Positions 1-63,902 are shown, counted from the whole stretch's first letter. The stretch is 63,902 bases of DNA, filler included, from an uncultured Methanosarcinales archaeon (GCA_964566535.1; 5 parts of 5 records of this genome joined end to end with filler, not necessarily neighbours in it), one strand, 5' to 3'. Notes: a model not told the origin generated them from the letters alone. Translations and numbers: made by a program.

Positions 1-78
1 TCTTGCTTCGTTAACTAAGTCAGAAATTATAGATATACTGTCTTTTAAATACCTTGGTTCAGCTAATGTAAGTTTCAT
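1..78 (-). CDS. pcn: PCNA sliding clamp, 5' part (runs off window)
   Basis: Manual translation MKLTLAEPRYLKDSISIISDLVNEAR resembles the archaeal PCNA N-terminus; G-rich RBS upstream. Confidence 0.85.
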   Translation of the reverse strand, partial: MKLTLAEPRYLKDSISIISDLVNEAR

Positions 79-133
79 TTAATAACCCCCTTATGGTAAA
101 GCAGAAACAAGCCCTTATTTATATTTTTTATGG

Positions 134-1465
134 TCAAAACCTAAGTTTAGTCCCATCATTAACCAAATGTACTGTTTTCCCAACTTTATAACCCTTCTCA
201 ACAGCTAAATCAGCCAAAGCTTCCTTCATATCTTGGTTCCCATGCGCAGGAATGATATGCTTGGGCTTTACTAAATTAAACAAATCCCGGAGATCCTCTC
301 GAGAAGCATGTCCAGAAACATGTATATCCCTAAAAATCCTAACGCCATAAGTTTTCAATTGATCCTCTAAAACTTTCCTGTTCTCAATGTTCACTTCACT
401 TGGAATTACAGTACAAGAAAAAATAATGTGGTCCTCGGGCTTAAGCCTAAATGGCAATTCCTTCCTAGCCATCTTAGAAAGAGTAGCTTTAGGTTCACCT
501 TGATGTCCAGTAACAACCAACAAAACTTTATTTCTTTGTTTCTCAAGCTTTCCTATCCTATTCTTAATCTTAGAACCGAACTTAACAATCTCAACATCCT
601 TAGAAAAATCAATTAATCCTGCATTCTGTCCAGCTTCAACATACTTAGCTAAACTCCTCCCTAAAAATATAATCTTTCGATTCATCTTCTTCCCAAACTC
701 AACAATTGATTTCAACCTAGCTAAATGAGAAGAAAACGTAGTAACTATGACTGCATGTCCCCTACTATCACAACCTAACATAACATCCCTTAGCATCTCC
801 CTAGCTACATTCTCAGAAGGAGTCTTAACTGGGTGTGTGGCCCTCGTACAATCAACAACTAAAGCCAATACTCCTTTGTTCCCAAGCTCCTTCAATTTCG
901 CATAATTAGGCTTCTTACCAATAATTGGATTGTTATCAAACTTAAAGTCATTAGCATACACCACAGTCCCATCAGGAGTGTGTACTGCAACCATCACAGT
1001 ATGAGGAGTTGAATGAGTCATATTAACAAACTCAATCTTAATGTTATCAGAAACCTGATAAAAAGAATTAGAATTCAACACCTTTATCGGATTATTTAAT
1101 TTAATTTTCTCATCTTTTGATATCGCCTTGATAACCTCGTTAGTAAAACGTGTACAAAGAATCGGAGCACTATAATTATTAGATAAAAAAATCAAAGCAC
1201 CAACATGATCCAAATGTGCATGAGTGGGAATTATCGCCTTAACATTAGCCTTCCAATCACTAATCACTTTATCATTAGGTATTGCCCCAACCTTCAACAA
1301 TTCAGCAGAACTTAGCTGAAATAAATCTTCATCCTCAGTATACCTGATATAGCTTTCAAGATGAATCCCCATATCAATAATAACAACTTCATCTTTGTAC
1401 TTAATAGCAGTCATATTCTTACCAATCTCATTATAACCGCCAATTGCACATATCTCAACTACCAT
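134..1465 (-). CDS. rnj: Ribonuclease J (beta-CASP)
   Basis: GGYNEIGKN, THAHLDH, HVSGHA and IPAHG motifs. Confidence 0.95.
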   Translation of the reverse strand: MVVEICAIGGYNEIGKNMTAIKYKDEVVIIDMGIHLESYIRYTEDEDLFQLSSAELLKVGAIPNDKVISDWKANVKAIIPTHAHLDHVGALIFLSNNYSAPILCTRFTNEVIKAISKDEKIKLNNPIKVLNSNSFYQVSDNIKIEFVNMTHSTPHTVMVAVHTPDGTVVYANDFKFDNNPIIGKKPNYAKLKELGNKGVLALVVDCTRATHPVKTPSENVAREMLRDVMLGCDSRGHAVIVTTFSSHLARLKSIVEFGKKMNRKIIFLGRSLAKYVEAGQNAGLIDFSKDVEIVKFGSKIKNRIGKLEKQRNKVLLVVTGHQGEPKATLSKMARKELPFRLKPEDHIIFSCTVIPSEVNIENRKVLEDQLKTYGVRIFRDIHVSGHASREDLRDLFNLVKPKHIIPAHGNQDMKEALADLAVEKGYKVGKTVHLVNDGTKLRF

Positions 1466-1512
1466 AATATTACAATCTAAGGATTAGTATATAAACTTTT
1501 AGAAAAGTTTAC

Positions 1513-1585
1513 TTTTCTCAAAGGTTTAGAAAAACATTGTTTTTCTAAAAGGTTTGGGAATACGTGGAATTTTTCTAAAATGTTT
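1513..1585. repeat. Three TTTTCT(A/C)AAA(G/T)GTTT direct repeats upstream of rnj
   Basis: Copies near 1513, 1541 and 1571; adjacent palindrome AAACTTTT-AG-AAAAGTTT at 1493-1510. Confidence 0.55.
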
Positions 1586-1654
1586 GTTGGTAAATGCCAA
1601 TTCGTACATTATAAATTTTTAATAACAATGGCAGCAGAACCAAGAAAAAACAAA

Positions 1655-1839
1655 TGCGGAGAGGAGGACTTGAACCCCCGTAGGCACTAAGCCAATAGAT
1701 GGCCCATAAAGCATTTCATCGATCTCTTGTGAAGACCTCATTACTCAATAACTTGAGTTTGGATTTTTAGCACCGTACTGCCAAAAACTATCCCGTTTAG
1801 CCTTACTAAAAAGTAATTTGGCCACTCCGGCATCTCCGC
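1655..1839 (-). tRNA. tRNA-Leu(CAA) with three BHB introns
   Basis: Acceptor GCGGAGA/TCTCCGC, T arm GGGGG-TTCAAGT-CCTCC, long variable arm. Removing 1797-1817, 1759-1787 and 1701-1751 gives an 84-nt tRNA with ATAGA-CTCAAGA-TCTAT. Confidence 0.9.
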
Positions 1840-1903
1840 ATAACAAATAACTAACCAAGAACACTATAAAAAAGTTTCTAGAATAAAACTAAAAAATAAA
1901 TTC

Positions 1904-2311
1904 TTAAGAAATGCTGTTCAATTTACTCTCAATATCACTCAACTCATCTTCCAACTTATCCAATTCAGTCTTAGGTTTCTTAACTACAGGAGCAACTTTC
2001 TTCACAAATTTCTTAACAACAGGTTCTTTCTTAACTACAGTAATTGCCTTCTCTTTTGCTATGGGGGGAGACTTTACAGTAACAGTAGGCAAACTAGCCC
2101 TCAACTTAAAGACTAACTTAGAAATATCCTTAATATCTTTCTTAAGATTAGTAACGGCAACCATCTTTTTCTCTCGTGTAACTTTAAGAGTCTCATACCG
2201 CTTCAAAGATTCAACAACACCCCTAGATGCCTCTAACAAATTCCTCCTAATCTCTAAAGGGCCCCTTACACCAACGAATAATGGTTCTTCTTGTTGTTGA
2301 TTTTTTTTCAT
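1904..2311 (-). CDS. Hypothetical coiled-coil protein (PLFV motif)
   Basis: GGTGA RBS; PxFV motif shared with two neighbours. Confidence 0.75.
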   Translation of the reverse strand: MKKNQQQEEPLFVGVRGPLEIRRNLLEASRGVVESLKRYETLKVTREKKMVAVTNLKKDIKDISKLVFKLRASLPTVTVKSPPIAKEKAITVVKKEPVVKKFVKKVAPVVKKPKTELDKLEDELSDIESKLNSIS

Positions 2312-2320
2312 AAATTCACC

Positions 2321-2575
2321 TTAAGCACTTGGATGTTCAAATAAAGCCTTATTTATCTCTCCAACTTTCCTATCAATCTCGCCTAATGAAGATTCCCATT
2401 CCTTTAGTTCGCTATCTTCCTGGGACTTAATCTCACTAATCTTCCCAAGATTATCCTTTGCATCGGCCAATTTACTCCTAATAGCGTCTAGAGTACTAGC
2501 AACAGTTTTATATTCATTAATTTTAACAAACACAGGCGCATTTCCGATTTCTCCATTCATTTTTATCCCTCTCAC
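2321..2575 (-). CDS. Small coiled-coil hypothetical protein (PVFVKI)
   Basis: Resembles the C-terminal domain of 2671..3282; true start may be the ATG at 2560. Confidence 0.75.
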   Translation of the reverse strand: MRGIKMNGEIGNAPVFVKINEYKTVASTLDAIRSKLADAKDNLGKISEIKSQEDSELKEWESSLGEIDRKVGEINKALFEHPSA

Positions 2576-2595
2576 CTATTTTTAACTTAACCGCT

Positions 2596-2676
2596 TGTCT
2601 AAAACCACACATATATGGTTTTTGACATCCTCAGAATTCCACCCTAAACCAATCACAGATCGGTGGAATTCTAAGA
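2596..2676. repeat. Double-hairpin element, degenerate copy A
   Basis: TGTCT-AAAACCA..TGGTTTT-TGACATCCTCA-GAATTCCACC..GGTGGAATTC-TAAGA. Confidence 0.7.
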
Positions 2677-3282
2677 TTTAAACAAAATCTTATCAACTGA
2701 TAACAACTTCTTCTGCAAATCTTCCATTTGAGCATGCCATTCTCTATAGATAGTATTCTCATCTTGTTCAAAATCAACCAACCTCGAAACAACCTCGTTT
2801 GAACTTTTTACTTCACTCTTTATTCTGGCAATGTTATCAAGAACATCATTCTTAAATATATCACTCTTAACGAACAAAGGCCCATCTCTCTTAACTTGAG
2901 GGACGCTCATCACAGGCATTTCCTCAACCTTAGGCCCAGAAGGTGGCACTACAGGAATATCTCCAGAAAATGGATGTCCAGCAATCTCTTCATGATGTGG
3001 GGGAAATTTAATTTCATTCTCTTCAGGAAGTTTCAACTCATCAGGAACTGGAGGCATATCTATATCATGGTGTTCTTCTATATCTGGTAAGGGTGGCAAT
3101 TCAGCCTCAATATCATCATGATGTTCTTCTATATCTGGTAAGGGCGGAAGCGCGTCCCCTAAATCCCCTTGATGTTCCTCAGAAATATCTGCTGGAGGAG
3201 GTGGCATCGGAGGTATATCAGCACCCTCTTTAGCTTTAGCTCTACCTTTATTCAAAAAATCAAATATCCCCAACATTATCAC
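2671..3282 (-). CDS. Pro/acidic-rich protein with C-terminal PLFVK coiled-coil domain
   Basis: Duplicated LPPLPDIEEHHD unit; stop codon lies inside element copy A. Confidence 0.8.
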   Translation of the reverse strand: MIMLGIFDFLNKGRAKAKEGADIPPMPPPPADISEEHQGDLGDALPPLPDIEEHHDDIEAELPPLPDIEEHHDIDMPPVPDELKLPEENEIKFPPHHEEIAGHPFSGDIPVVPPSGPKVEEMPVMSVPQVKRDGPLFVKSDIFKNDVLDNIARIKSEVKSSNEVVSRLVDFEQDENTIYREWHAQMEDLQKKLLSVDKILFKS

Positions 3283-3380
3283 CTATCCCATATCTGGGCA
3301 AGGTATATTAAAAACTTTTAGTAGCATTCTAAAATAGTAACAATCCAAAAGCAAACCTTAAATACCTAGATAACATTAAA

Positions 3381-4394
3381 ATGCCAATGAAAAAGGCCCT
3401 ATTCTACACAAAAAAAGGAGGTAAACTTCAATGTACCCTTTGCCCAAAAATTTGTACAATCTCCAAAAACAAAGTAGGATTTTGCAGTGTCAGAAAAAAC
3501 ATAAAAAACGAACTATTTTCTTTGGTTTACGCAAATCCCATTTCAGTTGCGTTAGACCCAATTGAAAAAAAACCACTATATCATTTTCTCCCAGGTACCC
3601 CCTCACTATCAATAGGCACTGTAGGTTGTAATCTTGACTGCAAACAATGCCAAAACTGGACAATAGCAAGAGGACTACCTAACCAACTACCTGAATATGA
3701 ACTTCAGCCAGAAGAACTAATAGAAAAAGCAATAGAATCTGGCTGCAAAAGTATTGCCTACACATACAATGAACCAACAGTATTTTACGAATATGTCTTA
3801 GATACTGCAAAATTAGCAAGAAAGAATGGAATCAAAAACGTAATCGTAAGCAACGGCTTCATAAATGAAGAACCATTAAAGAAATGGTGCAAATACATAG
3901 ACGCAGCAAATATAGATCTAAAAGGATCTGATAAATTCTACAAAACCACTACAACGGGCTGGCTGGGACCTGTCCAAAACACATTAAAGATTCTAAAAAA
4001 GAACAATATATGGTTAGAGATTACAAACCTAATCATCCCCACATTAAACGATAAAGAACAAGACATTAACGACCTATGCAATTGGATAAAAGAAAATATA
4101 GGAGGGAATGTCCCGCTACATTTCTCCTCATTCAGACCTTGTTACAAGTTAACCCATCTCGGAACTACTCCGAAGGAAACTTTAATTAAAGCAAAGTCCA
4201 TAGCAAAAAAAGTGGGTCTAAACTATATCTACATTGGGAATATAACAACCGAGAAACATAACAACACTTATTGTCATAAATGTAACAAACTACTCATAAA
4301 AAGAGATTGTTTCAAAGTCCAAGAGAATAATCTAAAAGAAAATAAATGTACTTGCAAAGTAACAATCCCTGGAAAGTGGAATGATAAAGTTTAA
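3381..4394 (+). CDS. amrS: AmmeMemoRadiSam-type radical SAM enzyme
   Basis: CTLCPKIC, DPIEKKPLYHF, CNLDCKQC, YTYNEP. Confidence 0.9.
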   Translation: MPMKKALFYTKKGGKLQCTLCPKICTISKNKVGFCSVRKNIKNELFSLVYANPISVALDPIEKKPLYHFLPGTPSLSIGTVGCNLDCKQCQNWTIARGLPNQLPEYELQPEELIEKAIESGCKSIAYTYNEPTVFYEYVLDTAKLARKNGIKNVIVSNGFINEEPLKKWCKYIDAANIDLKGSDKFYKTTTTGWLGPVQNTLKILKKNNIWLEITNLIIPTLNDKEQDINDLCNWIKENIGGNVPLHFSSFRPCYKLTHLGTTPKETLIKAKSIAKKVGLNYIYIGNITTEKHNNTYCHKCNKLLIKRDCFKVQENNLKENKCTCKVTIPGKWNDKV

Positions 4395-4423
4395 ATACTA
4401 CAATACAATAGATTAAAATTAGA

Positions 4424-5122
4424 ATGAGTAAGCTACCTATAAATGTCAAAATTTTCTCAGAAAGACCAGTTGACCTAAATGTAATCTGGATTATAATTGT
4501 CATCTTACTGATAATTCTTTCAATATTTCTTGGTTTTAAATACAGTCAAAAATGTCCTGATGTCATATGTCCTGCACAAAAAGACTGTAATTTAGATTGT
4601 ACAACATGTCCAGAAAAAATTGTCAAAGAAGAAACAGTTAGAGAAATAACTAAATATGTCTGTCAAGATACAAAGGAGATTGTGGATGAACCAGAAGAAT
4701 GCTTCCCTCAAATAGATATAGCAACCATCAATCCAATAAAGACAAACGAAGATAACACATTCATCGAAACAACATCAGTAAAGCCAGCGTGTGTCTCGGG
4801 TAGAGCTGGAGGGGAAATGTTTTATCAAATGGCGGCAACACCAGATTCAGTTGTTGTTGAATCCAAAGTAGTAGGCATCGACTCAAAATATCAAGAATTA
4901 AAATCATTCCCTGGACTAGTAGAAAAATACAGATACTTCACAATTTGTGATGAAGCTGAAGCAGGATGTAAGGCTAGTGGAGCATTCCATCTAGGAAAGC
5001 ACAAAACATATTTATTAAGAATCAAATTCGATGAATCGTCAACCACTGGAAGAATAGAATACTCAAATGAATATGTTGTTGACACAACTTCTAACTCCGA
5101 ATACATCAACAGAGATTGTTGA
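4424..5122 (+). CDS. Membrane-anchored Cys-rich hypothetical protein
   Basis: N-terminal TM helix followed by many Cys. Confidence 0.75.
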   Translation: MSKLPINVKIFSERPVDLNVIWIIIVILLIILSIFLGFKYSQKCPDVICPAQKDCNLDCTTCPEKIVKEETVREITKYVCQDTKEIVDEPEECFPQIDIATINPIKTNEDNTFIETTSVKPACVSGRAGGEMFYQMAATPDSVVVESKVVGIDSKYQELKSFPGLVEKYRYFTICDEAEAGCKASGAFHLGKHKTYLLRIKFDESSTTGRIEYSNEYVVDTTSNSEYINRDC

Positions 5123-5168
5123 ATAAAGAAAAGTTTATATAAAATTTCCATCACATTTCATTCTTTAG

Positions 5169-7319
5169 ATGGAATTAGTGAAAAAACTAACAGTTCTACT
5201 TTCTATCTTACTAATCATCTCCAAGATTTCTACAGCAACCATAATGATTAACGAAGTCATGTATAATCCTAAAGGCTCAGACACTAACAAGGAGTTTATA
5301 GAAATATATCATTCGCAATGGCAAAATCTAACTAATTTCTACATATCTGATGGAAAAGCTAATGAAACTCTCATCCCCATCAACATCAATAAATCATCAA
5401 GCTATTCATTGATCATAGAAGATGACTCCACCTTAATCCTTCCAGACACCACCACTTACATTACAGATTCAACAATAGGGAGCCGCGGACTAAACAATGA
5501 TGAAACAGTTTACCTATTCGATGATAACCTAAATCTATTAGACTCAGTAAAAATAAACTCATCAATTGCAAACAACAATGGTTATTCAATGGAGTACTTC
5601 AATGAAAGCTTTTACCAATCAACTAATATCAATGGAACCCCTGGTCATAAAAATAGCGTCTCCCAAATAAACAACAACCCACCAAAAGAAACAAACAACA
5701 TCATCCTCAAGGCATATCTAGATGAAACAATATACCTCGACCAAAAATATACTAAACTTTTTAAGATAGAGATTAAAAATAAAAAACCTTGCTCAAACAA
5801 AGAAAACATAACAGTCTCATATAGTATAACCCATAATAACCTAATAAAAGAATCCCAGTTCACAAGAGAAATTGGTTGTACAGGTTATGCATCCACAGGA
5901 GAATTCATTCCAAAAAGCGCAGGCAATTATACTCTTTGCGGATCAATAATAAACTCATCGTCTCCCAAATCCACCTTCCAAACTAGCCCAGCATGTATGG
6001 ACTTCGAGGCTATAAACATTTATTCGATACCATGCAATTTATCAATCAACATCTCAACAGAAAAGTTCATCTACGATGAAGAAGAAAAGATATCATTCTA
6101 TAACAACTTAAACAAAAAAACATATCCGTTCATCATTGAATATTGGATTCAGGATTTATTTGGCAACATAGTAAAAAAGAAGTTCAATACAACAAATACA
6201 AATAAAAAATCATATACTCCAAAAATAGATGAAAGTGATAAAGTGTTGCTCATAAAATCTAAACTCTACCCCTTGTGCGATGACCAAAACCTATCAGATA
6301 ATTCTGCAGAAAAACTAATAATAATAAAAACCATCTTATCATCCACATATAACATCCAAAAAGATTCTGTGATCAACATAAATAGATTCCTAGGACTATC
6401 AGACAATAAAGCAAAATTTGGACAGACGTTAAGAGTTAAAGCAGATATCTACAAAGGTAATTCAAGAAAAAATGTTGTCCAAGCGTGGATAGAAAAAAAT
6501 AATGACGAGCAATTAAGTGAAAAATCAAAGATAAACCTCTACTCTCGCTACACTAACTACAGCATCACAATCCCAGTACAAATAGATCCAAATTGCGGAT
6601 ATGAGTTTGAAGATGGAGATTACAATTTGATAATTGAAGGTATTGATGCTAAAGCAACCAAAAAGATCAACATAGATGGACTATCTTCGGACTACTGCAC
6701 AACAGAAGTGATATACAAATACATAGAACAAGATGGAAATTCAGGAAATACCGATGATGAATTTAAACTAATCGACTTTCCAGAAGAGATTAAAGAAAAC
6801 GATGATTTAAACTTCAAACTAAAACTCACAAATAAATACAATTCCCCTCACAACTTCAGTGTTTGGAGTTATGTCTACAGGGGCAGCAAATCATATAGTG
6901 GAAATAGAGAATCAAACAAACAGAAAATAAAATTAGCTCCAAAAGAATCAAAAACAATCTCCCTTAACAATCAACTACCTAACACTCCGCCAGGAGATTA
7001 CAAACTAAAAATAAAGATAAATAAAGATAACCAAAAAACAAATAAGGAAATAACAAAAGAAATTAAAATTACCCCTCACAAAAAAGAAGAAACAACCCAA
7101 CCACTATTAAACAAGAGAGAGGAGATAAAAAATAGCTTAAGTCCAACTTTAACAGCACTATCCCCTCAAAAAACAGAGATACTCACAATCTATGAATCTC
7201 CCAACACCAAATTAAAAAAACTAATCCCTTCATTATTCATAGCATTACTCATATTCCTAAACATAATCCTAATTGTCAAAAACCACCCACCACAGATGGG
7301 TGGCATGCTTGTAGCATAG
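5169..7319 (+). CDS. Lamin-tail-domain surface protein with C-terminal TM anchor
   Basis: Signal peptide, IMINEVMYNP..EFIEI, GTPG; 3' end interrupted by element copy B. Confidence 0.85.
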   Translation: MELVKKLTVLLSILLIISKISTATIMINEVMYNPKGSDTNKEFIEIYHSQWQNLTNFYISDGKANETLIPININKSSSYSLIIEDDSTLILPDTTTYITDSTIGSRGLNNDETVYLFDDNLNLLDSVKINSSIANNNGYSMEYFNESFYQSTNINGTPGHKNSVSQINNNPPKETNNIILKAYLDETIYLDQKYTKLFKIEIKNKKPCSNKENITVSYSITHNNLIKESQFTREIGCTGYASTGEFIPKSAGNYTLCGSIINSSSPKSTFQTSPACMDFEAINIYSIPCNLSINISTEKFIYDEEEKISFYNNLNKKTYPFIIEYWIQDLFGNIVKKKFNTTNTNKKSYTPKIDESDKVLLIKSKLYPLCDDQNLSDNSAEKLIIIKTILSSTYNIQKDSVININRFLGLSDNKAKFGQTLRVKADIYKGNSRKNVVQAWIEKNNDEQLSEKSKINLYSRYTNYSITIPVQIDPNCGYEFEDGDYNLIIEGIDAKATKKINIDGLSSDYCTTEVIYKYIEQDGNSGNTDDEFKLIDFPEEIKENDDLNFKLKLTNKYNSPHNFSVWSYVYRGSKSYSGNRESNKQKIKLAPKESKTISLNNQLPNTPPGDYKLKIKINKDNQKTNKEITKEIKITPHKKEETTQPLLNKREEIKNSLSPTLTALSPQKTEILTIYESPNTKLKKLIPSLFIALLIFLNIILIVKNHPPQMGGMLVA

Positions 7320-7428
7320 CTAACATCATCTAGGTGGTTTTTGAGCATGCTCAGAAATATACCCTCATCCATAATTGGATTGTGGACTTTGTCCACTGGT
7401 CAAATAGACTAGTGGTATATTTCTGACA
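7274..7428. repeat. Double-hairpin element, copy B
   Basis: TGTCAAAAACCACC..GGTGGTTTTTGAGCATGCTCAGAAATATACC..GGTATATTTCTGACA. Confidence 0.85.
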
Positions 7429-7499
7429 TATCAAAAAGAAACTATAACCACTCGCCCCAATCGATAATTTTTTAAATTACATACTATTAATCTAAAAAA

Positions 7500-8078
7500 A
7501 TGACTGAACAACCTCAACAAAATCATATCAGGTGCAAAACGATACTTGAAGTTCTTGGAAAACCCAAAGAACATATCGAAAAAAAAATCAAAGAGTACAT
7601 CACAGGCATCAGAGATGACTCAGATCTAATAATTTTAAACGAATCTTTTGCAGATCCAAAGCAACAGGGAGAATTATGGAGTACATTTGCTGAATTAGAG
7701 ATAGTTGTCAAAGGAATCCCAAAACTTGTCGCATTCTGTTTTGACTATATGCCCTCTTCAATAGACATAATAAAGCCAGATGAAATTATCTTCAAAAGTA
7801 AAGACGTTTCAAATATGGTAAATGACATGCAAGCAAGATTACACGGTGTGGATATGGAAGTTAAAAAGCTAAATGTTGAAAATGACTTCTTAAAGAGAAA
7901 CATGAAGGCTTCATTTAAGAATTCAATTGCAGTATTGCTAAAGATGAAAGATATGGATGATGATGAACTCTCCAATTTTACCGGGATACCTAAAGAAGAG
8001 ATAGGAGTTATAATTGAAGAGCTAGTAAAAAACAACAAGATTAAAAAAGAGGAGAACAAATATAAGTTAATAGCATGA
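7500..8078 (+). CDS. Hypothetical protein, possible C-terminal HTH
   Basis: ORF with LEVLGKPKEH and FDYMPSSIDI segments; coupled to scpB. Confidence 0.8.
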   Translation: MTEQPQQNHIRCKTILEVLGKPKEHIEKKIKEYITGIRDDSDLIILNESFADPKQQGELWSTFAELEIVVKGIPKLVAFCFDYMPSSIDIIKPDEIIFKSKDVSNMVNDMQARLHGVDMEVKKLNVENDFLKRNMKASFKNSIAVLLKMKDMDDDELSNFTGIPKEEIGVIIEELVKNNKIKKEENKYKLIA

Positions 8079-9061
8079 ACTTAAAACATAAAGCAGAGGC
8101 GCTGCTTTTTTCTTCAGGAAGGAGAATGTCCGTTGAGGAACTCTCTAAACTTTGTAAAAGAAAAGATGTAGAAGTACAAATAGCCCTAGAAGAGTTAATG
8201 AAAGATTATCAAGAGAAAAACTCATCACTAGAAGTAGTCAACGAAAACAGATACTGGAAAATCACCATAAAAGATGAACACCTCCCTTTAGTCAAAGAAA
8301 TAGTCACAAAAACAGAACTCAGCAAAACTTTGATGGAAACGTTAGCAGTTATCGCATTCAAATACCCAATTAAACAATCTGAATTAATCCATATCCGAAC
8401 GAATAAAGCCTACGACCACCTAAGAGAACTAGAGGATATGGGTTACATCACAAGAATAAAACATGGCCGTTCAAAGCTCATAAAACTAACTGAAAAATTC
8501 TTTGATTACTTCCAATTAGCTGAAGATGAACTACAAGATAAATTCCAAGACTTTGGAAGTATTGCAAAAATAATTGAAAACAAAGAACAAGAAATAAAAA
8601 AAATCAAAGCAGAAAACAAAAAAATAGCAGAACAAGAAAAGAAAAACGCAGAAACCCAAGAAAAAGAAATAGATTTAGTTGATGATAAAGGAAATAAAAC
8701 TAAATTAGAAATTGTTGATGAAGAACCTCCAAAAGAAGAAGAGCCAAAAATACATCAGGAAAAAGAAAAACTTGGAGATTTAGAAATCATTGACGAACCA
8801 AAAGAAGAAGAGACTGAAGAGACCACTGAAGAAGGCAACGAAGAAGAAGCATCAGATGAAGGCACATTAGAATTAGAAACAACAAACGAAACAAAAGAGT
8901 CAGATGAAAACAGTGAAGGAGAAACAACAGACGAAGAATCAAAAGGAGACTCAGAAATAGACCAACGAGTAGAAGAGATGATGCATCCAAAAGAACAAAG
9001 CGAAGAAGAAACAACAGAAGAAGATAAAGAGCAAACCAAAGACACCCCGAAAGAAGAATAA
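8075..9061 (+). CDS. scpB: SMC-Scp complex subunit ScpB with acidic tail
   Basis: EALLFSSG, LSKTLMETLAVIAFKYPI, winged-helix pattern. Confidence 0.9.
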   Translation: MNLKHKAEALLFSSGRRMSVEELSKLCKRKDVEVQIALEELMKDYQEKNSSLEVVNENRYWKITIKDEHLPLVKEIVTKTELSKTLMETLAVIAFKYPIKQSELIHIRTNKAYDHLRELEDMGYITRIKHGRSKLIKLTEKFFDYFQLAEDELQDKFQDFGSIAKIIENKEQEIKKIKAENKKIAEQEKKNAETQEKEIDLVDDKGNKTKLEIVDEEPPKEEEPKIHQEKEKLGDLEIIDEPKEEETEETTEEGNEEEASDEGTLELETTNETKESDENSEGETTDEESKGDSEIDQRVEEMMHPKEQSEEETTEEDKEQTKDTPKEE

Positions 9062-9062
9062 A

Positions 9063-9209
9063 ATGTTCCTTCTACAATGCCCCAAATGCAAAAACAAGAT
9101 GAAGTATCAGTCCCAAAGCCAAATAATTACAAGCAAAAGAAAGAGGTGTGTTTATTGTGGTTTTTCAATGAGTATAAGAAATTCAATTACCAAGGAAATC
9201 AACTCTTAA
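9063..9209 (+). CDS. Zinc-ribbon microprotein (48 aa)
   Basis: Manual translation MFLLQCPKCKNK..KRCVYCGF..; two CxxC; starts 1 nt after the scpB stop. Confidence 0.75.
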   Translation: MFLLQCPKCKNKMKYQSQSQIITSKRKRCVYCGFSMSIRNSITKEINS

Positions 9210-9308
9210 TCCCAAATACACCACTTACAGCCCCTATAAAGCCAAAATTCAACCAAAATACTTATAAACCCCCACCCATTCAAATTAACTGAGGTCTCAC
9301 CTCAATTC

Positions 9309-9407
9309 TGTCAAAAACCACCATGTTAAATCAAAAGAGATTGTCAAAAATTACCTAAACCTATAAAGTGGTTTTTGAGCATGCTCAGAAATCTTCGATT
9401 TCTGACA
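9309..9407. repeat. Double-hairpin element, copy C, in the gyrA leader
   Basis: TGTCAAAAACCAC..GTGGTTTTTGAGCATGCTCAGAAATC-TTC-GATTTCTGACA. Confidence 0.85.
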
Positions 9408-9414
9408 TATTAAA

Positions 9415-12321
9415 ATGGAAGAAAATACTCAACAGAATAGTAAAGAAAGTAGTCCAAAACCTACTGAAAAAATCATCCCAAAATTAATTGAAGATGAGAT
9501 GAAACAGTCTTACATAGACTATGCTATGAGCGTTATAGTTAGCAGAGCACTACCTGATGTCAGAGACGGCTTAAAACCCGTTCACAGACGTGTTCTCTAC
9601 ACTATGTGGGAAACAGGCCTCCTACATAACAAACCATTCAAAAAATCAGCTAATGTAGTAGGTAACTGTATGGCTCGTTACCATCCACATGGTGATGCAG
9701 CAATATATGATACTTTAGTAAGGCTAACCCAAGACTTCTCATTAAGACATCCATTAATTCAGGGACAAGGTAATTTTGGTAGTATTGATGGAGATTCTGC
9801 AGCAGCTATGAGATATACTGAGGCACGCCTAAACAAACTTTCAGAAGAGATGCTCCAAGACATAGACAAAGATACAGTAAAATTTGTACCTAACTTTGAT
9901 GATAGCTCAAAAGAACCATCTGTTCTCCCATCAAAAGTTCCCAATCTATTAATCAACGGTACCTCTGGAATTGCAGTAGGTATGGCAACAAACATGCCCC
10001 CTCACAATATGGGCGAAGTAATAGATGCAGTAATCAAACAAATAGACAATCCGAAGATTACAATAGAACAATTGATGGAATCAATCAAAGGTCCAGACTT
10101 CCCAACAGGGGGAATAATCTGCGGGAGAAATGAAATCATAAATATGTACAAAACAGGTAGAGGCAAACTTAGGGTCAGAGCAAAAGCAGACCTAGAAGAA
10201 AAGAAGGACAAAAAGAAGATAATTATTTCTGCAATCCCTTACATGGTAAACAAATCAGAGCTTATCTCCCAAATAGCAGATCTAGTCAGAGACAAAAAAA
10301 TAATCGGAATCTCTGACCTTAGGGATGAATCCGATAGAGATGGAATGAGGATAGTCGTTGAACTAAAAAAAGATGCTAACCATGAAGTCATCCTAAACCT
10401 TCTTTTCAAACATTCAAGACTCCAGACAACTTTTGGAGTTATCATGCTGGCATTAGTAAACAACGAACCTAAAATCCTCAACCTAAAACAAATAATTCAA
10501 TATTATGTTGACCACAGAAAAGAAATCATAAAAAGAAGAACTGAATTTGAATTAAACAAAGCTAAGAAAAGAGCACATATTCTTGAAGGGATCATAGTAG
10601 CACTAAATAACATAGACCCAATTGTAAAATTAATCAAAGAATCAAAATCAGTTGAACAAGCAAAAACTTCCTTAACATCTAGCTTCACACTTTCAGTAGA
10701 ACAAGCTCAAGCAATCCTGGAGATGAGACTTCAAAGATTAACTAGCTTAGAGCAAGAAAAAGTAAAAAATGAACACAAAGAACTATTAAAATTAATAGAA
10801 AAATTAAAATCAATCTTGGCATCTAATCAAAAAATTCTAGATATCATAAAGAAAGAAATTCTCGAATTAAAAGAAAAATATGCAAATGAAAGAAGAACTC
10901 AAATTACCGAAGAAGTTACAGAATTAGATATGGAAGACTTAATCAAAGATGAAAAGATGGTAATAACCGTAACTCATTCTGGCTACATCAAAAGACAACC
11001 TCTAACAACCTACAAACAACAAAGAAGGGGGGGCCATGGGATGATAGCAACAGGTGTTAAGGAAGAAGACTTTGTCGAAAGCTTATTCGTTGCAAATACT
11101 CATTCACACATACTTTTCTTTACAAACAAAGGAAAAATATACTGGTTAAAAGTATACAATATCCCTGAAGGCGGAAGACAAACAATGGGTAAAGCAATTA
11201 TCAACTTACTTAGCCTAAGTAATGAAGAAAAAATAACTGCATTTGTACCAGTAAAACAATTTGATGACCAACATTACCTTATTATGGCCACAAAAAAAGG
11301 CACAATTAAAAAAACAAACTTATCAGCATACGGAAAGCCAAGAAGAGGGGGAATAATTGCAATAACACTAGATGATAACGACGAACTAGTCAACGTTTCT
11401 AAAACTGATGGTAATAGAGAAATAATGTTAGCAACAAAAAACGGACTTGCAATCAGATTTGAAGAAGAAGACGTAAGACCAACTGGACGTTCATCAAGAG
11501 GAGTAAGAGGAGCAACACTAAAGGAAAATGATGATATCATAGGCATGGTCATAGCAAGACCTGGAAAAACACTACTAACAATAACCCAAAACGGTTATGG
11601 TAAGAGAACGCAAATTGAAGAATACCGTTTGATTAACAGGGGAGGAAAAGGAGTTATTAACATCCTCTGTACAGAGAGAAACGGAAGCGTCTCAGCAATA
11701 AAATCAATAGCTGATGATGATGAGTTAATGTTTATCAGCCAAAAAGGCATCATCATAAGAACCCCTGCAAAAGATATCTCAGTAATCGGAAGATCAACAC
11801 AAGGCGTAAGATTGATGAAACTAGGGGAAGGAGATAAAATAGTAGCAGCTGCAAAGATAATAAAAGAAGACAACGGCAACATTGAAGAGAATGGAAATGG
11901 AAACAACCACAAAGAAGATTCAGATGAAGATAATGATGATGTAAAGAGTAATGAAGACAATAATGAACCTAAAGAAATAATCAAAGAAGATAGTAATGTC
12001 CCTGAACCCATTAAGGAAGAAAGTAATGATGAAAAAGTTAATGAAAACAATGATACTCCTAAGGAAGCAACTAAAGAAACTATCAACACTGAAGAAATCC
12101 TCAAAGAAGATTCAGATAAAGGAATAGTTAAAGAAAACGATAATAATCAAGAAAACAAGACTGATGAAACTAATAAAGAAGAGATTAAAACTGAAGAAAA
12201 GATAGCTGAAAAAATAGAAGAAATCAATAACGAACCTAAAGAGATAGTTAGAGACGACATCAATACTAACGATAATCCTAAAGAAGATTTAAATAAGGAA
12301 ACGTCTAAAGAGACTACATGA
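9415..12321 (+). CDS. gyrA: DNA gyrase subunit A
   Basis: [29 protein letters not shown], GyrA-box QRRGGHG, pinwheel repeats. Confidence 0.97.
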
Positions 12322-13457
12322 AAGCACTAGCGATCACATCAAAAGGAATTGAAGATATTTCTGCAGATGAAATTAAAGAATTAATCAATGCAAAAACAGA
12401 GATTAAAGACTCATGCATAATATTTGAACCAAAGAAACTAGAAGACTTAGCTTTACTCTGCTACAAAGCACAATCAGTGGATAAGATCCTGTTCCTATTC
12501 AATCATTTCAATTTTAATGAAAAAGATTTACTCGATAAACTAGAAAAAGAAATCAAAAAATTAGATTTATCAGAATGGCTAGATAAAAATGCTACATTCA
12601 AAGTAGCATGTAGAAAAGTAAATGAAAGCCTCACCTCAGAAGAGCTCTGTGCAAAAACAGGAGAGATGATAATTAACAAGATAAAAAAAGAAAAAAATTA
12701 CAATCAGGAAGTAGACTTAAACAGTCCAGACGTAATTTTCTTCATCTACATCCATAAAGACGAATGCTACTTTGGGATTGACTTCTCTAGAATTGAATTA
12801 AACAAAAGAACATACCGTATATTCACACATCAATCATCCCTAAGGGGCACAATCGCCTATTCATTACTAAGAATAGCAGACTGTAAAGAAGACCAGACAA
12901 TAGTTGATCCATTTACAGGCTCAGGAACAATACCTATTGAAACAGCATTATACCTCTCAAAATTCCCAATAAATTACTATAGCAAAGACAAATTCGCATT
13001 CTTAAAGTTCAAAAAAATAAATTCAGAGAAAGTATTCCAAGAAGCAGACAAAAAAAGAAAAACAGACAAACTAAACCTCTACGGATACGACTCATTTTTA
13101 GGATACATAACCAACGCAAAGAAAAACGCAAAGATAGCAGGCACCCACAAACTAATAAACTTTGCAAGAATAGACGTAGAATGGCTAGACACCAAGTTTG
13201 AAAAAGAAACTATAGACAGAATCATAGCCCAACCCCCAAAGATAACAAACCTAAACAAGAAAGACATAGAAAAGGTCTACAACGAACTATTCTACCAAGC
13301 AGAATTCACCCTAAAGAAAGACGGCAAGATAGTCCTAATCTCAGAGACCATCGATTCACTGAAGAAATACGCAGAAAAGCACAAATTCAGAATAAAAGAA
13401 CAAAGACAAGTGTATTCTGGAAAAGCTCCGATGATTGTAGTAACATTCGAGCGTTAA
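12318..13457 (+). CDS. THUMP-domain RNA m2G methyltransferase (Trm14/RlmL-like)
   Basis: LNKRTYR, DPFTGSGTIPIE, QPP motif. Confidence 0.85.
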   Translation: MKALAITSKGIEDISADEIKELINAKTEIKDSCIIFEPKKLEDLALLCYKAQSVDKILFLFNHFNFNEKDLLDKLEKEIKKLDLSEWLDKNATFKVACRKVNESLTSEELCAKTGEMIINKIKKEKNYNQEVDLNSPDVIFFIYIHKDECYFGIDFSRIELNKRTYRIFTHQSSLRGTIAYSLLRIADCKEDQTIVDPFTGSGTIPIETALYLSKFPINYYSKDKFAFLKFKKINSEKVFQEADKKRKTDKLNLYGYDSFLGYITNAKKNAKIAGTHKLINFARIDVEWLDTKFEKETIDRIIAQPPKITNLNKKDIEKVYNELFYQAEFTLKKDGKIVLISETIDSLKKYAEKHKFRIKEQRQVYSGKAPMIVVTFER

Positions 13458-13487
13458 GTTTATATACCCAAAAAACCTCCTTTTTCT

Positions 13488-13898
13488 TAGCAGGGTTGGT
13501 ACTTAGCTAACGGTTCCACGTGACGTTAAATTTTCGCAAGAAAATTTATGGCGTTTCACTTGTTTGAACTGAGGAAAGTCCGCCCACTGAAGCCTTTGAT
13601 TCGCGGTTAAACTCCGAAATCATGGTGGAGCAGTCACTTACGGGAGTAAGATTCAGAAATGGATGGCAACCGCTCAGAAACGATACCACCTTTTAGGAGG
13701 ATGATGTGAGAGAAGTTCTTGGCAACAAGAATGAGTTAACCCACTGACGTTCTAAAAGGAAAGGATGAAACGGCGAGCCCTGACTTGTGCAAGTCAAATT
13801 TTACATGACGCATAGTCGAATGCTAAGACAACCTATCGACAAAATCATCTAGATTTTGTTTTGGGGTTGACAAAAGGCGGCTTATTCCAATCCTGCTA
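13488..13898 (+). ncRNA. rnpB: RNase P RNA (archaeal)
   Basis: P1 TAGCAGGGTTGG/CCAATCCTGCTA; GAGGAAAGTCC, CAGAAA, GATGAAACGG, ACAAAAGGCGGCTTA; TATA at ~13459; U-tract downstream. Confidence 0.93.
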
Positions 13899-14122
13899 CT
13901 TTTTTCTAACAAAAAACCTTTTAACCAACCTAGTTCTCAGCTCCTTCAAAGAACAAAAGCGCAAGAGGGTGGAGAACTTAAATAAGAAGAGATCAAGAGC
14001 ATTGTGCGTCTATTCTCCCCTTTTATTTTTTTAATGGATTTCCAATAAAATACCGAAAACTTTATCTATCAAAGCACTTTAATCAAACAAAAAAGGGAGG
14101 TGATTTGAAAAAGGTGAGCTAA

Positions 14123-15181
14123 TTGACTAAAAAAAACTCTAAAAAAGAAGATAAAAAAATAAATAACCTAATTCTTTTGATTGTTGTTGTACTAATTATT
14201 GGATATACATTATATATAAACAAAGACCTCTTAATTCCAAAGAACAAAGTCACTAAAACTATCATAATAAATAACGAAATAATAACTGCTAATGAAATAG
14301 AACAAGATTTCAATATAGCAAAGAAAATTAACGAAGATTTAACGTTAGATGAATTTATTGATCAAAAAATCACAGCAACATTACTACTCCAAGAAGCAAA
14401 AAAGGAAAATATAGAAATTAGTGAAACTGAATTAAACAAAGAAATCACTGAACTAATAACTTCATTCAACTCAGAGGAAGAGTTCTACGATGAATTAGAT
14501 AAAATAGGAACCTCACTAGCTGAACTTGAAACTCAAATAAAAAAACAAGTACTAATTGACAAACTGATAAATAACATAATAACTAAAAACATAGAAGTAT
14601 CAGAATCAGAAATATTGTTTTTCTATGAAGACAAAAAAGAAACACTTGAAAATGCACCTTTTGAAGAGGTAAAACCCCAAATTGAATTATTATTATTCTC
14701 AGAAAAAGAAAATATGGCCCTTGAAACGTACATAACTCAACTTAAATCAAAAGCCAACATAATCATCGGAGAAGAAACCAAAAAAACCAAAGTAAACTTA
14801 AATGAATTTAAGAATACAAATGAACCTCTATGTAATAAAGATGCAAAACCAATAATGAGATTATTCACAACAACTACGTGCCCTCAATGCAGTACTGCAA
14901 AAAAAGCATTCGATTCTACCGTTAAAAAATTAATTGAACAAGACAAAATAACCGCTTATCACTGGGAATTGGATATAGGGGACAATACATTAACAACCGA
15001 AATAGAAAAAGGTATCCCTAGGTCAGAAGTTGAACTTTTCAAGAAATTTAACAGCAAAAGCACAGTTCCAACATACATCATGGGATGTAAATATGTAAGA
15101 ATTGGAAATGCTTACGATATGGATTACATCCAGGGAGAATCAACTGAACTCACCAACATAATAACAGAAATAACTGTATAA
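14123..15181 (+). CDS. Membrane-anchored SurA-N-like plus thioredoxin-like protein
   Basis: TM helix, LLLQEAKKENIEIS helical domain, CPQC and TVPT. Confidence 0.75.
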   Translation: MTKKNSKKEDKKINNLILLIVVVLIIGYTLYINKDLLIPKNKVTKTIIINNEIITANEIEQDFNIAKKINEDLTLDEFIDQKITATLLLQEAKKENIEISETELNKEITELITSFNSEEEFYDELDKIGTSLAELETQIKKQVLIDKLINNIITKNIEVSESEILFFYEDKKETLENAPFEEVKPQIELLLFSEKENMALETYITQLKSKANIIIGEETKKTKVNLNEFKNTNEPLCNKDAKPIMRLFTTTTCPQCSTAKKAFDSTVKKLIEQDKITAYHWELDIGDNTLTTEIEKGIPRSEVELFKKFNSKSTVPTYIMGCKYVRIGNAYDMDYIQGESTELTNIITEITV

Positions 15182-15190
15182 GGTGCTCAA

Positions 15191-16525
15191 ATGGATAATG
15201 AACAAGAAATTAGAATAGAAGAAGAACTCAAATTCTTAAAAGAAAGCCTTGAATCAGGAATAATTAGCCAAGAAGAATTCAACAGGGGAATTGAAGGAAT
15301 AGACAAAAAGAAAGAAGAGATTGAAAAAAAGGAAAAAGAAGAAACTAAACCCAAAGAGTCTCAAAAACCAGAAGAAGAAATTAAAGAAGAATCAATTGAA
15401 AACAATAAAGAAGAAAAACTTTCAAGTGAAAAAGACCCAGAAAAAACCGAAAGTCCAAAAAAAGAAGTCACCGAAGAAAAAATCACTGAAAAAGTAGAAC
15501 CTACAACAACAGAAGAAGAAACAAAAGTTAAAACACAAAGTACTCCAGATAAAGAAGAACCCAAGCCCAAAGAGTCTCAAAAACCAGAAGACGAAGTAAA
15601 TGACATAATCAATAATGAAGAACCAATAACTCCAAAAGAAAAACCAATTGAAGAAACACAGAGTACCTTAGATAAAGAAGAAATTAAAGAAAAAAAACCA
15701 TCTTGGACTAAATGGGCAAGACTAGTCGTTATGATCCTCCTAATTTATTTCCTATTCAAAAGTTTTACACCTACAGATGATCCAATAATCAAAGAACCGA
15801 TTATTGACACAAAACCAGAATGTATCAACGACAATGATTGCCTAATGGAAAATAAAATAGGCACATGCACTAATCCAAATACTCAAGACGCAAAATGCGA
15901 GTATACTAAAGCAATAACTACAAGCCTTACCATCATCAACAAAAATGACTGTCCAAGTTGTGATGCAGATAGGATGACTCAGATAATAAAGAGACTATTT
16001 CCTGGAGTCATAATAAAACATGTAGAATTCAACACTCAAGAAAGTTCAGATTTAATTACAGAACTAAACCTAAACTCAATCCCTTCTTATATTTTTGATA
16101 ATAGCATCAAAAGCACATCTAATTTCAACCAATTCAAGAGCGCATTAATACAAAAAGACAATAAATTCACAATAAAACCATCTGCTTCCGGAGCAAACTA
16201 TTATTTCACAAGACCAGAAGAAAAAAATAAACTAGAACTATTTGTAATCAACAACAACCCAGAAATAAACAAAAAAGTTGAAGACAATGTCAATGAAGTT
16301 ATATCTATCTTTAACGAAAAAATAAGCTATTCAAAAAGAATTATCTCTAACGATGAAAAAGACGAATTAGCTAGTGAACTAGGCATAACAAGCTTCCCAT
16401 CTTTTGTAATCAATAACCAATTAAAGTTTGGAGGTATCAGATCTCCTGAGATAATCAAAGAGAAATTCTGCGAATTAAATAATCTAGAAGAGTGTCAAGA
16501 AAAACTTAAAGAAAAAATAAATTAA
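15191..16525 (+). CDS. Membrane protein with charged linker and thioredoxin-like domains
   Basis: Glu/Lys-rich N-terminus, TM, CPSC, ITSFPSFVIN. Confidence 0.7.
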   Translation: MDNEQEIRIEEELKFLKESLESGIISQEEFNRGIEGIDKKKEEIEKKEKEETKPKESQKPEEEIKEESIENNKEEKLSSEKDPEKTESPKKEVTEEKITEKVEPTTTEEETKVKTQSTPDKEEPKPKESQKPEDEVNDIINNEEPITPKEKPIEETQSTLDKEEIKEKKPSWTKWARLVVMILLIYFLFKSFTPTDDPIIKEPIIDTKPECINDNDCLMENKIGTCTNPNTQDAKCEYTKAITTSLTIINKNDCPSCDADRMTQIIKRLFPGVIIKHVEFNTQESSDLITELNLNSIPSYIFDNSIKSTSNFNQFKSALIQKDNKFTIKPSASGANYYFTRPEEKNKLELFVINNNPEINKKVEDNVNEVISIFNEKISYSKRIISNDEKDELASELGITSFPSFVINNQLKFGGIRSPEIIKEKFCELNNLEECQEKLKEKIN

Positions 16526-16531
16526 AAAAAT

Positions 16532-18054
16532 CTACAAATCATTCACAGTCAATACTTCTATTCTTGTTTCAGTTGGTTTTATCCTAAGATCCATTGCAAC
16601 CAAGTAATCAACACTTGCTTTTTCTGCAATCCTTACAAGATCCCTATCAATTACACCATCAAAAACAATAGCATAGACATTATTGCTCAAACTTTTCATA
16701 GTTGTTTGAAGTTCACTAATTGGAACTTTCCCAAGAATGTTAAGTTTATCATCCAAGATATGCGCTCCCCTTGTCCCAATAAGGTCTTCTAACATGCCCT
16801 TAAAAACTTTTATTTCATCAGGAGTCGCTTTATTCCTAGGTGGAGCTTGTGGTGAATGATGCTGTGATTGCGAAGGCCGAACAAAAGGTCTCTGTTGTGC
16901 AGGTGCTGATGGCCTTTGTGCACTAGGTGCAGGTCTCTGTTGTGCAGGTGCTGATGGCCTTTGTGCACTAGGTGCAGGTCTCTGTNNNNNNNNNNNNNNN
17001 NNNNNNNNNNNNNNNNNNNNNNNNNNNNNNNNNNNNNNNNNNNNNNNNNNNNNNNNNNNNNNNNNNNNNNNNNNNNNNNNNNNNNTCTCTGTTGTGCAGG
17101 TGCTGATGGCCTTTGTGCACTAGGTGCAGGTCTCTGTTGTTGTGCAGGAGCTGAATTAGGAATAGGCTTATAGCCAGGCCTCTTTTGAGGAACATCAAGC
17201 CTATCAGGATCCTTACCTAACTCAAGGTTAGCCTGCTCTCCAGAAATCCTACTTCTCAAAGCTTTATGGATTTCTTTCTTTGTAATCTCTTCCACTTCCT
17301 TTCCATCAGGAGCAAAACTCACATAGTCAATATCGGCAACCTCTGATAATCCCTTTATGATTAATTTTCCACCTCGATCTCCATCCACAAAAGCAGTAAT
17401 TACCTTCTGCTTACTCAATTCAATAATTGTCTCAGGAACCGATGTACCATTCATAGCTATTGCATTTTTGAAACCATGTTTTAGCAAAGTAATCACATCC
17501 GCTCTTCCTTCAACAATAATAATTTCATCACTATCATCTATCGAAGGACCTGCAGGTAATCTGTCCTTGCCGTACTCTTCAATTTCCATCACTCTAACAG
17601 AATATGCTACTTCATCAGCTAATTCTTGAGAATCAGGCATTGTAGAATCCATCATGTCCTTTAATAGTTCCTTTGCTCTCCCAATAACAAAGTTTCTTTT
17701 ACTTACCCTTACATCTTCAATGTTACTAACTGCAATCTTTGCTGTACAAGGACCTATCCTTTGGATTATCTCTAAAGCTGCAGCAATTATTGAAGTCTCA
17801 GCCTTATCTAAACTTGAAGGTATAAGGATGGTACCTTTGGTTTTCCCTGTTCTGGTCTCCGCATTAACTTCAATTCTACCTATTTTTCCACTTCTTTGTA
17901 ACTCTCTTAATTCTAAATCTGATCCTAACAGCCCTTCTGTCTGGCCAAAAATAGCGCCTATAACATCTGGTCTATCAACAACTCCATCAATTTCAATAGT
18001 TGCATGAACAATGTACTTTGATGATACTGGACTTATCTTTCCCATATTTTCCAA
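16532..18054 (-). CDS. dnaG: Archaeal DnaG (TOPRIM); one gene spanning the N gap
   Basis: GAIFGQTEGLLG, IVEGRADV, DGDRGG; after the gap the repeat frame runs ..NKATPDEIKVFKGMLEDLIG into ORF 16532..16795. Confidence 0.92.
16887..17140 (-). repeat. 45-bp tandem repeat encoding QQRPAPSAQRPSAPA in the DnaG linker
   Basis: Identical units on both sides of the 100-N gap 16986-17085. Confidence 0.9.
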
Positions 18055-18423
18055 CTCCGTTTGTAGAAGAAGCTCAATTACTTAACTAACCATTGTACCC
18101 TTGGTAAATGAATGAATAGTGAGTGTAATATAGCCTCCTCCAATTAACTATTAACACAGAACAAGCTTTATAACTTATTAACATCCCTAGTTACTCTACA
18201 CATAAATTGATGAATGATGATATGATAAATTAAATGCTTGTTCTTATGTCGTATAAACCTAATAATCTTGTAGCCCGTAAACACTAACTCCCAAATTCAT
18301 TGCTTGAATATTATCGTCAACTCCAGTGGGTACTCTCGTGACGGGCCATACCACATATAGTGTTTAAGCTATATATGATATCTACTACTAAGAAATATGT
18401 TGTAGTTTAAAAATGTTATGTTT

Positions 18424-18497
18424 TGTCAAGAATCGCCAATAGCTTATCAAATTCAGGCGGTTCTTGAGCATGCTCAGAAATATGTATATTTCTGACA
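18424..18497. repeat. Double-hairpin element, copy D
   Basis: TGTCAAGAATCGCC..GGCGGTTCTTGAGCATGCTCAGAAATAT-GT-ATATTTCTGACA. Confidence 0.85.
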
Positions 18498-18507
18498 TAA
18501 CACAATT

Positions 18508-18634
18508 TGAATATAAAACCCCAGCAAAAACCCCGAAAGGCCCTTGCCAGGGAAAAAGAGGTGATTATAAGCTTTAATGAATATAAAACCCCGAGCAAAT
18601 GCCTTAAAAAGACATTTGCTGGGGAAAAGAGGTG
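18508..18634. repeat. Two 70-bp-period hairpin repeats
   Basis: TGAATATAAAACCCC..AGCAAA..TTGC..GGGAAAA(A)GAGGTG at 18508 and 18578. Confidence 0.75.
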
Positions 18635-18827
18635 TTTAGATGATTGTAACATATTAATGGTGCTCAAAAGCACAGTTAGAGGTAAGTAACCACCCCTCTT
18701 ATGTTACTATTGTATAGTACTACTAGTATATAAAGCTTTCGCTTTTGATACTATTTTCAAGTAAGAACATATCCCTAATTAGCAGTTTTTGACAACTTAT
18801 TTAAACCGCATTACCCTCAACTAGAGT

Positions 18828-19532
18828 ATGCCTACAAAAGCAAGAGAAAAGTTCAGAACTTGGGGTAATGTATTTGACAATTTCACTGAAAGAACCATTT
18901 TCAAGCTAATTAGCGAAGGCTATTTTGATGGCCTCGAAAGCCCAATTTCAATAGGAAAAGAAGCAAATATCTTCTCAGCAACAGGGAAAAACGGCAGGGT
19001 AATGGTAAAAATATACCGACTAGAAGCCTGTGATTTCAACAAAATGTATGATTACATCAAATACGATCCAAGATATGCACATATTAAAAAAAGAAAGCGT
19101 GTAGTTATCCTACATTGGGTTCAAAGAGAGTATAGAAACCTATTAAAAGCAAGAGAAGCAAATGTCGTAGTCCCAACACCGATGAAATTCAAGAACAATG
19201 TATTAGTAATGGAATTCATTGGTAATGGGGAGATCGCACCAAGACTTAAAGATAAAAAACCAAAAAACCCCAAAGAATTCCTAAAAGAGATAATCATCAA
19301 CATTAAAAGAATGTACAAAGCAGACATGATACATGCTGATCTCTCTGCATTCAATATCTTAAATCTCAATGAAAGACCAGTCTTCATTGACTTTTCTCAA
19401 TGTAGCTCACTAAAACATCCAAGAGCTAGAGAATTCTTAGAAAGAGACATTAGAAATATTTGTACTTTCTTCACAAAACTTGGATTAAAGCCAAACGAAG
19501 AAAAGATAAAAAAACAAATAATTAAGGACTAG
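18828..19532 (+). CDS. rio1: RIO1-family protein kinase
   Basis: ISIGKEANIF, VKIYR, IHADLSAFNIL, IDFSQ. Confidence 0.93.
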   Translation: MPTKAREKFRTWGNVFDNFTERTIFKLISEGYFDGLESPISIGKEANIFSATGKNGRVMVKIYRLEACDFNKMYDYIKYDPRYAHIKKRKRVVILHWVQREYRNLLKAREANVVVPTPMKFKNNVLVMEFIGNGEIAPRLKDKKPKNPKEFLKEIIINIKRMYKADMIHADLSAFNILNLNERPVFIDFSQCSSLKHPRAREFLERDIRNICTFFTKLGLKPNEEKIKKQIIKD

Positions 19533-19788
19533 GCAAAACAGGTGGACTAATACCCCCATCAGAATCAAATATCCCATCTATATTTGTATCTGAAGGAACT
19601 TCTCCTCCACTTTCTTCACACTCACAACCACAACTACCTTCTTGATAACCATTTGGGCATTCCTTACCACAAACATAATTACAACAATCCCCTTCACCAG
19701 TATAGAGTCCAGTTTCACAAGTATTGTTAGTACAACCATATAAAAAGATAAGAACAACAAAAATAAAAAATAAGATTTTTTTCTTCAT
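19522..19788 (-). CDS. Small Cys-rich lipoprotein-like protein
   Basis: Signal with LYGC lipobox-like motif, multiple Cys. Confidence 0.7.
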   Translation of the reverse strand: MKKKILFFIFVVLIFLYGCTNNTCETGLYTGEGDCCNYVCGKECPNGYQEGSCGCECEESGGEVPSDTNIDGIFDSDGGISPPVLPSP

Positions 19789-19796
19789 TTTAACCC

Positions 19797-20737
19797 CTAA
19801 GGCATCGTTGGAGGCTCAATTGCAGTTATTGTAACCCCACCTAATCTACAATAGTCAGCTGACTTTACAATAATACCTTTATTAGCCTCAAAACCCCTAA
19901 AGACATACTCCTTATTTAACTTTTCCCATTCTTGCATTGGAGCATTCCACATATAGAGCTTCTCAAATTCACATTCTCCGATAATATCACCGAGATAACC
20001 ACCAACCATGTCCTCTGTTATTGGAATCAAATTCCAATTAGGACTTAGCTTCATTCCGTCAAATGATATCTCCCTATCAATATTCACCTTCAAAGCATGT
20101 TCTGAATAAGAATATACCCAGAATGCATTCGTTGCTAAGTATTCCCTAAACTCAGAACCTAAAATATTCTGAGCTTCCTTAATTGAAACGTACCTCTGTT
20201 CTTCCTTAAGGTAAACAAATCCTAGCAATTTCCTTGCCAAACTTGAATCGGATTCAAAACTAACTAATTTCCCAGGAAGGTTAATTAAGTTCCATCCCCT
20301 GTAAAGCTTAATCTCAACCCTTTCGCGAGGAAATTCCGGGGGTGTTTGTGGCTCTCTTGGTTTTATCCTAAGTACTGAATAAGCTGTATCCTGTACTTTA
20401 GGGTTTCCAGATTGCATTACCCTCACATTAAATTTATACTCTTTCTGATAATAGGGTAAAGGTATTTCAATAATCTCCCCTTCAATACTATCTTCTTCTA
20501 CATCATTCATTTCCTGAACCACATTTCCTGCAACTGCAGTAGTAATTGTAGGTCTCACCTCAACATTCCTTATAATGTTTCCTTTATCAACTTCATAAGG
20601 CCTTACAGTCAACGTAAATGAAGTTGACCTTCCTGCACCGACAAAAACTTTCTTTGGATAATCCTTAAAGAAAGGTAAGTTCCTAATAACTACATCATAC
20701 GTATATACTCTGTCTGCACAATCTTCTCCAGGCCTAC
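19797..20737 (-). CDS. Surface hypothetical protein, 5' truncated at contig edge
   Basis: Frame stays open to the contig end; repeated GWNLI/NWNLI motifs. Confidence 0.7.
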
Positions 20738-20837
20738 NNNNNNNNNNNNNNNNNNNNNNNNNNNNNNNNNNNNNNNNNNNNTTAATTAATTAANNNNNNN
20801 NNNNNNNNNNNNNNNNNNNNNNNNNNNNNNNNNNNNN
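20738..20837. other. Artificial contig linker
   Basis: N-run, TTAATTAATTAA, N-run. Confidence 0.97.
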
Positions 20838-21173
20838 AGACTGCAACAAAACCGTCTTAAAACCAAGATTCTTAACAGCATTCTCTGCTATTGAAACAAT
20901 CTCATCAACATCAATCCTATACCTATTCAATCCCTTATTCCCCAACCTTATCCCACAATACAAACAATCATTTTTGCAAAAATTAGAAAACTCTAATATC
21001 CCTCTAACAAAAACCTCTTCCCCAATAAACTTCTTCCTAACTTCATCAGCTTTATGAAACAATTTATCCAAATCTTCTTTCTCACTAAGCTTCAATAAAA
21101 ATATAATCTCTTCCTTACTCAACTTCTCTTTATCCAAAACATCAGAAATAAAGATCTCGTTCACCTTCCTCAA
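20838..21173 (-). CDS. hydE: [FeFe]-hydrogenase maturase HydE-like radical SAM, 5' part
   Basis: RGILEFSNFCKNDCLYCGIR..NRYR..TVLLQS; overlaps the hydG end. Confidence 0.8.
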
Positions 21174-22515
21174 CCCTTTTAAGTTTTTTAAAAAACTCCT
21201 CCTTAACTTTACTATCTTTTATCTTCTCAGCTTCCTTCCTAATCAACTCCTCTCCAACCTTCTTCCCTTCAGAATCACCATAATCCATAAGGTATTCCTT
21301 CAAAGTAAGCAGTGCATTTGGCTGGCAAAAGTTCTGTATCAATCCAGGCTTAGCCAAATCCATAAAATCCTTACCAACTCGACCTCTCCGATAGCATGAA
21401 GTACAAAAAGAAGAAACAAAACCTTGCTTCATCATATCTTTAATTACATCTGCTGTCCCCCTCGTATCGCTCAAAGCAAACTGCTCTTCATCTAGATGAT
21501 CTCCCTCATCTCCACTATAACCGCCAGGGTTCGTTTTAGAGCCAGCCGAAATCTGACTAACACCAATATTAAAAAGTTCCCTCCTAATATCAGCACTCTC
21601 CCTAGTTGACAATATAATTCCTGTATAAGGAATGCTACACCTCAAAACCGCAACTAACTTCTTAAACTCTTCATCAGAAACAGGAAATGGCACATCAATA
21701 GCAGCAGGAGCATTAGAAGCTTCCTCTATCCGCGGAACAGAAACAGTATGCGGTCCAATACCAAATTTCTCATCCAAATGTTCAGCATGCATCAAAAGTG
21801 ACAATACCTCAAACTTATAATCATACAGCCCAAACAAAACTCCAATCCCTACATCCCCCAATCCAGCGCTCAAAGCCCTATCCATAGTACCTAACCTAAA
21901 CTCATAATCACCTTTCTTGCCAGAATGCATCTTCTCATAAGTTTCTCTGTGATAAGTCTCCTGAAACATCGTATACGTTCCTATCTTTGCTCCCTTCAAC
22001 TTAAGAAACTCTTCATCACTCAAAGGAGGAATCTCAACATTTATCCTCCTTATATCTCCTCCTGACTTAACAGAATAAGCAACATTAATAGCTTCTAAAA
22101 AATCATCAAAACTATATTTGTCAAAATCCTCTCCCATCAACATTAATAATCTCTTATGCCCTTGTTTCTCTAATATCTCAACTTCCTTCCTTATCTCATC
22201 TGAAGACAAAATCCTTCTCTTCATCTCACTATTACTCTTCCTAAAACCACAATAAAGACAGTCATTAGAGCAATGATTAGAAACATAAACAGGAGCAAAT
22301 ATCACTAACCTATTCCCATATATCTCATTCTTAATCTTAAAAGCAGTATCATACAATTCTTGAGCATCAGAACTAATATTCAATAAACAAGCAGCCTCTT
22401 CCAAACTCAAACCCTTCAACTCCAAGGCCTTACTAAGAATTTCCTTAATCCTCTCCTTAGAAGGACTCTTACTCTCTTCCAATACCTCTTTTACTCTCTT
22501 TTCATCAATATTCAT
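21142..22515 (-). CDS. hydG: [FeFe]-hydrogenase maturase HydG
   Basis: APVYVSNHCSNDCLYCGF, FQETYH, GPHTVSVPRI, C-terminal SFCTSCYR..FCQPNA second-cluster motif. Confidence 0.93.
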   Translation of the reverse strand: MNIDEKRVKEVLEESKSPSKERIKEILSKALELKGLSLEEAACLLNISSDAQELYDTAFKIKNEIYGNRLVIFAPVYVSNHCSNDCLYCGFRKSNSEMKRRILSSDEIRKEVEILEKQGHKRLLMLMGEDFDKYSFDDFLEAINVAYSVKSGGDIRRINVEIPPLSDEEFLKLKGAKIGTYTMFQETYHRETYEKMHSGKKGDYEFRLGTMDRALSAGLGDVGIGVLFGLYDYKFEVLSLLMHAEHLDEKFGIGPHTVSVPRIEEASNAPAAIDVPFPVSDEEFKKLVAVLRCSIPYTGIILSTRESADIRRELFNIGVSQISAGSKTNPGGYSGDEGDHLDEEQFALSDTRGTADVIKDMMKQGFVSSFCTSCYRRGRVGKDFMDLAKPGLIQNFCQPNALLTLKEYLMDYGDSEGKKVGEELIRKEAEKIKDSKVKEEFFKKLKRVEEGERDLYF

Positions 22516-22577
22516 ATTCCAGATTAAAGAAACATAATTAGTTTATAAAATTTTAACTATTTTTAAGACATTACCCC

Positions 22578-23198
22578 TTACTCAGGAGCTTCATATTGTC
22601 TAGTTAGAACTAAAAATTTAGAACCTTGGTCTCTATTATACTCCATAAACTCTTCAGCACCTACCAATGGCCTAGGCTCAAGAATATCATCAGTTTTACC
22701 CTCTCTTCTTTTATCAAACCCATGAAGTTCATAAAGAACACTAATAGTTACCTGAGCACCATTTACTTCAGGATCAACCGGTTCAGGACCCCCATAATTA
22801 TAAAACACAACCTCCACATGTTCTGGTAAATTACCCTCAAGACGTTTTATCCTTCCTACTGGGTGCGGCTTATAAGGCAAATAAGTTAAATTTTCCTCTA
22901 AAACTACAAAAAAGTCAATATCCCTATAATCATCTGTGTCCACACTAGAGCCGGCTACAATAACTGCATATGGACGTCTCACCCACTCACCATCGGTGCC
23001 CCTTGCAAAAACTCCCTCTGAAATTTCCTCCCTCCAGCTACTCGGTTCAGGATATTCAAATTCATATGGATTAAGAAGATCTAATGTTTGCCTAACACGT
23101 TCCTGCTCTGAATCACGCAAATGCCCTAACCATCTTTGGGCATCTGCAGCTTCTCCTGCAGTCAAATTTAGAAATGCATTATCTAGTGTCATAATCAT
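22578..23198 (-). CDS. Hypothetical protein with Pol-beta nucleotidyltransferase-like motif
   Basis: VAGSS..DIDFFVV. Confidence 0.55.
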   Translation of the reverse strand: MIMTLDNAFLNLTAGEAADAQRWLGHLRDSEQERVRQTLDLLNPYEFEYPEPSSWREEISEGVFARGTDGEWVRRPYAVIVAGSSVDTDDYRDIDFFVVLEENLTYLPYKPHPVGRIKRLEGNLPEHVEVVFYNYGGPEPVDPEVNGAQVTISVLYELHGFDKRREGKTDDILEPRPLVGAEEFMEYNRDQGSKFLVLTRQYEAPE

Positions 23199-23247
23199 TC
23201 AAGGAAATCATTATTTATTTATAAATTTTATTAATTAACTATTAAAA

Positions 23248-23285
23248 ATTCCCTTAAGAATAAAACCTTCAGATATATTTATAAA
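23248..23285 (+). promoter_or_regulatory. metY promoter with shared met motif
   Basis: ATTCCCTTAAGAATAAAACCTTCA, then TTTATAAA at 23278. Confidence 0.55.
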
Positions 23286-23326
23286 TCAACTTCCTATCCC
23301 TAAACTAACCAATTGAGGTAATTATT

Positions 23327-24625
23327 ATGGCAGAGCTTCATATAAACACACAATTAGTCCATGCAGGATATAAACCAGACCCTACAACAGGTGCATTAGC
23401 TGTTCCCAGATATGTATCAGCCGCTTATGCTTTAGGTACTGCTGAAAATGCCGCAGCTATCTTTGCCCTACAAAAAGATGGATATACCTATTCAAGAATT
23501 GGAGATCCAACTACAACTGCATTGGAAGACAAACTTACAGTAATTGAAGGAGGAGTAGGAGCGGTTGCATTCTCATCAGGTACACAAGCAGTCTTATGTT
23601 CAATCCTTAATCTCGCAGAAAATGGAGACGAAATCGTTGCAGCAAATGACTTATACGGTGGAACATTTACTCAACATAATGACATCTTATCAAGATTGGG
23701 AATAACTGTTAAATTCGTTGATCCTACTGATCTTGATGAGCTCAGAGGTGCAATCACTGATAGAACAAAAGCAGTCTATACTGAGACTATGGGGAATCCA
23801 GGATTAAATGTCCCTGATCTCGAAGCTATTGCAGCTATTGCTCACGAAAATGGCATACCATACATAGTAGATAGCACATTTACACCACCAGTATTACTAA
23901 GGCCATTTGATTACGGAGCAGATATTGTAGTCCATTCACTGACTAAATGGATGAATGGTCATGGTACAGTTCTTGGCGGTGCTGTTATTGATTCTGGCAA
24001 CTTTGATTGGGCAAAAAGTGGTAAACACCCTCTACTAACAGAAAAAGATAGTTCATATCATGGTTTAAATTATGCTTACGATTTACTTGGAGGGACAGGT
24101 TACATTGTTAGGATGGCATTAGTTCCATTAAGAAACCTTGGAGGAAACATATCTCCACATAACTCAGGAGATATAATGCAAGGTTCTCAAACCCTCCATC
24201 TAAGGATGGAAAGAACCTGTGAAAATGCGCTAGCTGTTGCAGAATATCTTGAAGCTCATGACTTAGTTGATTGGGTTCAATACCCTGGTTTGGAATCTCA
24301 CCCCTCACATGAAAATGCTGTAAAATACCTCCCAAACGGATTTGGTGGAGTTGTAGTTTTCGGACCAAAGGGGGGCAAAGAAGCAGGCAGAAAATTCATT
24401 AATTCATTAGAAGGCCAACAAGTAATAACACATGCTGTAAATGTTGGAGATGCAAGAACATTAATAGTACAGCCAGGAACTACAACTCATTCCCAGCACA
24501 CTCCAGAACAACTTGAAGCAGCAGGAATAGCTCCAGAACTCCTACGTTTATCATTGGGAATTGAATATATAGACGATATAATAGGAGTATTAGGCGAAGC
24601 ACTACACCAATCTCAGCAAAAATAA
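23327..24625 (+). CDS. metY: O-acetylhomoserine sulfhydrylase
   Basis: YSRIGDPT, LYGGT, HSLTKW PLP lysine, NVGDARTL..TTHSQ. Confidence 0.93.
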   Translation: MAELHINTQLVHAGYKPDPTTGALAVPRYVSAAYALGTAENAAAIFALQKDGYTYSRIGDPTTTALEDKLTVIEGGVGAVAFSSGTQAVLCSILNLAENGDEIVAANDLYGGTFTQHNDILSRLGITVKFVDPTDLDELRGAITDRTKAVYTETMGNPGLNVPDLEAIAAIAHENGIPYIVDSTFTPPVLLRPFDYGADIVVHSLTKWMNGHGTVLGGAVIDSGNFDWAKSGKHPLLTEKDSSYHGLNYAYDLLGGTGYIVRMALVPLRNLGGNISPHNSGDIMQGSQTLHLRMERTCENALAVAEYLEAHDLVDWVQYPGLESHPSHENAVKYLPNGFGGVVVFGPKGGKEAGRKFINSLEGQQVITHAVNVGDARTLIVQPGTTTHSQHTPEQLEAAGIAPELLRLSLGIEYIDDIIGVLGEALHQSQQK

Positions 24626-24639
24626 CTAACCCTTTCTAT

Positions 24640-24678
24640 TATTCCATTAGGAATAAAACCCTCATGAATCTTTATATA
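24640..24678 (+). promoter_or_regulatory. metX promoter with palindromic met motif
   Basis: TATTCC-ATTA-GGAATA-AAACCCTCA, then TTTATATA at 24671. Confidence 0.55.
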
Positions 24679-24711
24679 CTATAATTCTAAATAAATTCTA
24701 ATTAAACATAG

Positions 24712-25854
24712 GTGATCACTTTAACAAAAGAAGAATCAGTAGGCATAGTTGAAACTAAACACTTTGAGATTAAAGAAGATATACCTCTAGACTGCGGCAA
24801 AACACTAGGACCAATAACACTAGCCTACGAAACCTACGGGACCTTAAACAAAACTAAATCAAACGCAATCCTAATCTTTCACGCTCTTTCAGGGGATGCT
24901 CATGTAGCAGGGTATCACGAAGAACAAAACAAACCAGGCTGGTGGGATCTTCATGTAGGCCCAGCAAAAAGCATAGACACAAACAAATTCTTCATAATCT
25001 GCATAAACGTAATAGGGGGCTGCAAAGGCTCAACCGGACCAAGCTCAATTAATCCAAAAACAAACAAACCATACGGAATAGATTTCCCAATACTAACAAT
25101 AAAAGACATGGTCTCAGTACAAAAAAAACTAATAGATCATCTAGAAATAAAACAACTCTTTGCAGTAATTGGAGGATCTATGGGTGGCTTCCAAGCCCTT
25201 CAATGGTCAGTACTCTTCCCAGAATCTTCAAAACTGGTAATTCCCATAGCAACAGCAGCATCTCAATCACCTCAAAACATCGCTATCCAGGAAGTCGGAA
25301 GAAGAGCAATACTTGGAGACCCAAATTGGAGCAAAGGAAATTATTACAATAAAGAAACTCCTAAGTCAGGATTATCAACAGCAAGAATGATTGGTCACAT
25401 AACTTACCTTAGCGAAAAAGCGATGAAAGAGAAATTCGGAAGAAGATTCCAAGACAAAGACAAACCTGACTTTAACTTCAACACCGAATTTCAAGTAGAA
25501 TCTTATCTCCAATACCAAGGAACATCATTCGTAGGACGTTTTGATGCAAACTCTTACCTATATATAACTAAAGCAATGGATTATTTTGACTTAACAGAAG
25601 GAGATACAAAGAAACTAGAAGATCTCTTCGCAAAAACGAACGCAAAATTCCTAGTGCTCTCATACACTTCTGACTGGCTTTATACAACTGAGCAGATGAA
25701 AGAGATTGTCAGAGCATTGCAAAGATCAAGCCATGATGTTGCCTTTTTCGAAATCGAAGCAGACCAAGGCCATGACTCTTTCCTATTAGAAAACGAAACA
25801 CAAACTAATATTTTGAAAAATTTCCTAAACAACAATCTAGAAGAGAATGAATAA
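24712..25854 (+). CDS. metX: Homoserine O-acetyltransferase
   Basis: [27 protein letters not shown]. Confidence 0.95.
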
Positions 25855-26488
25855 GAACAATATAGAATCAAAAGAAGAACAGAAAATAAACAGATTAGAC
25901 TACAATTTAATAGTTAAAACTGTAAAAGAAAACTCAAAAGTTCTAGACCTTGGCTGCAGTATGGGAACTTTATTAGCCTTACTAAAAGAAAAAAAACAAA
26001 CAGACGGCAGAGGCATAGAAATTAATCCCAAAAAAGTTCAAAAATGCATTGAACAAGGTTTCTCAGTTCTCCATGGGGACTTAGACGAAGGATTAAAGCA
26101 TTATGCAGACAATTCATTTGACTATGTCATATTCAACCAAACAATACAAGTTGTAAAAAATTCTTTATTAGTTCTACAAGAAGCGTTAAGAGTTGGAAAA
26201 AAAGTAATTGTCAGCTTCCCAAATTTCGGGCATTGGCAAACCCGTCTCTCATTCGCCTTCTCAGGAAAGATGCCAAAGTCAAAGGCACTACCCTATGAAT
26301 GGTACAACACCCCTAATATCAGGATATTGACAATAAAAGACTTCAGAGATCTGTGCAATAGGAATGATGTAAACATACTAAAAGAAAAGAGCTACCTAGC
26401 TCTAAATGGAAAAAATAGATTAATAAACTTCTGGCCAAACACATTCGCAACAAATAGTTTGTTTATTCTTGAACAAAACAAAATTTAG
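25847..26488 (+). CDS. metW: Methionine biosynthesis protein MetW
   Basis: [22 protein letters not shown]; follows metX. Confidence 0.92.
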
Positions 26489-26517
26489 TTATTTTTCATA
26501 CTCTAATTTAGAACAAA

Positions 26518-27384
26518 CTAACTCTTCTTCACCATCAACCTTGCATTTTCCTGAATAAAATGACGGGCATTCTGATAACAGCCTGAAACTCTATCTAACA
26601 TATCAGAATATTCAGATACCATACTACCCTCTGAAACATCTCCCATTTGCCTTCTTTCTAATAAGTTAATATAATCTCTTCTAGTTGCCCCAATCACTCT
26701 AAGGTCTTCCATCAAAGAAGGATCATACTCTAATCTTTCATATTCTCTCATTAATTCAGGTTTAGTATCAACACATTCAGTTTCACCACCAGGTGATATT
26801 GGCCCCCGATCATGTTGAATGGCAACCCCCATTGCATGATATGGTAATTCCATAACATATTTCAACATTCTAACATATTCTTCCTCACTTGTATGTGCAT
26901 TTGTACCAAAATTAGTTAAATGCCCCAAATAAAAGTTAATTGTCTCTCTTGCTGCCCTTCTAAATGGGACCTTATTATTATCCAATACATCAAGTGGATT
27001 TACATCACCCCTATGCCCATATTGGTCTACTGATAATGCTAAATGTTCTTTAAAAGATTCATTAATGGTATGAATACCAGCCATAGCATTTTTTTCATTG
27101 ATAACCCTAGTCTGAATACTGACATGTCTTTCTTCTAAAGCCCTTCTAGTAGCTTCCCTCACTATTTCATTATGACTATCATCCGTTGTAATCATAAGAT
27201 AATCAATATCACTAGCAACATTACAATCCCCAGTATTTACAGAACCATAAGCAATAGCACCAAGTACCTCATCACCCAAAAAAGGCGTTACACAATCTAG
27301 TTCAAACTGTTCTAATGCTGCAGAAAAATCCTCTGGTCGAGGAATATTCCCTTCTATAAAGTCCTGTAGTGTAAATATTCTCAT
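26518..27384 (-). CDS. Nucleotidyltransferase-domain protein
   Basis: AYGSV..SDIDYL motif, helical C-terminus. Confidence 0.7.
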   Translation of the reverse strand: MRIFTLQDFIEGNIPRPEDFSAALEQFELDCVTPFLGDEVLGAIAYGSVNTGDCNVASDIDYLMITTDDSHNEIVREATRRALEERHVSIQTRVINEKNAMAGIHTINESFKEHLALSVDQYGHRGDVNPLDVLDNNKVPFRRAARETINFYLGHLTNFGTNAHTSEEEYVRMLKYVMELPYHAMGVAIQHDRGPISPGGETECVDTKPELMREYERLEYDPSLMEDLRVIGATRRDYINLLERRQMGDVSEGSMVSEYSDMLDRVSGCYQNARHFIQENARLMVKKS

Positions 27385-27566
27385 TTTAAAACCCTCAAAG
27401 AAAACATTGAGGTAACTACTACCTCTTCTAAATTAATTGTTATAATTTCCTTTTTAAATCTATCGAATAATCGTTTTAGTAGTAGTATTTAGAATAAAAC
27501 CTATAAATTATAACCAAAACAAAAACATATAAAAAGGACATATCACCACTAAATATATTAATTAAA

Positions 27567-28736
27567 ATGAAAAAGTTAGTAATATTATCAATCTTATTTC
27601 TTACGCTTTTAACATCATTAACCTATGCAGAACGAAACGTAACTGTATATTACTTCTGGGGAGATGGCTGCCCTCATTGTGCAAAAGCAACCCCTTTTCT
27701 GTACAGCTTAGAAGATAAATACCCAGAACTAAGAATAGAAGCATACGAAGTCTGACATAATGAGACTAACGCAGACCTACTTGCGCAATATAGTAGTGCT
27801 TGTGGGATTCCAGTTCAAGGTGTTCCAGCAGTTTTTGTTGGCCATACTCCTTTCGTTGGCTTTGACGAAGCAGAAACAACAGGAAAAGTAATAGAAGAAG
27901 AAATTATCAAATATCTAAAAAACCCAGATGTTGACCTTAAAGAACATCTTGGAATGAACCTTTCATCCTGCCCAGTAAGGGATAAAGATAAAATAGTCCA
28001 TTTACCAATATTCGGAGACATAGACACAACTCAAATCTCATTACCTATGTTCACAATAATTCTTGGTCTGTTAGACGGCTTTAACCCATGCGCAATGTGG
28101 GTCTTGATGTTCCTATTAGCTTTATTAGTTTACACAAAATCAAGAAAGAGAATGTTCATTATTGGAGGAACCTTCATATTCATCTCAGGATTAGTTTATT
28201 ACATCTTCATGGCAGCATGGCTTAACTTCTTCCTATTCATAGGGGTCTTACCAGCCCTAAGATTCATCGTTGGAGGATTTGCACTAATCATGGGGTTGAT
28301 TAATGTAAAAGAATTGTTCTGGTTCAAAAAAGGACCTTCATTATCAATTTCAGAAACGCATAAACCCAAATTATTTGAGAAAATGCGAAATGTTGTCCAC
28401 GAAGCATCATTACCATTAGCATTAATCGGAGTCTCAATCCTAGCATTCACCGTAAACACAATTGAACTTCTCTGCACAGCAGGCTTCCCAGCAATCTACA
28501 CAAAAGTCCTAACCCTAAACAACCTATCACCAATAGCACATTACGGATATATTGGACTTTACATTCTAATGTACATGCTAGATGACTTCATAATCTTCTC
28601 AATAGCAGTCTTCACATTAAGCCAAAAAAAGATGACAGAAAAACAAGGCAAATGGATGAAATTCATCGCAGGATTCATGATGTTAATCCTAGGATTACTA
28701 TTAATGTTCAAACCAGAATTATTGATGTTTGGTTAA
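27567..28736 (+). pseudogene. Glutaredoxin-domain plus CcdA-like membrane protein with one in-frame TGA
   Basis: CPHC domain, TGA at 27753-27755, frame continues through GVP into DGFNPCAMW and ELLCTAG. Confidence 0.8.
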
Positions 28737-29102
28737 TGGTTCAGGTTTGCTATGTCCAAAATAATGCAAATGCCCCTTACACTTACAATCACTTGAACCA
28801 AAAGAACTTATAATCTCAGAACTAACCCTAGAAACCTTATCATTAACAGAACATTCAATCTTCTTTAACGTCTCAACCGTTTCAACACCAACAACCTTAG
28901 CATGATTAAGCAGATAATCAATATGCCATCTAATCTTCTTCTCTTTCCTTTTATGTCTCTCAATCCGTTTAGATAAGTTGTTCAGCGCAGACCCAACATA
29001 ACCGTAATACCCTTTCTTAAAACTTAACTCACCAAGCTTCCCAACCGAAATCCTTTTATCAGAATTCAAATAAATCAAAAGACAATAAACTCCTTTATTC
29101 AT
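28719..29102 (-). CDS. GIY-YIG family (DUF123-like) protein
   Basis: GVY..YVGSA, WHIDYLL, FGSSDCKC..HL. Confidence 0.88.
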   Translation of the reverse strand: MNKGVYCLLIYLNSDKRISVGKLGELSFKKGYYGYVGSALNNLSKRIERHKRKEKKIRWHIDYLLNHAKVVGVETVETLKKIECSVNDKVSRVSSEIISSFGSSDCKCKGHLHYFGHSKPEPLTKHQ

Positions 29103-30081
29103 TTACAACACTTTTCTTTTTATTCTTCCATAAAAACCAGGAAACACCCAAAACAAACACCAAAAGCACAATTCCACCAACCAAATTAGCATACTGCCAA
29201 TCTAACAACACTCCTTGTATTGAATAAAAGTATTCTTTTGTTCCAAATATATCCCATGCGTTGAATAAAGCAGTTCCTCTGAAAATAACCAACACTAACC
29301 CAATCAAAATAAATAAAATACCAGAAATCAAGTTAGAGGAATGTACATGAACATCCTTCCCAAATATATTAAAAGATAAAATTCTACCCTGAATAAACTT
29401 ACTCTCAGCCAAATTAAACTTATCATAAAACATAGATATGATAAAAAAAGGAACAAAATTCCCTAATGCATAAAAGAACATCAACAAACCAGAATACCAA
29501 ACATTCCCTAATATAACTGCCATACTTAAAATCCCAGCTAATATTGGTCCAAGACAAGCAGTCCACCCTAAAGCAAATGTAATACCAAAAATAAACACAC
29601 CAGGCCGATCATCTTTACACTTATTATCCATATAAGAACAAACAGACTTCCCCCTAAGAACAACCAACCCCAATATTATCATAACAACTCCTGCAATCAT
29701 CACTAACCAAGCCTTTTGCAAAACAATTAATGTCTGCTCTCCAATAAACCCAGCAATAACTCCCATCGCAACAAACACTAAGCTAAAACCTAAAAAGAAA
29801 ATAAAAGTCATCCACGTAATATTCTTCTTCTCCTTAAAAGTATACGAAAAATAAGCAGGTAAAAAGGGAAACAGACAAGGCGATAAAATCCCTAACATGC
29901 CGGCAATAAAAGCAATAAAGAAAGATATCTTCATTGCAAAATCATTAGAAACCTTTTGATTATACTCAATAATCTTTTGTAAACCTATTGGTAAATTACT
30001 TTGTGCAAAAATAAAAGTAGTAAAAAGAATAAATAAAGCCATAAAAAACACCAATAACAAGATTTTTTTATTTTTCATCAC
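29095..30081 (-). CDS. ccdA: CcdA/DsbD-type membrane electron transporter
   Basis: LSPCLFP and GWTACLGP. Confidence 0.88.
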   Translation of the reverse strand: MMKNKKILLLVFFMALFILFTTFIFAQSNLPIGLQKIIEYNQKVSNDFAMKISFFIAFIAGMLGILSPCLFPFLPAYFSYTFKEKKNITWMTFIFFLGFSLVFVAMGVIAGFIGEQTLIVLQKAWLVMIAGVVMIILGLVVLRGKSVCSYMDNKCKDDRPGVFIFGITFALGWTACLGPILAGILSMAVILGNVWYSGLLMFFYALGNFVPFFIISMFYDKFNLAESKFIQGRILSFNIFGKDVHVHSSNLISGILFILIGLVLVIFRGTALFNAWDIFGTKEYFYSIQGVLLDWQYANLVGGIVLLVFVLGVSWFLWKNKKKSVVNE

Positions 30082-31031
30082 AACCCTTCTTTCCTAAAAA
30101 CTTTTTCTGTCAAAAACCAAAACCAATAACCCAACAAAGCTAAGAGTACTATACCAAGAATATTACCCATCATTGGAGAAATTCCTAAGTTTAGCAGCCA
30201 CTTTTGGCCAAAGCTCACCAACACCATACTTTCTATAGGGTCTACTGCATTGAATATATAAGTCCCCCTGTATAAAACAAACAGTAATCCAAAAAATAGA
30301 AAAATGAGTCCTGCAATAATATTTGTAATCCGAATTTTTAATTTTCCAAAAGATATATAGTTAGCCTGCATCCACTTTGTCTCAGACAATCTGAAATAAT
30401 CGTAAAGTACTGCTACAATCATCATTGGAAGGAAAATGCCAATTGAATACATAAACATAAGCATCGCCGCATTAAAAGACCCCGCAACAGAATTTCCAAT
30501 AACAAGAATAGCTGCTGAAACTGGAAAAACACATGGAGTATAACCAATAGCAAACAAAATACCAAATGTCAGTGTCCCCCAAACATCATTTCCATGCTTA
30601 TTTGGTTTGAAGATAAAATGCTTACCTAAAAAAATAAAGACAGCCCAAACCAAAAAGACGAGTCCTACAAACAGAACCATTTCAAAGCGGATAAGCCGTA
30701 AAAATCTACCTAATCCTACTCCACCTAATGCAAACAGAGCAAGTACAAGACTTACTCCTAATAGGAATATTCCAAAAGTTTTTGTGAGATTTTTTCTTTC
30801 TTTAAACGCAATTGCCAAAAATGCAGGAATAATAGAAAGAATGCAGGGACTCAGTAAAGCTATAACTCCTCCTACTAACGCAACTAGGTAATTCATAGCT
30901 GCAACTTGTCTCTCTTGCTCTTCTAGTAACTGGACTAAACCTGGGGGAAGATTAGTTAGAGAAACAACTATTGGTAACAAAGCCAGAAACACTAAAAAAA
31001 TAAATATAAATTTTTTGTTTTTCATAAACAT
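30078..31031 (-). CDS. ccdA: CcdA/DsbD-type membrane electron transporter
   Basis: LSPCIL and GYTPCVFP. Confidence 0.88.
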   Translation of the reverse strand: MFMKNKKFIFIFLVFLALLPIVVSLTNLPPGLVQLLEEQERQVAAMNYLVALVGGVIALLSPCILSIIPAFLAIAFKERKNLTKTFGIFLLGVSLVLALFALGGVGLGRFLRLIRFEMVLFVGLVFLVWAVFIFLGKHFIFKPNKHGNDVWGTLTFGILFAIGYTPCVFPVSAAILVIGNSVAGSFNAAMLMFMYSIGIFLPMMIVAVLYDYFRLSETKWMQANYISFGKLKIRITNIIAGLIFLFFGLLFVLYRGTYIFNAVDPIESMVLVSFGQKWLLNLGISPMMGNILGIVLLALLGYWFWFLTEKVFRKEGL

Positions 31032-31456
31032 CTCGCATCTTCTTTCTTTTGTATTACTTCATCACTTTGCCCCATAGCCATATAAACACCACCCGTAAAT
31101 AACTCAGATTCTAAAATTTCTTTTTTAGACGTCTCCTCACTATCAAATACAATACAACTACTCCCTTGCCGTATTTGTGCATTAACTATGCCATTCATAT
31201 TAACAAGCCCATAAAACACAGTATCACTACAGGATAAACATGACAAACCATCAATCCGAAGCCTTAGATTATGAAATTGTCCACTCTCAATCTCCAATTG
31301 GGTTAATTCTCTCCCTTCCATTTTAGTTTGAGTCAAAGCAGCAAGCGCTTCCAGATTAGATAGCTTACCTCCATTGGAGAATAAAGATTGAAATACTATT
31401 ATTCCTATAAGGACTATAACTCCCAAAACTATGTAATGGTTTCGTCTAAGTTTCAT
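31022..31456 (-). CDS. Membrane-anchored HMA-domain protein
   Basis: TM, then IDGLSCLSC. Confidence 0.8.
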   Translation of the reverse strand: MKLRRNHYIVLGVIVLIGIIVFQSLFSNGGKLSNLEALAALTQTKMEGRELTQLEIESGQFHNLRLRIDGLSCLSCSDTVFYGLVNMNGIVNAQIRQGSSCIVFDSEETSKKEILESELFTGGVYMAMGQSDEVIQKKEDARCL

Positions 31457-32439
31457 CCTCCTCCACCTTCCTCTATCATACCATCATCATTAGATTCATG
31501 ATCCATTGGAACATCTCCTTCCACACCATCCATCTCCATACCGTCCATTGTACCATCCACACCATCCATTTCCATACTCATCCCAGACATATCCGTACCT
31601 GGCAGAGCAATAATCAAATAAATCATATAAAATGCACTAAGAAGCATAACTATCCCTGCAACCCTTTTAAGCATCAAAGTAGAGGCCATAAATTTACCTT
31701 TTAGAATCTTTCTTGACTTACTTATTAATATAGTGGCTGCAACCATACATAGGCCAAGTGCAAAAGCAAAAATTATAAAACTAATTATACTAGTAAGCAG
31801 ATCTCCACCAAGTAGTGGATAAATGATTAATGGGATCATCAGGAGTAAGGCACACATAAATGCTTCTACTCCATAAAAGATGCCAAATAAGAATACCCCT
31901 CTCTCATGACTTTTACTCTTCAAACTTCCTTCTGATAATCCTTTTGTACGAAGAAAGGGCAAATACTTTTTCACATTAATTGAAATATTAAACAGTAATG
32001 CTAACCCAACAATAACCAGAATAGCTGCCGATATTTCCCGGTTGTATGCCATCAAAGTCATTCCAATTATCTGGCCAAAAATAATAGTAAGTATTCCTAA
32101 CACAAGATAGAACGAAACAAGACCTAATGCTGCAAAGCTTCCATAGTATACCGCTTTTTTATTCCCCACTTCTTCAATATTCAAATAATAAGAAAGGTAT
32201 GCTGGCAAAATACCAATTGCACAAGGAGCAAAAAATGAAACTATTCCAGCAAAGAAAGCAAACCCATAAAAGACTAAAGGGGGCAATTGACTAATCTTTG
32301 TCACATTCGCAGCTGCATATCTCAAATAACCAAAATAACCAAACCAAGATAATACTACAAAAGATAAAAAAATACCCAACAAAATAAAAAAATAAATAGG
32401 TCTTTTACCTTTTTTCTGATCAGGTTTTAATTCTTCCAA
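31453..32439 (-). CDS. ccdA: CcdA-like membrane protein with Met-rich tail
   Basis: FAPCAIGILP, AFMCA; tail DMSGMSMEMDG. Confidence 0.8.
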   Translation of the reverse strand: MEELKPDQKKGKRPIYFFILLGIFLSFVVLSWFGYFGYLRYAAANVTKISQLPPLVFYGFAFFAGIVSFFAPCAIGILPAYLSYYLNIEEVGNKKAVYYGSFAALGLVSFYLVLGILTIIFGQIIGMTLMAYNREISAAILVIVGLALLFNISINVKKYLPFLRTKGLSEGSLKSKSHERGVFLFGIFYGVEAFMCALLLMIPLIIYPLLGGDLLTSIISFIIFAFALGLCMVAATILISKSRKILKGKFMASTLMLKRVAGIVMLLSAFYMIYLIIALPGTDMSGMSMEMDGVDGTMDGMEMDGVEGDVPMDHESNDDGMIEEGGGG

Positions 32440-33396
32440 TCAACATCCACCCACCATTCCTGGCAAGTCATTAAGCTCAGATACTGATGCAGAACTTCCT
32501 CCTCCACCCTGACCTGCAAATTGCGCAGCGATACCTGCTGAACCACCATGACTAAGAGTACTTGCATCTGCATGCCCAGTATAAACCAAGTAATCTTGAA
32601 TCATTCCTTTTGGGTACCATAGGCCTTTCCACCGCGTCATCTCTCCCAAAATTTCTTCATCAGCTTTGTCCCCATAATATCTTACAAAAAATCGTGCTAT
32701 TCCTTTCCAAGCGTACGCATGAGCACAACCGCATCTGCTAATTGTAGTTACCTGACTTGGTCCACCACAGCAATATTCACAAGTAAATACTCCGGTTAAT
32801 TTTTGCCACCTTTCCTCTTCTTCATGTGATAATTCAATCTTCGAACCAAATTGAGCAAACCTTGCACTTCCTGTTAAAGAAGCCCAGATTTGTTGTGAAG
32901 GAATTGGCTCATCAAAACTTATACCTGCTAAGAGTTCAGAACCTGGCCCTTCATGAACATACGGCGGTACGCCTGTTGGAATAATATAATTAATGGCATC
33001 TTGTGTAGGGTCCCCAGTATTTCCAGGTTTTGGAACTTCACTTATTGTCGGCCACTCAACTAGTTTTGTTGTTCTTCCATCTGGATTTAGTTGAGGCCCA
33101 ATAATAACGCCACCCTTCCCAGATAATAGATTTAATCGATGTGAAATACCTCCAATTGAGGATCCGCCCCTTCCAAACATATCAGAAACACTGTTTATCT
33201 GATATTGATTAAATACCATAAGGAAAAAAGCTATCCCTAATACTACCATACTAAATTTTCCCAAAATCTTCTCATCATCTCCTCTTTTTTTGTGCACTTT
33301 TGAACCGAACAAGAGTTCTCTGTTTTGTTTCATCCTTGATTCATGATGACCATTCATACTAACATGTTTTTTCCCCTCAGATTCTGATTTTTCCAT
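32440..33396 (-). CDS. Membrane-anchored Cys-cluster protein ending LPGMVGGC
   Basis: TM+FNQYQ, CEYCCG, CGCAH, WKGLWYPK; paralog of 36209..36979. Confidence 0.8.
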   Translation of the reverse strand: MEKSESEGKKHVSMNGHHESRMKQNRELLFGSKVHKKRGDDEKILGKFSMVVLGIAFFLMVFNQYQINSVSDMFGRGGSSIGGISHRLNLLSGKGGVIIGPQLNPDGRTTKLVEWPTISEVPKPGNTGDPTQDAINYIIPTGVPPYVHEGPGSELLAGISFDEPIPSQQIWASLTGSARFAQFGSKIELSHEEEERWQKLTGVFTCEYCCGGPSQVTTISRCGCAHAYAWKGIARFFVRYYGDKADEEILGEMTRWKGLWYPKGMIQDYLVYTGHADASTLSHGGSAGIAAQFAGQGGGGSSASVSELNDLPGMVGGC

Positions 33397-33426
33397 TTGT
33401 TAACGCCTCTAACAGTTTTTTATTAA

Positions 33427-34059
33427 TTAGCACCCAAAAGTTCCTTCTATTGCACAAACATTCCCACTCAACCCTTCCTTAATAATTCCAGGCTCAGGGC
33501 CACTTGTAACATAATCTAAAACATTCGTATTATTCCATTCATGAGGATGGTTCCATAGTGTCCAGAAATATCTCCACTCATTCCATCCTACTCCAAGATG
33601 CTTCACATAAATTCCATTATCAGATAGCATCTTTCCTATCTTTCGACCAGTCATACATGGAATACTGTAACAATATACAATTATCTCCTTGTAAGGATTC
33701 TCTTGCTTCAAGTTCATAAATGAACCAACTATCCTTTTCACAGATCCATAATCTGAATGGTCTCTATCTTTGTAAGCAGGAATACTTACTGCTCCTACAA
33801 CATGCTCTTCTTCATACTCTTCTTGACTTCTCAAATCCACTAACACAAAACTGTCATCCCCTTTAGCCATAGCCTTCCTTATATGATGAGGGCTCACATG
33901 AACAGCATTCTCAACGGTATAAAATTCCAAAGCTAGCTCCTCATTAGACTTCTCACTAATATCATGACTCTGTGCACTATTGATAAGAAAAGTTGTCAAC
34001 CCACCAGATATAGCACCAACTATTATCGCTATAATCACTGTCTGAATTATTTTTTTCAT
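33427..34059 (-). CDS. Membrane-anchored rhodanese-domain protein
   Basis: LVDLRS.EEYEEEHVVGA, VYCYSIPC, GWNEW; ends TFGC. Confidence 0.85.
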   Translation of the reverse strand: MKKIIQTVIIAIIVGAISGGLTTFLINSAQSHDISEKSNEELALEFYTVENAVHVSPHHIRKAMAKGDDSFVLVDLRSQEEYEEEHVVGAVSIPAYKDRDHSDYGSVKRIVGSFMNLKQENPYKEIIVYCYSIPCMTGRKIGKMLSDNGIYVKHLGVGWNEWRYFWTLWNHPHEWNNTNVLDYVTSGPEPGIIKEGLSGNVCAIEGTFGC

Positions 34060-34072
34060 AGTATTCCCTCCT

Positions 34073-35302
34073 CTAACCAGTTACTGCCGGAGTAACAACC
34101 TCTCCCTTAACTAAATCAGTATAAGGCTTGCCAGCAATATCTGCTTCCCTAAATACATAGGCACCATCGTCTTCTACCGTTCCAACAGATGCCCACGCAT
34201 CAGTCAAAGAAACATACTCCTCTACATCCCCTTCAAGAATGATAGCGGGTACTTGCTCTATATCATACTTTTCAACAATTAATCTACCCTCTGCACTAGA
34301 TATATCAACTGTTTTTTCATCACCAAGTACAACCCCCAATCTTAATAGGATGGGCTTATGAAATTCCTCTCCATCATAACATTCCTTACAGCTTCCATCT
34401 TCAAGAATCGTTAAATGTAATAATCCCTTAAGAACACCAGCATCTAAATCAAAATAAGGGGGATTAGCTTCCCTCATTACAAACGAACCATCCTCCTCAA
34501 CAGTCCCAATTGTATCCCAACCTACCTTAATATTGGGATAAGCTTCAGCCTCCTTATCTAAGATTACAATCGGAACCTTCTCAATATCATATTTGCTGAC
34601 TAAACTCTTTCCACTAGCACTATCCACATCAACAACCTGTTCACTTTTAAATATAACACCTGTACTCTTCAATTGTTTAACAAAAGTACTCAAGTCAGAA
34701 CAATCATCACAATCCTTCTTTTCTAGTTGAATCAAAGATACTTTCCCAAGGACCGCACCAGTCACTGCATCAACATAAGGTGGAACCAATTCAGTTAAAA
34801 CATAATCACCATCTATAACCTCTCCAACATCATTCAAACTTGAAGCTAATGATCTTGATTTCTCAAACTCACCAGTAATAATCACAGTTGGTAGCTTCTC
34901 AATTCCATATTTACCAATCAATTCTTTAGCCTCAGCAGAACTAGGATCTAACCTTTTCTTATCCTTAACCTCAACTTCTGTTGACTCAATCAATTCAACA
35001 ACAGCACCAATATCATAACAATCTTCGCAATCAGTATCTATAACGGTAAACTCGATAACAGCAGGCTTTGCAGCTTCCTCAGCTTCAGCAAGCTTACCAT
35101 CAAATATTCCACCGAAAGAACTTATCTGATAAGTATTATACGCTGCAAATAAGATAATTACAACTCCTAAAACTATAAACAAATGATTATAAAATGACTT
35201 ACCCATTCCCTTAGGTTTATGATGAACATGGTGAGTAGGATGTTTATGTACTTCATGTGATTTATGAGTATGTACTTCTTCTTTTTTCTTATGATCTTCC
35301 AT
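34073..35302 (-). CDS. His-rich membrane-anchored protein with three thioredoxin-like CxxC repeats
   Basis: CEDC, CDDC and CKEC, each followed by KY.IEK/Q(L/V)P. Confidence 0.8.
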   Translation of the reverse strand: MEDHKKKEEVHTHKSHEVHKHPTHHVHHKPKGMGKSFYNHLFIVLGVVIILFAAYNTYQISSFGGIFDGKLAEAEEAAKPAVIEFTVIDTDCEDCYDIGAVVELIESTEVEVKDKKRLDPSSAEAKELIGKYGIEKLPTVIITGEFEKSRSLASSLNDVGEVIDGDYVLTELVPPYVDAVTGAVLGKVSLIQLEKKDCDDCSDLSTFVKQLKSTGVIFKSEQVVDVDSASGKSLVSKYDIEKVPIVILDKEAEAYPNIKVGWDTIGTVEEDGSFVMREANPPYFDLDAGVLKGLLHLTILEDGSCKECYDGEEFHKPILLRLGVVLGDEKTVDISSAEGRLIVEKYDIEQVPAIILEGDVEEYVSLTDAWASVGTVEDDGAYVFREADIAGKPYTDLVKGEVVTPAVTG

Positions 35303-35365
35303 TTTTTATAGCCCCCTTTCGTTATTAATTGACAAAAATAAATAAAAAATTAGTTAGAGATTGAT

Positions 35366-35593
35366 CTAACAACCTCCAACCATCTGCGGTAAATCCTTTA
35401 TACTGCTTGGCAAAGAACCAGTACTTCTTCCACTTCCCCCTGATGAGGCAACCGGAGAACTACTGCTTGAAGAACTTAACTTAAGTCCGCCTTCTTCAAC
35501 CTTACCCTTAAGCGCATTCAGCTGAAATGCCTGTACAGCAGATATTAATACTAAAACCGCCAATACTACTGCCACAATTGTTGCTTGTTTCAT
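35366..35593 (-). CDS. Small membrane-anchored peptide ending LPQMVGGC
   Basis: GGAGGTGA RBS; TM, Ser/Gly linker, MVGGC. Confidence 0.85.
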   Translation of the reverse strand: MKQATIVAVVLAVLVLISAVQAFQLNALKGKVEEGGLKLSSSSSSSPVASSGGSGRSTGSLPSSIKDLPQMVGGC

Positions 35594-35610
35594 GTTTTCA
35601 CCTCCAAAGA

Positions 35611-36021
35611 TTAATATTCACATCCAGTAAGAGCAGCTAATCTCTCAAATGATTGAACAGTTTCATAACTTTCTCCGTCAATCACCCAAGTTGGTCTCTT
35701 AGCAAGATCACTTTTAACAACATAAGTAACGTGCTTAAACGACTTCCCAAACATTGCTTTCTGCCCATTCGTATACTGACACCAGTCTTCCCCATACATA
35801 ACTGCACCTTTTTCAGTCAAACACTTAGCAAAATTATCATATGTGCCTGGAGAAAGAAAAGCAAAAGCACTTACAGATACTGCAACCAACAGTACAACAC
35901 CAGCAATAATCCACATCTTATTCTTTTTGCCAGTCTTCTCTACCTTAATTTGTTCGTGATGCTCTTCTCTTGCCTTATGCTCTTCCTCATTATGTTCAGG
36001 TACGTGTTGCAATTTACTCAA
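35611..36021 (-). CDS. Membrane-anchored thioredoxin-like protein
   Basis: FAKCL..MYGEDWC..PTWVIDG..LTGC; TTG start at 36021 overlaps the upstream stop. Confidence 0.75.
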   Translation of the reverse strand: MSKLQHVPEHNEEEHKAREEHHEQIKVEKTGKKNKMWIIAGVVLLVAVSVSAFAFLSPGTYDNFAKCLTEKGAVMYGEDWCQYTNGQKAMFGKSFKHVTYVVKSDLAKRPTWVIDGESYETVQSFERLAALTGCEY

Positions 36022-36182
36022 CCACCGCAACTTCCACCAATTGGTCCAGATGGTGGCGGTGCTCCGCTTCCGCCTTGAGCAGTACAACCTGCAACTAAAG
36101 CCACAACTACTATCAAACCAATAACAAACAATAACTTATTCTTACGATATAATCCCTTCATTAAATCTATCATTCCGTTCAT
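36018..36182 (-). CDS. Small lipoprotein-like peptide ending IGGSCGG
   Basis: AGGGG RBS before ATG 36182; VAGC lipobox. Confidence 0.75.
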   Translation of the reverse strand: MNGMIDLMKGLYRKNKLLFVIGLIVVVALVAGCTAQGGSGAPPPSGPIGGSCGG

Positions 36183-36208
36183 TTTATTTAGCCCCCTATT
36201 TATTGTTT

Positions 36209-36979
36209 TTAACATCCACCAACCATACCAGGCAGATTTTCTAGTACCGATGTATCTCCACCACCAATGGATGCTCCCAGCTCAATCATATTCTTTGGAA
36301 ACCACAATGTCTTCCATCTCATAGCTTCCCTTAGAATCTCACCATCACTATAATCAGTATATGCCGATAAATACAATGTTAATGATAATATTCCTGGATT
36401 ATGCGAACAACCACATTTTGAATTCCCTTTACTATCCGCACCTGCTGCACCAATCCCACAACAATACTCACATGAAATCCCCCTGGGCTCTGATGCAAGA
36501 CCTACAAATCTCTGGAATGCTTCAGGATTACTCTTCTCAACCTCAGCCTTTAACCCCTTATACATCTTTGCAAGAACATCTAAAGACTCAATTGGATCAT
36601 CAAAACTTACTCCTAAATCATCGCCATATTCAGGAGTTCCTGTTGGGAACATTATACTCATCACATCATCACCGCTTGCTCCTTCCAACGGAAAAACAGC
36701 TGCAATAGTCTGCGCAGTAGATTCTAACTCAGCAACATTCAAACTTGAAAGATCACTACTACCTGAAAAATGTGACCTTCCACTAGAACCTCCACTACCC
36801 ACCATCCCACTCAAACCATTTACTTGGTATTGGTTGAAAACTATCAAGACAACAGCCAGAATAGCCATCGTTAAAATTGGCTTAGAGGTCAACTTCTCTC
36901 CATCATGCCCTACATGATGCTTAACTTCTTTATGTTTTATAGTATCTCCTTTAACCTCTTTATGTTCTATCTCAACCAC
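36209..36979 (-). CDS. Membrane-anchored Cys-cluster protein ending LPGMVGGC
   Basis: TM+FNQYQ, CEYCCG, CGCSH, WKTLWFPK. Confidence 0.8.
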   Translation of the reverse strand: MVEIEHKEVKGDTIKHKEVKHHVGHDGEKLTSKPILTMAILAVVLIVFNQYQVNGLSGMVGSGGSSGRSHFSGSSDLSSLNVAELESTAQTIAAVFPLEGASGDDVMSIMFPTGTPEYGDDLGVSFDDPIESLDVLAKMYKGLKAEVEKSNPEAFQRFVGLASEPRGISCEYCCGIGAAGADSKGNSKCGCSHNPGILSLTLYLSAYTDYSDGEILREAMRWKTLWFPKNMIELGASIGGGDTSVLENLPGMVGGC

Positions 36980-37099
36980 CTCGCAACAATAAAGTAATAA
37001 TCATTTTCATATATAAATCTTTTCAATTAATAACTTACTATTCTCTACCCTATATTTAAATGAAGAGAAATAATAGTGAAAAAATAGGGAAAATTTAAA

Positions 37100-37183
37100 T
37101 ATCTGAATACTACTATCTCTAGATTAGTAGTATTCAGAGTATGCTCAAAAACCACTGTTCTTTAGCAATAGTGGTTTTCGAAA
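37100..37183. repeat. Double-hairpin element, inverted degenerate copy E
   Basis: TCTGAATACTACTA..TAGTAGTATTCAGA-GTATGC-TCAAAAACCACT..AGTGGTTTTCGA. Confidence 0.75.
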
Positions 37184-37221
37184 TATCTATCATAAAATAA
37201 AACAAACTTGGGGAAAAAATA

Positions 37222-38955
37222 GTGAAAAGCAATAGATTACTGATAATTATCTTACTTTCATTAGTCATTATTGGAGCAGCAATTATAACAAATCTCCTTT
37301 CATTCTCAAATATTGAAGATTTAATCATAGAACAGCTTAAAGAAACTCAACAGATTGAAACAGAACATGCAGCTTCTCAAATAGAATCACATATTCTGCA
37401 GATAAAAGATGAACTTATTACTTTAAGCAAATTCCCAATAAAGGAAAAAATTGACCTTAATCAACAGTGTTCTGGAGATATGGAGACTATCCATATTGGC
37501 ACTGAAAGCAAGATAGATTCCCTTCTTAGAGTTGATGAGTCAGGCAATGTTATAGAATGCTCTTCCTCAGAATTCCAGAATTTTCTTGGTCTAAATATAG
37601 CAAACAAAGATTACTTTAAAACCCCTAAAGAGACAAACGAACCATTTATTACGGGGATGGTGAGACAAGGCACAAGCAGACAAACAATCATTTCAGCACC
37701 TTTATTCGAAACAACTGAATATACTCCCTATCCTAATTTTCAAGGAAAATTCAAAGGAGTTTTAATGAGCATTATCGAACTAAATACGTTAAATTCTTTG
37801 TACCTCCACCCAATAACTGCTTCCGAAAACATGCTTTTACTAATTAATACTAATACTGAAGAAACAATCCTAAGATCAAGTGCAATTGATGAATTCTCAA
37901 GCATAAAAAACAATTTACCTGAGTTAAGCGACGGTTTTAACACAATAACTAATATAAAGGGCTATGGCAACACTATCATAACTTCATCAGACTTAATATT
38001 TGGATCAGAAACTTGGCGCTTAATTGTTTTAACACCATTAAAGAATGTTGGAAACGAAGTTTCCTCAGTCCAAAAAAGACATATCCTAAGCTTAGCATTT
38101 GTGATAATTGTGTTCATAACAGTATCCATTTCCCTACTTTCTTTACATAAAACAAAAGAAGAAGTCCAAAAGAAACTAGAAAAAACCCATGTAACCTTAG
38201 AAAACCTAGGGATAAACATAGAAGTTGAAAAAGATAAGTATAATCAAGCAGACATCAGCCTCGAACCAAAGAAAATTTACCTCATCAAAGAAGATGAAGA
38301 AAACAATGCCCATGAACTATTCATCAGCTCTTTAAACAGGGGGTTTGCAGGATTAGGAATTGTAAGGGATGACCCAAGAATATTAAAAAAGAAGTACAAC
38401 CTAGAAAAGACCTCACTTATCTGGTTAACAAAAACAAAAATAGAAGGCATACCTTGCGAAGCTAGCATAGATAATCTTTTCGAGTTAATCTCAGAATTTA
38501 TTAAAAAATGCCCAAAAAGCGCAGTTTTAATTGACAAATTAAACTACATCCTAACAGAGAATAGTTTTGAATCAGTAATAAAAAAGATTCACGAATTAAA
38601 AGATTTAACATTAGCCCATGAAACCATAATCATCCTGTCAGTAAACCCCGATTTAGTTGAAGAATCAAAACTTAAAGCAATTGAATCAGAAACAATTGAC
38701 TTATATGGAAAACACCTAAAAGAGCGTGTTGAGCTCTCAGAACTAGAGATGAACGTCTTAAAGTTTGTCAACGAAAACAACGTAACTAATAGATTAGTCT
38801 CCTATAAAGACATTACAATCAAGTTCAACATCACAAAACCCACAACAAGAGTAAAGATTAGAAAGTTAGAACATCTAAACTTACTAACAGTTAACCAGAA
38901 AGGCAGATTTAAGTCAATTAAGATCACTTCTGCAGGTAGAAGGATAATTGGGTAA
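37222..38955 (+). CDS. Membrane one-component sensor: Cache - TM - DUF835-like - wHTH
   Basis: Two TMs flanking KDYFKTP..IISAPL; GLGIVRDDP..IWLT..VLIDKLNY; C-terminal HTH (ITKPTTR..ITSAGR). Confidence 0.7.
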   Translation: MKSNRLLIIILLSLVIIGAAIITNLLSFSNIEDLIIEQLKETQQIETEHAASQIESHILQIKDELITLSKFPIKEKIDLNQQCSGDMETIHIGTESKIDSLLRVDESGNVIECSSSEFQNFLGLNIANKDYFKTPKETNEPFITGMVRQGTSRQTIISAPLFETTEYTPYPNFQGKFKGVLMSIIELNTLNSLYLHPITASENMLLLINTNTEETILRSSAIDEFSSIKNNLPELSDGFNTITNIKGYGNTIITSSDLIFGSETWRLIVLTPLKNVGNEVSSVQKRHILSLAFVIIVFITVSISLLSLHKTKEEVQKKLEKTHVTLENLGINIEVEKDKYNQADISLEPKKIYLIKEDEENNAHELFISSLNRGFAGLGIVRDDPRILKKKYNLEKTSLIWLTKTKIEGIPCEASIDNLFELISEFIKKCPKSAVLIDKLNYILTENSFESVIKKIHELKDLTLAHETIIILSVNPDLVEESKLKAIESETIDLYGKHLKERVELSELEMNVLKFVNENNVTNRLVSYKDITIKFNITKPTTRVKIRKLEHLNLLTVNQKGRFKSIKITSAGRRIIG

Positions 38956-38998
38956 TACCAAAACATAAAAAATCTATTTAATAGAAACCTTTATATAC

Positions 38999-39018
38999 AA
39001 GTTAGGCTAACCTAACTT
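38999..39018. promoter_or_regulatory. DtxR/IdeR-type iron box
   Basis: AAGTTAGG-CTAA-CCTAACTT between the TATA box (38989) and the FTR1 start. Confidence 0.8.
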
Positions 39019-39022
39019 TTAG

Positions 39023-39859
39023 ATGATTTCAAGCTTTGTAATAACATTCAGAGAAACTCTAGAGGCGGCATTAATAATAGGAATAATTCTAGCTTATCTA
39101 GTTAAAACAAAACGTACAAAATACAACAATATCGTTTACTTAGGGATAACTTCTGCAATCATTGCATCCATAATCGCAGCATTCTTATTCAATTCATTAG
39201 CTGGCGGTTTTACTGGCAGAGCAGAAGAAATATTTGAAGGAATAGCAATGTTATTTGCAGCTTTCTTAATAACATTCATGATTCTATGGATGCTTAAACA
39301 AAAACATGTACAGGTAGAACTACATCAAAAAGTCCAAAAAGAAATAGACGAACAACATAAGGCAGGACTATTCTTCTTAGTTTTCATCTCAGTTTTCAGA
39401 GAAGGCATAGAAACTGTTATTTTCTTAAGTGCAGCAAATTTTGCAACATCGGCAACAAATGGTCTGATGGGGGCATTAATCGGAATCATAGCTGCAGTAA
39501 TCCTCGGTTACGCAATATTCGTATGGGGCAAAAACCTAAACTTAAAAAAATTCTTCAACGTAACAGGAGTCATTCTTATCTTATTCGCAGCAGGATTAGT
39601 AGTCCATGGAGTACACGAATTCCAGGAAGCAAAACTACTACCAACTTACATAGAACACGTTTGGGACATGAACCCTCCAGAAAACCCAGATGGATCATTC
39701 CCAGCCCTACACGAAAAAGGCTCAGTTGGATCAATTGCAAAAGGACTCTTAGGCTACAACGGAAACCCATCACTAATAGAAGTTTTCTCTTACTTAGCAT
39801 ATATTCTAGCAATAGTCCTACTTTGGAGAAACATAGATAAAGTTCATGAAGTTATTTAG
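39023..39859 (+). CDS. FTR1-family iron permease
   Basis: Two RExxE motifs (RETLE, REGIE). Confidence 0.93.
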   Translation: MISSFVITFRETLEAALIIGIILAYLVKTKRTKYNNIVYLGITSAIIASIIAAFLFNSLAGGFTGRAEEIFEGIAMLFAAFLITFMILWMLKQKHVQVELHQKVQKEIDEQHKAGLFFLVFISVFREGIETVIFLSAANFATSATNGLMGALIGIIAAVILGYAIFVWGKNLNLKKFFNVTGVILILFAAGLVVHGVHEFQEAKLLPTYIEHVWDMNPPENPDGSFPALHEKGSVGSIAKGLLGYNGNPSLIEVFSYLAYILAIVLLWRNIDKVHEVI

Positions 39860-39921
39860 ATTTCTCGTATTAAACTAAAAAACCACAACATTTATATACT
39901 AATACATGCCACTTATGACAT

Positions 39922-40224
39922 ATGTCAGAAAAAGCATATAAAGTATTCTTCACAACATTGGCAAATAACAATAGATTGAAGATTATAAACTATCTCAGAA
40001 AAGGAACTAAATGTGTTCATGAGATATGCAAAGATCTTAACTTTAATCAAACAACCGTCTCCCACAACCTAAAAAGACTCCTCCATTGTGGTTTTGTATT
40101 CGTAGAAAAACAAGGAAAACATCGTTATTACACCCTTAACAACAAAACCATCAAACCATTAATGTCATTAATAGACGAACACATACCTGAGTATTGCGAA
40201 AAATTAGAAAAAGGAGAAATATAA
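39922..40224 (+). CDS. ArsR/SmtB regulator
   Basis: LANNNRLKII..CVHEI..QTTVSHNL..GKHRYY. Confidence 0.92.
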   Translation: MSEKAYKVFFTTLANNNRLKIINYLRKGTKCVHEICKDLNFNQTTVSHNLKRLLHCGFVFVEKQGKHRYYTLNNKTIKPLMSLIDEHIPEYCEKLEKGEI

Positions 40225-40225
40225 A

Positions 40226-40384
40226 ATCGTAAAAACAATAACAAAAAACAATAGAACTTACTACATATGCGAAGCATGCGATTTTGCATATTTAGACAGA
40301 GAAACAGCACAAAAATGCGAAGATTACTACAATAAATACAAATCATGTTCATTAGAACTAACAAAAAAAGCAATTACCCTCTAA
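40226..40384 (+). CDS. Cys-rich microprotein with ATC start, or decayed gene
   Basis: IVKTITKNNRTYYICEACDFAYLDRETAQKCEDYYNKYKSCSLELTKKAITL; fills the gap between coupled genes. Confidence 0.55.
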   Translation: MVKTITKNNRTYYICEACDFAYLDRETAQKCEDYYNKYKSCSLELTKKAITL

Positions 40385-40386
40385 AA

Positions 40387-40779
40387 ATGGAATTAATAGA
40401 CAACAAAAACTGTTTTGTATGCGGAAAAGAAAACAAAATAGGATTAAAGCTAGACTACGAAATAGAAGATAGAAAGTTCAAAGCAGAGTTCATACCAAAA
40501 CCAGAACTACAAGGCTTCAAAGATATCGTACATGGCGGAATTGTAACAACTCTCTTAGATGAAGCAATGGTTAACCTTGCTTACAAACTAAAACTAAATG
40601 CCGTTACTAAAACAATTACTGTAAACTTAAAAAAACCAACTGTTGTTGGGCATAAATACAACCTATCAGGAGAAATTGTAGAGGAACAAGAAAAGATTAT
40701 AAAAGCAAAAGCAACATTAAAAGACCAAAACAATGAACTGGTTGCTGAAGCTGAATCAATCCTCGTTAAGCTAAAATGA
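40387..40779 (+). CDS. PaaI-family hotdog thioesterase
   Basis: CFVCG..HGGIVTTLLDEAM. Confidence 0.9.
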   Translation: MELIDNKNCFVCGKENKIGLKLDYEIEDRKFKAEFIPKPELQGFKDIVHGGIVTTLLDEAMVNLAYKLKLNAVTKTITVNLKKPTVVGHKYNLSGEIVEEQEKIIKAKATLKDQNNELVAEAESILVKLK

Positions 40780-41915
40780 AAAAACAAGATAAATTAGATC
40801 CAATCTGCGGAATGAAAGGCCACATAAAAGCGCATGGCTCTTATTTCTGTAGTCAAAACTGTATAAAAGAATATGAAAGACATAACAGGATGAAACATTG
40901 CATTAGCTGCGATATCAAAGGGGGCCATCGCCCTTGGTACAAAGAAAGACTTTACATCGTCAGCATTGCAACTGCCATAATAATATTAATCTCATACCTA
41001 ATCCCTTCCCTAAACCCACTATTCAACTCATTCATCGACTATTTCAAGTTAATCTGGTGGGCAATCCTAGCAGGATTACTAATCGGAGGAATTATTGACT
41101 ACTTTATCCCAAAAGAATACATCTCAAAATTCTTATCAACTCATAAAAAAAGAACAATCTTCTATGCAGTTGGATTTGGATTCTTAATGTCAGCTTGTTC
41201 CCACGGAATTTTAGCAATAGCAATAGAACTTTACAAAAAAGGAGCATCTATTCCTTCAGTAATAGCATTCTTATTAGCTTCACCTTGGGCTAATCTTCCA
41301 ATAACAATATTACTTTTCAGTTTCTTTGGAACAAAAGCATTATACCTTGTATTCTCAGCTGTAGTTATTGCAATCATAACTGGATTCATATACCAGTTTC
41401 TGTCAAAAAACAAAAAAATTGAAGACAACCCACACACAGTCAAGGTTGGAAAAGAATTTTCAATAAAAGAAGACATCAAAAAAAGATTCAAGAACCATAA
41501 ATTCTCATTAGAAGATGTGAAAGGAGTTGTTAAAGGTGGTTGGGCTTTGGCAAAGATGGTTGTTTGGTGGATCTTAATAGGTATGATCTTAGCAGCTTTC
41601 GCAAGAACATACGTCCCTCATGATTTCTTCATGAAATACATGGGACCAACTGCATTAGGTTTACTAATAACATTAGTTTTCGCAACAATAATAGAAGTAT
41701 GTTCTGAAGGTTCTTCAGTACTAGCATTTGAAATATTCAAACAAACGGGAGCTTTAGGTAACTCATTTACCTTCCTAATGGCTGGGGTGGCCACAGATAT
41801 GACGGAGATTGGATTGCTATGGAGTAATATAGGGCGTAAGACCGCAATTTGGTTACCTATAATCACTGTACCACAAATTGTAGTACTTGGATATCTTTTC
41901 AATTTACTACTCTAA
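40776..41915 (+). CDS. DUF318/ArsP-like permease with N-terminal YHS/TRASH-like motif
   Basis: DPICGM..YFCS..C; ACSHG, ASPWAN, EVCSEG. Confidence 0.88.
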   Translation: MKKQDKLDPICGMKGHIKAHGSYFCSQNCIKEYERHNRMKHCISCDIKGGHRPWYKERLYIVSIATAIIILISYLIPSLNPLFNSFIDYFKLIWWAILAGLLIGGIIDYFIPKEYISKFLSTHKKRTIFYAVGFGFLMSACSHGILAIAIELYKKGASIPSVIAFLLASPWANLPITILLFSFFGTKALYLVFSAVVIAIITGFIYQFLSKNKKIEDNPHTVKVGKEFSIKEDIKKRFKNHKFSLEDVKGVVKGGWALAKMVVWWILIGMILAAFARTYVPHDFFMKYMGPTALGLLITLVFATIIEVCSEGSSVLAFEIFKQTGALGNSFTFLMAGVATDMTEIGLLWSNIGRKTAIWLPIITVPQIVVLGYLFNLLL

Positions 41916-42869
41916 TCTTTTTTTAACTAATTTATAGGAATTGTGTGGATTTGCCCTTCTACATATATCTCTAAATTGCCCTTCTTTAAACCAAAAACCA
42001 GCTATGTTTCCATATTTGTTATTTGCTTTATCTAAAAGATTCAATATTATTGGAAAATTAAGTCCGTAGATTGTAATGTCGTCCTTTCCATTCTTAGGAT
42101 TAGAATGTTTAAATCCTAAATTATCTAATAATTTAATAAATCCCCTCCTAGTTTCTTCTTTCCACTGAGATACTGTAAATGTTGTTCCTTTAAAGTGCCC
42201 TTCATCAATTATGAACTGTGAAAATACTTGAAATTGAAATTCTTGAGGTAATTTACAAATAACCTCAAAAAACTTTATTGAATCTATTTCTTCTGGTTTT
42301 AATCTTAAAGATTTAGAGATTAAGTGAACTAAAACACTAGGAATAGTAACATATGATATTTTTTCATCTTTTATTCTTGAAAGATCAGTTTTATCTTTCA
42401 ACAATATTTGAATTAGATTATCCATAAAATAAACTCTATCGTGTTTTTGATACCAAGAACATTGACCTGTAAGACGATTATAACAACCATCTCCTTGTAT
42501 TGTTATTGCTCTGACATGCAATGGATTAACATTAAATGGGAATAAGATATTATACATATTCGCTTGTCTTCTTCCAAAAGATACCACTTCTTTTTCAAGG
42601 TCTTCTAAATTATAACTTAAAGTTCTAGCTATTTTAATCAGATGACTAACAGAATGGATAAATTTTTTACCTCTATATATTGAATCAATAGTTTCCCTAT
42701 CAAATTTAAGATCCCTACCTAATCTCCTAACGCCATACTCTTTAATTGACTTTTCAAGCTTATTTCTAACTTTGTCAGAAAGCTTTACAAAACCATCAAC
42801 TTCCCACAAATGGACGGTATTAGGTATATTTTCTAAGTTCTTACTTTTATTTTTTTGATTTGAGTTCAT
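41907..42869 (-). CDS. LAGLIDADG-like endonuclease with N-terminal HTH
   Basis: Two motif-like helices, AITIQGDG and SQFIIDEG; free-standing and antisense. Confidence 0.7.
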   Translation of the reverse strand: MNSNQKNKSKNLENIPNTVHLWEVDGFVKLSDKVRNKLEKSIKEYGVRRLGRDLKFDRETIDSIYRGKKFIHSVSHLIKIARTLSYNLEDLEKEVVSFGRRQANMYNILFPFNVNPLHVRAITIQGDGCYNRLTGQCSWYQKHDRVYFMDNLIQILLKDKTDLSRIKDEKISYVTIPSVLVHLISKSLRLKPEEIDSIKFFEVICKLPQEFQFQVFSQFIIDEGHFKGTTFTVSQWKEETRRGFIKLLDNLGFKHSNPKNGKDDITIYGLNFPIILNLLDKANNKYGNIAGFWFKEGQFRDICRRANPHNSYKLVKKRLE

Positions 42870-42977
42870 TTTAAATCACTAAGATGATATATTTTATTGG
42901 ATTTAAAATTGGATGAAAACATCAAAAAATAAAGAAGACGTAGTTTAAATACCTTCCGAGGGTCCATGTCCAGTGGG

Positions 42978-43076
42978 TTGTGGTCAAACATCGGAAGAAA
43001 AACAGCAATTTGGCTACCAATAATAACAGTACCTCAGATAGTAGTGTTAGGATATTTATTTAATATTTTACTTTAA
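42978..43076 (+). pseudogene. Displaced duplicate of the permease 3' end
   Basis: Encodes LWSNIGRKTAIWLPIITVPQIVVLGYLFNILL*, 31/32 aa identical to 41817-41915. Confidence 0.92.
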
Positions 43077-43121
43077 GAAATATTTCCCTGGGAACTGGTA
43101 TCACAGACTATGTATGAACAC

Positions 43122-44066
43122 TTATTGTCCTGAAACCTGGTTAATGTAGCCCACAATCATCTTTTCTATAGCATCCCTATGCACAAATATCACACCTGTT
43201 TGTTGCATTTCTTTGTATCCAAGAGGGTGCCCAGGAGTTTGGATTCTATCACCTCTAATACCTATCCCCTCATTAACAATCCCAGCAAATGTATATTTAT
43301 CCTCTCCAGCCCTTAAAAAAACAGGCTCACCACCTTCTCCATTATAACCTGGAACACTGGTAAAACAATGACTTTCTTCACTTCCCTCATAATTCCCAGA
43401 GAAGCCACTTAAAAAATCTTCATCATGTCTCAAAACATAACCTTGCTTCTCATATAAGGGAGACCCTGCAGGAACTACTAACTTACCCAACCTTTCAACC
43501 TCTTTAGTTTGATCAAAAAAATCCCTCCCACCAAACTCAAATTCATATCCTTCTTCAGAAGGTGTTCCAACCATCCTGATAAATGTTGAAACATCATCTC
43601 CAACATCTGGAACTTTAGGTCCTAAATGCATCCGTGCAACCCCTTCTGGATTTCTATTTCCATCATAATTTGTTCTAATAAGGGCAATATCAGCATCACT
43701 ATCTTCTGCAATAACCTCAAATGGCCTTCTCCCATCAAAAACATAACCTCTTCTTGATTGGTGAAGTACCCTTAAATCATCAACACCACCATCAATAACA
43801 TGGGAGTTTGTAAGAAATAGATTATCACCAAGATAAGTGGCTCTTCCACCAGTAATTGCTCTGTCATTATCATCAACTCTGGCAATATCATACAATGTTC
43901 CCTCAATCTCATTTTTATTCATATGAGGATCATCTGAGGGACTAAGAAAATCGTTTAATAGATCTACCTCTAACTCACTGGCTGATTTTCTATCGCAACC
44001 AACAGTAACTGCAGCAGCAGCAAATGTACCAGCCAATCTTAAAAACGTTCTTCTATCTATATCCAT
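43122..44066 (-). CDS. Tat-signal trypsin-like protein, probably inactive
   Basis: RRTFL, TVGC, LTNSHV, DIALI, NGEGGEPVF. Confidence 0.7.
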   Translation of the reverse strand: MDIDRRTFLRLAGTFAAAAVTVGCDRKSASELEVDLLNDFLSPSDDPHMNKNEIEGTLYDIARVDDNDRAITGGRATYLGDNLFLTNSHVIDGGVDDLRVLHQSRRGYVFDGRRPFEVIAEDSDADIALIRTNYDGNRNPEGVARMHLGPKVPDVGDDVSTFIRMVGTPSEEGYEFEFGGRDFFDQTKEVERLGKLVVPAGSPLYEKQGYVLRHDEDFLSGFSGNYEGSEESHCFTSVPGYNGEGGEPVFLRAGEDKYTFAGIVNEGIGIRGDRIQTPGHPLGYKEMQQTGVIFVHRDAIEKMIVGYINQVSGQ

Positions 44067-44139
44067 AAGAAATTATCAGAACTTCCCATATATAAAGCTT
44101 TCGCTTATTAACTACTATAGAATAGTAACAATACTCTCC

Positions 44140-44499
44140 TCACAACTCACAATCTTCACAATTAACCTTCTCACAAACCTTGTCCTTAAACTTCCATTTC
44201 AAAGCCCACTTCTTAATGTCCTGTATAATCTTAATAAAGTCATCTCCACTCTTAGTCAAAGAATACAAACACTTTACCGGAACCTCTGAAGCATCAACTC
44301 TTCGTTTAACTAAACCTTCCTTCTCAAGTTCCTTAAGCCTCATAGATAGTATCTTGGGAGTTATCTCTGGCAACCCCCTTTTGATCTCAGAATACCTCCT
44401 CTCCTTAGACTCCCCTTTAAATAACTCTAACAAAATGAGTAAAGTCCATCTTTTACCAATAAAATTGGTTGTTTTGTAGATTATACAGTCATTATACAT
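44140..44499 (-). CDS. HxlR/DUF24 regulator
   Basis: C..IGKRWTLLIL..ITPKILSMRLKELE..YSLT. Confidence 0.92.
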   Translation of the reverse strand: MYNDCIIYKTTNFIGKRWTLLILLELFKGESKERRYSEIKRGLPEITPKILSMRLKELEKEGLVKRRVDASEVPVKCLYSLTKSGDDFIKIIQDIKKWALKWKFKDKVCEKVNCEDCEL

Positions 44500-44573
44500 T
44501 TTAAAACCCCTAAATCACTTAGTATACTTTAAGAAACCACTACATATTTATATAACTATTGTTTTACTACCTA

Positions 44574-44588
44574 CTATCAAAAAGATAC
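44574..44588. promoter_or_regulatory. Candidate HxlR-family operator
   Basis: CTATC-AAAAA-GATAC in the divergent intergenic region. Confidence 0.45.
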
Positions 44589-44602
44589 TAAGGTAGGATA
44601 AG

Positions 44603-45442
44603 ATGGTAAAAAGAAAAATAGTTGAAATTGATGAAGAAAAGTGCAACGGTTGCGGCTTATGCATACCTAACTGCCATGAGGGAGCATTACTAATCATAGA
44701 TAATAAAGCTAGATTAATATCCGACCTCTTCTGCGACGGCTTAGGAAACTGCTTAGGACATTGTCCGAAAGACGCAATAACAATTGTAGAAAGGGAAGCA
44801 GAACCCTACGACGAAAAGAAAGTTATGGCAAAAATATCAAAACAAGGTACTAACACTGTAATAGCCCACCTAAAACACCTAAAAGATCATAATGAAACAG
44901 AGTTCCTAAATCAAGCTATAGAATATTTAAAAGAAAACAATTTGGAAATACCAAATTTGGAGGAAAATGAAATGAACCAACCAACAGGCGGATGTCCAGG
45001 ATCAAAGACGATGGACTTCTCAGATAAAGAACAAAAAGAAGAAACAGGGGAGAGATCCTCACAACTTAGACAATGGCCAATTCAATTACATTTAGTCGGA
45101 CCAATGGCACCCTATTTTCAAGAGAAAGATGTAGTCATAGCAGCAGACTGTGTTGCTTATGCATTAGCAGATTTCCATAAGAACCATCTTAAAGGAAAAT
45201 CATTAGCAATTGCATGCCCTAAACTAGATTCCGACCAAGAAACATACATTGAAAAAATAACAGCATTAATCGATGAAGCAAAAATCAACACTTTAACAGT
45301 AATGATAATGGAAGTGCCATGTTGTGGTGGATTACTGCATGTAGCAAAACAAGCGGCAGAAAAAGCAAAAAGAAAAATTCCAATAAAATCAGTTGTAGTT
45401 GGCATCCAAGGAGACGTCCTAAGTGAGGAGTGGGAAAAATGA
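44603..45442 (+). CDS. 4Fe-4S ferredoxin-domain protein
   Basis: CNGCGLCIPNC, CDGLGNCLGHCP, QWPIQL, CPKLD, MEVPCC. Confidence 0.9.
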   Translation: MVKRKIVEIDEEKCNGCGLCIPNCHEGALLIIDNKARLISDLFCDGLGNCLGHCPKDAITIVEREAEPYDEKKVMAKISKQGTNTVIAHLKHLKDHNETEFLNQAIEYLKENNLEIPNLEENEMNQPTGGCPGSKTMDFSDKEQKEETGERSSQLRQWPIQLHLVGPMAPYFQEKDVVIAADCVAYALADFHKNHLKGKSLAIACPKLDSDQETYIEKITALIDEAKINTLTVMIMEVPCCGGLLHVAKQAAEKAKRKIPIKSVVVGIQGDVLSEEWEK

Positions 45443-45750
45443 ACGAAGGATTTTCAAAAGAGTTAGACGAACTGATGGAATTCCCCAAAGAGGGGGTTTT
45501 CTCTACAGTATTAGCTAAATCAGACACTTATAACTACACTTTAATGTGCTTATCAGCAGGAACAGACATAGACACACACACTTCAACAAAAAACGGAGTA
45601 GTCCAAGTTCTAAAGGGAAAAGGAACTTTCAGATTATTCGATAAAGACATAGAAATGAAACCAAACACATTCATCTTTATGCCAAAAGACGCTCCGCATT
45701 CACTAAAGGCAGAAGAAGACTTAGCTATATTGTTATGCTTAACTACTTAA
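45430..45750 (+). CDS. Cupin-domain protein
   Basis: IDTHTS..VLKGKG..APHSL. Confidence 0.85.
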   Translation: MGKMNEGFSKELDELMEFPKEGVFSTVLAKSDTYNYTLMCLSAGTDIDTHTSTKNGVVQVLKGKGTFRLFDKDIEMKPNTFIFMPKDAPHSLKAEEDLAILLCLTT

Positions 45751-46309
45751 TGCAGTCCTTACAATGCTGTTCGCAATCTATTTGCTCTTGATTCTCGTAA
45801 TTAATGTTAAGTGGCAATACGAAATCCTTAGCAGTAGAAATAACTATATTCATCTGAATATCCTTAACCTTCTCATTCCCTCTCAGATGATGGTTAACAA
45901 TACCTTCTAATCTCTTTAAATCTGTAGCCATAAAAAACAAACAAAGATTGTGCTTCCCAGATGTAATCAAAGCATTAACAAAAAAAGGACAATCCTTAAA
46001 TTCATTGATTATTGCAGCAGTATCAGTAGCACTAATGTCTACTTTAGCTAGACTCAAATCAACAACTCTAAAATTAACCCCATTAACGTTATACAAAATA
46101 CCTTTCTGTTGCAATTTCTTTATCCTTGCACCTACAGAAGGCTGACTTAACTTAATTTTCTTAGCAATTTCTTCCTGAGAAATATTCGGGTCTCTTTGAA
46201 TCAACGAAAGAACTACATTGTCTCGATCATCAAGCCCTAACTTTTCATTAAGCTCAATCTTTTTTTTAAACTCTTCAATTTTTACAAAATTTTTAACTTT
46301 TTCTGCCAT
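45743..46309 (-). CDS. Lrp/AsnC regulator
   Basis: LDDRD..SQEEIA..LSQPSVGARIKKL; C-terminal CxxxCxxC. Confidence 0.88.
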   Translation of the reverse strand: MAEKVKNFVKIEEFKKKIELNEKLGLDDRDNVVLSLIQRDPNISQEEIAKKIKLSQPSVGARIKKLQQKGILYNVNGVNFRVVDLSLAKVDISATDTAAIINEFKDCPFFVNALITSGKHNLCLFFMATDLKRLEGIVNHHLRGNEKVKDIQMNIVISTAKDFVLPLNINYENQEQIDCEQHCKDCIK

Positions 46310-46451
46310 TTTCTTATATTACATACGATAGGTAGTACTAATATTTAAACTTTTCCTTTATTTTATATAAATAAACCCTTTTTTATTATATTCTAAAGTA
46401 TAAACAGCTATTAAAAACACATAATTTTATATACTAGATACACCTTACTTA

Positions 46452-46895
46452 ATGATGAAGAGTCAACGGATAAAAGAGATTGAGATAGAATTGTTCACTA
46501 TTTCTAACGATATATGGCCTAATAAAAAACAAATTACTAAAGAGAAACCTAAACCAGCACAGGGTCCTCCAATCGAAAGAGAACTGGAGCCAGAATGGTT
46601 AAGTGAGCTAGAAAAGAAAGTAACTGCTGAACAAGAAACAACCAAAAAACCAATAGAAGAAATAGCAGAAGAATCATTTTTCTACACAACTTACTTACCT
46701 AAACTAAAAGAAAGCTACGAACCAATCAATGATCAAGAAAAATTATTTCAAAAAACAAATCTAGTCTCAGAAATTGATGACTGGTGGTACACAAAGTACA
46801 GAACAATTGCACAAAAACTAAGAAACGTTACCTCACTACGTGGATTCTTGTCCTATCTTCAAGACACAATGCTCGTCATAAAAAAAGTAAAATAG
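46452..46895 (+). CDS. Hypothetical protein
   Basis: ORF with a TATA box at ~46427. Confidence 0.6.
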   Translation: MMKSQRIKEIEIELFTISNDIWPNKKQITKEKPKPAQGPPIERELEPEWLSELEKKVTAEQETTKKPIEEIAEESFFYTTYLPKLKESYEPINDQEKLFQKTNLVSEIDDWWYTKYRTIAQKLRNVTSLRGFLSYLQDTMLVIKKVK

Positions 46896-46998
46896 TTTTT
46901 CCACAACACCCACAGTTTTAACCTAAATATACTCTCTAAGAATTTCTTATAATCTATAGCAATCAGTTTTATATATCCTAGGGGCCACATTATACTTT

Positions 46999-47214
46999 AT
47001 GACAACAAAGAAAAAACCAATAACAAAAAAAATTTTGATTGGAGAACTTGTTAAAAACTATCCTGAATTAGTGGATACAATTATGAATCATGGATTGCAC
47101 TGTGTCGGCTGCCATGTTTCAACATGGGAAACGTTAGAGCAAGGCGCATCAGGTCACGGAGTAGATATTGACAAACTTGTAGAGGATTTGAACAAACAGC
47201 TAGGGGTGAACTAA
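46999..47214 (+). CDS. DUF1858-like redox disulfide domain protein
   Basis: YPE..GLHCVGC..ETLEQGA..HGVD. Confidence 0.88.
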   Translation: MTTKKKPITKKILIGELVKNYPELVDTIMNHGLHCVGCHVSTWETLEQGASGHGVDIDKLVEDLNKQLGVN

Positions 47215-47215
47215 A

Positions 47216-47362
47216 ATGGAACGAATGGAACAAAAAATCACTTGCCACAAAGGCAAATGTTTTGAATCTGAGGGAGTAGAAGCACAGTTTGATGTAATCT
47301 TTGACGACAGCAACATTGTTGAAGAGATCCAACACGAAATGACAGTGAACTTAATCAAATAA
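47216..47362 (+). CDS. 48-aa hypothetical microprotein
   Basis: GGGGTGA RBS; MERMEQKITCHKGKCFESEG.. Confidence 0.6.
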   Translation: MERMEQKITCHKGKCFESEGVEAQFDVIFDDSNIVEEIQHEMTVNLIK

Positions 47363-47411
47363 GTAAGTGGCCTCGAGTTTTAAGCGCCTCTTTTTCTCGG
47401 GGCCATTTACT
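47362..47411. other. Intergenic hairpin
   Basis: AGTAAGTGGCCTCGAG..CTCGGGGCCATTTACT. Confidence 0.65.
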
Positions 47412-47455
47412 AATCATTTTCAAAATGACTAATGAACCATATGGAGGTGGTAGCG

Positions 47456-47476
47456 ATGGGTTGCGGATGTGGATAA
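47456..47476 (+). CDS. Candidate micropeptide MGCGCG
   Basis: GGAGGTG SD 6 nt before ATG GGT TGC GGA TGT GGA TAA. Confidence 0.35.
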   Translation: MGCGCG

Positions 47477-47544
47477 TATAACTAAACAAACATTAAACAT
47501 TTTTTTGTTTTTATTTTTTATAAATCAGACTCAAGGAGATAACA

Positions 47545-47667
47545 ATGACGCACATGTGCAGTACGAAATGTTGCAAAGAAAACAAAGGAATGTGTAAACA
47601 CGAAAAAACAACACTTATGATCTTAGTAGTCATAGTTGCAGCTGCACTGTACTTTGTTCTAATCTAA
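47545..47667 (+). CDS. 40-aa Cys-rich membrane microprotein
   Basis: AAGGAG RBS; MTHMCSTKCCKENKGMCKHEK followed by a TM helix. Confidence 0.7.
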   Translation: MTHMCSTKCCKENKGMCKHEKTTLMILVVIVAAALYFVLI

Positions 47668-47709
47668 GAGAAAACTTATTAAACACTGAAATGGAGGAAT
47701 AAGAAAAGA

Positions 47710-48273
47710 ATGATAAAAATAAACGAAAAAGCACCAGAGCTTAAGGGAGATGCCTTTGTCGGCAATGAAATTAAAAAAATTAGTTTGGATGATTACAAGG
47801 GAAAGTGGGTTATACTATTCTTCTATCCAGCAGACTTTACATTTGTCTGTCCAACTGAACTGGGAGAATTAGCAGATAACTACAAAAGAATCCAGGACGA
47901 AGGGGCAGAAGTTATTAGTGTGTCAACAGATACTACATTTGTTCATAAAGCATGGCACGATAACTCTCCAACAATAAAGAAGATTAAGTTCCCTATGTTT
48001 GCAGACCCAACAAGAAGAGTCTGCAATAATTACGGAACGCTAATCGATGAAGACGGATTATCATTAAGAGCAACATTCATCATAGACCCCGAAGGGATCG
48101 TAAAAGCATTCGAATTCCACGATAACAGTATCGGAAGAAGCATCGAAGAGCTTATAAGAAAACTTCAGGCAGCAAAGTTCGTAGAAGAAAACAAAGGACA
48201 GGTATGTCCGATGAACTGGAAACCAGGCGAAAAAACCCTAACACCTGGCTTAGACCTTGTAGGGAAGATATAA
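47710..48273 (+). CDS. ahpC: 2-Cys peroxiredoxin
   Basis: FYPADFTFVCPTE, VCPMNW. Confidence 0.96.
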   Translation: MIKINEKAPELKGDAFVGNEIKKISLDDYKGKWVILFFYPADFTFVCPTELGELADNYKRIQDEGAEVISVSTDTTFVHKAWHDNSPTIKKIKFPMFADPTRRVCNNYGTLIDEDGLSLRATFIIDPEGIVKAFEFHDNSIGRSIEELIRKLQAAKFVEENKGQVCPMNWKPGEKTLTPGLDLVGKI

Positions 48274-48361
48274 TATTAAGTCAACTTAATTGGGAAAGAT
48301 GAGACAATCAAGTACAATCATCTTTCCTCAGTTCGACTTTACCAACATGAGGTGATATATT

Positions 48362-48472
48362 ATGACAAGAGAAAAAGCATGTAAAATGTGCAATGAAAAA
48401 TTAGGTAAACAAGAACACGATACTTTGTTTTATTGTATCAAGTGCTCAGGTAAAGTGAGGGCCCACGAATAA
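48362..48472 (+). CDS. 36-aa zinc-ribbon microprotein
   Basis: GAGGTGA RBS; CKMC..CIKC. Confidence 0.7.
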   Translation: MTREKACKMCNEKLGKQEHDTLFYCIKCSGKVRAHE

Positions 48473-48473
48473 A

Positions 48474-49025
48474 ATGAAAAACTACCTTCTTTTTTTGGGA
48501 GCTCTCTCCCTAATTTTCTTAGTAGGATGTTCAACAGGACAGGTACAACCACCAACAGAAAGCACGGGAAATACTGTGTCAAGCTCCACTACGCTAGATT
48601 GGAAAGAAATCTCCGTAAAAGATATCAATTCAGGGGCAACATTTAAAATCTCAGATTTCAAAGGAAAACCAATTCTATTAGAAAGCTTCGCAATTTGGTG
48701 CCCAACATGTACTAAACAGCAAAGAGAGATAAAAAAACTCCATGATGAACTTGGAGATGAAGTAATCTCAATTTCATTAGACACAGACCCAAATGAAGAT
48801 GAATCTAGTGTTAAAGAACATACGGGGGCCAATGGATTCGACTGGCGTTATGTAATCTCTCCACCAACCATGACCCAATCACTAATTGATGAATTCGGTG
48901 TTGGAGTCGTAAACGCACCATCTGTCCCAGTAATATTGATCTGTGAAGACCAATCAACAAGATATCTTAATAGAGGAGTTAAATCTCCAGAGGACCTAAA
49001 GTCCGCAATAGCTCAAGGCTGCTAA
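48474..49025 (+). CDS. TlpA-like thioredoxin lipoprotein
   Basis: LVGC lipobox, WCPTC; ends AQGC. Confidence 0.88.
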   Translation: MKNYLLFLGALSLIFLVGCSTGQVQPPTESTGNTVSSSTTLDWKEISVKDINSGATFKISDFKGKPILLESFAIWCPTCTKQQREIKKLHDELGDEVISISLDTDPNEDESSVKEHTGANGFDWRYVISPPTMTQSLIDEFGVGVVNAPSVPVILICEDQSTRYLNRGVKSPEDLKSAIAQGC

Positions 49026-49026
49026 A

Positions 49027-49758
49027 ATGGTAAGTGCACTAACAAACCTTTGGATTTCGTTTCTTGCAGGTTTGTTTGCACCTTTAGCAGCAGTTTGCGT
49101 TCTACCTTTATACCCTGGTTACTTAGCATACCTTTCAAATCAACTATCTGGAAAGGAATCCAAAAAGACCTACATCACACTAGGATTAGTTGTGGCAGCA
49201 GGAATAATCTCCTCAATGCTTTTAATTGGACTAATCTTCACTAAAATTCTTCAATTATCATTAACTAATGTCATTGGAGTTATTTCGCCAATAGCTTTTG
49301 GTTTACTAGCAATAGTCAGTATTTTTTTAATCTTCAACTTTGACATTGGAAAATTCTTCCCCCAAATACATGCACCTGTGGCTAAAAATCCTTACACATC
49401 ATCATTCATCTTCGGTTTTTTCTTCGGAGCAATAGTACTACCTTGCAATCCAGCATCATTAGCAGTTCTTTTCGCAGTCTCTACATCAACAGCATCATTC
49501 CTAACGAACTTAATGAATTTCATTGTCTTTGGAATAGGAATGTCAGCACCATTACTAATATTCTCAATCATATCATCATCAAAAAGCAAACAAGTTATCG
49601 ACTATTTATCAAAACACAAGAAAACAATTAACTTAATAGCCGGAATTTTAATGTTAATAATCTCATTGTACTACTTAATATTTGTATTCAAAGTTCATAT
49701 ATTCCTGATAGAAAAAGTTACTTTAACTTTTTTAAAAGTCAAGAGTTTCTTTCAATAA
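49027..49758 (+). CDS. ccdA: CcdA-type membrane protein
   Basis: AVCVLPLYP, VLPCNP. Confidence 0.85.
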   Translation: MVSALTNLWISFLAGLFAPLAAVCVLPLYPGYLAYLSNQLSGKESKKTYITLGLVVAAGIISSMLLIGLIFTKILQLSLTNVIGVISPIAFGLLAIVSIFLIFNFDIGKFFPQIHAPVAKNPYTSSFIFGFFFGAIVLPCNPASLAVLFAVSTSTASFLTNLMNFIVFGIGMSAPLLIFSIISSSKSKQVIDYLSKHKKTINLIAGILMLIISLYYLIFVFKVHIFLIEKVTLTFLKVKSFFQ

Positions 49759-49772
49759 CAGAAAATACAAAG

Positions 49773-50798
49773 GTGATAAACATTAAAACACAAAAAAAAT
49801 TATTTTTATTTATTGGAGTAATTACAACCCTATTCATTCTAGGCTGCTCAACTGTTGTTGAACAAAGCCACCCTTTAGGAAGTCCTCCAGAAGACATGGA
49901 CAAAATCCCAGAAATTGTTGAAATGGAAGAAGAGTCAGGAGTTAAAATGACATCCAGAGGAGTAAAATATATTGTAGATCCAAAAAAGATTCTATCTGGC
50001 GGGCCACCAAAAGACGGAATCCCCTCAATAGACAATCCGAAATTCATAACAGTAGACGAAGCAGACAAATTAATTCAAGACAATGAACTAGTCTTAGCAA
50101 TGATCCACAAAGGAGTAAAAAGAGTTTACCCCTTACAAATCTTAGTTTGGCACGAAATAGTGAATGACTTTATTGCAGGAGACCCAATACTAATCACTTA
50201 CTGTCCATTATGCGGCTCAGGAATAGCATACGAAAGAAAGATAGATGGAGAGACAGTAGAATTCGGAACTTCAGGAAAACTATACAATTCCAACCTAGTT
50301 ATGTATGACAGAGAAACGAATTCCTATTGGTCCCAGATAGACGGATTAGCAATTGTTGGGGAATTAACAGGAAAAGAACTAAAAGAAGTCTCAATAGACA
50401 CAGTAACATGGGGGGACTGGAAATCAGCACATCCAGATTCTGAAGTCCTCAGTCAAGACACTGGATTCAACAGAGCGTATGGCAGAGACCCATACGGAAG
50501 CTATTACGAAGACAGCTTCCTATTCTTCCCAGTAGAGAACGAAGATAACAGAATACATGCAAAAACAGTAATCTTCGGAATAGAGGTAAACGGAGTCCAC
50601 AAAGCATACAGAGAAGACGATTTAATCAAAGAAGGAGAAATAGAAGACACAGTAGCAGGAGTTAGCTTAACAGTAGAAAGAGACAATGCAGGAATAGTTA
50701 AAATCACAAACACAGAATCAGAAGAAGAAATAGTAAAAGAGAGGGATTTTTGGTTCGCATGGTATGCATTCCACCCAAACACGCTATTATATGGGTAA
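49773..50798 (+). CDS. DUF3179-family lipoprotein
   Basis: GGPPKDGIPSID, WHEIVND, TYCPLCGS, FGTSGKLY. Confidence 0.9.
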   Translation: MINIKTQKKLFLFIGVITTLFILGCSTVVEQSHPLGSPPEDMDKIPEIVEMEEESGVKMTSRGVKYIVDPKKILSGGPPKDGIPSIDNPKFITVDEADKLIQDNELVLAMIHKGVKRVYPLQILVWHEIVNDFIAGDPILITYCPLCGSGIAYERKIDGETVEFGTSGKLYNSNLVMYDRETNSYWSQIDGLAIVGELTGKELKEVSIDTVTWGDWKSAHPDSEVLSQDTGFNRAYGRDPYGSYYEDSFLFFPVENEDNRIHAKTVIFGIEVNGVHKAYREDDLIKEGEIEDTVAGVSLTVERDNAGIVKITNTESEEEIVKERDFWFAWYAFHPNTLLYG

Positions 50799-50884
50799 AT
50801 AGATACAAACGCAATTGCATACCATGCGTTACGAATGAAATAAGTTGATGCATGGTATGCATTCCACCCAAACACGCTATTATA
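50757..50884. repeat. 35-bp direct repeat of the DUF3179 gene end with an inverted 13-mer between
   Basis: 50757-50791 identical to 50850-50884; TGCATACCATGCG at 50816-50828. Confidence 0.9.
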
Positions 50885-51018
50885 CGAATAAACTAATTAA
50901 TTTTTTTTAATTTTACTTATATTCTATAACAATCGACTTTATATTAATAGAAATAGAAAAAATTATATAAGAAATTAGTTGTAATCCAATTAAAATAGCA
51001 ATTGGGGGCAAAAAAACA

Positions 51019-51516
51019 ATGAAAATCAATGAAAAAGTCGAAAAAGCAATAAACAATCAGATTAATAATGAACTTTATTCTGAATATCTATACCTTTCAA
51101 TGTCAGCTTACTTTGAATCCATAAACTTAGATGGATTTGCACATTGGATGAGGGAACAAGTAAAAGAAGAAAGTTCACATGCAATGAAACTTTATAAGTA
51201 TTTAATTGAAAGGGGGGGAAAAGTTGATTTAACAGAAATCAAAGCTCCTCCAAAAGAATGGACATCTCCACTAAATGCAATGGAAGCAGCTTATGAACAC
51301 GAAACACAAATTACTGAAATGATCAATAAATTAGTAGACATAGCAGTAGAAGAAAAAGACAAAGCAACTGAAGTCTTCCTTGATTGGTTTGTAGACGAAC
51401 AAGTAGAAGAGGAAGCATCTGCTGATAAAATAGTTCAGCAATTAAAGATTATAAAAGGAGCACCAGGCCCTCTATTTATGCTCAATAGCGTACTTAATAG
51501 AAGGGGCAGAAAATGA
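51019..51516 (+). CDS. ftnA: Ferritin
   Basis: QINNELYS..YLSMS, EESSHA, WFVDEQVEEE. Confidence 0.95.
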   Translation: MKINEKVEKAINNQINNELYSEYLYLSMSAYFESINLDGFAHWMREQVKEESSHAMKLYKYLIERGGKVDLTEIKAPPKEWTSPLNAMEAAYEHETQITEMINKLVDIAVEEKDKATEVFLDWFVDEQVEEEASADKIVQQLKIIKGAPGPLFMLNSVLNRRGRK

Positions 51517-52025
51517 ATGAAGAGCTAAAAGAAACATTTCAAACTGCTTATGAGTTCGAATTAAAGGGCAAAAAAATCTATGAAGACACATCAAACAACA
51601 CAAAAAACCCAATTGTAGCAAAAACATTCAGATATCTAGCTGACCAGGAACAATTGCATGCTAACGAGATAAAAGAATACAAAGAAAAGCTTGATCAAGG
51701 AATATCAATAGAAGTCAGAAGCGACGCACCAGAAGAAACAAAAAGATTCTTCTCAATGACAGTTGAAGAGTTCAAAGAAAAAACAGAATTAAGTGACGAT
51801 GACGAAGCGGCCCATAAAGTCGCTTTAGAATTAGAACAAAACGCTTACGACTTTTACAAAGAACAACATGAAAAAGCAACTGATGAAAAAATAAAGAAGT
51901 TCCTAAAGTTCTTAATGACTCAGGAAAACACTCATTTTGAATTGATTCAAAAGGCATTTGAATTTATTAAAGACCCAGCTGCATTCTATGCAGAGGAAGA
52001 AAAATGGACAGTTGATGGAGGCTAA
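51513..52025 (+). CDS. Ferritin-like/rubrerythrin-family protein
   Basis: Two ExxH motifs (EQLH, ENTH). Confidence 0.85.
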   Translation: MNEELKETFQTAYEFELKGKKIYEDTSNNTKNPIVAKTFRYLADQEQLHANEIKEYKEKLDQGISIEVRSDAPEETKRFFSMTVEEFKEKTELSDDDEAAHKVALELEQNAYDFYKEQHEKATDEKIKKFLKFLMTQENTHFELIQKAFEFIKDPAAFYAEEEKWTVDGG

Positions 52026-52029
52026 AAAA

Positions 52030-52395
52030 ATGACAGAAGAAAATTTATTTATGCAGGTAAACAAAGCAAAAGATTTAAGCGCACCAGAAGATCTGGAAAA
52101 AAAGCACGTACCGATTATTGAAGCACCAGATACAGTAAAAAAAGGAGAACCATTTGAAGTAACAATTGATGTAGGGAACTTAATGCCACATCCGAACGAA
52201 AATGCTCATTTTATTGAATGGATTGAACTTTCAGCTGAAGATGTATTTATTTCTAGAATTGACTTAATACCTTTAGTAGGAAAACCAAAAGTAACCCTAA
52301 ACATCAGCCTAGAAGAAGGCCATACTCTAAGGGCAAGAGCAAGATGTAACATGCATGGCATCTGGGAATTCGAAAAGGAAGTAAAAGTCGAATAA
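52030..52395 (+). CDS. sor: Superoxide reductase (neelaredoxin type)
   Basis: EKKHVP, HP..HFIEWI, CNMHG. Confidence 0.92.
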   Translation: MTEENLFMQVNKAKDLSAPEDLEKKHVPIIEAPDTVKKGEPFEVTIDVGNLMPHPNENAHFIEWIELSAEDVFISRIDLIPLVGKPKVTLNISLEEGHTLRARARCNMHGIWEFEKEVKVE

Positions 52396-52587
52396 TGACA
52401 GACTACTCTCGGGCCACAGATTACACCACAGTAAAATACGAATCTGCACAAACCTGCAAGACTTGTTTTAATTGTGGTAGGTGTTATCGTAATTAAAAGG
52501 GGAGTTATTTATTATTTTTTTATTTCTTCTAGTAATTTTGTTTAATAGCCGTTAGTTGCAGTAAAATTTAAGCCCATAAAAAATAAG

Positions 52588-52687
52588 NNNNNNNNNNNNN
52601 NNNNNNNNNNNNNNNNNNNNNNNNNNNNNNNTTAATTAATTAANNNNNNNNNNNNNNNNNNNNNNNNNNNNNNNNNNNNNNNNNNNN
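52588..52687. other. Artificial contig linker
   Basis: N-run, TTAATTAATTAA, N-run. Confidence 0.97.
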
Positions 52688-53141
52688 AGAACGAGAAGTG
52701 TTACAAAGAATAGGTGGCATGGATGGTATTGTTCAACCAGTAGACTATTTTGAGGTTTGGTTCTCTTTAGTTAAGTTGTTAGGTATCGGGGTTGATAAGT
52801 TACTTGGAGGACAATATGAATGTTTCAGAGAATTTAAATTCCCAGTAATTGTAAATGACTACATTGAAGGTCATACACTTGCTCATGGGGAATATGTTAG
52901 AGGAGAAGATAATGAAAGGGTATTGATTGAAGCTGTTCATGGGATCCATAACGAAATGATGGCTGGATTAGATCTTAGGCGTCCAAATATTGTTATTGCA
53001 GATAGTGGAAAACCTCATTTAGTTGATCTTGGTTGGGTATCTGTATTTGATCAATGGAGTGAAGATTATTACCTTAAGAGAGATAAGGATCTTAGAGTTT
53101 TAGAAGAGTTATTAGAAAGTCAAGTCAATATTGAAAGTTAG
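52688..53141 (+). CDS. Protein-kinase-like fragment (5' truncated)
   Basis: DYIEG, DLRRPNIV, LVDLG. Confidence 0.6.
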
Positions 53142-53213
53142 AATAACTTCTTGTCGTACTATTTATTCAAAATAAAAACAAAATTTTTAATATTGTACCA
53201 CTTTAATGGTTAA

Positions 53214-54173
53214 ATGAAGGTTAGGTTGTTGTTAACTGTATTAATTTTTATTGTTGGCTGTTCAATTACAGGGAATGTGGGGGAGGTTCCTTCTGAAGTA
53301 ACTCAAGGTTATGGGGTTTATTTCTGTCCCAGGGATGATTGTGCTGGGAGTTTGGTTAAGTTTTTGGGTGCTGCTAAGGAGTCCATACATTGTGCACTTT
53401 TTGATATTGGGTTGGAAGAGGTTAAGGATGTGCTTGCTAGGAAAAGTAAGGAGGTAGAGGTTAAGGTTGTTATGGATAATAACTATAAAGAGAAGTTTAA
53501 AGGGAAGAATGTTAGGTACGATGATGATAGTCAGTTGAGTCACAATAAGTTTTGTGTTGTTGATGGGAACAGAGTTAGTACTGGTTCTTTTAATCCTACT
53601 GAAAGGGGAGCCCATAAGAACAATAACAATTTTATTGTGTTTTTTTCTGAGACTTTAGCTGAGAATTATGATGATGAGTTTTTTGAGTTGTGGAATGGGG
53701 AGTTTGGAGGTGGTGGAGGTGTTAGGAATCCGGTTGTTGAGTTGAACGGTCACAGAATTGAGAATTATTTTTGTCCCGAGGATCAATGCAAGGAGAGGGT
53801 GATTAAGGTTTTGATGGAAGCTGAAGAGAGTATTTACTTTATGACGTTTAGTTTTACTAATGAGGAGATTGCGGATGCTTTGTTGTTTAGTGATGCTGAA
53901 GTTAAAGGTGTTTTTGAGACTACTCAGGCTGGTTCTAAGTATTCACAGTATCATAGGCTTAATGATTTTGGGATGAATGTTAAGAAAGATTCAAATCCAT
54001 ACAATATGCATCATAAAACATTTATTGTTGATGGAGAGATTGTTATTACTGGCTCTTACAATCCAACTGGGGCTGGTTCAGATAAGAATGATGAAAATGT
54101 TGTTGTGATTTATGACAAAAAATTAGCTGGGAAGTATCTTGAGGAGTTTTGGAAGGTTTGGGGAGAGGGATAA
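53214..54173 (+). CDS. Phospholipase D-family lipoprotein
   Basis: Two HKD motifs (HNKFCVVD, HHKTFIVD). Confidence 0.92.
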   Translation: MKVRLLLTVLIFIVGCSITGNVGEVPSEVTQGYGVYFCPRDDCAGSLVKFLGAAKESIHCALFDIGLEEVKDVLARKSKEVEVKVVMDNNYKEKFKGKNVRYDDDSQLSHNKFCVVDGNRVSTGSFNPTERGAHKNNNNFIVFFSETLAENYDDEFFELWNGEFGGGGGVRNPVVELNGHRIENYFCPEDQCKERVIKVLMEAEESIYFMTFSFTNEEIADALLFSDAEVKGVFETTQAGSKYSQYHRLNDFGMNVKKDSNPYNMHHKTFIVDGEIVITGSYNPTGAGSDKNDENVVVIYDKKLAGKYLEEFWKVWGEG

Positions 54174-54206
54174 ATTTTATAAATGATTTAACTTTCTAAG
54201 TTTTTT

Positions 54207-55193
54207 ATGAAATACGACGTATTCGGAATAGGATCTGCGATTATGGATTTCTTGATAGAGGTTGAGCATGAACAATTGATTGAGTTTGACTTGAAGAAAG
54301 GTAACTTTCACTTGATTGATGAAGACAAGTCTAAAGAGTTAATGGGAAAGCTTGAGAAGTATGAAGTAAAGCTTGCTCCTGGTGGGAGTTCTGCCAATAC
54401 TTTGTTTGGAGTTTCTTTGTTGGGAGGAGATGTTGTTTTCTGCGGAAAGGTAGGAGATGATGGTCATGGTGGCATTTATGAGGAGAAGATGGCTTCGGGA
54501 GGAGTTAAGCCTAAGCTTGCTAAATCTGATAAGATAACTGGTCATGCAATTACATTTATTACACCTGATAGTGAGAGGACTTTTGCTGTTCATCTTGGAG
54601 CTGCAATGCATCTTGCTAAAGAGGATGTGTTTTTTGATGATTTGAAGGAGAGTAAGATTTTACATATTGAGGGTTATCAGTTAGAGGAAGAAGGACTTAA
54701 ATTGGTTTCATTGCATGCGATGGATTTTGCTAAAGGTAATGGGACTAAGATTAGTATAGATTTGGGAGATCCTGGAATTGTTTCTAGGAATAAAGAAGAT
54801 ATTAGGCATATGGTCCGGAAGTATGCTGACATTGTTTTTGCTAATGAGGAGGAGGCAAAAGCGCTTACAGGGATGGACCCAGAGGATGCTTTGAATGAGA
54901 TTGCTGGAATGACTGAGATTGCTATTGTTAAGGTTGGTAAGGATGGTTCTTATATCAAGAAAGGTGAAGATATGGTTGAGATTCCTTGTTATGATGCAAA
55001 AGCAGTTGATACAACTGGTGCTGGTGATATGTATGCTGCTGGTGTTTTGTTTGGGATATCAAAAGGGCATAATTTAAAAGCAGCAGGACATATTGGTAGT
55101 TATTATGCTTCAAAGGTTGTTGAGAGGATTGGAGCTAGGTTAGATAAGATTGATGCTAAGGAAGTTGAAGAATTGATTGCCAAGGTAAAATGA
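54207..55193 (+). CDS. PfkB-family (adenosine-like) kinase
   Basis: GGSSAN, FANEEE, DTTGAGD. Confidence 0.92.
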   Translation: MKYDVFGIGSAIMDFLIEVEHEQLIEFDLKKGNFHLIDEDKSKELMGKLEKYEVKLAPGGSSANTLFGVSLLGGDVVFCGKVGDDGHGGIYEEKMASGGVKPKLAKSDKITGHAITFITPDSERTFAVHLGAAMHLAKEDVFFDDLKESKILHIEGYQLEEEGLKLVSLHAMDFAKGNGTKISIDLGDPGIVSRNKEDIRHMVRKYADIVFANEEEAKALTGMDPEDALNEIAGMTEIAIVKVGKDGSYIKKGEDMVEIPCYDAKAVDTTGAGDMYAAGVLFGISKGHNLKAAGHIGSYYASKVVERIGARLDKIDAKEVEELIAKVK

Positions 55194-55846
55194 GCATTAA
55201 AGATAATGTTTTGAAGCTTAGGAAGGATGTTTCTGGAGATGTTTTGATAATTGCTGCTACTAAAACTAGGACTGTTCCTGAGATTGAGGAAGCTGTTTCT
55301 GCTGGTGTGAAGATTATTGGGGAGAATTATGTTCAGGAAGCTGAGAAGAAGTTATTGAAGCTTAAAGGAAAGGTTAAGTTGCATTGCATTGGTCATTTGC
55401 AGACAAATAAGGTTAAGAAAGCTGTTGAGATTTTTGATATGATACAGACAGTTGATTCTTTGAAGATAGCTAAGGAGATAAATAATAAATGTAGGGGTCT
55501 TGAGAAGGTAATGCCGGTTTTGGTTGAGGTTAACAGTGGTGAGGAAGGTAATAAGGCTGGTTGTATGCCTGATAAAGTTGAGGAGTTGGTTAGAGGTGTA
55601 GCTCGGTTGAATAACGTTAAGGTTAAAGGGTTAATGACTATGGCTCCTTATTTTGATGATGCTGAGAAAGACAGACCATATTTTAAGAAGACTAAGGAAT
55701 TGTTTGATAAGCTTAAGGAGTTGAAGGTAGAGAATATTAGTATGGATATTCTTTCTATGGGTATGAGTGGGAGTTATAAGGTTGCTATTGAAGAAGGGGC
55801 TACTATGGTTAGGCTTGGTAGTGGTATTTTTGGAGAACGTGTTTAG
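55190..55846 (+). CDS. yggS: PLP homeostasis protein
   Basis: GENYVQE, IGHLQTNK, GLMTM, LSMGMS. Confidence 0.95.
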   Translation: MSIKDNVLKLRKDVSGDVLIIAATKTRTVPEIEEAVSAGVKIIGENYVQEAEKKLLKLKGKVKLHCIGHLQTNKVKKAVEIFDMIQTVDSLKIAKEINNKCRGLEKVMPVLVEVNSGEEGNKAGCMPDKVEELVRGVARLNNVKVKGLMTMAPYFDDAEKDRPYFKKTKELFDKLKELKVENISMDILSMGMSGSYKVAIEEGATMVRLGSGIFGERV

Positions 55847-55851
55847 GTAAA

Positions 55852-55957
55852 TTATTTCTTTGACATATGTTTGAGTCTATTGAAGAGTTCATTCTTCTTA
55901 TCTTTGGTTTTTTGTTGTAGTTGTGAAAGTGCGTCTGGCTTTGGTTGTTTAATTGTA
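55852..55957 (-). CDS. 3' end of a gene truncated by the contig edge
   Basis: ..DKKNELFNRLKHMSKK*. Confidence 0.5.
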
Positions 55958-56057
55958 NNNNNNNNNNNNNNNNNNNNNNNNNNNNNNNNNNNNNNNNNNN
56001 NTTAATTAATTAANNNNNNNNNNNNNNNNNNNNNNNNNNNNNNNNNNNNNNNNNNNN
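55958..56057. other. Artificial contig linker
   Basis: N-run, TTAATTAATTAA, N-run. Confidence 0.97.
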
Positions 56058-56608
56058 TCTAGATTCCACATTGCAATGGCGCTTATAGTACCTAATAATA
56101 TGAAATTAAGGGGAGTTTTCTTATTTTTGTAGAATATATTGAAGAACAAGTAGAGTAATATTACTTCAAATATTAATGTAGGCATATACCCTGGCAATGC
56201 CCTAACATTGTGCCTTGAAAAGATTCCTGGGGAAAATGTAAATAGGAGTACAGTTAGGATTGCTATTCTGTTACTGAAGAAGTTTCTTGTAAAAAAGTAT
56301 ATTGAAATTAATAGGATTAATGAGACAAGTATAGAGCTCAGTTTAACTGATAATGAAGACATCCCCAGTACCAAGAAGAAGGGTGCTGCAAGATAAGCCC
56401 CAATAACCCCTCCACCATTATATTGGATGCCATACATGTAAAAAGAATTCATTTTTCCTTCAAGGAGATGTTTAGTCATTACCCCTGAGATAGAAGCATC
56501 GTTCCCAGACACATATTTTTCAATGGTCGGTAATAATAATATCCGGAGAACTAAGAAAATTAAGATTATTGATAAGATGATTAATAAGTTGTGTTGTTTT
56601 TTAGGCAT
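56058..56608 (-). CDS. GT-C (ArnT/PMT-like) membrane glycosyltransferase, 5' part
   Basis: Multi-TM pattern, located in a glycan cluster. Confidence 0.65.
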
Positions 56609-57659
56609 TGTAGAACTCCCTTGTCTTAATGTTCATTAATCTACAATAAAGGTTAGATAATTTGTTGAATAACTTGATTAATCTCTTGGTAGTTTTATCC
56701 TCTGATAATGATTCATCAAATAGTTTGGATGACATGAATCTAGTAATTTTTAAATCGCTTACTTCCCTTTTTGATTGGATGTGTTTTCTTTTTCTAGATA
56801 CTGTCTTGTAATTAGAGATAATCCAAAGGTAGCTTTTTAATCTTGGAAGAGCATTCCTTATGTCAAATAGGTTGTAGATTGTTATTGTTATGAATAGCAT
56901 AGGTATTAGTTTTATAATTGTTTTTAGCTCAAAAAAGATGAAAAAATTCAGTAATCTATTTCTCTCCCCCATATATGTGAAGAAGAAATCTTTATCCATT
57001 GACTTGACTGTTGTAGAACCAACATGATAGAAGAATGATTTTGGGATTACTGCAGTACGATATCCCCTCAGTAAAGTCAACCATGTGAAGTAGGTATCTT
57101 CACCGTACATGAAATAATCTGGGTCGAATGGAACGTCAACAAGCTCTCTTCTGTAGAATGGTGCTGCTGTACCAAAGAGCTCAAATGGTTTTGTAGTATC
57201 TTTATCTATCTCTTTTGCTTTAACATGAAACTGCATCAGGGTTGGAACATCATATCCCCCAAATTCATATTTTCCTTCCTTATTGCTGTCAATCATTCTT
57301 TGGCCCACTAAACCATGTTTGGGATTATCCTCCATAAAGTCAAATAATTCCCTAATCCAGTCTTTGTCAACTATGACGTCTATGTTCTGGATTGAGACGT
57401 ATTTTCCTCTTGCTTTTCTTACACCTACGTTGCAGCCTTCTGCAAAACCGAGGTTCTTATTTGCTTTGATTAGAATTACTTCTGGATAGTTCTTTTCAAT
57501 AAATTCTAAACTTTTATCTTCTGAACCGTTGTCTACAATTATTGTTTCGAACTTGCTTTTTGGGAAATTAAGTTTTCTTATTGAATCAAGAAATGGTCCA
57601 ATGTATTTTAATGCATTAAATATTGGTACAACAATAGAAACTGAGATGGATTCATTCAT
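56601..57659 (-). CDS. GT2 glycosyltransferase
   Basis: IVVPIFN, VDNGSED, NLGFAEGCN, FMYGED. Confidence 0.92.
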   Translation of the reverse strand: MNESISVSIVVPIFNALKYIGPFLDSIRKLNFPKSKFETIIVDNGSEDKSLEFIEKNYPEVILIKANKNLGFAEGCNVGVRKARGKYVSIQNIDVIVDKDWIRELFDFMEDNPKHGLVGQRMIDSNKEGKYEFGGYDVPTLMQFHVKAKEIDKDTTKPFELFGTAAPFYRRELVDVPFDPDYFMYGEDTYFTWLTLLRGYRTAVIPKSFFYHVGSTTVKSMDKDFFFTYMGERNRLLNFFIFFELKTIIKLIPMLFITITIYNLFDIRNALPRLKSYLWIISNYKTVSRKRKHIQSKREVSDLKITRFMSSKLFDESLSEDKTTKRLIKLFNKLSNLYCRLMNIKTREFYNA

Positions 57660-58357
57660 TTTAGGTATTTTTCGTAAAATTCAGTCATAGTCATTAGTTT
57701 GTACTTGTATTTGTCAACTAGATCGAAGAACTTTTTCCAGTTGGTTTTATCCTTGAGGTAAGGGTGAAACAGCCCTACAATCGGGGTGTGGGCTTTAGAG
57801 AATAGGTCTTCCATCTTAGCTGAGACATTATAGGTGCAGTGAACGTTCTTTGTAATATCTACATATGGTTCGTCAACTACATTGTAGGGCACTTCCCAGA
57901 TTGGCAGTATCCTGCTTTGGACGCATAGTTTGAACGGTTTTTGGTTTAGCAAGGAGGAATCAACTTTTATTCCGTTCATTGATAGGTTAGCCAGGTCAAG
58001 ATGAGATTCCCGCCAGAAAACTCTATGGTTTCTATTTATGATTGGGATTTGATTAGTTTTCTGTTTGAATTCCTCAATCTGCTTATCGACCCATTCTTCC
58101 CTAGTCATGTCATAATGCAGTTGAATATCTGCATCTTGGTTAATTTCGTTTATTTTATTTGTTAATAAGAATGATGTTGATTTGTAACCATGGGCTTTTT
58201 CGTATTCGTACATTTCACCGTCAAATTCATCATCATGAGTCATTATTGCTATTGGTTCGTTGAGTTCTAAGGATATGTTACTAGTTGATTCTGTGATTGG
58301 AAGGGTTTTCATAAATTCCTTTAATTTCTCCCCATCAAAAAAGTTTTTGTTGAACAT
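57656..58357 (-). CDS. Polysaccharide-deacetylase-like protein
   Basis: MTHDDE, IQLH, RNH, LFHP; start taken at MFNK. Confidence 0.6.
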   Translation of the reverse strand: MFNKNFFDGEKLKEFMKTLPITESTSNISLELNEPIAIMTHDDEFDGEMYEYEKAHGYKSTSFLLTNKINEINQDADIQLHYDMTREEWVDKQIEEFKQKTNQIPIINRNHRVFWRESHLDLANLSMNGIKVDSSLLNQKPFKLCVQSRILPIWEVPYNVVDEPYVDITKNVHCTYNVSAKMEDLFSKAHTPIVGLFHPYLKDKTNWKKFFDLVDKYKYKLMTMTEFYEKYLK

Positions 58358-58463
58358 TTTTAATATGAAAGGGGTGTATATTGCTCTAAAAAGTTTTCCT
58401 TTTTTATGAATAGCTTTATAAATAAAATAATAATAACTAAAAAAGTCAAAGAGGGTTTTTACT

Positions 58464-59024
58464 ATGGTTATACATGATACTGCTGAAGTAAGCAAAGAGG
58501 CGAAGATAGGTGAGAATAGTAAGATATGGCACTATTGTCAGGTTCGTGAAGGTGTCGAGTTAGGCGAGAATTGCATTCTTGGGAAAGGAGTTTACATTGA
58601 TTTTGGAGTTAAAATAGGTAGGAATTGCAAGATCCAAAATAGAAGTTCTATTTATCATGGAACAACAATCGAAGAAGGAGTTTTTATTGGACCTCATGTA
58701 GTTGTAACGAATGATAAGAATCCTAGGGCAATAAATTTGGATGGTAGTTTGAAATCCGATGATGATTGGGAGGAGAGGGGAGTTCTTATAAAAAAGGGAG
58801 CTTCCATTGGTGCTGGTACAGTAATTTTGCCAGGCGTTACTGTTGGAAGATTCTCGATGATTGGAGCTGGGGCCGTTGTTACTAAAGATATCCCTGATTT
58901 TGGAATTGCTTATGGGAATCCTGCTAGGGTTGAAGGGTATTCTTGTTATTGTGGAACTAAATTGGAGAAAAAAGATGAAGGCTATTTTTGTAATAAGTGT
59001 AATAAGGGGATTGATATAAAATGA
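58464..59024 (+). CDS. Hexapeptide-repeat N-acetyltransferase (WbpD-like)
   Basis: Left-handed beta-helix repeats, FIGPHVVVTND, GNPA. Confidence 0.88.
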   Translation: MVIHDTAEVSKEAKIGENSKIWHYCQVREGVELGENCILGKGVYIDFGVKIGRNCKIQNRSSIYHGTTIEEGVFIGPHVVVTNDKNPRAINLDGSLKSDDDWEERGVLIKKGASIGAGTVILPGVTVGRFSMIGAGAVVTKDIPDFGIAYGNPARVEGYSCYCGTKLEKKDEGYFCNKCNKGIDIK

Positions 59025-60016
59025 AATTAAAAGGCGCCGTTATTGGGGCAGGGAATATGGGTAAGAATCACGTTAGGGTTCTTAATGATCTAGAGAACGT
59101 TGAGTTAGTTGCTATTGCTGACGTCAACAAAGAAGTGGTTGATAAGATAAGTGGGAAGTACAAAATAAAAGGGTATACTGATTATGAAGAGATGTTTGGC
59201 AAAGAGGAGCTTGACTTTGTCTCTATTGTTGTTCCTACAAATTTACATAAAAAAGTTGCCATTCATGCGATAGGAAAGGGGCTGCACATTCTCTTAGAGA
59301 AACCAATTGCTTCAACTATAGAAGAGGGCAAAGAGATTATTAATGCTGCTAAAGAGAAGGGAGTTAAGTTAATGATTGGGCATATTGAAAGATTTAATCC
59401 TGCGATTACCGAATTAAAGAAGAGGCTTGATAATAATGAGCTTGGGAGAATCTATAAGGTTGTTGCAAATAGGATATGCCCATTTCCGACAAGAATAAGT
59501 GATGTAGGTGTTGTAGTAGATTTATCTGTCCATGATTTGGATGTGATATCCTCTCTTCTGAATGAGCCGCTAAAACAGATCTATGCCATTACTGAAAAGA
59601 AGATCCATACGAACCATGAAGATCTTTTATGTGCGTTATTGAAGTTTAATGGGTGTGCTGCAATACTAAATATTGATTGGTTGACTCCTACGACTAAAAG
59701 GGAGCTAATAGTTACAGGTGAGAAAGGGATGTTTGTTGTCAATTATATGAATCAGGAGTTGTTTTTCTATAAGAATGATTTTGTTGATGAAACCTATCTT
59801 GATTATACTGAGAGGGTGAGGGGGATAATGGCGGGGGACATTACACAAATCAGGATAAACAAAGGGGAGCCTTTGAAACTTGAACTTGAGAGTTTTATTA
59901 ACTGTTTAAATGAGTCTTGTGAGCCTGGTGTTAAAGGGGAAGATAGCTTGAAGGCCTTAGATATTGCATTAAAAATGATTGAATCAGCTAAAGAAGGAAA
60001 GGTGATTGATTTATGA
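59021..60016 (+). CDS. Gfo/Idh/MocA oxidoreductase (WbpB-like)
   Basis: GAGNMG, EKP, GHIERFNPA, DLSVHD. Confidence 0.9.
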   Translation: MKLKGAVIGAGNMGKNHVRVLNDLENVELVAIADVNKEVVDKISGKYKIKGYTDYEEMFGKEELDFVSIVVPTNLHKKVAIHAIGKGLHILLEKPIASTIEEGKEIINAAKEKGVKLMIGHIERFNPAITELKKRLDNNELGRIYKVVANRICPFPTRISDVGVVVDLSVHDLDVISSLLNEPLKQIYAITEKKIHTNHEDLLCALLKFNGCAAILNIDWLTPTTKRELIVTGEKGMFVVNYMNQELFFYKNDFVDETYLDYTERVRGIMAGDITQIRINKGEPLKLELESFINCLNESCEPGVKGEDSLKALDIALKMIESAKEGKVIDL

Positions 60017-60783
60017 AGAATGTTTTAGTTGTTGGTTTTGGAGAGATTGGAAAGTCTATGTTTAATGTGATAGATGGGTCTGGAAAATATAAAATATTTA
60101 AGAAGGATGTTGAGGAGCTTGATATTGAAGGGCCCATTGATGTAATGCATGTTTGCATACCTTTCTCTGAAAAGTTTGCAGGTATTGTTGAAGAGTATAT
60201 TGGAAAGTATAGTCCTAAACTAACTATTGTAAATTCAACTGTTAAGCCTGGCACTACTGAAGATATTTTTAAGAAAACTGGTGTTTTGATTGTTCATTCC
60301 CCGGTTAGGGGGAGACATCCTGATCTTGAGGGAGGTATCAAAAGGTTTGTTAAGTTTATTGGACCCGTTAATGAAGAAGCAGGGGGGCTTGCTAAGGAGC
60401 ATTTTGAAGAGATGGGTGTAAAGTCTGAAGTTATGAGTTCGTCTGTTCAAACTGAATTAGGAAAAATTCTCTCAACTACATTCTATGCCGTAAATATTGC
60501 TTTTCACCAGGATATGGACCGGATGTGTGATAAGTATGGTGCAAACTTTAAGGAGGCTGTTACAAGATTTAATGAGACTTGTACAATGGATATTGAGCAT
60601 AAAGTTCCAAGGCCGATTATGTATCCAGGATTTATTGGAGGGCATTGTTTGATTCCAAATATCCACATACTGAAAGAAGATATTGAGTCTGATTTTTTAG
60701 AGGCTGTTCTAAAGTCTAATGAGCTAACTAAGGAAAAAGAAAACGAAAAAGAAGTTGAGAGAGAAAAGGTAAGTTTGAGTTGA
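60013..60783 (+). CDS. Short nucleotide-sugar dehydrogenase-like protein
   Basis: GFGEIG, STVKPGT, GFIGGHC. Confidence 0.75.
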   Translation: MKNVLVVGFGEIGKSMFNVIDGSGKYKIFKKDVEELDIEGPIDVMHVCIPFSEKFAGIVEEYIGKYSPKLTIVNSTVKPGTTEDIFKKTGVLIVHSPVRGRHPDLEGGIKRFVKFIGPVNEEAGGLAKEHFEEMGVKSEVMSSSVQTELGKILSTTFYAVNIAFHQDMDRMCDKYGANFKEAVTRFNETCTMDIEHKVPRPIMYPGFIGGHCLIPNIHILKEDIESDFLEAVLKSNELTKEKENEKEVEREKVSLS

Positions 60784-61739
60784 AGAGCGAGATAGGAATG
60801 ATAAAGGATGAAAAGATATTTATCACTGGTGGGCTTGGGTTTATAGGCAGTCATCTTATTGAGAGGCTTGTTAATGACAATAAGATAACTGTGTTTGATA
60901 ACGGGCATAGGAATGCCCTACAAGCTCTAGGGATTAAGAGTGATAATCTAGAGATAGTGGAAGGAGATATTCTGAACAAAGGAGAGATAAGGGATGCTCT
61001 TAAAGATCATACAATAATAATTCATTTGGCTGCTATTGCTGGTGTTGATACTGTAATAAAAAACCCAGTAAAAACTTTTAATGTTAATTTTTTTGGAGCT
61101 AATAATATTCTTGAGTGTGCTAAAGACTCATCTGTAAAAAAAATAATCAACTTTTCTACTAGCGAAGTTTATGGGTCTGAAGCTGAGAATGTTAATGAAG
61201 AGATGCCTACAATCCAAGGACCAATATCTGAACCTAGATGGAATTATGCATTAAGTAAATTAGCTAGTGAGTACCTTATGAAAGCTTATAATGTTGAATT
61301 TGGTGTGCCAACCTGTTCTATTAGGGCATTTAATATATATGGGCCAAGGCAGGTTGGGGAAGGAGGAGTACACAATTTTATCACTAGGGCTATTAACAAT
61401 GAAGACCTTGTTATTCATAATGATGGCGAACAAGTTAGAGCATGGTGTTATGTGGAAGATATGGTTAATGCGATTGAGTTGATGTTAGGGAGGGATGATC
61501 TAAGCGGTCATGTTTTTAACATAGGGAATCCTGAGTCAATTAAGAATATTGAATTAGCAAAGAAGATTATTGATACAGCTGGGAGTGAATCTAAAATTAG
61601 ATTTAAAGAGATAGATTATCCAGATGTTATGGTGAGAGTACCTAATGTTGAGAAGGCTAAGAAAATGATTGGGTTTGAGCCTAAAGTCAATCTAGACGAA
61701 GGTATTAAGAGAACCATTGAATGGTATAAGCAACTTTGA
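60780..61739 (+). CDS. NAD-dependent epimerase/dehydratase
   Basis: GGLGFIG, STSEVYG, YALSK, NIYGP. Confidence 0.92.
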   Translation: MKSEIGMIKDEKIFITGGLGFIGSHLIERLVNDNKITVFDNGHRNALQALGIKSDNLEIVEGDILNKGEIRDALKDHTIIIHLAAIAGVDTVIKNPVKTFNVNFFGANNILECAKDSSVKKIINFSTSEVYGSEAENVNEEMPTIQGPISEPRWNYALSKLASEYLMKAYNVEFGVPTCSIRAFNIYGPRQVGEGGVHNFITRAINNEDLVIHNDGEQVRAWCYVEDMVNAIELMLGRDDLSGHVFNIGNPESIKNIELAKKIIDTAGSESKIRFKEIDYPDVMVRVPNVEKAKKMIGFEPKVNLDEGIKRTIEWYKQL

Positions 61740-61749
61740 TTATCTTAAA

Positions 61750-61916
61750 ATGGAAGGAGATATAAAAGATAAGAGTAGTGTTTGTCTCTGTGGACATAGC
61801 AACATTGGAGAAATCTCCACAATAGAAAAGGGGAACTGCAAGTTTAAAGTAGTTGAGTGTAAAAATTGTGGATTAAAGCGAACTTTGAATAGAGTGACCC
61901 CACATGTATTCTATAG
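61750..61916 (+). CDS. 5' part of a gene with a Zn-binding N-terminus
   Basis: CLCG..CKNCG; truncated by the contig edge. Confidence 0.5.
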
Positions 61917-62016
61917 NNNNNNNNNNNNNNNNNNNNNNNNNNNNNNNNNNNNNNNNNNNNTTAATTAATTAANNNNNNNNNNNNNNNNNNNNNNNNNNNN
62001 NNNNNNNNNNNNNNNN
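61917..62016. other. Artificial contig linker
   Basis: N-run, TTAATTAATTAA, N-run. Confidence 0.97.
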
Positions 62017-63902
62017 CCTTTGAGGCCTGCCTGGTATTGTTGACTTATTTCTGATGGTGATAAAGCTCTGTCGTAGATTTTTACTTCGTCTATTTTACCA
62101 TCATAATTTACAGTTCCCACATTAGCAGAACCAATGTAAGTTGTATCAGATAGAGAAACAAAGACATTCCCATTGCTTGCTGAACCTTTAAGAACTCCGT
62201 CAATATATAAAGCTATTTCATCATCACTTCCTGCGCCATCTCCTTCCCAGGTAAAGACAACATGGTACCAACGGCCTGCCCCTTCTATAGGTGTAATCAG
62301 GTTGTATGCTACATCACTACGTTCCATCCATACATCAACATTTGCACCATTTATACGCATATTGATATTTTCGTTTATATTAGCTTTATTTGTAAAAAAC
62401 CACATATTATCAGTTGAGTCTGGTTTAATCCAAAGGGATACTGTTCCTGCAGTTGTACTCATGCCAGTAATAGAGGTTGAAATATAATCATCACTCCCAT
62501 CAAAACTCATAGCACCCAAACCCATAACACTATCATCTGTAAATGTAGCTCCACTCGCTGTTCCATCATTGCTAAAACCGCTATAATCATTTGTTGAACC
62601 GTCAAAAGGCATAAACAAAACAACACCATTATCATCAGGCTTTCCAGTTGTTGCATTTAATTCTGTCCCTTTCCACCAATCTACTGCAGTAAATAAGATG
62701 TCACCATCACTATCAGAACTTGAATTTACTGAAACTGCCAAAGGATTTTGTGTTGTTATATTGCCTGCACCCAAGCTTCTTGAATACATTGTTGCTATTT
62801 CATCTGGTCTTAAGGCTTTGTTCCATATTTTAAATTCGTCTATTGTGCCGTTGAAGTTGGTGATTAAACCACTAATATAAGCATTATCCAGAATTGTCAA
62901 TTCTCCTGTAATATTAACTGTGCTTGCCACCTTGCTTCCGTCAGCATACAAGTCCGCACGATTCTGAGCATAAGTTCCAGAAACATGATGCCATTCATCA
63001 GCGTTCCATGATGATACATCATAATTTACTGTCGAATTTCCTACATCAAAGATTAAATTATCATCCTCTTTGTATAATTCTATGCTTCCATTATAGAGGG
63101 CTATCACCTCTGTAGCTGACAGCTCCCTATTGTAGATGCGCACATCGTCTATCTTGGCATCGCAGTAACCCGCACCGTGGGGGTGTCTACCAATTTCAAC
63201 ACTCGCACTAGTAGGCTCCATGTAAAGATAAGTGCCACGAGCTCCAGAACCGCCTGCGCCTCCATTAGCATAGATTGTCATCCCATCGTCTGCTCCAGAA
63301 CCTCCACGACCGTCATAGGTGCCAACAACATGAGTCCAGACTCCAGCAGGGGCAGCGCTGCTGAACAGCCTGTATGCAAAGTTATTTCCAGCCTCACTCT
63401 CGTCATACAGCCAAAGTATAACCTGTCCTGCACTATATCTATTAACTTCAAAAAACCACTCCATTGAATTAGGATGGTTGGATTTGCTTACAATCTCACA
63501 CACAGTAGCGCCATCATCAGGGTTTATCCAAGCAGAAACACTGAAAGGCTTGTCACTTGTAGTTTCTCCAAACTCAAATATGCTCTTATCTCCGATTGTT
63601 ATTCCGTCCGAATTTCCTGCTATAAAATCATATGCCATGTTACTCTGCCCTTTCCTGTCTGTTGTAAGATCAGCTCCAGAATTTGCGCCATGATTATCAT
63701 TTCCAGACTTGTCCTTAGCATCTCCATTAAAATCCCACCATCCAATCAATCCATCATCAGGAGCAGTGGAGAATATAGTGTAATCATCGCCATCATTATT
63801 TATTTTCATATTAATCCATGCAGATACTGTTCCTATACTGTTTGAGAAAGAAGTTGTGGTAACATTAACATAACTGTTATTCACATCAAACTCCATCCCC
63901 CA
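62017..63902 (-). CDS. Multi-LamG (concanavalin-like) surface protein, internal fragment
   Basis: Repeated SAWI..WxHVVGTY..IDEVKIY.RAL. Confidence 0.88.

Follow-up and report, generated by a model that had tools for sequence, protein, structure and literature searches.

The 3' end of a predicted permease gene occurs twice on an archaeal chromosome, once at the end of the gene in use and once as an orphan, and between the two copies lies an antisense endonuclease gene. With a probability of roughly three in four we read this arrangement as a splicing-free homing element composed of a resistant permease 3' end, an antisense HTH-LAGLIDADG nuclease gene and its own promoter, and predicted to cut permease alleles that lack the element (called empty alleles; nuclease-linked alleles are called filled). 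The element lies in the window, i.e. the whole 63,902-nucleotide stretch of DNA analysed here, whose host is taken as a small marine archaeon, Woesearchaeota-type by the names of close permease homologues.

Results

Anatomy of the duplicated permease tail

The host gene (40776..41915, + strand) encodes a predicted permease of 379 amino acids that matches Pfam ArsP_1 (PF03773) at E 8e-38. Matches in NCBIfam were below cut-off only; the 'metal permease' named in the first-pass annotation rests on these profile matches, its metal substrate being putative. The order on the DNA is: permease gene, then a tail-to-tail ORF of 320 amino acids, then a second permease tail, i.e. a stand-alone nuclease gene is flanked by the complete host gene on one side and by a piece of the host 3' end on the other. 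The last 32 codons plus stop of the in-use copy (41817..41915, +) were compared directly with the orphan, an open frame with stop (42978..43076, +). The two 32-codon copies (41817-41912 and 42978-43073) are in register and each is followed by TAA; 10 codons are identical, 21 differ synonymously and one differs non-synonymously (Leu -> Ile), with 31/32 residues identical, which reproduces the counts first reported for the doubled tail (31/32 amino acids; 22/32 codons differing, 21 synonymously). Among the direct-repeat families of 39000-46000 the duplicated tail ranks first (90 nt, 73%). Random placement of the 27 nucleotide differences found in the last 30 codons yielded a mean of 16.5 residue changes, and one change or fewer in 0 of 20,000 trials. 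Because the first two orphan codons, TTG TGG (42978-42983), double as part of a nuclease promoter cassette found at other promoters of the genome, assignment to the orphan is secure only for the 30 codons (29 identical residues) that start at 42984.

As a metagenome bin the window comprises several contigs, yet the duplicated-tail region sits inside one of them, and two further assembled contigs, which may share the data source, are identical to the region over 6-7 kb. Contigs from four studies (4/22 listed runs) bridge the left junction (40700-42059 and 41737-42036) and the right junction (42955-43281 and 42955-43400) with 0 differences. No joint skipping the element was seen in these contigs, which drop rare variants, and no empty allele of the window species was seen either there or in the 90% cluster of the permease, whose three members are the window protein, a shorter start of the window protein and a 91% relative (P0098).

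A free-standing endonuclease gene

The antisense ORF (41907..42869, - strand) overlaps the permease stop by 9 nt. The ORF itself, an AlphaFold2 model and fold matches indicate a 320-residue endonuclease with an XRE-type HTH domain at residues about 29-97 (42579..42785, -; XRE-family matches with Z 6-7, HTH_26 at E 0.006) followed by two LAGLIDADG domains: motif 1 reads RAITIQGDG and contains Asp127 (42486..42512, -), motif 2 reads FSQFIIDEG and contains Asp222 and Glu223 (42198..42224, -). The model, computed from 18 close homologues, has a pLDDT of 88.3. Every listed Foldseek match was a LAGLIDADG enzyme, and a wide structure search (VIA-align) returned the intein endonuclease PI-PfuI first (Z 12.7, rmsd 3.2, 180 aligned), with E-DreI, I-DmoI, TliVMA and WhiA (Z 11.9) within 1 Z unit of it. 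In a 58-row alignment G126, D127, Q141 and D222 are invariant and E223 is present in at least 90% of the rows, i.e. an acidic residue is retained at the end of both motif helices. The modelled fold confirms a monomeric double-motif LAGLIDADG protein with an HTH domain, and the LAGLIDADG-type assignment of the first-pass annotation is borne out.

The window protein had no LAGLIDADG match among the curated profiles of Pfam and NCBIfam and 0 matches in the PDB by phmmer at E 10; LAGLIDADG_3 was matched at E up to 0.1 in 14/58 family members, and a family profile search matched I-Tsp061I at E 0.0013. Most close relatives carry a C-terminal winged helix of about 60 amino acids that is absent here. 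The short form is shared with three proteins (P0002, P0005 and P0012), which stop where the window nuclease stops, and therefore need not be decay. Still, with neither a Pfam LAGLIDADG match of its own nor the C-terminal winged helix, the window copy of the nuclease could be weakened. The gene appears free of intron and intein, as initially proposed: it is a separate ORF on the opposite strand, no Rfam match was found at E up to 1 in positions 40000-45000, and base pairing between the flanks of the two junctions does not exceed that of shuffled sequences (fractions 0.36 and 0.18). An intein-encoded endonuclease was rejected, there being no in-frame insertion in the host gene.

Codon usage and origin of the two tails

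Third positions of the gene body are A.48, C.24, G.04 and T.24. Codons 336-347 (41781-41816) are G-ending in 5/11, and over the first 12 codons the orphan has A.6 and C.2 at third positions, the in-use copy G.2 and T.4. The best codon-usage change points fall at 41763-41784, in agreement with the earlier observation that the orphan keeps the codon style of the gene body and that the in-use copy is more G/T-rich from ~41783. Under gene-body usage the 12-codon log-likelihood is -7.6 and -4.9 at 41784-41855 and ranges elsewhere from -1.6 to +7.2; the orphan scores -32.1 versus -43.9 for the in-use copy. The first-pass annotation had staked its reading against empty alleles that match the upstream copy, and the outcome was the opposite: 25/29 empty alleles are nearer to the orphan than to the in-use copy. 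Synonymous matches to 11 clade-mates amount to 124/250 for the orphan and 71/248 for the in-use copy, the orphan being higher in 10/11, and only 7/16 filled alleles are nearer to the in-use copy than to the orphan. Because codon usage, empty-allele distances and clade-mate synonymous matches all favour the orphan, we take it as the native 3' end and the upstream tail as the newcomer, i.e. as a replacement 3' end brought by the element (41784..41915, +), marked by a codon-usage break and a lower synonymous identity to clade-mates. Its left border is uncertain within 41763-41784, and it begins at least 11 codons upstream of the duplicated part. Judged by these comparisons, the permease gene is now a chimera of a native 5' part and the element's 3' end. 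A donor of the in-use tail was not found, and this tail is host-like in protein (0.84 vs 0.82 for the body). Both tails carry lineage-specific residues in common with the 91% relative P0098, and the donor would therefore be close kin.

Between the copies 8/29 degenerate codons are identical, where independent draws expect 10.8-12.4 (P 0.19 and 0.06). Natural allele pairs are as low in codon identity in 3/12 cases at 28/30 residues and in 0/11 at 29/30, and the synonymous divergence is even along the tail (identical degenerate codons 2/9, 3/10 and 3/9). Divergence to saturation would suffice to explain the synonymous differences, and directed recoding is not needed; the proposal that recoding protects against recutting was not upheld by the codon counts and the natural pairs. 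Since the orphan is intact and the silent sites are saturated, both tails would have been working genes until recently.

One insertion site in three archaeal lineages

A locus search by nuclease alignment alone returned 21 loci, two of which are the window sequence and one of which lies on a contig that ends 41 nt past the gene. At 18/18 remaining loci (16 distinct) the nuclease gene is antisense against the stop of the same permease, tail-to-tail; they are found in records named Aenigmatarchaeota and Thermoplasmatota and on unnamed metagenome contigs. No orphan tail was found at these 18 other permease loci (best p 0.05, not credible) and no credible one at 29 more distant loci (L034-L062), among which the candidates L058 (p 0.003), L054 (p 0.013) and L046 (p 0.02) were judged to be chance, terminal register or identity being deficient.

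The permease is present in 37/401 genomes of the window's order, 61/118 genomes of the Thermoplasmatota order and 12/201 genomes of the Aenigmatarchaeota class, from which 31, 30 and 11 permease loci, respectively, were examined. Two duplicates set aside, 69 of these are without nuclease, and L159 is one more locus, with a broken copy; downstream DNA is shorter than 250 nt at four of the 69, which makes their empty status less sure, and two are from genomes flagged unpublished (G132 and G207), on neither of which a claim rests. Broken nuclease copies occur at L068, L076 and L159, and L135 is an empty allele with a fully filled-type site. The contrast between filled and empty loci is direct at L068, which reads permease-nuclease-acyl-CoA dehydrogenase, versus L140, which reads permease-acyl-CoA dehydrogenase. 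From this distribution, one element seems to spread between three archaeal lineages without intron or intein.

Filled and empty alleles are interspersed among relatives, between species. In a permease-body tree (cut before the target site, 82 rows, quick method, with four short filled rows excluded) the 14 filled rows require 13 changes, shuffled labels requiring 13.2 on average, and at least 10 of the 13 filled/empty changes are forced by well-supported branches. The permease body of the window clusters with 11 empty alleles from its order (97 SH-aLRT). A single clade of filled rows was rejected with p-AU 0.0027 in a 40-row subset (14 filled and 26 chosen empty), where, as in the other tests, related genomes are not independent and P values overstate. 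The scatter of filled alleles over the permease tree and the rejection of one clade support the mobile homing element that the first-pass annotation had postulated. In the nuclease tree the window protein was placed at an open fork.

Co-conversion was assessed with the last 49 codons as the tail. Amino-acid identity between filled alleles and their nearest empty allele (n=14) is 0.846 in the body and 0.719 in the tail, versus 0.846 and 0.901 in matched empty-empty pairs (15 of 51 pairs). The window is the sole exception among the 14 at the protein level (body 0.82, tail 0.84). At synonymous sites the filled-empty pairs show 0.40 in the tail versus 0.47 in the body; over all filled-filled pairs the values are 0.47 and 0.48, i.e. 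the tail is not more alike.

Predicted target region

Comparison of filled and empty alleles column by column revealed the strongest differences within MAGVATDYTE at its M, its two A and its Y, i.e. at columns -6, -5, -2 and +1 from the Asp, whereas columns +2 to +12 have no strong difference. The octamer GVATDYTE is present in 55/69 empty and in 0/17 nuclease-linked alleles, and its Tyr in 60/69 empty and 2/17 filled alleles; the two filled alleles keeping Tyr carry other changes. Sister pairs repeatedly show a switch of the site between filled and empty. The window carries the putatively resistant form GVATDMTE (41784..41807, +) with a Met codon at 41799-41801, Tyr -> Met relative to empty alleles, and has G-ending codons around it; the nearest relative P0098 (91%) retains Tyr. 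Because the filled/empty columns differ there, the nuclease target probably lies at 41784-41807, upstream of IGLLWS. The cut site around IGLLWS that had been suggested at first is disfavoured: the separating columns (M-A-G-V-A-T-D-Y) lie 6-13 codons upstream of the orphan start, and the putative protection involves Tyr -> Met at 41799. Nine of the 69 empty alleles are without Tyr, and these nine and L135 could be resistant alleles that persisted once the element was lost or conversion had been incomplete.

Promoter cassette and right junction

Upstream of the nuclease gene and on its strand, a CACTGGAC box (42968-42975) is found at a fixed distance from a TATA-like TTTAAA (42944-42949). This nuclease promoter cassette (42944..42983, -) is common to radA and 15 other promoters of the genome. 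The box pattern occurs at 17 places in the genome, ten of them before LAGLIDADG-type genes and the other seven at the radA operon, a Cas4-like nuclease, an integrase, an RNase H-like gene, two Bro-N genes and one unassigned gene. It is present in 37/41 related genomes (scrambled box: 1/41), and RadA accounts for 7 of the 26 ORFs scanned downstream of the box in other genomes (30 loci returned, one own, three not scanned). Near the start of more distant family members the box was found in 14/29 exactly and in 20/29 with one mismatch. It is absent from all 19 close homologues at other loci, and the window copy therefore appears to have taken a host-type promoter. A literature search on the promoter word returned no description.

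On the + strand TTGTGG closes the cassette consensus, and 42944-42983/4 is found on other contigs as well. Since the first two orphan codons are equally promoter, the sequence suggests that the right junction is a micro-homology join between the promoter cassette and the host tail.

Discussion

Proposed mechanism and alternatives

We propose that the nuclease would cut element-less permease alleles at or near the GVATDYTE codons and that the break would be repaired off an element-bearing allele. The left end would pair in the permease body, whereby the recipient would gain the donor's resistant tail together with the nuclease gene, and the right end would pair either in conserved downstream DNA, as at the Thermoplasmatota and Aenigmatarchaeota loci that have no orphan, or in the orphan, which is the likely right homology arm for homing. 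In the window lineage, the right end may first have joined where promoter cassette and host tail agree over the few letters TTGTGG(T), a join that would have stranded the native tail, and with each later homing the tail of the recipient would become a new orphan. Both tails would have diverged as working genes in separate lineages and have been joined recently, and the radA-type promoter may time cutting to when recombination is on.

The same homing element might have its target at the insertion junction (IGLLW/SNIG) and owe its immunity to synonymous recoding there. The orphan starts at this point, the copies agree in only 2 of the 9 degenerate codons with which the certain orphan begins, the unusual codons reach 41855, and the fragments left by the WHO elements of yeasts begin near the cut (PMC7282813). 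We consider a junction target unlikely, however, as columns +2 to +12 have no strong filled/empty contrast and the synonymous divergence is even along the tail and not beyond saturation. A very unlikely reading sees in the ORF a domesticated, WhiA-like HTH-LAGLIDADG DNA-binding protein or a passive hitch-hiker that forms a two-gene unit with the permease; the HTH domain, the constant linkage to one gene and the presence of WhiA among the fold matches (Z 11.9) would suit it, but filled alleles are scattered over the permease tree, the acidic residues are conserved, broken copies are frequent, changes inside the permease are linked to the allele, and the promoter is of the repair type and not that of the permease operon.

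Duplication of the tail on the spot, followed by selective recoding of one copy in the same chromosome, is highly improbable: by the time 20-21 synonymous differences had arisen, an untranslated orphan would long have collected stops and non-synonymous changes, and purifying selection must have acted on either copy until recently. In favour of a local duplication, the tails differ from each other at 1/30 residues and from the 91% relative P0098 at 2 and 3 of 30. Group I introns have reportedly been found in Woesearchaeota (PMC6125680), and the orphan is an intact frame to which splicing could join the gene body if the insert were an intron; but the upstream copy already completes the permease gene, and with the Rfam and pairing results given above we find an intron hardly credible. 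The possibility, listed by the first-pass annotation among its refuting outcomes and suggested by the multi-contig metagenome bin, that two strains or species were joined into an assembly chimera can be given practically no weight: the region lies inside one contig, two others (possibly from the same data source) are identical to it, and the contigs of four studies that span the junctions exclude it as far as contigs can. The homing element with its target at the GVATDYTE codons accordingly remains our preferred reading.

Relation to known systems

With the archaeal enzymes PI-PfuI (from an intein), I-DmoI and I-Tsp061I (from introns) the window protein shares the two-domain fold (Z 12.7, 12.3 and 11.2) and an Asp and a Glu at the two motif positions; PI-PfuI uses Asp149 and Glu250. 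Unlike them it has no splicing element, is only 10-15% identical and has an added HTH domain. An assignment to the domesticated regulators of the WhiA / DUF199 type, which have lost the catalytic residues and are inherited vertically, was rejected, the acidic residues being kept and the distribution scattered.

The anatomy resembles that of the WHO elements of Torulaspora and Lachancea yeasts, in which, according to Coughlan et al. 2020 (PMC7282813), a stand-alone intein-related LAGLIDADG gene lies beside a chromosomal housekeeping gene. In the WHO model given there, a sensitive allele is cut, a resistant 3' end is copied in together with the nuclease gene, and the old end remains as a fragment and homology arm; fragments and nuclease genes decay, the family moves to new hosts, and cleavage was shown for WHO6 (PMC7282813). 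Here, likewise, the host 3' end is replaced by a predicted resistant version with the old end as a fragment, resistance and cleavage being predicted from sequence. As far as the accessible text describes WHO, the differences are: an archaeal chromosome and not a meiotic yeast, an antisense tail-to-tail gene, no tandem cluster, an XRE-HTH (in relatives also a winged helix) in place of a splicing domain and a zinc finger, a predicted resistance linked to residue substitutions within a conserved motif, and one address in three archaeal lineages. Membership in the WHO family proper was rejected: the model contains only HTH and LAGLIDADG domains, i.e. neither an intein-like splicing domain nor a C-terminal zinc finger, and the host gene is an ArsP_1 permease and not FBA1.

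The analogy drawn in the first-pass annotation to free-standing endonucleases of fungal mitochondria that supply a new C-terminus finds a matching anatomy in PMC3630166: the mORF hybrids of Allomyces atp6 and of Glomus atp6, atp9, cox2 and nad3 combine a foreign C-terminus, a LAGLIDADG ORF and a stranded native C-terminus. The copies in Glomus atp6 are 63.5% identical in nucleotides and 91% in protein (PMC3630166), comparable to 70% and 97% here. The mORFs are organellar, co-transcribed with the host gene and sometimes in frame, as far as described there, whereas the window ORF is antisense and has its own promoter. In phage T4, SegF, SegG and MobE perform intronless homing in which a neighbour gene of the empty allele is cut at a distance and co-converted (PMC2988022 and PMC13565253). 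The orphan-less loci, where the nuclease gene stands between conserved genes (L068 vs L140), resemble this arrangement; unlike these GIY-YIG and HNH enzymes, which act in phage co-infection, the nucleases studied here are LAGLIDADG proteins on cellular chromosomes. In the glycosylation islands of the archaeon Haloferax, a free-standing LAGLIDADG_2 gene is a suggested initiator of gene conversion (PMC5867893); unlike the window element, its flanks have no protein-coding similarity, and the accessible part of that paper describes neither a target gene, nor a duplicated gene end, nor an empty/filled analysis.

A literature search, with most subscription papers and supplements outside its scope, returned no description of the tail-replacing layout in archaea. 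Homing independent of introns and inteins has been demonstrated for phages, for the mitochondria of fungi and for one family in yeasts; the element described here would extend it to archaeal chromosomes, with a single address common to a Woesearchaeota-type genome, Aenigmatarchaeota and Thermoplasmatota. Such homing implies that uncultured small archaea exchange DNA at the level of alleles and repair it homologously, and that there is traffic between DPANN cells and other archaea; chimeric gene ends matter for trees built on such genes. As the target is predictable from the empty/filled comparison, the new LAGLIDADG enzyme is directly assayable, and through the radA-type promoter box a connection of selfish nucleases to a repair programme becomes testable.

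A possible wider family of related elements

The permease element may belong to a large splicing-free homing family that small-genome archaea carry and that derives from intein endonucleases, a generalization for and against which we see even odds. Each member would target a conserved motif near the end of one housekeeping gene (permease, Nth, NreA, TYW1, YchF-like GTPase, tRNA splicing endonuclease and others), move resistant ends from one phylum to another, impose residue changes on motifs that do not otherwise vary, and tap the host radA promoter circuit to cut when recombination is on. In the same genome, an antisense related gene with a stranded tail (18/33 residues identical) is found at Nth, where the orphan has the G/T-ending codon style of the Nth gene body, and related genes with stranded tails, both on the same strand, are found at an NreA-like gene and at TYW1. 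Another genome (G402) has related genes with stranded tails at YjbQ and Tes. The family profile matches 76/401 genomes of the order, an upper bound, since the weak matches include HTH-only matches and endonucleases inside long frames. Recurrent neighbours among the best 29 loci, one of which (L034) comes from an unpublished genome (G315), are a YchF-related GTPase (9), a UDP-glucose dehydrogenase-like gene (3), an NreA-like gene (3), carA (3), the tRNA splicing endonuclease (2) and HtpX (2).

Stranded gene ends beside related nucleases

Some relatives of the window's 320-aa nuclease (family members) are accompanied by orphans, stranded ends of host genes, elsewhere in the same genome. On contig C10 (L032:381-2609, corresponding to C10:16287-18515), a 422-aa family nuclease lies antisense behind an endonuclease III gene and is followed by an orphan consisting of the last 33 codons of endonuclease III. 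The codon style of the endonuclease III gene shifts far upstream, at about L032:741-800, so that, judged from codon usage, the replacement may cover a long part of this gene. A locus on contig C2 (L171, C2:114100-117000) has the order NreA-like gene, promoter cassette, same-strand 381-aa nuclease and an orphan tail of 21 codons; family members also adjoin NreA-like genes in L042, L049 and L051, but there they are antisense. On contig C1 (L162, C1:202500-206500), TYW1 has a LAGLIDADG gene on either side, both of them carrying the same promoter cassette, and the downstream one continues into an orphan TYW1 tail. Stranded tails were also found beside antisense family members in the Aenigmatarchaeota genome G402 (L117:1068-2850 and L119:2-2030), where they belong to YjbQ and the tetraether lipid synthase Tes.

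The closest relative of the window's nuclease (P0002) and a permease with a Met-type site (P0116) have the same source and are both encoded on a contig of 4890 nt; they probably represent one locus.

Family members beside other genes

A broken family member on contig C4 (L172, C4:26300-28300) is convergent with a tRNA splicing endonuclease gene, the same neighbor that intact family members adjoin in L052 and L053. In L036, L038, L039, L041, L044-L046, L048 and L050, a YchF-related GTPase gene lies directly downstream of same-strand family members; no orphan was found at these loci, and the family members may supply the GTPase gene with a replacement 5' end. Family members are further located within or beside the carA-carB operon (L055, L057 and L062), and in L055 the frame appears to read on into the beginning of the large subunit.

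Shared promoter boxes

A TATA-like box preceded at fixed spacing by CACTGGAC was found at 17 sites of the window's genome, among them 42944-42983 in the window, and in loci L173-L202. The pattern occurs in 37 of 41 genomes, versus 1 of 41 for a scrambled pattern. The genes behind this cassette (radA, Cas4-like, integrase, RNase H-like, Hef-like helicase, Bro-N and many LAGLIDADG genes) look like a putative repair regulon. By eye, the nuclease promoters of five other permease-nuclease loci (L071, L073, L080, L081 and L083) share another inverted word, TAAGG or TAGGA ... CTCCTTA, with a TTGAAAGTA-like word close to it; this is perhaps a repair box specific to that lineage.

Surroundings of the permease orphan

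Parts of five contigs, separated by N spacers (16986-17085, 20738-20837, 52588-52687, 55958-56057 and 61917-62016), make up the window; gene adjacency across these spacers is not real. A trypsin-like peptidase gene (43122-44066, minus strand), whose product has a leader of the Tat/lipoprotein type, converges on the stop of the permease orphan and has a G/C content above that of its neighbors.
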